Virus genome (UHGV): UHGV-1292713
Strand: one strand, 5' to 3'
DNA length: 30,697 bases
From: a virus
The translations under genes and the position numbers were made by a program. The notes under the pieces are model-generated. The model ran no database searches. It saw only the letters and a program-made list of their open reading frames with translations, and was not told the origin of the DNA. Of this stretch, positions 1 to 30,697 are shown piece by piece (the stretch's first letter is position 1; the number at the start of each line of letters is the position of its first letter).

Positions 1-632
1 GCAACCTGAGTAGCAAAAGCTGTTCATCCCCCATATTTTTGCTGGCGGGTTCTTTTTTCTACTGCCCTCCTCCCCAGGAAAAGCATTTCATTCTTTTCTC
101 ATTAATCGTTACTGGAGAGAAGGCGGGAAAAAGCCAGCTCTTTGGCCCTAAATAACAGCATGGCTTCAGTCCATACAGAATCTGATTTTCCAGCTCACAT
201 AATAACCAGATGATGCAGTTGCAAAATCTGGCAACATCGGATTATTATGCGCCTGTGAAAATTTCTTCACGTTTTATTCCTTGCCGCCCGTGCCTCCCAG
301 CGCGGGCTTTTTTATCCAAAAAATACCCCTCCGGAGAGGGGTATCATACAAGGGGATGACCATGATGCATGGTGCCGGGTGCCTCCCGGTGAGTCCGGCA
401 TCAGCATACGAACCCGCGATTATCCCAGAACTGACTGCTGATTCGCCCCGCCGCTTAGGGGGATTCACCATGCGTTTTTTTATTTACAAACTCTTCGCCA
501 GACAAACAACCATTAACTGGCTGAATTGTGAGGTATTTCAATTTTTAGAAAACTGACCAACCTCCGCTTATACGCCGGGCATGGAGCGGATACAAAAAAG
601 CCCCGCAAAAGCAGATCAGAAGGATTCGTTGT

Positions 633-671
633 AAAAAAAAAGCTGTCAGATTATCGCGCTAATCTGACAGC
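633..671 (-). terminator. Rho-independent terminator
   Basis: Perfect 12-bp inverted repeat gctgtcagatta / taatctgacagc (642-653, 660-671) with 6-nt loop; the plus-strand A9 run at 633-641 gives a U-tract after the hairpin on the minus strand. About 250 nt downstream of the 914..1975 gene. Confidence 0.7.
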
Positions 672-913
672 TACAGCAGGTATCCAAAAACATGGGTGGA
701 AACAATAAGTGAGTTAAGAAGACACGGTGTCGGATTTTTACCGATGAGCCGTTGGCGTGGTCAACCGTGACTCGCTTGTATCAACGATGAATTAATGAAG
801 CCAATCCTTTGCAGGCTATGTACAACCCACCACATCAGCCCTGCTGCATTGCAGGATACACTGTATCTGTAATCATTATACGGCACAGACATCCCACCAA
901 TAATTGAATTAAT

Positions 914-1975
914 TCACAAAATTGTATTTGCTGATAACATACTGATTTCCTGGATGGTCTGATTAAACCGCTCTGTCTCAAGCTCAACACCTAACGCCCG
1001 ACGCCCCAGCGCCATTGCTGCTTTTATTGTGGAACCGGATCCCATAAAGAAATCAGCAACCAGATCGCCGGGTCGACTACTGGCATTGATTATTTGCCTG
1101 AGCATATCCGCCGGTTTCTCACACGGATGTTTACCCGGGTAGAACTGAACGGGTTTATGCATCCAGACATCGGTATAAGGCACGGAGACTGATACGGAGA
1201 AATAGCGCCGGAGAGATTTAAACTCATCCAGCAATTCAGAATATTTGCGATTCAGTGAATCATAAGATGCCACCAACTGGTGGTGTGGTTGTTCCAGTTG
1301 TTGTTCCTGAAACTTCTCTGCCGCTATACGGGAAAACAGTGCCTGTAACTTCCGGTAGTCAGCCTCATTCGGCAACTGCCACTGACTGGCACCAAACCAG
1401 TGGGAAACCATATTTTTCTTACCTGTGGCTTCGGCAATTTGTTTTGCCGTTATACCCAGTTCGGCACGAGCATCCCTGAAATACGATATCAGCGGTGCCA
1501 TTATGTGCTGTTTGAGTTCCCTTTCTTTTGCCACATAGCCGTCACTTTTGCCGCGATATGGCCCCCGGTAATGTTCAGCAAACAGAACGCGCTCTGTGGC
1601 AGGAAAATATGCGCGCAGACTTTCTTTATTACACCCATTCCAACGTCCGGACGGCTTCGCCCAGATGATATGGTTAAGCACGTTGAAACGTTCACGCATC
1701 ATGATCTCAATATCAGATGCCAGGCGATGCCCACAGAACAGGTAAAGGCTTCCGGCAGGTTTCAACACCCGCCAGAACTGGGCCAGACAGTGGTCCAGCC
1801 ACTTAAGGTAATCTTCGTCCCCTTTCCACTGATTGTCCCAACCGTTGGGTTTCACCTTGAAGTAAGGCGGATCGGTAACAATCAGGTCAATGGAATCATC
1901 AGGCAGGGACTGAATAAAATGCAGGCAATCAGCGTTGATTAAATCAATACTGTTTATTTTTACAGTGTTTTTCAT
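914..1975 (-). CDS. DNA methyltransferase, beta-class amino-MTase (N6-adenine or N4-cytosine), orphan
   Basis: 353-aa ORF; DPPY motif near the N-terminus (IVTDPPYF) and FxGxG SAM-binding motif near the C-terminus (DFFMGSGST), the circularly permuted order typical of beta-class MTases. No adjacent restriction endonuclease ORF. Confidence 0.8.
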   Translation of the reverse strand: MKNTVKINSIDLINADCLHFIQSLPDDSIDLIVTDPPYFKVKPNGWDNQWKGDEDYLKWLDHCLAQFWRVLKPAGSLYLFCGHRLASDIEIMMRERFNVLNHIIWAKPSGRWNGCNKESLRAYFPATERVLFAEHYRGPYRGKSDGYVAKERELKQHIMAPLISYFRDARAELGITAKQIAEATGKKNMVSHWFGASQWQLPNEADYRKLQALFSRIAAEKFQEQQLEQPHHQLVASYDSLNRKYSELLDEFKSLRRYFSVSVSVPYTDVWMHKPVQFYPGKHPCEKPADMLRQIINASSRPGDLVADFFMGSGSTIKAAMALGRRALGVELETERFNQTIQEISMLSANTIL

Positions 1976-2124
1976 GGATCAGTAAGCGTAACTCTGGTAG
2001 GCTCACTCTGCTTTTGCGCTAAAGCAGTGGGCCATGGTTCGCTTGTGACCAGTAAGCATGAGCGAATGGCTGGCAGGTGCTACCAACACCCACCAGCCGC
2101 CCATTTTCACAAATTAAAAGCCCT

Positions 2125-2319
2125 TCATTGCTGAAGGCGTCTGTAACAGCCGAACTGGTAATCTGCCAGCCCCGCCATAACCAGCTGGGTCAGTATTAAC
2201 TGACAGCGTTCGCGTGAAAGGTATGTGTTTTGTGCTATCTCCCCGACTGTTGCCGGTTTGCCGTTTAATTCATTAAAAACAACTTTCGCCGTTTCTGTCA
2301 TATCTTGCTGTTTTAGCAT
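2125..2319 (-). CDS. Small hypothetical protein, possibly winged-helix DNA-binding
   Basis: 64-aa ORF with protein-like composition, between the methyltransferase and the 176-aa cargo gene; no recognisable motif. Confidence 0.4.
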   Translation of the reverse strand: MLKQQDMTETAKVVFNELNGKPATVGEIAQNTYLSRERCQLILTQLVMAGLADYQFGCYRRLQQ

Positions 2320-2442
2320 GTCTTTTTACCTTCATGGTTAACATGACATACCAATAACTCTTGTCTAAAAAGCCAGCAAGATAAAAAGTCAGTATTCACG
2401 ACCACCAGCGTGTTTACCGTACTGCACCAATGTTTAATTTAT

Positions 2443-2464
2443 AAAAAAACCGCGAGAACGCGGT
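2443..2464 (-). terminator. Rho-independent terminator downstream of the 176-aa gene
   Basis: Hairpin accgcg-agaa-cgcggt (2449-2464) with the plus-strand A-run at 2444-2449, giving a U-tract after the stem on the minus strand; about 40 nt after the stop at 2501. Confidence 0.6.
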
Positions 2465-2500
2465 AAGTATTGTTAAAAAAAAACAGTAATTTCACTCAAC

Positions 2501-3031
2501 TTATTTAATACATTCTTTTGCTTGCGCATAATAAATTTTATGAGTATTAGCAAGCTTAACGAAGTTATACTTAACTGCCCCTAACAGGGTTCCAACTCTT
2601 GTATGCCCTTCCATTAAATGAAGCCCTGTTGTATTACTTTTCAGCAAAGCTCGATCTATAAAAAATGGAGGTTCACACCATGTGCCAAAATTACACCAAT
2701 GCGCTTTTATTTCATCATCCATAAATACATCGCCTTTACGGGTTGTGAAATCTTCAACGACCTCATGCAAAAAATCAGGGTAAGTAGCATTATCCCCGAT
2801 AGTTAAAAAATTTTTAGTGGGAAGTTCAATCAATTTCCATTCGATTTGGTCAATATTAAGATCCCCATAAAGCTCCTGAAATCTGTCATAACCTGCCAAT
2901 CCATAATAAATCTCCTGAATTACAGGAGTGGGGGCGGCGATAGAATATTGCTCACGAAGTATTCTTTCAGCCTCAGGAGCTTTAAATATGGGTCTTTCTG
3001 AGAAAATAGGCAAAAGATCTCGGTATAACAT
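2501..3031 (-). CDS. Hypothetical protein, AT-rich cargo gene immediately downstream of Q and a tR'-like terminator
   Basis: 176-aa ORF with GGGGA Shine-Dalgarno 5 nt upstream of the ATG; locally AT-rich compared with flanking phage genes; no recognisable family motif. Confidence 0.6.
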   Translation of the reverse strand: MLYRDLLPIFSERPIFKAPEAERILREQYSIAAPTPVIQEIYYGLAGYDRFQELYGDLNIDQIEWKLIELPTKNFLTIGDNATYPDFLHEVVEDFTTRKGDVFMDDEIKAHWCNFGTWCEPPFFIDRALLKSNTTGLHLMEGHTRVGTLLGAVKYNFVKLANTHKIYYAQAKECIK

Positions 3032-3048
3032 CCATATCCCCGTGTAAG

Positions 3049-3080
3049 AAAAAATAATTTAACCCGCTCGGCGGCGGGTT
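3049..3080 (-). terminator. Rho-independent terminator downstream of Q (tR'-like)
   Basis: GC-rich hairpin aacccgc-cgccgag-cgggtt (3061-3080) followed on the minus strand by aaattatttttt (3049-3060). Lies about 105 nt after the Q stop and just before the RBS of the 176-aa gene. Confidence 0.55.
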
Positions 3081-3185
3081 CTTGGACTCATCAACGGTAG
3101 ACATACAAAGCCCATCGTTGGGAAAATCTTATCCATATTTTTTGAGAAATGCAAGCATCATGTCGCCATCTTCGGTGAAAATCAC

Positions 3186-3938
3186 TTATCTCGTCACCTT
3201 TCTCAATTGTGCTTCAGCGAATGCTTCTTCCTGCCAGCACTTTGTTACCAGTTTATCAATGACGTCTGCATATCCTTTGTACCACTGATAATCAGTCAGG
3301 TCTGGTACCAGCTTCTGGACATGACGTCGTGCCAGTGTGGTCGGTAAACGACTAAACCGGTTTCCATTGCAACGCCCACAAATCTTATAAACAGGCGCGC
3401 CATGAAGCCGGGTTCTTTTTTCATCCAGGACAATGCCTTTACCCTTACACCCTCTGCAAGCCGTGCTGACTTCTCCCTTACCATGGCAATGCTGACATAA
3501 TTCCTTCACCCACTCTTCCTTGATAACAGATTCCCCGCTTCTGGAGTGTTTCACCACTTCGCGCAATACACTATGAAATCCAGTACCAGCACAATGCTCA
3601 CAGCGAGCCTTACTTGCCGCAGACCTGGAATAATCAGCAAAGGCAAAACTCACAAGGTAAGGGATGATCTGTAACCGGGTTTCTTCACTCAATTTGTTCA
3701 ATGTCGGGTTATCCATTGCCATCGCGTAATTGAGCAGACCTTCAATCGCAAACTGAGGATCCTGAACACCAACTTTTGCCAGGAATAAGGCAAACCCAAG
3801 CGGTGCTTTCGACTGCACCATCCCCTGCGCAGCCATCACATCCGTAATCGTTAAACCACCTGAGCCTGTCGCCGGTGCGTCATCGCTCAATTTTGGAGAT
3901 TTTGGGGAGTAATATTTTGGTAAGGCTTCAAGGTTCAT
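3186..3938 (-). CDS. Late-gene antitermination protein Q (long, phage-82-like type)
   Basis: 250-aa ORF with clustered Cys/His zinc-binding motifs (CEHCAGTG, CQHCHGKG, CRGCKGKG, CGRCNG); sits between nin-region genes and a terminator-bracketed late cargo gene. Confidence 0.75.
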   Translation of the reverse strand: MNLEALPKYYSPKSPKLSDDAPATGSGGLTITDVMAAQGMVQSKAPLGFALFLAKVGVQDPQFAIEGLLNYAMAMDNPTLNKLSEETRLQIIPYLVSFAFADYSRSAASKARCEHCAGTGFHSVLREVVKHSRSGESVIKEEWVKELCQHCHGKGEVSTACRGCKGKGIVLDEKRTRLHGAPVYKICGRCNGNRFSRLPTTLARRHVQKLVPDLTDYQWYKGYADVIDKLVTKCWQEEAFAEAQLRKVTR

Positions 3939-3951
3939 GCTCGTTCTCCAC

Positions 3952-4947
3952 TTACGCCAGTACGCCTATTGCCAGCGCATGATCGATAAAACGAAATATC
4001 AGCTCCAGCTGGGAGCCATACATCTCTTCAAATGCCACGGTATCCGCATGCAGCTCGTCGTGATGCTTTCTGCACAAAGGCAACACAAAGAGGTCATGCG
4101 CTTTTGTACCCATTCCACCCTGACCATGGCCTATCAGGTGGTGGGGATCATCAGCAGGCTTTCCACAACATGCACACGGCTGTGTCTTAACCCAGCGCGT
4201 GTACTTTTCATTAACCCAGCGGCGACGTTTTGGGCGTAACATAAAAGACTCCGGCGACTCTGGCTCCACTTTCAGCGCCAGCACCTTTTTCGCTTTATCC
4301 TGGATAATGCTGGTGGCAGGAACCGAAGGAACAAGGTCACTCTCCCGGGTGACAGACGGCACAACCGGCTTCGGTAATCTCAGTGCCTTACGGGCTGCAC
4401 TTTCCGGTAAGGCATCCGCCAGGTCATTACGAACCAGCCACCAGCACAGTTCCGGCATTGTCACTACGTGACTGTCATCAAAACCGAGATCCCGACGCAC
4501 GACAGATAACACCCAGTGGGCACAGTTATCCGTTGCCATTGATTCCAGCCGTTCCGTGAACTGATCACGCAACTGGTTATCGCAGTGCCAACACAGACGA
4601 ATTGCGCCCGGCGCGTGTCGCATTGTGGTCATGTTCTCGCTGTGCCAGTCGGAATGAGGCCACTGACAGCCCTTTTCACGAAGTAACCAGCTTTCAAGAC
4701 ATTCCACGCCACCAGCACGACGGATCACTGCCTCATTGCGGAACACGGCCCGAACGGCAGGATCATCCGCCAGCGGTTGTGATGCCGCCGGAACGGCACC
4801 ACTGGCGAAAGATGAATAACGTTCCGGCTCAGGCTCCAGCAGGACACGCCCCTGCATAAACAGGGGCATCAGCTCTGAACCTGGCCTGAACAATACGATC
4901 CCCATACGCGGGGCAATTTCAGGGGTCAGTAGTGCTCTCACGGTCAC
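3952..4947 (-). CDS. DUF968-family phage protein with C-terminal Cys/His (HNH-like) motif
   Basis: 331-aa ORF; C-terminal CACCGK...HHLIGHGQGG...CRKHHDELH; position just upstream of Q is typical of lambdoid prophage DUF968 proteins. Confidence 0.55.
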   Translation of the reverse strand: MTVRALLTPEIAPRMGIVLFRPGSELMPLFMQGRVLLEPEPERYSSFASGAVPAASQPLADDPAVRAVFRNEAVIRRAGGVECLESWLLREKGCQWPHSDWHSENMTTMRHAPGAIRLCWHCDNQLRDQFTERLESMATDNCAHWVLSVVRRDLGFDDSHVVTMPELCWWLVRNDLADALPESAARKALRLPKPVVPSVTRESDLVPSVPATSIIQDKAKKVLALKVEPESPESFMLRPKRRRWVNEKYTRWVKTQPCACCGKPADDPHHLIGHGQGGMGTKAHDLFVLPLCRKHHDELHADTVAFEEMYGSQLELIFRFIDHALAIGVLA

Positions 4948-4948
4948 C

Positions 4949-5791
4949 TCAATGAACGGTATCGAGCAGCTTTAACAGCTCAGGGAATCGGGATTCGAAG
5001 AAATGCGGCTGCGTCTCGCGCGGATTTGCAGGACTGGTGATGTTCTTGCCGAACATGCAGCCTTTCGCCGTCAGCGACCAGAATTTTTTGATGTTGTTAA
5101 TCGCGGTACGGCTGTATCGTTCGCGTTGTTCAACGATCCCCAGCTTCACCATCTGGTGATATGCCTGATTAGCCGTCAGGCGGATACCATACTGTTTCAG
5201 CAGTGCACTCAGCGACAGCGTGGGGCGACTTGAGCCATCAGGCGCGTCAGCAGGAGCATCAATGGCATAGCGCGGTGCCAGATTCGGTAAGCCAACAGCC
5301 TCCTGAAGCTTCTGACAGGCTCCAAGCACTGATGACTTAGACAGGTTTAATTCCCGGCGCATAAAGTCCAGCAGGATCACGCCAGCCTGCATCTTGTCAG
5401 CAGCCTGCCCGGATAATTTTTCCGGTGTGCTGGTTACCATATCGAAAGTACGGATCACCTTCAGATGGAATGACGGGCTGATCCACATTGCATAGGCATA
5501 CACCAGTTCCTTGCAGACATACGTTCCTCCATTCCGCCCTTCTATTTTACTTACTGGTTTACTACCCAAATTTTGGGTAGTTTCATTGAATGAACCGACA
5601 CCCAAATTTTGGGTATCGATCAATTCCTGAACCAGCTCAGTAATCTGTTGGCTGGAAAGAAACTTTCCCGGCTCCTTAGTTCTGGCATTTGCACCAGATA
5701 CAACAGCAGCCCTGTGCAGATCGTTCAGGCTGTAACGACCATAAGCATCACGACGAACTTCAATACCATCAATGACCATCAGATTATTCAT
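4949..5791 (-). CDS. Phage antirepressor-like protein (KilA-N/AntA-like N-terminus, KilAC-like C-terminus)
   Basis: 280-aa ORF with a C-terminal region resembling the KilAC domain; nin-region position. Contains the palindrome triad at 5562-5614. Confidence 0.55.
   Translation of the reverse strand: MNNLMVIDGIEVRRDAYGRYSLNDLHRAAVVSGANARTKEPGKFLSSQQITELVQELIDTQNLGVGSFNETTQNLGSKPVSKIEGRNGGTYVCKELVYAYAMWISPSFHLKVIRTFDMVTSTPEKLSGQAADKMQAGVILLDFMRRELNLSKSSVLGACQKLQEAVGLPNLAPRYAIDAPADAPDGSSRPTLSLSALLKQYGIRLTANQAYHQMVKLGIVEQRERYSRTAINNIKKFWSLTAKGCMFGKNITSPANPRETQPHFFESRFPELLKLLDTVH
5562..5614. repeat. Three adjacent perfect palindromes inside the antirepressor coding sequence
   Basis: ctacccaaattttgggtag (5562-5580), ttcattgaatgaa (5582-5594), acccaaattttgggt (5600-5614); the two outer ones share the core cccaaattttggg and encode a duplicated TQNLG peptide. 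Confidence 0.6.
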
Positions 5792-5810
5792 ACTTCGTTT
5801 CTCCTCTTAA

Positions 5811-6200
5811 TCAGGCGGCTGCACCCGCCGGTTTCTCGTACTTACTGATAGTGATCTCGACCTTCCCTTCCGGGATAACCGGTCCCCACTCCACCAGCAT
5901 TCTTTTCACCTGACTGTCGTCTTCCCACACACCCGCATGGGTCAGGGCGTCAAACAGCGCCTTGTTATAGTTGTCCAGATCGCGGATCCGGTTATCCGGA
6001 GGAAACAACACGATCTCCACTGAAGCAGGTGCCGACGTTGGTTTCGGCAGACGACGTAACTGCTCAACTATTGCTGCGCACGCCGCGCTCTGGAATTTGC
6101 GCCCCGCTGCGCTTATCAGACTCTTACCAGCAAACGCCCCTTTGTTGGGGTGTCGCCAGTACGTGTTCACGCTGGGAGGGAAAGGCAAGATCAGCTTCAT
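5811..6200 (-). CDS. rusA: Holliday junction resolvase RusA
   Basis: 129-aa ORF with the RusA-type N-terminus (LPFPPSVNTYWRH) and acidic catalytic region (DLDNYNKALFDAL); typical nin-region position. Confidence 0.85.
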   Translation of the reverse strand: MKLILPFPPSVNTYWRHPNKGAFAGKSLISAAGRKFQSAACAAIVEQLRRLPKPTSAPASVEIVLFPPDNRIRDLDNYNKALFDALTHAGVWEDDSQVKRMLVEWGPVIPEGKVEITISKYEKPAGAAA

Positions 6201-6523
6201 ACTTTCAGGCCCCTCTCATGTAACCAGTGGGCTGCACGCAGCCTGGCGTTTTCCTCACCGGCAAGCAGTGCGCGGATAATCCCGACCGCCTCGCTGTCGT
6301 CGTCCTTCACCGCGGTATGAAGAGTTATCCCCCGGGCCACGCCACGCTTTATCGTGATGACGCTTTTTTTCTCCAGTGCGCGAAGATGCTCCACCGCTGC
6401 ATTCACCGAACGGTATCCCAGCATGGTTGCCACCTCCTGATTGGTTGGCGGAAAGCCACGTTCTTGCTGGTAAGAAATCAGCATATCCAGCACCTGCTGC
6501 TGGCATTGAGTTAACGTCGTCAT
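6197..6523 (-). CDS. LexA-N-terminal-like winged-helix DNA-binding protein
   Basis: 108-aa ORF; TQCQQQVLDML...GFPPTNQEVATMLGYRSVNAAVEHLRALEKK resembles the LexA DNA-binding domain; no S24 peptidase domain. ATGA-type overlap with the neighbouring gene. Confidence 0.5.
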   Translation of the reverse strand: MTTLTQCQQQVLDMLISYQQERGFPPTNQEVATMLGYRSVNAAVEHLRALEKKSVITIKRGVARGITLHTAVKDDDSEAVGIIRALLAGEENARLRAAHWLHERGLKV

Positions 6524-7173
6524 GCCGCCATCTCCCTGACCAGTTTTTCCGCCTGCTGGCGAACCTGCGCCAGAAAGGCCTCACCACATGCCTCAAGTTC
6601 ATCGCGCCCGATGTAGCTGATTGCCGGTCCCTTCCAGGTCTTGTCGAAAACAGCAATAGCACCAGCGAAGAAAGCGCCTGTCGGCACCTGCTTCTCGTCC
6701 TTCGGGATAAACCAGGCTGGCAGTTCAAAACCAATACGCCCGCGAATAAAAGCAATATGGTCTGCATCTTCCGGCCACCACACTTCGCTGGTGGCAGCTT
6801 TGATCAGGAAAACATAGCGCCCGCCTTTATCACGCATGGCACTGGCATGCTTCATGATGTAACGCATGCCGGTGATGTATTGCCCCTCATGCTGACTGGC
6901 GCGGCTGTACGGGGGATTACCAAAGGCAGCACCTTTAAGCTCCGCAAGACGTTCTGACCAGTCATGCGCCAGCGCGTTGTCTTCCGCAGTGTAATACGCG
7001 GCGCATTTGGCGTTATCACCATCAGTAAACAGATCCAGAACAAACGGGCCAAACAGGGTGTTAATTCCCCAGAAAATGTTGTCCGGCGTGCGCCACTGAT
7101 CGCCCACTTCCTTCAGTTCATGGGCTGGTTTGTTCCGCAGCTCCACCAGCGCCTGGCAATATTTATTACTCAT
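6520..7173 (-). CDS. Phage N6-adenine DNA methyltransferase (Dam-like, NPPY motif)
   Basis: ORF-track frame 6520..7206; start assigned to the ATG at 7173 (MSNKYCQ...), which overlaps the upstream stop. Motif FGNPPYS. 217 aa. Confidence 0.75.
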   Translation of the reverse strand: MSNKYCQALVELRNKPAHELKEVGDQWRTPDNIFWGINTLFGPFVLDLFTDGDNAKCAAYYTAEDNALAHDWSERLAELKGAAFGNPPYSRASQHEGQYITGMRYIMKHASAMRDKGGRYVFLIKAATSEVWWPEDADHIAFIRGRIGFELPAWFIPKDEKQVPTGAFFAGAIAVFDKTWKGPAISYIGRDELEACGEAFLAQVRQQAEKLVREMAA

Positions 7174-7661
7174 TAAGCCCCCACGTAATTCCCTGACAGA
7201 TACCACTCTTCACCCGATGCAGCGCGCTTGCTGCTTTTCCGTAAACACCGCTCACGACGCGCAAGAAAATTGTTTCGCTCTTGCTGGGAGTGGCTTTCAC
7301 GGAATGCCGCCATCCACACCGTTGCAGCACGACGGTATAAGCCCCTGGACTCCAGTTCTTCCGCCTGGCGGGTCAGGCACAAAATCACCCGGGGATCGTT
7401 AGTGCCGACATAGAAATTGCGCACAGGTCTGGATTCACGAACTGGTTGCGGTTCCGGCTCCTGCGGTATCTCAGTCAGCCGCGGGAAATGTCTGCGTGTA
7501 TCCCCTTCACAACGGTGAGCCACACGCCCACTCTGACGTAACTTGCTTGCTGACTGCAGAACGCGCTGTCGTGAGTAACCTGCAAAAGCATCCGCAATGT
7601 CTCCGGAAGTACACCCCGGATGGGCTTCAATGAATTTCTGAACGTCATTCAAAAGACTCAT
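7173..7661 (-). CDS. PerC-like transcriptional regulator family protein
   Basis: ORF-track frame 7173..7667; C-terminal region AEELESRGLYRRAATVWMAAFRESH matches the PerC/Pch signature as I recall it. ATG at 7661 chosen; a GTG at 7667 is also possible. Confidence 0.45.
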   Translation of the reverse strand: MSLLNDVQKFIEAHPGCTSGDIADAFAGYSRQRVLQSASKLRQSGRVAHRCEGDTRRHFPRLTEIPQEPEPQPVRESRPVRNFYVGTNDPRVILCLTRQAEELESRGLYRRAATVWMAAFRESHSQQERNNFLARRERCLRKSSKRAASGEEWYLSGNYVGA

Positions 7662-7663
7662 GA

Positions 7664-8605
7664 TCACCCCCTGAATCCTGCCGGGATCTGGCTGTAGTCC
7701 ACGTTGTCGTAACTGGCTTTGAAGTACGGGTCTTCGCGTTTTTCGGTGTACGTGCTGACGGACGGCGATAAGCGCAGGGAAAGCTCATCCCATTTTTCCC
7801 GCAGCTTCGACGGGCTGAGCACGTTACGGCACCAGAACGGATCGCGACTGACGCGGCTGTACATCTCGCAGATTTGTTTATGAGTACGACCATCCTGCAC
7901 ACACATCAGGCGAATTTCGTTTGCCCAGGCTGTCCAGTTCGGTTCTTTGGGACGAACCACCTCGCCGTCACATTCGGCGGCATGCTCGTACAGGGCGATG
8001 ATTTTTTTCCAGAGCCACTGTGCGCAGGTCAAATCATCCTGCGTCCCCCACTGGCGCTTTTTAGGGCTGAATACAACCGCATCAGGATGGCGAGTTAAAA
8101 AATCCTGTTCAGCCGTCTGCGTGTCCGGTTGCGAAGAGTCCGGACGAGAAGGTTTTTTATCTGACGGATCATGTTTTGATTTTACTGACGGATCCCCGCC
8201 AGATTCTGACGGGTGAAAACCCGCTTTTTTGCCAGATTTCGACGCATCAAATTTTGACGGGTCAGATTTTGATGCGTCAGATTTTGACGGGTCAGAATCT
8301 GACAGTTGAGAAAATGCCGCTGCCTGAAGCTTCGCAACGTTAAGCTGATAAACATTCGACGCATTGCGGTTACCCTGGCGACGCGCCTTACGCGTTAACC
8401 AGCCTTCTGCTTCCAGCCGTGCGATAGCCGTTCTGACGGTACTCATCCCCGCGCCAATCTGGCGGGCAATGGTTTCAATCGATGGCCAGCACACACCTTC
8501 GTCATTACTGAAATCAGCCAGGCGGGCCATAATTGCCACGCTGGATAATTTCATGCCTGACGCTGCGCAACCATCCCATACATAGCCGGTTAATTTAGTG
8601 CTCAT
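7664..8605 (-). CDS. Replication initiator (O-like), N-terminal helix-turn-helix, with iterons inside the gene
   Basis: 313-aa ORF; N-terminal wHTH; central low-complexity repeats (DPSKSDASKSDPSKFDASKSG) encoded by tandem ~15-bp DNA repeats; positioned after the cro/cII-like genes as in lambdoid replication modules. Confidence 0.55.
   Translation of the reverse strand: MSTKLTGYVWDGCAASGMKLSSVAIMARLADFSNDEGVCWPSIETIARQIGAGMSTVRTAIARLEAEGWLTRKARRQGNRNASNVYQLNVAKLQAAAFSQLSDSDPSKSDASKSDPSKFDASKSGKKAGFHPSESGGDPSVKSKHDPSDKKPSRPDSSQPDTQTAEQDFLTRHPDAVVFSPKKRQWGTQDDLTCAQWLWKKIIALYEHAAECDGEVVRPKEPNWTAWANEIRLMCVQDGRTHKQICEMYSRVSRDPFWCRNVLSPSKLREKWDELSLRLSPSVSTYTEKREDPYFKASYDNVDYSQIPAGFRG
8160..8306. 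repeat. Putative origin iterons (about 8 head-to-tail copies of a ~15-bp unit, consensus AGATTTTGACGGGTC)
   Basis: Direct repeats ctgacggatc, agattctgacgggtg, cagatttcgacgcatc, aaattttgacgggtc, agattttgatgcgtc, agattttgacgggtc, agaatctgacag read directly in the sequence, inside the initiator gene as for lambda ori within O. Confidence 0.6.
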
Positions 8606-8614
8606 GACCGACCT

Positions 8615-8953
8615 CTATTTCCCTGAATTTACGACGAAACTGTTCGAGCGGACTGAAGCACTCATGCTCATAGCCTTCGCGGAGGTAGATAACCCGTTGT
8701 GTTTCCGGTTCCCAACGAATGACTCTGACGGGCACTCCGTAGTGATCTTTGAACCAGCGGTTAACTTGTCGCAAAGGACTGTCTCCTTCTGCCGGTTGAA
8801 ATCCCCCACAGCCCACTCTGCAAAGCTGTGGGTTACAATTTCCCTGTCACCTGGTACATTCACTGCATAGCAATATTCCACCTTCGCTTTTCCACCCGGT
8901 ACAGGAAGCGCAATCAGTTGCGAGCGACGGTAGTGTGTTGTTAAACTGTTCAT
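8615..8953 (-). CDS. Hypothetical protein, possibly frameshifted (C-terminus may continue in the overlapping frame ending 8595)
   Basis: ATG at 8953 overlaps the TGA of the upstream gene (ATGA coupling). The N-terminal half looks protein-like and the tail degenerate, whereas overlapping ORF 8595..8816 has a protein-like C-terminus; a ccccc run near 8806-8810 lies in the overlap. Confidence 0.35.
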
Positions 8954-9519
8954 GCGTTAGTTTCTCCACAACCAGAAGCAATCGACGCCACGACGCCCGG
9001 AGCTGCACACTCGCGGGCGTCATTACTTTCTGAAATGCAAAAGATTTTGTAGACCAGTGCTGCATGCTCCTGCAGCTTCGAAATTGAGAGATACAGCTCG
9101 TCGTTAATTGCTGTCTTCTCATGCGGTTCCACCACACCGTCTTCGATTGCTGAACGAATCTGTTTTGAATAACTGCCGATCTGTTCAATGACTTCCAGCA
9201 GACGCTGGTTAATATCGGCGTTGTCCACATCCTCGACGTCAGGAAGCGACACAAAGACGCCATTTGCAGACTGCGCCACAGCATCAGCAATGAAGTGAGT
9301 GCCACCAGCACGCTGTAAAACCATTGTCCATCCCAGCGGGAAAATCTGATCGCCATCTGCACGAAGGCGGTTGAATAAAGCGTTTTCTGTTACATCGAGC
9401 CAGTCAGCCGCTTCAGCGTAACCACCCGGCAACGCCGCGATAGTTTTTCTGACAGCTTTCACGTACCACTCAGGCTGTTTTTCTATTTTCCAGTGATGCT
9501 TACCCACGATTAGCCTCAT
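8950..9519 (-). CDS. CII-like / YdaT-like regulatory protein
   Basis: 189-aa ORF immediately downstream of the cro-like gene; N-terminal region is CII-like in character. Family assignment is tentative. Confidence 0.45.
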
Positions 9520-9550
9520 CGTTCTGTGGTTAAAAATTGAAAGTGTTCTG

Positions 9551-9751
9551 CTAATCTTTCGGATAGATATCCGGTCTTAAGTCAGATTTCGTAATTGCAC
9601 CTGACGTGCATTGCTCAAGTTTTTTAGCCAGCACAAAACTGGCTTTTTTATAGCCATTGAAAACCAGCCGTAAGTAGCCAGGAGTTGAGCCAACTTTTCC
9701 GGCCAACTCGCCCTGCTGTTCTTTGGTTAAAGAGTCCCAATACGCTTTCAT
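9551..9751 (-). CDS. Cro-like / YdaS-family DNA-binding protein
   Basis: Start assigned to the ATG at 9751 (MKAYWDSLTKEQQGELAGKVGSTPGYLRLV...) with GGAGGT Shine-Dalgarno 9 nt upstream; divergent from the cI-like repressor. The ORF-track frame 9551..10054 extends upstream through non-protein-like sequence. Confidence 0.65.
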   Translation of the reverse strand: MKAYWDSLTKEQQGELAGKVGSTPGYLRLVFNGYKKASFVLAKKLEQCTSGAITKSDLRPDIYPKD

Positions 9752-9755
9752 ACAA

Positions 9756-9826
9756 TATGTACCTCCGGTGTACATATTACATGATTGAAATGAACCTTCA
9801 AGATACTTGTACCTTAACGGTACAAG
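9756..9826. promoter_or_regulatory. Divergent cro/cI control region with two TGTAC-N7-GTACA operator palindromes
   Basis: atatgtac-ctccggt-gtacatat (about 9757-9779) and cttgtacc-ttaac-ggtacaag (9806-9826) between the cro-like start (9751) and the cI-like start (9842). Confidence 0.5.
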
Positions 9827-9841
9827 GGTTTTAATTTCGTT

Positions 9842-10516
9842 ATGAAAACAATCCATGACATCCGGCGGTCTAACGCCAGAAAACTGAGAGATGGTGTTGG
9901 AGGGAATTCTTCCTTTGCCACTATGATTGATCGCGAGCCAACCCAGACCAGCAGGTTTATGGGAGATGGTGCTACTAAAAATATCGGTGACAGCATGGCA
10001 CGACACATCGAAAAATGTTTCGACCTGCCTGTCGGATGGCTCGATCAAGAACACCAGACAACGAACATCACAAAAAAACCTGATGTTTCAATCACTAATA
10101 AACAAATCACATTAGTCCCTGTCATATCATGGGTACAGGCCGGAGCATGGAAAGAAGTTGGATATTCTGAGGTTGATTTGAGCACAGCAGAAACGTATCC
10201 CTGCCCTGTACCCTGTGGGGAAATGACTTATATCTTGCGGGTGATAGGTGATTCAATGATTGATGAGTACCGCCCGGGAGACATGATTTTTGTCGATCCT
10301 GAAGTACCTGCCTGCCACGGTGACGACGTTATTGCATTGATGCACGATACAGGTGAAACCACCTTCAAAAGGTTGATAGAAGATGGGACACAGCGTTATC
10401 TCAAAGCGTTAAACCCAAACTGGCCTGAGCCTTACATTAAGATCAACGGTAATTGCTCTATAATTGGAACTGTGATTTTCTCAGGAAAACCAAGAAGATA
10501 CAAAATCAAAGCCTAA
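9842..10516 (+). CDS. cI-like prophage repressor (N-terminal HTH, C-terminal S24 LexA-type peptidase domain)
   Basis: 224-aa ORF; C-terminal RVIGDSM...GDMIFVDPEVP...GDDVIAL...TFKRL is the S24 autopeptidase signature; divergent from the cro-like gene. Confidence 0.8.
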   Translation: MKTIHDIRRSNARKLRDGVGGNSSFATMIDREPTQTSRFMGDGATKNIGDSMARHIEKCFDLPVGWLDQEHQTTNITKKPDVSITNKQITLVPVISWVQAGAWKEVGYSEVDLSTAETYPCPVPCGEMTYILRVIGDSMIDEYRPGDMIFVDPEVPACHGDDVIALMHDTGETTFKRLIEDGTQRYLKALNPNWPEPYIKINGNCSIIGTVIFSGKPRRYKIKA

Positions 10517-10528
10517 TCAATGTTTATG

Positions 10529-10552
10529 AACCTGCTTCGGCAGGTTTTTTTA
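10529..10552 (+). terminator. Rho-independent terminator after the repressor gene
   Basis: aacctgc-ttcg-gcaggtt hairpin followed by a T7 run, 13 nt after the cI-like stop. Confidence 0.65.
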
Positions 10553-10555
10553 TAC

Positions 10556-10583
10556 TTGACAATGTACCTATGAGATACATAAT
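10556..10583 (+). promoter_or_regulatory. PL-like promoter (TTGACA-N16-CATAAT) with an operator-like half-palindrome in the spacer
   Basis: Consensus -35 TTGACA at 10556-10561 and -10 CATAAT at 10578-10583; the spacer contains TGTAC-N7-ATACA, resembling the cro/cI operators. Confidence 0.5.
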
Positions 10584-10661
10584 GTACCCAAGAGAAACAA
10601 CAAACAGGCAGGACGCCCACGAAGTAGCCGCCTGGGGCATATGAAGTCCAGGATGATTCGT

Positions 10662-10691
10662 TAGCAACAAAAAAGCGCCCTACAGGACGCT
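10662..10691 (-). terminator. Rho-independent terminator for the convergent zinc-ribbon gene
   Basis: Read on the minus strand: agcgtcc-tgta-gggcgct hairpin (one G-U pair) followed by ttttttgttg; 40 nt after the stop at 10731. Confidence 0.55.
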
Positions 10692-10730
10692 TAGCTCTTT
10701 AACAATCTGGATATCCACAACAGTAGTAAT

Positions 10731-11222
10731 CTACAGATTGCCGTTAAGTTTTCTGGACAACTCCTCAATGGATGGAGGCGATACGTAATCCGGATTTTTA
10801 TTCATCAGAAACTTATTTTCACAGTGGAGGCACCTGCTTTTATGAAAAAGCTCATCTTCGCTAACCGGGAATGGTTGAAGTATCGATACTATCTTTTGTC
10901 CAAAACATTTTGGGCAAAGATGCATGGTTATGCTGCCACCGTTCACGATTACCTCCTTCGAGTATACAAAAGTACCCGACTCAAGTTGGTTAAGGATATA
11001 GCCTTCCGTCTGAGCCTCAAAGTTTTCGAATTCTGCAATTTTAGCTTTGAGAGAAGCATTTATTTCTTGATAAGAGCCCACCAGTTCAACGAGAGACACG
11101 CATTCGCGCTGAATAGACGCAAGCTTTGAGTTCAGCTCACCAATAGCCGCATTTACTTCAGCTTGAGTTTTTGCCTCGTTCATTAGTTTTGCAATCTGGG
11201 CTGTTTCACGAATAGCCGTCAT
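10731..11222 (-). CDS. Hypothetical coiled-coil protein with C-terminal zinc ribbon, at the locus where lambda carries rexAB
   Basis: Start assigned to ATG at 11222 (MTAIRETAQ...), 164 aa; the ORF-track frame extends to 11510 through non-protein-like sequence. N-terminal ~80 aa predicted coiled coil; CPKC...CLHC pair; AT-rich; own terminator; convergent with cI. Confidence 0.6.
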   Translation of the reverse strand: MTAIRETAQIAKLMNEAKTQAEVNAAIGELNSKLASIQRECVSLVELVGSYQEINASLKAKIAEFENFEAQTEGYILNQLESGTFVYSKEVIVNGGSITMHLCPKCFGQKIVSILQPFPVSEDELFHKSRCLHCENKFLMNKNPDYVSPPSIEELSRKLNGNL

Positions 11223-11534
11223 TGCTGCCGTTAATTCAGCGATCACATTGAATACTCTTATTGTTGTTGGGGATATCCAGATTAACCGAATCCTTGTTGT
11301 TGGGGAATAACCAGGTCCACCTCGCCTGATGTGGCTAAAAGCAGGCACATAACAGCTAAGTATTTTCAACCAGAGAGAATCCTTAGCGTTGTGGTGAATG
11401 CGGCTCAGCGCACGCGGGTTAAGGTTGAGGCTGACAGTCGACCTTCTGTGGATACCCACCCGCCTGGTGTGCAACCTTCGCCAGGCACCGGGAGGCACCC
11501 GGCACCACAAGTTTATGCTGTGTGTAGTCCTGGC

Positions 11535-11580
11535 GGTACCAGTTTGTACCCTTGCTTCCGGCTGGTACCGTCCTTTTTTG
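11535..11580 (+). terminator. Terminator-like hairpin in the early-left leader
   Basis: 8-bp stem ggtaccag / ctggtacc (11535-11542, 11562-11569) with 19-nt loop, followed by gtcc + T6 (11574-11579). Confidence 0.4.
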
Positions 11581-11716
11581 CAAAACAGAGAAGAGCATCA
11601 CCGGACGACGGGCTCATAACCCAATCCATCCGGGCGGCTGCCACCGCAGGTGTTCTTCTCTGTTTTGTGGAGAAACCAACCGACCTTGCAGGGTCGATAT
11701 GATGAGGAGCAGCAAA

Positions 11717-12079
11717 ATGGCTAGCGAACGCAGTACTGATGTGCAGGCATTTATCGGGGAGCTGGACGGCGGCGTATTTGAAACCAAAATCGGCGCAGTT
11801 CTCAGTGAGGTCGCTTCCGGTGTGATGAACACGAAAACCAAAGGGAAGGTCTCACTCAATCTGGAAATCGAACCGTTTGATGAGAACCGTGTGAAAATCA
11901 AACACAAACTCTCATATGTTCGCCCAACTAACCGCGGGAAAATTTCCGAAGAAGACACCACCGAAACGCCGATGTATGTCAATCGCGGTGGTCGCCTGAC
12001 TATTCTGCAGGAAGACCAGGGACAATTACTGACTCTTGCCGGTGAACCTGACGGAAAACTCCGCGCAGCAGGTCGTTAA
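11717..12079 (+). CDS. Hypothetical early-left protein (YfdP-like by recollection)
   Basis: Start at ATG 11717 (MASERSTDVQ...) with GAGGAG Shine-Dalgarno upstream; 120 aa; first gene after the structured leader. Confidence 0.55.
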   Translation: MASERSTDVQAFIGELDGGVFETKIGAVLSEVASGVMNTKTKGKVSLNLEIEPFDENRVKIKHKLSYVRPTNRGKISEEDTTETPMYVNRGGRLTILQEDQGQLLTLAGEPDGKLRAAGR

Positions 12080-12144
12080 TATCGTTCGTAATAAACTGAT
12101 TATTTATCTCATCACTGAATATCTTTATATAGTGAGGACTTATT

Positions 12145-12969
12145 ATGTCTCAGAACTTAGACGCAACCGCAATTAATCAAATCCATGCCCTTATTTCTGC
12201 TCAGGGTGTTAATGAAATTATCAGTAAGATTGGTGCCGATGCTGTGGCATTGCCTGAGAATTTCCGCATTCATGATCTGGAAAAATTTAATTTAAATCGC
12301 TTCCGTTTCCGTGGTGCACTTTCCACTGCCAGCATCGATGATTTTACCCGTTATTCTAAAGATCTTGCAGATGAAGGCACCCGCTGCTTTATCGATGCCG
12401 ATAATATGCGTGCCGTCAGTGTGCTTAACCTGGGTACTATTGATGAGCCAGGTCACGCAGATAACACTGCCACTCTCAAACTGAAAAAGACAGCACCGTT
12501 CTCTGCTCTGTTGTCTGTTAACGGCGAGCGTAACTCCCAGAAGTCACTGGCAGAATGGATCGAAGACTGGGCCGACTACCTTGTGGGCTTTGATGCTAAT
12601 GGTGACGCCATTCAAGCAACAAAAGCGGCTGCGGCAGTCCGTAAAATCACGATTGAAGCAAACCAGACCGCTGATTTTGAAGATAATGACTTCAGCGGCA
12701 AACGCTCCCTGATGGAGTCTGTCGAAGCGAAGACCAAAGACATTATGCCAGTGGCATTTGAATTTAAATGCGTTCCGTTTGAAGGTCTGAAAGAACGTCC
12801 GTTTAAATTACGCCTCAGCATTATCACTGGCGATCGTCCTGTACTGGTTCTGCGCATTATTCAGCTGGAAGCGGTGCAGGAAGAAATGGCTAACGAATTT
12901 CGTGATCTGCTTGTTGAGAAATTCAAAGACAGCAAAGTAGAAACCTTTATTGGTACTTTCACCGCCTGA
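12145..12969 (+). CDS. yfdQ: DUF2303 / YfdQ-family protein
   Basis: 274-aa ORF with GAGGA Shine-Dalgarno; size and sequence match my recollection of CPS-53 YfdQ. Not database-verified. Confidence 0.65.
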
Positions 12970-12977
12970 TTTCATTA

Positions 12978-12999
12978 CTGCAAATGCCCCTGCGGGGGC
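12978..12999 (+). terminator. Possible terminator/attenuator hairpin after the YfdQ-like gene
   Basis: Perfect 9-bp stem aaatgcccc / ggggcattt with 4-nt loop; weak U-tract. Confidence 0.3.
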
Positions 13000-13096
13000 A
13001 TTTATGGAAACGTAATTAACTCAATAATCACCGGATGGTGAGGGCTTCCTTTTACCAGAATTCAGCGCGGTGCAGTGCATATACGTGGAGAACAAA

Positions 13097-13633
13097 ATGT
13101 CATTTATTAAAACTTTTTCCGGGAAGCATTTTTATTATGACAAGATAAATAAAGACGACATCGATATTAACGATATCGCGGTTTCCCTTTCAAATATCTG
13201 TCGCTTTGCCGGTCATCTTTCGCACTTCTACAGCGTCGCCCAACATGCGGTTCTTTGCAGCCAGCTGGTGCCGCAGGAATTTGCTTTTGAAGCGTTAATG
13301 CATGATGCAACAGAAGCGTATTGCCAGGACATTCCCGCACCACTGAAACGCCTTCTTCCTGACTATAAACGGATGGAAGAAAAAATAGACGCCGTAATCC
13401 GTGAGAAATACGGGTTACCCCCAGTTATGAGTACACCCGTGAAATATGCCGATCTCATCATGCTGGCAACCGAACGCCGCGATCTCGGGCTTGATGATGG
13501 CTCTTTCTGGCCTGTACTGGAAGGCATCCCGGCAACAGAGATGTTCAACGTGATTCCACTGGCACCGGGTCATGCCTACGGGATGTTTATGGAACGTTTT
13601 AACGATTTATCGGAGTTACGCAAATGCGCATGA
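13097..13633 (+). CDS. yfdR: HD-domain phosphohydrolase (YfdR-like 5'-deoxynucleotidase)
   Basis: Start at ATG 13097 (MSFIKTFSGK...) with GGAG Shine-Dalgarno; HD motif region (HLSHFYSVAQH...HDATE); 178 aa. Confidence 0.75.
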   Translation: MSFIKTFSGKHFYYDKINKDDIDINDIAVSLSNICRFAGHLSHFYSVAQHAVLCSQLVPQEFAFEALMHDATEAYCQDIPAPLKRLLPDYKRMEEKIDAVIREKYGLPPVMSTPVKYADLIMLATERRDLGLDDGSFWPVLEGIPATEMFNVIPLAPGHAYGMFMERFNDLSELRKCA

Positions 13634-13986
13634 ATGTTTTCGAAATGGAAGGGTTTCTTCGCGGGAAATGTGTACCGCGAGATCTGAAAGTGAACGAAAC
13701 AAATGCTGAGTACCTGTTACGTAAATTCGACGCGCTTGAAGCTAAATGTGCGGCACTGGAAAACAAAATAATACCAGTGTCAGCTGAACTGCCACCAGCA
13801 AATGAAAGTGTTCTGTTATTTGATGCTAATGGAGAAGGCTGGCTGATTGGCTGGCGTTCTCTCTGGTACACCTGGGGACAAAAAGAAACCGGAGAATGGC
13901 AGTGGACATTTCAGGTCGGGGACCTTGAAAACGTCAATATCACTCACTGGGCAGTAATGCCAAAAGCACCGGAGGCTGGAGCATAA
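13624..13986 (+). CDS. Hypothetical protein (YfdS-like)
   Basis: 120-aa ORF; start overlaps the yfdR-like stop. Confidence 0.55.
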   Translation: MRMNVFEMEGFLRGKCVPRDLKVNETNAEYLLRKFDALEAKCAALENKIIPVSAELPPANESVLLFDANGEGWLIGWRSLWYTWGQKETGEWQWTFQVGDLENVNITHWAVMPKAPEAGA

Positions 13987-14291
13987 TGACCACATTTACC
14001 AATAAAGAACTGATTAAAGAAATCAAAGAACGAATCAGCAGCCTAGAGGTTCGAGACGATATTGAGCGCCGTGCTTATGAAATCGCACTCGTATCTCTGG
14101 AAGTAGAGCCAGATGAACGCGAAGCCTATGAATTATTCATGGAAAAGCGTTTCGGTGACTTAGTAGATCGTCGGAGAGCAAAAAACGGCGATAACGAATA
14201 CATGGCATGGGATATGACTCTCGGTTGGATCGTCTGGCAGCAACGAGCTGGTATCCATTTTTCAACAATGTCACAGCAAGAGGTGAAATAA
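13986..14291 (+). CDS. Hypothetical protein (YfdT-like)
   Basis: 101-aa ORF; TAATG overlap with the upstream gene. Confidence 0.55.
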   Translation: MTTFTNKELIKEIKERISSLEVRDDIERRAYEIALVSLEVEPDEREAYELFMEKRFGDLVDRRRAKNGDNEYMAWDMTLGWIVWQQRAGIHFSTMSQQEVK

Positions 14292-14662
14292 TGGAGCCAT
14301 ACAGCCTCACACTCGATGAGGCCTGTCATTTTCTCAAAATATCCAGACCGACTGCCATTAACTGGATACGCACAGGCCGCCTACAGGCAACACGTAAAGA
14401 TCCAACCAAGCAAAAATCTCCTTACCTCACAACACGGCAAGCTTGCATTGCGGCGCTTCAGTCTCCGCTGCATACTGTCCAGGTGAGCGCGGGTGATGGC
14501 ATAACAGAGGAAAGAAAATGTCACTCTTCCGCAGAAATGAAATATGGTATGCCTCGTATTCGCTCCCGGGCGGGAAACGAATTAAGGAATCTCTTGGCAC
14601 AAAGGACAAGCGGCAAGCTCAGGAGTTGCACGACAAGCGAAAAGCAGAACTCTGGCGAGTAG
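14291..14662 (+). CDS. Excisionase-like (AlpA/Xis family HTH); 3' extent uncertain
   Basis: Start at ATG 14291 ([31 protein letters not shown]...), overlapping the upstream stop. The frame stays open to 14662, overlapping the integrase start at 14518; the functional product may be shorter. Confidence 0.45.
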
Positions 14663-15681
14663 AAAAGCTAGGGGATTTACCTGATGTCACTTTTGAAGAG
14701 GCCTGCCTAAGATGGCTTGAGGAAAAAGCTGATAAAAAATCTCTCGATTCAGATAAAAGCCGGATTGAGTTCTGGCTTGAACATTTTGAGGGTATAAGGC
14801 TTAAAGATATCTCGGAGGCAAAGATTTACTCTGCTGTAAGCAGAATGCATAACAGAAAGACGAAAGAAATATGGAAACAGAAAGTTCAGGCCGCCATCAG
14901 GAAAGGTAAAGAACCGCCTGTTTATGAACCAAAGCCAGTATCAACTCAGACAAAGGCAAAGCATCTTGCCATGATAAAGGCCATTCTCCGTGCTGCAGAA
15001 CGCGACTGGAAGTGGCTGGAAAAAGCGCCTGTCATCAAGATACCAGCGGTCAGAAACAAGCGAGTCAGATGGCTGGAAAAGGAGGAAGCAAAACGCCTTA
15101 TTGATGAGTGCCCCGAACCACTGAAATCTGTCGTCAAGTTTGCGCTGGCAACTGGTCTGAGAAAGTCGAACATCATAAATCTGGAATGGCAACAAATCGA
15201 CATGCAGCGACGAGTTGCCTGGGTGAATCCAGAAGAGAGCAAATCAAACCGCGCCATTGGTGTGGCGCTGAACGATACCGCCTGTAAAGTGTTGCGTGAT
15301 CAAATAGGCAAGCATCACAAATGGGTGTTTGTACATACCAAGGCGGCTAAGCGAGCAGATGGAACATCAACGCCTGCGGTCAGGAAGATGCGCATCGACA
15401 GCAAGACATCATGGCTATCAGCTTGTCGTCGTGCAGGAATTGAAGATTTCCGTTTCCATGACCTCAGACACACCTGGGCAAGCTGGCTGATCCAGTCAGG
15501 CGTCCCATTATCTGTGCTTCAGGAAATGGGCGGATGGGAGTCCATAGAAATGGTTCGTAGGTATGCTCACCTTGCGCCTAATCATTTGACAGAGCATGCA
15601 AGGAAAATAGACGACATTTTTGGTGATAATGTCCCAAATATGTCCCACTGTGGAATTATGGAGGATATAAAGAAGGCGTAA
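14518..15681 (+). CDS. int: Tyrosine site-specific integrase (DLP12 IntD-like, tRNA-Arg-targeting)
   Basis: 387-aa ORF with the C-terminal catalytic signature ([10 protein letters not shown]...VRRYAHL); immediately followed by a tRNA-Arg 3' fragment. Confidence 0.9.
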
Positions 15682-15696
15682 CTGATTGAATTGTAA

Positions 15697-15741
15697 TGGC
15701 GCGCCCTGCAGGATTCGAACCTGCGGCCCACGACTTAGAAG
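15697..15741 (-). other. Attachment-site core: 3' 45 nt of tRNA-Arg(UCU) (argU-like), partial tRNA
   Basis: Reverse complement reads cttctaagtcgtgggccgcaggttcgaatcctgcagggcgcgcca, i.e. anticodon loop with TCT, T-arm GCAGG-TTCGAAT-CCTGC, acceptor 3' strand and CCA. The 5' half of the tRNA is absent; the sequence diverges after the anticodon loop. Confidence 0.75.
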
Positions 15742-16163
15742 TTCCTAGAACGACATTTTAAGTCAACAAATTACCGCGCCATCTCTGCGCTCACACGTCC
15801 CACTACCTCAAAACATGTAAAGCCTTGCAAGCCATTGTGAGGCCTTATGTGTCTCAGTTTTGTCCCTCTTTTTTGTACTAAAAAACATAGCAATTGAGGA
15901 TAAACCTCATGCTATTTTCGCTTATATGCCTTTAAAGGCATGGCGCTTAAATAGATAAAAACACCACAAAAGCATAAAAAACCACACAGTAAAACCGCAA
16001 CATAAAACAATAACAGATAATTAAACCAAAAACAGATAGCGCATTGTGATAATCATTCAATACTAAACAAAATATAAACAGTGGAGCAATATGTGATTGA
16101 CTCATTAAGTTAGATATAAAAAATACATATTCAATCATTAAAACGATTGAATGGAGAACTTTT

Positions 16164-17117
16164 ATGCGGGCGAAACTTCTGGGAATAGTTCTGACAACCC
16201 CTATTGCGATCAGCTCTTTTGCTTCTACCGAGACTATATCGTTTACTCCTGACAACATCAATGCGGACATTAGTCTTGGAACTCTGAGCGGAAAAACAAA
16301 AGAGCGCGTTTATCTAGCTGAAGAAGGAGGCCGAAAAGTCAGTCAACTCGACTGGAAATTCAATAACGCTGCAATTATTAAAGGTGCAATTAATTGGGAT
16401 TTGATGCCCCAGATATCTATTGGGGCTGCGGGCTGGACTACTCTCGGCAGCCGAGGTGGCAATATGGTCGATCAGGACTGGATGGATTCCAGTAACCCCG
16501 GAACCTGGACAGATGAAAGTAGGCACCCTGATACACAACTCAATTATGCCAACGAATTTGATCTGAATATCAAAGGCTGGCTCCTCAACGAACCCAATTA
16601 CCGCCTGGGACTCATGGCCGGATATCAGGAAAGCCGTTATAGCTTTACAGCCAGAGGTGGTTCCTATATCTACAGTTCTGAGGAGGGATTCAGAGATGAT
16701 ATCGGCTCCTTCCCGAATGGAGAAAGAGCAATCGGCTACAAACAACGTTTTAAAATGCCCTACATTGGCTTGACTGGAAGTTATCGTTATGAAGATTTTG
16801 AGCTAGGTGGCACATTTAAATACAGCGGCTGGGTGGAAGCATCTGATAACGATGAGCACTATGACCCAGGAAAAAGAATCACTTATCGCAGTAAAGTCAA
16901 AGACCAAAATTACTATTCTGTTGCAGTCAATGCAGGTTATTACGTAACACCTAACGCAAAGGTTTATGTTGAAGGCGCATGGAATCGGGTTACGAATAAA
17001 AAAGGTAATACTTCACTTTATGATCACAATGATAACACTTCAGACTACAGCAAAAATGGTGCAGGCATAGAAAACTATAACTTCATCACTACTGCTGGTC
17101 TTAAGTACACCTTTTAA
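16164..17117 (+). CDS. ompT: Outer membrane protease OmpT (omptin family)
   Basis: 317-aa ORF with signal peptide; sequence matches my recollection of E. coli OmpT essentially throughout. Confidence 0.9.
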   Translation: MRAKLLGIVLTTPIAISSFASTETISFTPDNINADISLGTLSGKTKERVYLAEEGGRKVSQLDWKFNNAAIIKGAINWDLMPQISIGAAGWTTLGSRGGNMVDQDWMDSSNPGTWTDESRHPDTQLNYANEFDLNIKGWLLNEPNYRLGLMAGYQESRYSFTARGGSYIYSSEEGFRDDIGSFPNGERAIGYKQRFKMPYIGLTGSYRYEDFELGGTFKYSGWVEASDNDEHYDPGKRITYRSKVKDQNYYSVAVNAGYYVTPNAKVYVEGAWNRVTNKKGNTSLYDHNDNTSDYSKNGAGIENYNFITTAGLKYTF

Positions 17118-17303
17118 CGAAGTTAACCAGATTTTCTCCCCGGTGGTATTGTATAACCCCGGGGAATTTGTTTACAGTTACAAGTAGGCAATATCCACTA
17201 ATTTTGTAAGCATTTAACCTATGTCATAACGTGTAATCTCTTACCGCAACACAAGACCTCAATATATTCAAATCTTATCTTTATTCCGATATTCAGAGAC
17301 ACA

Positions 17304-18788
17304 ATGCGAAAAATAATTACTCATTTCAAAGTTGTTTTAACGTTACTTCTACCAGTAACCGTATCTGCCCAGCAGATACAGTGGCAATCCTGTATGGCCA
17401 GTCAATTCAACCACTGGTTTGGTGAGGAAAAACCGTCTCCTGACTTACTATGTGGTTATTTGTCTGTTCCATTAAAATATACAGACACAGGCGGAGATGC
17501 TTCTTATGAAAAAAAATCACAAGTCAAACTAGCGTTGACAAAATTGCCGGCAAAAAGCAAGCATAAAGGAAGTATCCTGATAATAAGTGGTGGTCCCGGG
17601 TTACCAGGCATAAATCCTTATATTAACTTTGACTGGCCAGTCACAAATCTTCGTGAGTCATGGGATATTATTGGATTTGATCCTCGAGGCGTCGGACAGT
17701 CCACTCCGACAATAAACTGCCGGCAATCAGATACAGAGACTCAGGAAAACATAACCGAAAAGCAACAAGTATTAAATAAAATTAATGCCTGTATCCATAA
17801 TACCGGAGCCGAAGTCATTCGCCATATCGGCTCTAACGAGGCTGTATACGATATTGATCGTATTAGGCAAGCCTTGGGGGATAAACAACTGACAGCCGTG
17901 GCGTATTCGTATGGAACTCAAATTGCAGCCTTATATGCAGAACGTTTTCCCTACAACGTAAGATCTATCGTTCTTGATGGAGTCGTCGATATCGATGACC
18001 TGGAGGACAACTTCACATGGCAACTCAAACAGGCACAGAGTTATCAGGAAACGTTTGATCGCTTTGCATCCTGGTGTGCGCGTACAAAAAGTTGCCCGCT
18101 TTCTTCAGACAGAGATAAGGCAATAACTCAGTTCCATGAGCTATTATCAAAATTACATCACAAACCTTTATTAGACAGTAAGGGAGAAAATATATCTTCA
18201 GATGAACTCATATCATTAACAACAGACCTTCTGCTATGGCGTTCATCATGGCCAACCCTTGCAACTGCCATACGCCAGTTCTCTCAGGGGATTGTCAGTA
18301 ATGAAATTGAAACTGCGCTCAGTGCTCCGATAGCCTCAGAAGAGTCAAGCGATGCTTCGGGGGTAATCCTCTGTGTAGATCAGGGGGATGAGCAATTAAC
18401 ACCAGAAGAGCGAAAATCCCGAAAAGACGCTCTTGCGAATGCCTTCCCGGCTATTAACTTTGACAATGGACGTTCCGATTCACCTGATTTTTGTGAATTA
18501 TGGCCAATACATAGCGACCTGAACAAAACTCGCCTGAAAAATACTGTTCTGCCCTCTGGTTTACTGTTTGTAGCACACAAATACGACCCAACAACGCCCT
18601 GGATTAATGCCCGTAAGATGGCAGAGAAATTTTCCAGCCCGTTACTAACAATAAATGGTGATGGGCATACATTAGCTCTCACCGGAGTTAATTTATGTGT
18701 AGATAAAGCAGTTGTACATCACCTGATCACTCCACAAAAAATAGAAAATATATACTGCCCAGGAAATTCTGAAGCAGAAATACAATAA
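17304..18788 (+). CDS. Secreted alpha/beta-fold hydrolase (S33/TAP-like peptidase family)
   Basis: 494-aa ORF with N-terminal signal peptide (…LLLPVTVSAQQ); nucleophile elbow Y-S-Y-G-T; family call is approximate. Confidence 0.6.
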   Translation: MRKIITHFKVVLTLLLPVTVSAQQIQWQSCMASQFNHWFGEEKPSPDLLCGYLSVPLKYTDTGGDASYEKKSQVKLALTKLPAKSKHKGSILIISGGPGLPGINPYINFDWPVTNLRESWDIIGFDPRGVGQSTPTINCRQSDTETQENITEKQQVLNKINACIHNTGAEVIRHIGSNEAVYDIDRIRQALGDKQLTAVAYSYGTQIAALYAERFPYNVRSIVLDGVVDIDDLEDNFTWQLKQAQSYQETFDRFASWCARTKSCPLSSDRDKAITQFHELLSKLHHKPLLDSKGENISSDELISLTTDLLLWRSSWPTLATAIRQFSQGIVSNEIETALSAPIASEESSDASGVILCVDQGDEQLTPEERKSRKDALANAFPAINFDNGRSDSPDFCELWPIHSDLNKTRLKNTVLPSGLLFVAHKYDPTTPWINARKMAEKFSSPLLTINGDGHTLALTGVNLCVDKAVVHHLITPQKIENIYCPGNSEAEIQ

Positions 18789-18809
18789 TTTCAAAATATT
18801 CCGCTATTT

Positions 18810-18858
18810 GCTCCCAATGCAAAACATATATTGCATTGGGAGCATATTCATATTTTTG
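18810..18858 (+). terminator. Rho-independent terminator after the hydrolase gene
   Basis: Perfect 12-bp stem gctcccaatgca / tgcattgggagc (18810-18821, 18832-18843) followed by a T-rich tract. Confidence 0.55.
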
Positions 18859-18971
18859 TTATTATTGTATGAAATCGTCTCATGTACACGGTCCTTTTTT
18901 CGCCGAAAACTGATATTACTTTAATCAAAAGTTGACGTGCCAGATTCGAAGTAAATTTATAAAATATCAAA

Positions 18972-19277
18972 TCAATATACATTTTGCACCTTCGAGATAG
19001 TAATGACTGTTACTGTAACATGAGTTACAAACAGCTTCATACCCAGAGCTACTGATGTATCAACTCGATTCAACAATACCCGATATTTATTCCATGCCTC
19101 CAGCAACGATCTTTCTTCCTCCGTTGCGATTTCCAGATCTACAGCATCCTGCAGTGGCGCAATATACTCACTGAATTCCTGGATGTAGAACTGTGTAGTG
19201 ACGGTCTTCCAGCCATTCGGCTCCTGCTGTATCGAAGCATACCAGGCTATTTCAATATCGCTATGCTGCGGCAGCAT
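18972..19277 (-). pseudogene. Tail fibre assembly protein remnant (C-terminal fragment, tfaX-like)
   Basis: The 101-aa ORF shares the C-terminal segment [14 protein letters not shown]...[17 protein letters not shown] with the intact tfa at 21790..22365; lacks the N-terminal domain. Confidence 0.65.
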
Positions 19278-19333
19278 TTAACCCCTTGTAATTCATCGCC
19301 ATAATTGATTTAATTCACAAATAAAACTATAAC

Positions 19334-20002
19334 ATGGTGAAATTAATGAAAAAAAACACAGATGATGGGGCTAAAATTTACACACCACTTACCCTAAAGC
19401 TTTATGACTGGTGGGTTTTGGGAGTATCAAATCGGCTTGCATGGGGATGTCCTACAAAGGAACACCTTCTTCCACACTTTCTGGAACATTTAGGTAACAA
19501 CCATCTGGATATTGGTGTTGGAACTGGGTTTTACCTTACTCACGTACCTGAGAGTAGTCTGATATCTTTAATGGATTTGAACGAAGCTAGCCTGAACGCG
19601 GCATCTACAAGGGCTGGGGAATCAAAAATTAAACATAAAATTAACCATGATGTTTTTGAACCTTATCCCGCGGCGTTACATGGTCAATTTGATTCCATTT
19701 CCATGTTTTACCTTCTTCACTGCCTGCCTGGAAATATATCTACAAAAAGCTGTGTAATACGCAATGCGGCGCAGGCCTTAACTGACGATGGAACTCTATA
19801 CGGAGCCACAATTCTTGGCGATGGAGTTGTGCACAATAGCTTCGGTCAAAAACTGATGCGCATTTACAATCAGAAAGGCATCTTTTCAAACACAAAAGAT
19901 TCCGAAGAAGGCTTAACACATATACTCTCAGAGCATTTCGAGAATGTTAAAACCAAGGTTCAAGGTACTGTAGTAATGTTTTCCGCTTCAGGGAAAAAAT
20001 AG
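19334..20002 (+). CDS. Class I SAM-dependent methyltransferase (YbcY-like by recollection)
   Basis: 222-aa ORF with motif I LDIGVGTGFY. Confidence 0.7.
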   Translation: MVKLMKKNTDDGAKIYTPLTLKLYDWWVLGVSNRLAWGCPTKEHLLPHFLEHLGNNHLDIGVGTGFYLTHVPESSLISLMDLNEASLNAASTRAGESKIKHKINHDVFEPYPAALHGQFDSISMFYLLHCLPGNISTKSCVIRNAAQALTDDGTLYGATILGDGVVHNSFGQKLMRIYNQKGIFSNTKDSEEGLTHILSEHFENVKTKVQGTVVMFSASGKK

Positions 20003-20007
20003 CATCC

Positions 20008-20048
20008 AACCGCAGCACGTTCTTGCATAAGGCGTGTCTGCGGTTTTT
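20008..20048 (+). terminator. Rho-independent terminator after the SAM-MTase gene
   Basis: accgcagcacg / cgtgtctgcggt hairpin (one bulge) followed by T5. Confidence 0.55.
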
Positions 20049-20549
20049 CAACTATTCAGATACATCACTCCCATCACATTCATTCCTCCGCATCATAGGC
20101 ATATAGACTATATCACCTTGATATTTTTCTTCTTCAGATAAAAACTGTTATCTATGTATACTTTTAAACCCAATCCGTGTAGAGTCTCTGCATAAGATAG
20201 TTTGCAGTTGCCACTTCAGCTTGCGCCATAAACCGCCTGATTTTTGCTGCCACCTGTTAGCATTCCTGTATACCTGAAACGACAATGTTTATCTACGAAC
20301 TTTAAGAACCCCCAGGATAAAAATTGTCAACTATATCATATATAACACATTACTAATTCGAGGCTATATGAACAGCATACTGATAATCACTTCGCTCCTT
20401 ATCATATTCAGCATTTTTAGTCATGCTCTAATAAAATTAGGGATTGGCATATCCAATAACCCAGACAAAACCGATGTATAAGTCAACATATACTGAATCA
20501 GACATACAATATCGCAATGAAAATCAATAATATTTTAAGGAATATCTTC

Positions 20550-20783
20550 ATGAAATCAAAAGACACCCTAAAGTGGTTCCCTGCGCAGCTTCCTGAAGTA
20601 AGAATTATCCTAGGGGATGCTGTAATGGAAGTAGCAAAACAGGGAAGACCTATCAATACCAGAACATTGCTTGATCACATTGAAGGAAACATAAAGAAAA
20701 AGTCATGGCTGGATAACAAAGAATTATTACAAACAGCGATATCAGTTCTTAAAGACAACAAAAATTTAAATGGTAAAATGTAA
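20550..20783 (+). CDS. Small hypothetical protein in AT-rich gene-poor segment
   Basis: Start assigned to ATG 20550 (MKSKDTLKW...) with AAGGA Shine-Dalgarno 8 nt upstream; 77 aa; no recognisable motif. Confidence 0.3.
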   Translation: MKSKDTLKWFPAQLPEVRIILGDAVMEVAKQGRPINTRTLLDHIEGNIKKKSWLDNKELLQTAISVLKDNKNLNGKM

Positions 20784-21101
20784 TATAATAAACTTACTTT
20801 TTTATCATTTTTCCACTTTAACAACATTTTGCTCCACTTTTCCACGACCAAACAACTTGAAATCTGGTTAAAATAACACGCAACACTATTCTTCTTCCTT
20901 GAGTCCGCCCGGAACTCGAAAAACAAACCGAGTTAAGGCCATTTTTCACAAAATCGATTTTGGATCTCACCAAAATTACGGGGTTGCATACGCATTCGTT
21001 TATTTTCGAACGTGTACATACAAATATGTACAAAAATAATCAAAATTATTTTCTGAGATGCATTATGATATGTACACCAATTTCGTATAGAAGATCTCAC
21101 T

Positions 21102-21692
21102 ATGTCTCGAATTTATGCTTACTGTCGGGTATCAACTCTGGAACAAACAACCAAAAATCAACGTCGGGAAATCGAAAGTGCAGGTTTTAACATCAAATCT
21201 CAGCAAATAATTGAAGAACAAATTAGCGGCTCAGCAGCAACCAGTGAGCGTCCTGGTTTTAACCAGTTGCTTGATCGACTGAAAAGAGGTGATGCATTGA
21301 TTGTCACAAAACTGGATCGCCTCGGTTGTAATCCAATGGATATCAGTAAAACGGTGGAACAACTGACCAAAGCAGGTATCAAAGTGCATTGCTTAGCATT
21401 GGGGGGCGTTGACCTGACCAGTCCACCTGGAAAAATGATGATGCAAGTAATTTCAGCAGTCGCTGAATTTGAGCGAGACCTTTTACTTGAGCGTACTCAT
21501 TCAGGGATATTAAGAGCACGGGGCGCAGGAAAGCGATTTGGTCGCCCACCTGTGTTAAATGATGAACAAATACAGAGGGTACTAGAGCAAATTAAGTCAG
21601 GTATAAATATAAGTGACATTGCCCAAGAATTCAAAACCTCGCGGCAAACCATTTTAAGAGCTAAAGCAAAAAATCAGACACCTGATATATAA
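21102..21692 (+). CDS. Serine recombinase (resolvase/invertase family, Pin/Gin/Hin-like)
   Basis: 196-aa ORF; N-terminal catalytic region YCRVSTLEQ, resolvase core and C-terminal HTH; located beside the tail fibre / tfa genes. Confidence 0.85.
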
Positions 21693-21789
21693 AAATAATC
21701 TCGGTGTGAGATTCCTTACGTTTTCCAAGCCCCCCTTCCTAGCCTTAAATGGAAAGATACTTCTAATTATAGAATTTATATATCTTACC

Positions 21790-22365
21790 CTACGGTAGGG
21801 CTGGCCATTCAATATCCGGTGCAGTTGATGTATCAACACGATTCAGCAACACCCGATACTTTTTCCAGGCTTCCAGCAACAAGGTTTCTTTCTCCGTTGC
21901 GATCTCCAGATCCACAGCATCCTGAAGCGGCGCTATATGCTCACTGGCTACCTGCATCAGGCTGTTTTTTGTTTCTTCCGCCTCCCGGATCCGGAACAGT
22001 TTTTCTGCTTCCGTATCCTTCACCCAGGCTGTGCCGTTCCACTTCTGAAACTCCCCTTCCGGGGATAACCAGGTGACATTTTCCGGTAATGAGCCGAGTT
22101 CAGAAATAAATAACGCGTCGCCGGAAGCCACGTCATAAACCGTTTTACCCCGATGATCTTCAACGAGATGCCACGATGACTCATCACTGTTGAAAACAGC
22201 CACGAAACCAGCCGGAATATCTGGCGGTGCAATATCGGTACTGTTTGCTGGCAGACCTGTATGAGGCGGAATATATGCATCACCTTCACCAATAAATTCA
22301 TTAGTTCCGGACAGCAGATTATAAATTTTTATGGTCCGTGGTTGTTCACTCATTCTGAATGCCAT
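21790..22365 (-). CDS. tfa: Tail fibre assembly protein (Tfa)
   Basis: 191-aa ORF overlapping the stf stop (TAATG); conserved Tfa C-terminus. Confidence 0.8.
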
Positions 22366-25300
22366 TATGCAAGCCTCACAATATAGTTAAATGCGATGTT
22401 TTTGACGGTGTTTTCCGCGTTACCAGCAGCGTTAACGGTGATGGTGTGTCCATGTGAGCCAATCGCAACCGAGTGCGTATGAGCACCAATACCGACAGTA
22501 TGTGCGTGAGCACCTGCAGATGCAGCTGTGCCGCTGACACTATGAGTGTGCGCTCCTGCAGCACTTGTATTCACACTGGCCGCAGACACTACCTTATGTA
22601 CTGACCCATTTTGTGACCACTGGCTGACTGCTGATGCGCCTGTGACACTATGAGTATGGTTTCCGGCACTTGCGGCTGTACCGCTCACACTGTGCGTATG
22701 CGCCCCGATGTTATTCGTGGATTTAGTGCCGTAATCAAACGACGATGTGGTTTTCGTCCCCAAATCCGTACTGGATGCGCTGGCGCTGTGGGTGTGCGAT
22801 TTAATGCCGTCCTGTTCCTGAGACAATACAGCCCGACCACTGGCAGGTTTGCCCTTAATCGTCCAGCCACGCATATCAGGGATCACGCCTGACGGATAAG
22901 CGGCTGCAAGTTTCGGGTATGCAGATTTGTCAAAAGTCTGCCCCTGCATCAGGGCATAACCAGACGGAACGGTATCTGATGGCCACGGGATTGGTGCACC
23001 GACTGGATAAAACTCTGCAGGAGGATGAGCTGAGGTGTAAAGCTGCGCCCACGGCGACCAGTTTGCGTCGGTCGTATCCCGTCGTGAACGAATAAATGCC
23101 GGAGCATGAGCACCGCTTGTACCACTCCAGCCGATGAGTAACTCACCTTCGCCAACGGCTGTCATCCCTTTCAGGTGAATGATATTTCCATACACTGTTG
23201 GATATCCGTTGTTATACACCTCGTATAACTCAAGACCTGTTGCCCCCTGCGTATTGTCTGTCAGCGCGATTACCCGACCTTTTGAAGCCAGATTAACTGA
23301 TGATACTGCTGTTCCACCTGACGGTAACGCCCCGATCTCTGATGCCGTTGGCTTATTTCTGGAGTTATAGTCCCTTCGCCAGCCAGGTGAATAATCTGTT
23401 CCGTGATTAATATAGGTAAGCTGAGCGTTAGTTGTTCCACCACCAGTGGAGGTGGTCGGTGTGGTAATGCGGATCGTCATCGCTGACTTTATCCCCATTA
23501 CTTCAATGACAGCTCCGGCGAGATGAATATTACCGCAGCCAGTATCAGTAATGATTTTATTATTGCCATAAGACCAGGAACCCTTGCACATCCAGTATGG
23601 ATGGTTAAATGCTCCCTGAGAATCCAGCCACTCGATAAACTGTGCAGTCGTCCAGTCTCCTGTTGTTGTGCTTACTGACCCACAGAAGGCGCGGCAGGCA
23701 CCAATATTTTTCGTAAAGGTGTCTTTGCCAGGGATATCCGCACCGTTCTGATCTTTCTGCAGACGTTTCTCAGCATTGTCATTGGCTGCTTTTACTGCCT
23801 TTGGCGTTGCCGCCAGCGTTTCAGACGTGCTGTTGGTCGCGCTGCTGAGCTGAACTATCCCTTTCTGTGCTGTCGTTGCATCCTGTGCGGTGTATTTCCC
23901 GTTAGCCAGGTCATACGCGGCCTTAACTGCTTTTGGCGTTGCCGCCAGTGACTCGGAAGTGCTGTCGATCGCACTGCTGAGCTGTACTATCCCCTTTTTC
24001 GTCGTGCTCGCATCCTCAAGCGCCACGGCGGATGCAATATCCTCTGCCCGTTTTGCTGCTGTCTCAGCGCGCGTTGCCGCGGATTCTGCTGTACTTTTGC
24101 TCTGTGCTGCCGCCGTCGCACTGCCAGCTGCCTCTGTCGCCTTCGTGGATGCCGTCGTGGCGCTGCCCTTCGCTGCTGACGCCTGTCTGGTCGCCTCATC
24201 TTTTGAAGCAGACGCAGATGATGCCGATGACGCCGCCGAACTGGCTGACGATGCGGCTGCCGTTTTTGAGGATTCTGCACTGGTTTCCGACGCTTTCGCA
24301 TTCGTTTCGGATGTCTTCGCTGCGGATGCAGACCTCGCTGCTGCGCTGGCCTGTTCAGCGGCTTCGCCAGCCTTCGTTGTAGCTGTTGAAGCGGACGATG
24401 CAGCGCTTTCTGCCGATTTTCCGGCGGCAGTGGCACTGGCTGAGGCCTGCCCGGCACTTGTTGACGCTGCACTGGCAGACGACGCAGCCGCTGTTTTTGA
24501 GCCTGCTGCTGCGGAGGCACTCTGTTCCGCTGCCGTTTCAGAAGCCTTGGCGTTCGTCTCGGACGTTTTTGCCGCCTTCGCGGAATTTCCTGCCGCCGTA
24601 GCCGAGGAAGCTGCGCTGCTGGCGCTCGAGGCTGCGTTCGTTTCTGATGATTTTGCCGCCTCTTTTGAAGCCGACGCATCCCGTGCTGAAGTGGCTGCTT
24701 CTGACGCTTTCGTGGTCGCGGTGGATGCAGAAGTGGCTGCTGATTGTTGTGACGCTGCCGCATTCGTTTCTGACGTTTTTGCCGTAGCGGCACTGGTGGC
24801 CGCCGCGCTTTTTGAGGACTCTGCAGCGGCAGCACTTTTTGATGCTTCAGTGGCCTTTGCTGATGCCGTTCCTGCGCTGGAAGACGCTGACTGAGCCGAC
24901 GAAGCGGCCTGTCCGGCTGACGTGCTGGCTGCGCGTGCTGAGCCTGCAGCATCAGTCGCATGGGTTGCCGCCTCACGGGCTGATGTGCTGGCATCGCTGG
25001 CTGACTTCTTCGCGGCTGCTGTGTTCTGTGCCACCGCGGACGCGTTACGCGCCACCTCTTCCACCATCAGTTCAAAACGTCTCAGTGCCTCCGGACGGGC
25101 ATCATCCTCCGTCATGGCACCGAGAAAATCATTCAGCGTACCGGGTTGAGAATCTTCATACACGGTGATGGTCCCGGCATGTGACGGCGGGAATCCCTCC
25201 ACCAACAGAATAACGCTGTACTGACCGTACTCAACGTCCATACTGTAACGCCCGGCTTCATCCGGATTTTCTGAGGCCAGCGTGTTCACCACCACCGTGT

Positions 25301-25391
25301 TGCTGTTACGTTTTGCTTTCAGCTGGATTGTGCAGTTCTGTACCGGTTTTCCTGTGCCGTCTTTCAGTACACCTGAAATCTTTACTGCCAT
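22365..25391 (-). CDS. stf: Side tail fibre protein (lambda Stf-like), with Ala/Ser-rich repeat region and C-terminal HTHS repeats
   Basis: Start assigned to ATG 25391 ([12 protein letters not shown]..., as in lambda Stf as I recall it); the ORF track begins 2 codons upstream at a GTG. Long Ala/Ser/Thr-rich low-complexity core and GAHTHSVSG repeats near the C-terminus. Confidence 0.85.
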
Positions 25392-25402
25392 ATTCACCCC
25401 AC

Positions 25403-25428
25403 AAAAAAGCCCGCCTGAACCGGCGGGC
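25403..25428 (-). terminator. Rho-independent terminator between lom and stf
   Basis: gcccgcc-ggttca-ggcgggc hairpin on the minus strand followed by T6 (plus-strand A-run 25403-25408). Confidence 0.6.
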
Positions 25429-25455
25429 TGTCATAACACTGTGTTACCTGGCTAA

Positions 25456-26055
25456 TCAGAATTTATAACCGACACCCACGATGAAACCGTCAGTGCGCCA
25501 GTCACCACTGCCTGAGCCTTCATAAGCAATATCAATGGCCACGGATTCGGTCGGGTTAAACTGCACGCCAGCCCCCCACGCCAGAGACGTGTTGCTGTGG
25601 CGACCGTCATCACTTCCGGTCAGCACATCGTGCTTTTTCCCCTTGTTGTCAGTTACGCGGATATAATCTCCGGAGAAAGTCGAAACACGGCTGTAAGCCA
25701 CACCCGCCATCGCATACGCGCTGAACCATTCATTCACGCGCACAGACGGCCCCGCCATCACGCTGAACCAGCGGTTACGCACGGAATCTTCATGCCAGCG
25801 GGTATCGCTGTAATGAGTCAGCTGGCGATTCTTGTCTTCTGCATAGCTGAATGACGTCACCATCCCCAGCGTGTCCGTAAACTCATAACGGTATTTCACG
25901 TTAATCCCGTTAAGATCATCACTGCCGGGAACGTTGGTCCGGGCATGAAGATACCCCGCGCTCAGCGTGGACTGATGTTCAGACGCCCATGCAGGCGCAC
26001 AGGATACGGCCAGACAAATGGCTGCGGACAAAATGGCGGCATAAAGTTTACGCAT
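25456..26055 (-). CDS. lom: Lom/Ail/PagC-family outer membrane beta-barrel protein
   Basis: 199-aa ORF with signal peptide; C-terminus AYEGSGSGDWRTDGFIVGVGYKF matches lambda Lom as I recall it; sits between J and stf as in lambda. Confidence 0.85.
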   Translation of the reverse strand: MRKLYAAILSAAICLAVSCAPAWASEHQSTLSAGYLHARTNVPGSDDLNGINVKYRYEFTDTLGMVTSFSYAEDKNRQLTHYSDTRWHEDSVRNRWFSVMAGPSVRVNEWFSAYAMAGVAYSRVSTFSGDYIRVTDNKGKKHDVLTGSDDGRHSNTSLAWGAGVQFNPTESVAIDIAYEGSGSGDWRTDGFIVGVGYKF

Positions 26056-26078
26056 AATTACCTCTCGCTTTTCTGCAA

Positions 26079-26103
26079 TAAAAAAGGCGTCATTTCTGAC
26101 GCC
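26079..26103 (-). terminator. Rho-independent terminator between J and lom
   Basis: ggcgtca-gaaa-tgacgcc hairpin on the minus strand followed by ttttttatt. Confidence 0.6.
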
Positions 26104-26121
26104 CGTTATGGGTTATAAAAT

Positions 26122-29523
<3,402 letters not shown>

Positions 29524-29580
29524 TCATGCTCCATAAACGATAAAACCGCCCGGAGGCGGTTTCACATAAAACATTTTGCA

Positions 29581-30252
29581 TCAGCGACCAATCACCACAA
29601 CCTGACCACCATCCCCTTCGTCTGCCGTGCTGATCTCCTGAGAAACCACGCGTGACCCCACGCGCATTTCACCGTACAGAACCGGCAGAACATTACCCTG
29701 GGCAACCATGTTATCCAGGGAGGAGAAATAGGTGTTCTGTTTGCCGTTATCCGTTGTCTGTGTACGGGGAGTTCTGGCTTTCGGTGCCAGCATCTGCGCC
29801 ACACCACCGAGCACCATACTGGCACCGAGAGAAAACAGGATGCCGGTCATACCACCGGCCCCAATGGCTGCCCCCCATGCTGCAAGGGTGGCTCCGGCGG
29901 TAAAGAATGATCCGGCAATGGCGGCAGCCCCCAGGACAATCTGGAATACGCCACCTGACTTGGCCCCGGCGACTCTGGGAACAATATGAATCACAGCGCC
30001 ATCAGGCAGAGTCTCATGTAACTGCGCCGTTAACCCGGACGTGCTGACGTCCCGCCCGGCAATCCGTACCTGATACCAGCCGTCGCTCAGTTTCTGACGA
30101 AACATCGGGAGCTGTGTGGCCAGTGCGCGGATGGCTTCAGCCCCCGTTTTCACACGAAGGTCGATGCGGCGGCCAAATCGTTGCAAATCCCCGTAAAGGC
30201 AGATGCGCGCCATGCCCGGTGACGCCAGAGGGAGTGTGTGCGTCGCTGCCAT
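29581..30252 (-). CDS. I: Tail assembly protein I
   Basis: 223-aa ORF, the same length as lambda I; glycine-rich hydrophobic C-terminal half; immediately upstream of J. Confidence 0.85.
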   Translation of the reverse strand: MAATHTLPLASPGMARICLYGDLQRFGRRIDLRVKTGAEAIRALATQLPMFRQKLSDGWYQVRIAGRDVSTSGLTAQLHETLPDGAVIHIVPRVAGAKSGGVFQIVLGAAAIAGSFFTAGATLAAWGAAIGAGGMTGILFSLGASMVLGGVAQMLAPKARTPRTQTTDNGKQNTYFSSLDNMVAQGNVLPVLYGEMRVGSRVVSQEISTADEGDGGQVVVIGR

Positions 30253-30697
30253 TTGTCGGTATACCTCTCTCGTTTGCTCAGTTGTTCAGGAATATGGTGC
30301 AGCAGCTCGCCATCACCACAGTAAATGGCGGCATGATTCGGCACCGATGAACCAAAACAGCACAGCAGCACATCGCCCGGTTGTGCTGATGACAACGGCA
30401 CCTGATACAGCCCTGTGGCCTCCAGATTATCCAGATAGAGATTCTGACCGTGACGCCACCAGTCATCCTCGCGATGAAAATCCGGCATCTCAATCCCCGC
30501 CAGATGATAAGCATCCCGGAACAGCGTGTAACAGTCCGTCACCCCGTGCTCAAAGCGCCGCCCGGTGAGAGTGCGTCGCTGCCATTTGTCGGTATACCTC
30601 TCTCGTTTGCTCAGTTGTTCAGGAATATGGTGCAGCAGCTCGCCATCACCACAGTAAATGGCGGCATGATTCGGCACCGATGAACCAAAACAGCACA
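30150..30697 (-). CDS. K: Tail assembly protein K (NlpC/P60-type), 5' end beyond the window, carrying an internal in-frame repeat
   Basis: Translation matches lambda K C-terminal region as I recall it (LTGRRFEHGVTDCYTLFRDAYHLAG...NHAAIYCGDGELLHHIP...); overlaps the start of I; the frame remains open to the window edge. Confidence 0.7.
   Translation of the reverse strand, partial: CCFGSSVPNHAAIYCGDGELLHHIPEQLSKRERYTDKWQRRTLTGRRFEHGVTDCYTLFRDAYHLAGIEMPDFHREDDWWRHGQNLYLDNLEATGLYQVPLSSAQPGDVLLCCFGSSVPNHAAIYCGDGELLHHIPEQLSKRERYTDKWQRRTHSLWRHRAWRASAFTGICNDLAAASTFV
30571..30697. repeat. 127-bp perfect direct repeat of 30238..30364 (I start / K C-terminal region), period 333 bp
   Basis: Identical strings gtgcgtcgctgccatttgtcggtatacctctctcgtttgctcagttgttcaggaatatggtgcagcagctcgccatcaccacagtaaatggcggcatgattcggcaccgatgaaccaaaacagcaca at both positions; the second copy runs to the window end. 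Confidence 0.85.

Follow-up and report, generated by a model that had tools for sequence, protein, structure and literature searches.

In Tn3 and gamma-delta, resolvase bound at res represses transcription, and the res subsites double as operator. The res of Tn2503 has been published as three imperfect dyads between the divergent genes tnpR and tnpA (PMC3316555). In the inversion systems Hin, Gin, Cin and Pin of e14, a small serine recombinase lies beside phage tail-fibre genes and is accompanied by an inverted pair of 26-bp crossover sites and an invertible tail-fibre cassette; three-subsite, res-type DNA upstream of the recombinase gene is absent from these systems. The historical name 'Pin' is shared by the pinR (Rac) and pinQ (Qin) genes of E. 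coli K-12, which lie at loci with ynaM-ynaE and ynfT-ydfK, respectively. According to a study from 2025, PinQ inverts the P segment of e14 in trans, as an anti-phage defence (PMC12529663). RpoD holoenzyme binds the spacer between ydfK and pin in K-12 (PMC3946193). A literature search found no paper linking PinR to res sites.

The window analysed here is the 30,697-nucleotide virus genome UHGV-1292713, in which positions 20003–21101 directly precede a pin gene (21102–21692). An earlier note, made from the letters alone, had described this segment as an AT-rich, gene-poor stretch upstream of an invertase, with palindromes that could be a recombination site and an operator, or with a small RNA. 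A putative res relic and a probable operator are found, but the site is of the resolvase type and lies at 20987–21089; a gix/hix site at 20949–20962 was not borne out. Probably, the segment is a known small operon followed by the control region of pin, in which a vestigial Tn3-family res now acts as pin promoter and operator.

Genomic setting and the small operon

The window is the tail/accessory end of an E. coli DLP12-type lambdoid prophage, adjoining ompT: in the best-matching genome, ompT, an alpha/beta hydrolase gene and a tail-fibre-assembly remnant lie on one side, and tfa, the side tail fibre gene, lom, J and lambdoid tail genes on the other. Of 5,426 complete E. coli genomes, 4,975 contain a match to about 1.3 kb around 20003–21101 (in most cases with 95–99% identity), and up to five copies of the block occur per genome. 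From the terminator hairpin to the start of pin, the block is 98–99% identical to its counterparts in Rac and Qin of K-12, and the gene order is the same as at the pinR and pinQ loci. Identity falls from near 21029, and the window's pin shares ~89% of its nucleotides and 85% of its amino acids with K-12 PinR/PinQ. The copy in the window resides in a DLP12-type prophage, whereas DLP12 of K-12 itself is without 20044–21802 (it aligns to 20043 and resumes at 21803).

The AT-richness of the segment is real (GC 0.35–0.38 versus ~0.49 for the whole window). It is not gene-poor, as two already annotated small genes, ynaM/ynfT (20368–20481) and ydfK (20550–20783), lie within it. At its left end, directly after the stop codon of a ybcY-like methyltransferase gene (19334–20002), an intrinsic-terminator hairpin followed by TTTTT is found (20008–20045, plus strand). 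RefSeq annotates the methyltransferase, whose gene ends at 20002, as class I SAM-dependent, and lists the product of 21102–21692 as a 'recombinase family protein'. The predicted RNA fold of this hairpin (-20.7 kcal/mol, z = -5.7) was equalled in stability by none of 200 shuffles. Both the block that Rac and Qin share with the window and the stretch absent in K-12 DLP12 have their left edge at this hairpin.

The first of the two genes, overlooked in the earlier note, encodes a small hydrophobic protein of 37 aa (20368–20481, plus strand) that belongs to the YnaM/YnfT family (Pfam PF23676, E = 6.5e-28; NCBIfam NF041477) and is annotated by RefSeq in near-identical genomes. YnaM has been detected experimentally in K-12 by epitope tagging (PMC6001520). 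The 77-aa ORF that had been called marginal does exist, at 20550–20783 on the plus strand, but it is an annotated gene of the YdfK/YnaE family, as indicated by the RefSeq name 'cold shock protein YdfK' on near-identical DNA, by the alignment to K-12 and by PHROG 2718 (E = 1.7e-45). Both YdfK and YnaE have been detected by top-down mass spectrometry after refrigeration or cold storage (PMC5594050). Antisense ORFs in 20003–21101 have no Pfam matches. This first part of the segment would correspond to a known small operon, in which the terminator hairpin and a leader are followed by ynaM, for a small membrane protein, and ydfK, for a cold-shock protein.

Relationship of Pin to Tn3-family resolvases

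The pin gene (21102–21692, plus strand) encodes a resolvase-like small serine recombinase of the PinR/PinQ type (196 aa), composed of an N-terminal catalytic Resolvase domain (PF00239, E = 1e-37) and a C-terminal HTH_7 domain (PF02796, E = 1.8e-11). The closest solved structures are those of Gin (~35% identity; PDB 4m6f, 3uj3) and of the gamma-delta and Tn3 resolvases. The designation 'invertase' in the earlier note does not suit the protein, which is not of the Hin family: identity is ~35% to Cin and Gin in phage genomes, versus 80–81% to two TnpR proteins encoded beside Tn3-family transposases. The genes of these two TnpR proteins are divergent from that of a 994-aa DDE_Tnp_Tn3 transposase, with 160 bp between the genes. 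Further Pin homologs adjoining Tn3-family transposases were found in Pantoea, Leptospirillum and Y. ruckeri, the last accompanied by arsenic-resistance genes like those of Tn2502/Tn2503. Taken together, the homologs beside such transposases span 64–81% identity, and the intergenic distance is 136–160 bp where the genes are divergent. More than 1,500 plasmids encode Pin homologs of 60–80% identity. This diversity was drawn from plasmids and from look-ups of exact protein sequences; scans of GTDB genomes and IMG/VR with Pin returned almost only E. coli-type copies and were useless for deep footprinting.

By its domains and its 80–81% identity to TnpR, Pin falls among the Tn3-type small serine recombinases, and, judged by their sequences, the PinR/PinQ-type 'invertases' are Tn3-family resolvases by ancestry. 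An association with a Tn3-family transposase or a plasmid is absent in the window, where the neighbours are ydfK upstream and tfa/stf downstream, within a chromosomal lambdoid prophage. A dN/dS of 0.15–0.33 indicates purifying selection on pin; the catalytic serine motif is kept, and the C-terminal recognition-helix region is a close match to the family consensus.

A degenerate res homolog upstream of pin

The ~115 bp before pin (20987–21101) can be aligned, gap-free and in register, with the three-subsite res of Tn3-family transposons and plasmids; the alignment set comprised 12 plasmid, transposon and phage res regions, plus the Tn3-family res. An nhmmer profile built from the 12 regions, with E. 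coli prophage sequences excluded, matches the window once, at 21004–21104 (E = 1.6e-13; next best E at least 1). Neither the profile nor a search for a family-type subsite I found a second res-like site in the window. In the family, the ~120 bp before the start codon hold two sites of 26 and 32 bp, separated by a 14-bp spacer, then the hexamer T(A/G)T(A/G)AT and a third site of ~20 bp, and the subsites are dyads of the half-site TGT(C/A)CGAAA. This layout upstream of the pin relatives is that of a classical res, and it agrees with the description of Tn2503 (PMC3316555).

Along the window, the homolog of subsite I, the crossover site, occupies 20987–21012 (26 bp, plus strand) and is degenerate: the family consensus is TGTCCGAAACCGGTCGGTTTCGTACA, and its left half CATACGCAT scores -2.3 bits, its right half CGTTCGAAA (minus strand) 3.9 bits. 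The 14-bp spacer that follows (21013–21026) is unconserved across the family. The homolog of subsite II (21027–21058, 32 bp, plus strand) has the length and register of subsite II in pAPEC-O1 and in the Tn3 family; its left half TGTACAAAA is good (6.8 bits), its right half TCTCAGAAA (minus strand) degenerate (-0.9 bits). The homolog of subsite III, ATGTACACCAATTTCGTATA (21070–21089, plus strand), is ~90% identical to the stretch upstream of Tn3-family tnpR. Its left part holds the region's third TGTACA (21071–21076; TGAACA in K-12), its right half TATACGAAA (minus strand) scores 10.1 bits, and TATACGAAATT (21079–21089, minus strand) ranks sixth among the half-site scores of the whole window. 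For reference, half-sites score 12–18 bits in most enterobacterial and Tn3 members. A homologous region co-linear with res is present, but two of its half-sites, the left one of subsite I and the right one of subsite II, score no higher than background.

The closest counterparts are the res and TnpR of the Tn2502/Tn2503-like group and its IncF-type plasmid relatives, in which the recombinase is 64–81% identical to Pin. They share with the window the order, the lengths (26, 32 and ~20 bp) and the spacing of the subsites directly upstream of the gene, as well as a -10-like hexamer between subsites II and III. The leader with the ribosome-binding region is nearly identical, the last ~50 bp before the ATG being ~90% identical to the tnpR leader of an E. 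albertii/E. coli Tn3-family transposon. In contrast to these counterparts, the window has neither a transposase nor a plasmid backbone but a lambdoid prophage end, with the region placed between ydfK and tfa; subsite I is degenerate in its left half and subsite II in its right half, and there is a single copy only.

A diverged allele, termed haplotype B, accounts for 14 of the 84 E. coli prophage copies compared. In these copies the profile match extends into the left half of subsite I, which implies that the whole res is ancestral here; the version in the window is the more eroded one. A recombination scar at the centre of subsite I, considered because the profile alignment breaks there, was rejected, as the alignment of haplotype B copies continues across the left half. 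In two copies, deviating upstream DNA turned out to stem from IS5 and IS66 insertions. In K-12, inverted copies of the res-like region are present in Rac and Qin. The homolog from an Erwinia phage also has low matrix scores, yet its own sites are self-consistent (TGTACTAAA); given such shifted half-sites, low matrix scores are suggestive of a loss of function, not decisive for it. The common TGTAC core of the sites in the window could reflect a shifted specificity of this kind.

Possible fate of the res site

The vestigial res could have become a control region of pin in the following manner: pin and the ~115 bp upstream of it would descend from a tnpR-res unit of Tn3-family transposons or large enterobacterial plasmids. 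In the prophage lineage, subsites I and II would have drifted, mostly from G/C to A/T, which would have given rise to the AT-rich palindromes, while subsite III, which is close to the promoter, and the left half-site of subsite II would have stayed good. Pin dimers may have retained binding to subsites II and III; since these flank or overlap the promoter, pin would thereby be autoregulated. The decayed subsite I would no longer be an efficient crossover site, leaving the prophage without an invertible or resolvable segment of its own, that is, without a substrate in cis. We infer the autoregulation and the loss of crossover from what is known of res in Tn3 and gamma-delta and from the low half-site scores.

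It is unlikely, in comparison, that the res-like region is still working, with Pin recombining it with copies in other prophages of one chromosome or with the res of a resident Tn3-family transposon or plasmid. None of the three subsites is missing, and their order and spacing are correct; subsite III and the right half-site of subsite I (CGTTCGAAA) match reasonably well, the recognition-helix region of Pin is near the family consensus, and up to five copies of the block would be available per genome. However, the scores of two half-sites (left of subsite I, right of subsite II) are those of background, and nowhere in the window is there a subsite I of the family type. In copies of the K-12 type, subsites II and III have undergone additional damaging changes; other copies tolerate IS5 and IS66 insertions within the region, and no Rac or Qin inversions have been reported (PMC12529663). 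Continued use of the worn res, with Pin acting on the prophage copies or in trans on the res of Tn3-family transposons or plasmids, seems a quite improbable outcome. If true, large inversions or deletions, or swaps of prophage modules, would be expected among the res-like copies in one chromosome, and 'Pin' genes would link prophages with the dynamics of transposons and plasmids, which would also bear on the 2025 report on PinQ and e14.

Under the favoured explanation, a vestigial res that now serves pin expression, the practical result is modest: known genes and a decayed regulatory and recombination site, of which the degenerate res is new. Wider interest attaches only to the resolvase ancestry of the PinR/PinQ-type 'invertases'. 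The label 'DNA invertase' on thousands of pinR/pinQ genes in E. coli prophages looks wrong; both sequence and fossil res suggest that they are transposon-type resolvases. An enzyme of this ancestry is expected to need res-type accessory sites, and the claim that PinQ inverts e14 therefore merits a biochemical check. Such an inversion is unexpected for a resolvase-like enzyme and counts against the favoured explanation.

Promoter candidates and the TGTACA dyad

A consensus scan predicts a sigma-70 promoter for pin, TGTACA-16-AATAAT, at 21013–21040 on the plus strand, with the -10 candidate AATAAT at 21035–21040. Identical hexamers have been proposed for the pinR and pinQ promoters from genomic SELEX with RpoD holoenzyme in K-12 (PMC3946193). 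Alternatively, TATGAT (21064–21069, plus strand), located between subsites II and III, may act as -10 element; in the alignment, these columns show T(A/G)T(A/G)AT for almost all members of the family, and T, A and T are invariant.

The palindrome TGTACAT-N6-ATGTACA, which the earlier note had pointed out just upstream of pin, is present at 21013–21032, and its fuller form has arms of 8 bp, TGTACATA-CAAA-TATGTACA. It comprises the 14-bp spacer between subsites I and II (21013–21026) and the 6 bp with which the left half of subsite II begins: the left arm is spacer, unconserved across the family, whereas the right arm is the left half-site of subsite II. Of the 84 E. coli prophage copies, no more than 12 have a perfect dyad. 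K-12-type copies, with TGCACA as right arm, make up 58 of the 84, and TATACA as left arm is found in the 14 haplotype B copies. K-12 itself has TGCACA (subsite II) and TGAACA (subsite III) where the window has TGTACA, which renders the palindrome imperfect there. Elsewhere in the window, the dyad has no partner beyond chance. A second dyad of 20 bp, AAAATAAT-CAAA-ATTATTTT (21033–21052), escaped the earlier note; it abuts the TGTACA dyad, lies inside subsite II and is the interior of this subsite after G/C to A/T drift. The segment thus holds two palindromes with 8-bp arms and a spacer of 0–10 bp; at least one occurs in ~21% of its shuffles and two in 6%. The TGTACA dyad gains meaning only through its homology to the res sites.

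A reading that takes the dyad for plain promoter DNA (a -35 element) or for the operator of another phage or host regulator, with the overlap with res being incidental, has little probability when set against the vestigial res. TGTACA-16-AATAAT was picked by both the scan and the SELEX study, and the latter also flagged H-NS binding for the ydfK-pin spacer (PMC3946193), but the right arm coincides exactly with the position at which the family has its left subsite II half, the left arm belongs to a spacer without conservation across the family, and the dyad is imperfect in 72 of 84 copies. The plain-promoter reading is compatible with the vestigial-res explanation and not opposed to it.

Small RNA and palindrome 1

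A small regulatory RNA encoded in non-coding parts of the segment, as the earlier note had considered, is very improbable. The proposal could draw on a match to the Rfam family CssrB on the minus strand at 20011–20148 (E = 0.004), but at 28.8 bits against a gathering score of 76 this match is below threshold and consists mostly of the palindromic terminator hairpin; a gathering score is reached nowhere in the segment. At relaxed and curated thresholds, Rfam returned only IS009 inside tfa genes, a distant STnc100 and the sub-threshold CssrB, and a literature search found no paper on the latter. No promoter-like site on the minus strand upstream of 20148 came up in the scan. The RNA folds of the ydfK-pin spacer show no excess stability over shuffles (z -0.6 to -1.3), the same being true for palindrome 1 and the 3' region of ydfK. 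In the near-identical Rac and Qin copies, the RefSeq annotation of K-12 has no sRNA.

Palindrome 1, the perfect 14-bp palindrome CAAAATCGATTTTG, is present at 20949–20962, as claimed. It lies outside the res-homologous block, 25 bp upstream, and overlaps a second inverted repeat, GATTTTGG-N6-CCAAAATT (20956–20977). The whole window contains three perfect 14-bp palindromes, compared with 2.3 +/- 1.5 in dinucleotide-preserving shuffles, and at least one occurs in 10% of the shuffles of the 1.1-kb segment. By statistics alone, neither palindrome 1 nor the TGTACA dyad is compelling. As RNA, palindrome 1 forms no stable hairpin of its own, the fold preferring GAUUUUGG/CCAAAAUU.

The right half of palindrome 1, GATTTTGGAT, had been likened to the gix half-site GGTTTTGGATAA. 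It is extremely improbable, though, that palindrome 1 acts as a crossover site of the Hin/Gin type and pairs with an inverted counterpart in stf/tfa for Fis-assisted tail-fibre switching: pin does adjoin tfa and stf, and for PinQ the inversion of a tail-fibre segment of another prophage has been reported (PMC12529663), but no partner of palindrome 1 with up to three mismatches was found in the window beyond chance, inverted repeats of note are lacking from the segment to stf/tfa (18900–25500), no e14-type pix site occurs in the window, tfa and stf are without alternative inverted C-terminal cassettes, the recombinase is far closer to TnpR resolvases (80–81%) than to Gin/Cin (~35%), and no inversions of Rac or Qin were found across E. 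coli genomes (PMC12529663). Two inverted crossover sites flanking an invertible segment were likewise not found with either palindrome, with pix or among the inverted repeats of 18900–25500.

In alignments with the transposon and plasmid relatives, palindrome 1 has no counterpart. It is not part of the res unit and may be a chance feature. The ydfK-pin spacer was found only in 11 Escherichia lambdoid phage genomes. Among the 82 E. coli prophage copies that retain the stretch, nearly all agree in the inner 12 bp, which carries little weight because the flanks are almost equally conserved. The outer C..G is replaced by A..T in eight copies, all of them haplotype B.

Mosaic boundary and flanks of the recombinase block

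In alignments of K-12 DLP12 to the window, similarity extends up to 20043 and resumes from 21803. The intervening stretch (20044-21802), which is missing in K-12 DLP12, has the terminator hairpin (20008-20045) as its left edge and carries ynaM (20368-20481), ydfK (20550-20783) and the small serine recombinase gene pin (21102-21692, + strand), all three of which are absent from that prophage. Compared with the K-12 prophages Rac and Qin, identity is 98-99% from the hairpin to subsite II of the res-like region, the ~115 bp 5' of pin, and ~89% in the pin coding sequence; the drop, from ~21029 onwards, places a mosaic boundary inside the res-like region. The AT-rich sequence GAAAATCAATAATATTTT at the start of ydfK (~20515-20545) also occurs unchanged in K-12, where a 17-bit Fur-site cluster for ydfK and ynaE was predicted within it (Chen et al. 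2007, PMC2189734).

The block comprising the methyltransferase gene (19334-20002), ynaM, ydfK and pin sits between a tail-fibre-assembly remnant (18972-19277, - strand) and the full tfa gene (21790-22365, - strand), which form a direct repeat with 83-90% identity across ~120-145 bp. Both copies match the Rfam family IS009, the remnant at 19051-19254 (108.9 bits, below the gathering score) and the full gene at 21824-22022 (216 bits), so this family is in effect a conserved part of the tfa coding sequence. Another Rfam family, the Shigella sRNA CssrB, gave a sub-threshold match at 20011-20148 (- strand; 28.8 bits versus a gathering score of 76) that covers mostly the terminator hairpin, and no paper on CssrB turned up in the literature collection searched. 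Elsewhere in the window, the gammaproteobacterial sRNA STnc100 matches at 314-502 (- strand) with 114.5 bits, above its gathering score.

Variation and preservation in and around the res-like region

The perfect 14-bp palindrome at 20949-20962 varies at its outermost bases (20949, 20962) in an alignment of 84 prophage copies from E. coli: C..G changes jointly to A..T in eight copies of the diverged haplotype B, while three copies have A..A and three A..G. In two E. coli prophage copies other than the window's pin is intact despite an interrupted res-like region, which, based on upstream ORF translations, is broken by IS5 in one (L052, junction at ~20990 in window coordinates) and by an IS66-family element in the other (L094, ~21020).

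Well-preserved res sites of 160 bp were found in four transposon-borne units (L108 and L109 from E. albertii, L110 and L111 from E. coli), where they lie between the genes for an 80-81% identical Pin homolog and an adjoining 994-aa Tn3-family transposase; in E. albertii, this unit occurs on a plasmid as well as on the chromosome. The more distant Pin homolog of Erwinia phage LS-2018a (57-60% identity) is accompanied by a complete, self-consistent three-subsite res (4880-5000; half-site TGTACTAAA), which comes after an ORF whose C-terminus resembles, by eye only, that of a terminase large subunit.

A GTAC core also occurs in two more perfect dyads of the window, AATATGTACC-N5-GGTACATATT (9754-9778) and CTTGTACC-N5-GGTACAAG (9806-9826), whose half-sites are oriented oppositely to those of res. 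They lie near each other beside overlapping opposite-strand ORFs and could constitute an operator pair.

Follow-up and report, generated by a model that had tools for sequence, protein, structure and literature searches.

Gene K and its neighbors at the right end of the window

The DNA analyzed here (the window, that is, the whole stretch of 30,697 nt from the virus genome UHGV-1292713) ends on its right side within a tail module encoded on the minus strand. The window holds the 3' part of gene K, whose stop codon lies at 30150-30152; the gene runs past the window end, and its JAB half is off the contig. Genes I and J follow directly after K, with an overlap of about 100 nt between K and I, which is the order expected of the tail module, gene L being off the window. 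The right end of the window shares 98-99.5% DNA identity with the cultured lambdoid coliphages 2H10, mEp460, ev207, phage 21, and 2G7b, and the gene order K-I-J-lom-stf-tfa of 2H10, 2G7b, mEp460, and phage 21 is the same as that of the window. The exact J protein was found in 31 blocks of public assemblies, where it led only to relatives. The features of this end are collected in Table 1.

TABLE 1 Features of the tail genes and of the duplicated unit in gene K (a slash marks the breakpoint)
Feature	Position in window	Strand	Description
Gene J, central tail fiber, 1132 aa	26122..29520	-	Context; query for near-identical relatives
Gene I (tail tip protein I)	29581..30252	-	Pfam Lambda_tail_I (PF06805), 98 bits; overlaps the 3' end of K
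C-terminal tail of K	30150..30237	-	HSLWRHRAWRASAFTGICNDLAAASTFV + stop; outside the duplicated unit; identical to relatives
Complete 333-nt unit, K codons 109-219	30238..30570	-	LTGRRFEHGVTDC...KWQRRT (translation); essentially the whole NlpC/P60 domain
Duplicated start region of gene I	30550..30585	-	11-codon ORF, MAATHSHRAAL + stop (translation)
Novel head-to-tail junction, between 30571 and 30570	30556..30585	-	...CAGCGACGCAC/TCTCACCGGG... = QRRT/LTGRR; blunt
Terminal 127-mer	30571..30697	-	Last 127 nt of the unit, K codons about 178-219, CCFGSS...KWQRRT; identical to 30238-30364

The lambda-type gpK is composed of a Prok-JAB and an NlpC/P60 domain and is annotated as a C40 family peptidase. 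In the K proteins of relatives with an identical J, Pfam places Prok-JAB (PF14464) at residues 3-104, and in the 247-aa K of one of the relatives (L004) it places NLPC_P60 at residues 111-224. The NLPC_P60 domain is also present in the K of the window, where the partial protein was matched by PF00877 with 70.5 bits in two stretches. On the basis of its sequence, the gene is a member of the lambda gpK family in all respects that the window covers. This is in agreement with the first-pass annotation, which had described it as a tail gene K with an NlpC/P60 region: the repeated codons 109-219 can be set against the Pfam domain at 111-224. The gpK of lambda is needed for tail assembly, has been undetected in virions, and is of unknown location (PMC10721106, PMC12617516).

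An in-frame head-to-tail junction in gene K

The first-pass annotation had also pointed to a perfect direct repeat of 127 bp with a period of 333 bp that keeps the K frame. Both on re-reading of the sequence and in a repeat search, 30238-30364 and 30571-30697 were identical over 127 nt, the start-to-start distance was 333 nt (3 x 111), and the minus-strand translation stayed in frame. When the repeat was stretched leftward to 134 nt, the identity dropped to 98%, which sets the exact edge at 30238/30571; the other edge is the final base of the window (30697). Of the two limits of the exact repeat, therefore, one is set by the junction, whereas the other reflects no more than where the window stops. 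Across the whole window this match is the sole perfect long repeat, and the only other repeat of at least 40 nt is an imperfect one of 107 nt with 78% identity. The perfect match and the lack of any other perfect long repeat rule out an origin by chance or from low-complexity sequence. Tandem Repeats Finder made no call at the site and found no array, because fewer than two full copies are present: the window contains one full 333-nt unit and 127 nt of another. The truncated copy is uninformative on the true extent of the duplication.

The minus-strand translation of K in the window reads CCFGSSVPNHAAIYCGDGELLHHIPEQLSKRERYTDKWQRRT / LTGRRFEHG...KWQRRT / HSLWRHRAW...FV, followed by the stop codon. 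According to an alignment with phage 2H10 and seven near-identical prophages, the native sequence 5' of LTGRR ends in ...FRCVPH, encoded by ...GTGTGCCGCA/TCTCACC. In the window this end is replaced by ...GACGCAC/TCTCACC, that is, ...CAGCGACGCAC/TCTCACC, which bears out the earlier statement that the copy takes the place of the sequence expected before LTGRRFEHG. Whereas the reference K has 247 aa and one NlpC/P60 domain, in the window the end of another copy, and not the ...FRCVPH linker, stands before the domain. The junction joins K codon 219 (...KWQRRT) to codon 109 (LTGRRFEHG...) in frame, as is the hallmark of a tandem duplication. Reconstructed with two copies, K would have 358 aa and the composition JAB, NlpC/P60, NlpC/P60, and C-terminal tail.

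The native flanks of the two breakpoints in 2H10 and the near-identical prophages are GCCGCA/TCTCACC and GACGCAC/ACACTCC. Compared with these sequences, the breakpoints showed neither microhomology nor a prior repeat that could serve for slippage or for a mis-join in the graph. The motif CGCA near both breakpoints was considered as a slippage site and rejected, being one base out of register, so that it would give a 332-nt, out-of-frame event.

The repeated 127-mer also includes the first 15 nt of the longest ORF of gene I and the sequence upstream of its ATG, with the 20 nt before it. The 11-codon ORF at the duplicated start region (Table 1) has a bearing only if gene I truly starts with the ATG at 30252, and it may be irrelevant; gene callers in the relatives place the start further downstream, giving proteins of 190 or 210 aa.

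The length of 127 nt and the assembly graph

To interpret the length of the repeat, we simulated the locus by joining the upstream sequence of a relative, n copies of the unit, and the downstream sequence of the window, and built the de Bruijn graph at k = 127. The graph of a single copy had no branch. With two or three copies it had exactly two branching vertices, namely, the 127-mers at the start of the unit (two predecessors) and at its end (two successors). The sole vertex with an out-degree of 2, at unit offset 206, is identical to the terminal 127-mer of the window, and the stretch 30238-30697 has 460 nt (127 + 333), as expected for the junction, unit, and exit edges. The sets of (k + 1)-mers for two and three copies at k = 127 were identical, so the copy number is not recoverable from the sequence.

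SPAdes assemblies of phages with 127-nt k-mers have been described in which contigs carry a repeat at each end (PMC10140849, PMC6853846), and in one of these studies the end repeat is stated to be the 127-bp k-mer. The value of 127 was most likely set by the assembler and equals the k of such assemblies. The right end of the window is very probably a contig end at the loop vertex of a k = 127 graph, although we infer both the contig end and the k from one and the same number. The 127-bp repeat thus probably reflects the assembly and not the length of a biological repeat. Of the first-pass reading, the in-frame junction and the implied extra copy (at least one) of the 333-nt segment are retained, whereas 127 bp as a biological repeat length is not, the overlap at a contig end being the most likely source of that number. 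Like the known k-mer-length end overlaps of SPAdes, the repeat in the window is exact, is 127 nt long, and touches the contig end. In circular phage contigs, however, such an overlap matches the other contig end, whereas here it matches an internal site, which points to a small loop in the graph. An end overlap of a circular genome was rejected on the same ground, since the terminal 127-mer matches a site 333 nt away and not the start of the window. A perfect 127-nt repeat that touches a contig end should accordingly be read as an assembler k-mer overlap that marks a loop in the graph and not as a measured biological repeat, and it would be unsafe to annotate the K of the window as a partial or duplicated peptidase from the contig alone.

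In the prophage of E. coli CE0021a (L013), which is 99% identical, the position that corresponds to the window start is about 180 nt away from a class II holin gene. Both ends of the window thus lie at what look like borders of shared lambdoid modules, K on the one side and the lysis and structural module near the holin gene on the other, which are typical places for short-read contigs to break. Other draft contigs, with the identical J or with a related K, likewise stop in or just after the K/I overlap, as seen at position 1 of L009 (window 30207) and at the end of L012, and the K/I region is a frequent contig break in short-read assemblies of E. coli.

Relatives and searches for the junction elsewhere

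The relatives carry one copy of the 127-mer and are free of repeats at both breakpoints. One single-copy relative differs from the window by only 3 nt across 14.4 kb, and all contigs with exactly the same J that reach K, among the matches listed, encode a K of 247 aa. A comparison of K length with related phages had been proposed in the first-pass annotation; it establishes 247 aa as the normal length, and the duplication was seen in none of the relatives.

The junction was also searched for in larger collections. Neither 5,426 complete E. coli genomes nor 50,697 phage records contained a match to a 40-nt probe across it, and the junction was absent from 14,170 K loci of 4,359 complete E. coli genomes. 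The 30-mer of the junction was absent from viral, GTDB-genome, and metagenome contig collections. At the protein level, QRRT/LTGRR was found in no entry of a 5.8-billion-sequence database, in which the best hits reach only 77% of the query, and an exact look-up of the partial K of the window returned no record. As a positive control, a native 40-mer across the start of the unit matched 5,702 places in 3,405 genomes, and the negative results for the junction are therefore meaningful. In the E. coli genomes that carry K, the number of matching places per genome has a median of 2 and reaches 14.

Since the junction is unmatched and the near-identical relatives are single copy, the junction, if real, is either very recent or private to the sample. 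Because the relatives are repeat free at this site, collapse or expansion of a prior repeat cannot have made the junction. A de Bruijn contig is built entirely from k-mers of the input; with no repeat to collapse or expand, the junction must come from reads or from a chimera.

Other duplications within K

Three other K proteins with internal duplications were found in public E. coli records. WP_128997371.1 is a K of 282 aa with a perfect in-frame 105-nt unit in the JAB domain, encoded in a 4.85-Mb record (CP035354.1) and represented by nine UniRef entries. WP_121851521.1 is a K of 275 aa with a perfect in-frame 84-nt unit inside NlpC/P60 (RDCO01000076.1; seven UniRef entries). In WP_070206074.1, a K of 277 aa, 30 residues are repeated, which is equivalent to 90 nt and was seen at the protein level only. 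The DNA of WP_128997371.1 and WP_121851521.1 has perfect copies and blunt junctions without microhomology. In the K genes concerned (L011, 3001-3849; L012, 3001-3828), the 105-nt and 84-nt units both begin with CACAG, which is probably a coincidence. Junction probes for these two duplications gave no match in the RefSeq set of complete genomes.

The three duplications are head to tail and in frame, as in the K of the window. They differ from it in size, their units being of 84-105 nt and covering part of a domain, whereas that of the window has 333 nt and covers the whole catalytic domain, and also in position, both of their copies lying fully within the contig, whereas the second copy in the window is cut by the contig end. 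The event in the window would be a further example of in-frame tandem duplication within K, a kind that is already public, but it is larger and of a whole domain; as such it would be an ordinary structural variant rather than a novel biological feature.

A different case is a public 1.4-kb contig with L and K (L016, 1-1398), in which three imperfect tandem repeats (97%, 94%, and 91%) make up a 294-aa "K" (P0045). The differences between the repeats match known allele variants of K, and judged from these the contig looks like a misassembly in which alleles were mixed.

Interpretation of the junction

The first-pass annotation had named a genuine internal duplication, a higher-copy array, and an assembly artefact as options. 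We suggest, as the most probable reading, that the sequenced DNA carried a tandem duplication of the NlpC/P60 segment of K that kept the frame and was independent of homology, and that the short-read assembler ended the contig in the resulting loop without resolving it. The sequenced DNA would have contained a head-to-tail junction from K codon 219 to codon 109 with a 333-nt unit, and the duplication would form a 333-nt loop in the graph of a SPAdes-type assembler at k = 127. The contig would leave this loop through I and J; in the backward direction, it would halt at the branching 127-mer of the loop, and exactly 127 nt would then be shown twice. A K with two copies would have 358 aa; the duplication would leave gene I whole but bring in a short decoy ORF. 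The other public duplications make such events plausible and, by analogy, suggest that they may be tolerated. In this explanation we likewise infer that reads supported the junction and that the junction is linked to the I and J of the window. Several points speak against it: the junction was matched nowhere in the collections searched, a relative that differs by 3 nt in 14.4 kb is single copy, just one full unit is present, and SPAdes normally passes straight through a fixed, clean duplication of two copies in unique sequence.

Whether the duplication is fixed and functional is a separate matter. A viable lambdoid phage with two complete NlpC/P60 domains in a K of 358 aa is quite improbable in our estimation. 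If a fixed and functional duplication were true, then together with the three shorter duplications, two of them shown to be blunt, it would mark K as a place where tandem duplication without homology, and with it the gain of domains, recurs. A real duplication would be a small natural experiment on gpK, the mechanism of which is still unknown; a doubled NlpC/P60 domain, if tolerated, would be informative on how K works, but it would open no new question.

It is also possible, though unlikely, that the junction exists only in a minority of the molecules, such as a subpopulation of phage genomes in a lysate or virome or of cells in a culture, or that it is part of a second, sequence-identical K in another lambdoid prophage or phage of the same sample. 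The K linked to the I and J of the window would then be normal, and the assembler would simply have followed the variant edge. The multiplicity of K in E. coli (median 2, up to 14 matching places per genome) is consistent with this, and in the graph the loop cannot be tied to a single K copy. The contig stops in the loop rather than traversing it, and the junction is unique among the public sequences searched. In addition, the window is in attP configuration and yet is broken at the borders of shared modules, which would fit a mixture of related phages or tandem lysogens. However, low-coverage connecting edges are usually dropped by assemblers, the 254-nt junction edge at k = 127 requires several overlapping reads, and the window itself carries no direct sign of heterogeneity.

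A pure artefact, in which chimeric library fragments, a mis-join by the assembler or scaffolder, or editing after assembly created the junction and the K of the phage is normal with 247 aa, seems doubtful to us. A blunt junction without microhomology resembles those of random ligation chimeras; this one lies at the extreme end of a contig and is matched nowhere in the collections searched, and K is troublesome in draft assemblies, given that L009 and L012 end in or next to the K-I overlap and that the 1.4-kb contig looks allele mixed. Against an artefact, a random chimera is normally a single read that is pruned from the graph, and all k-mers of a de Bruijn contig derive from reads or from contigs of an earlier k. 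Moreover, the two breakpoints have no sequence in common to lead a path astray, the reading frame is kept exactly, for which the prior chance is 1 in 3, and the other public K duplications are equally blunt.

A higher-copy array of three or more head-to-tail 333-nt units, with no more than the final 1.4 of them on the contig, is very improbable. The k = 127 graphs for two and three copies are identical, and exactly such a contig end would be produced by an assembler that, at each pass, prefers the loop edge to the entry edge and stops on noticing the cycle, a behavior favored when the loop edge has the higher coverage. However, none of the best 120 of 458 hits was a K-family protein with two or more extra partial domains, and lambda-type packaging would be expected to limit the growth of the genome.

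Other features of the window

A gene for a resolvase/invertase-type recombinase at 21102-21692 (+) adjoins the tail fiber assembly gene at 21790-22365 (-), and a partial second Caudo_TAP ORF lies at 18972-19277. The layout of 18972-22365 resembles the invertible tail-fiber segments of the Pin/Gin type; no convincing inverted repeats were found by the recombinase gene.

The imperfect 107-nt direct repeat (78%, spacing of 132) lies at 23778-24016 in the Ala/Ser/Thr-rich region of the gene for the side-tail fiber, which encodes 1008 aa. The protein differs by three residues from that of a relative (L003), and an exact look-up returned no record of the exact window protein.

The region at 14518-17117 is in the phage (attP) configuration, with the integrase gene followed by a 47-nt core (about 15695-15741) and then directly by ompT. 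The 47-nt att core corresponds to the 3' part of a tRNA-Arg gene (argU), and ARAGORN found no complete tRNA at the core. In E. coli 94-3024, an argU prophage has the integrase side at one end and the ompT side at the other, with 28 kb between them. In the cultured phage 2G7b, the omptin gene lies beside attP in the same order, and ompT is therefore a cargo gene of the phage. A tandem double lysogen in E. coli E28 has the same internal junction as the window.
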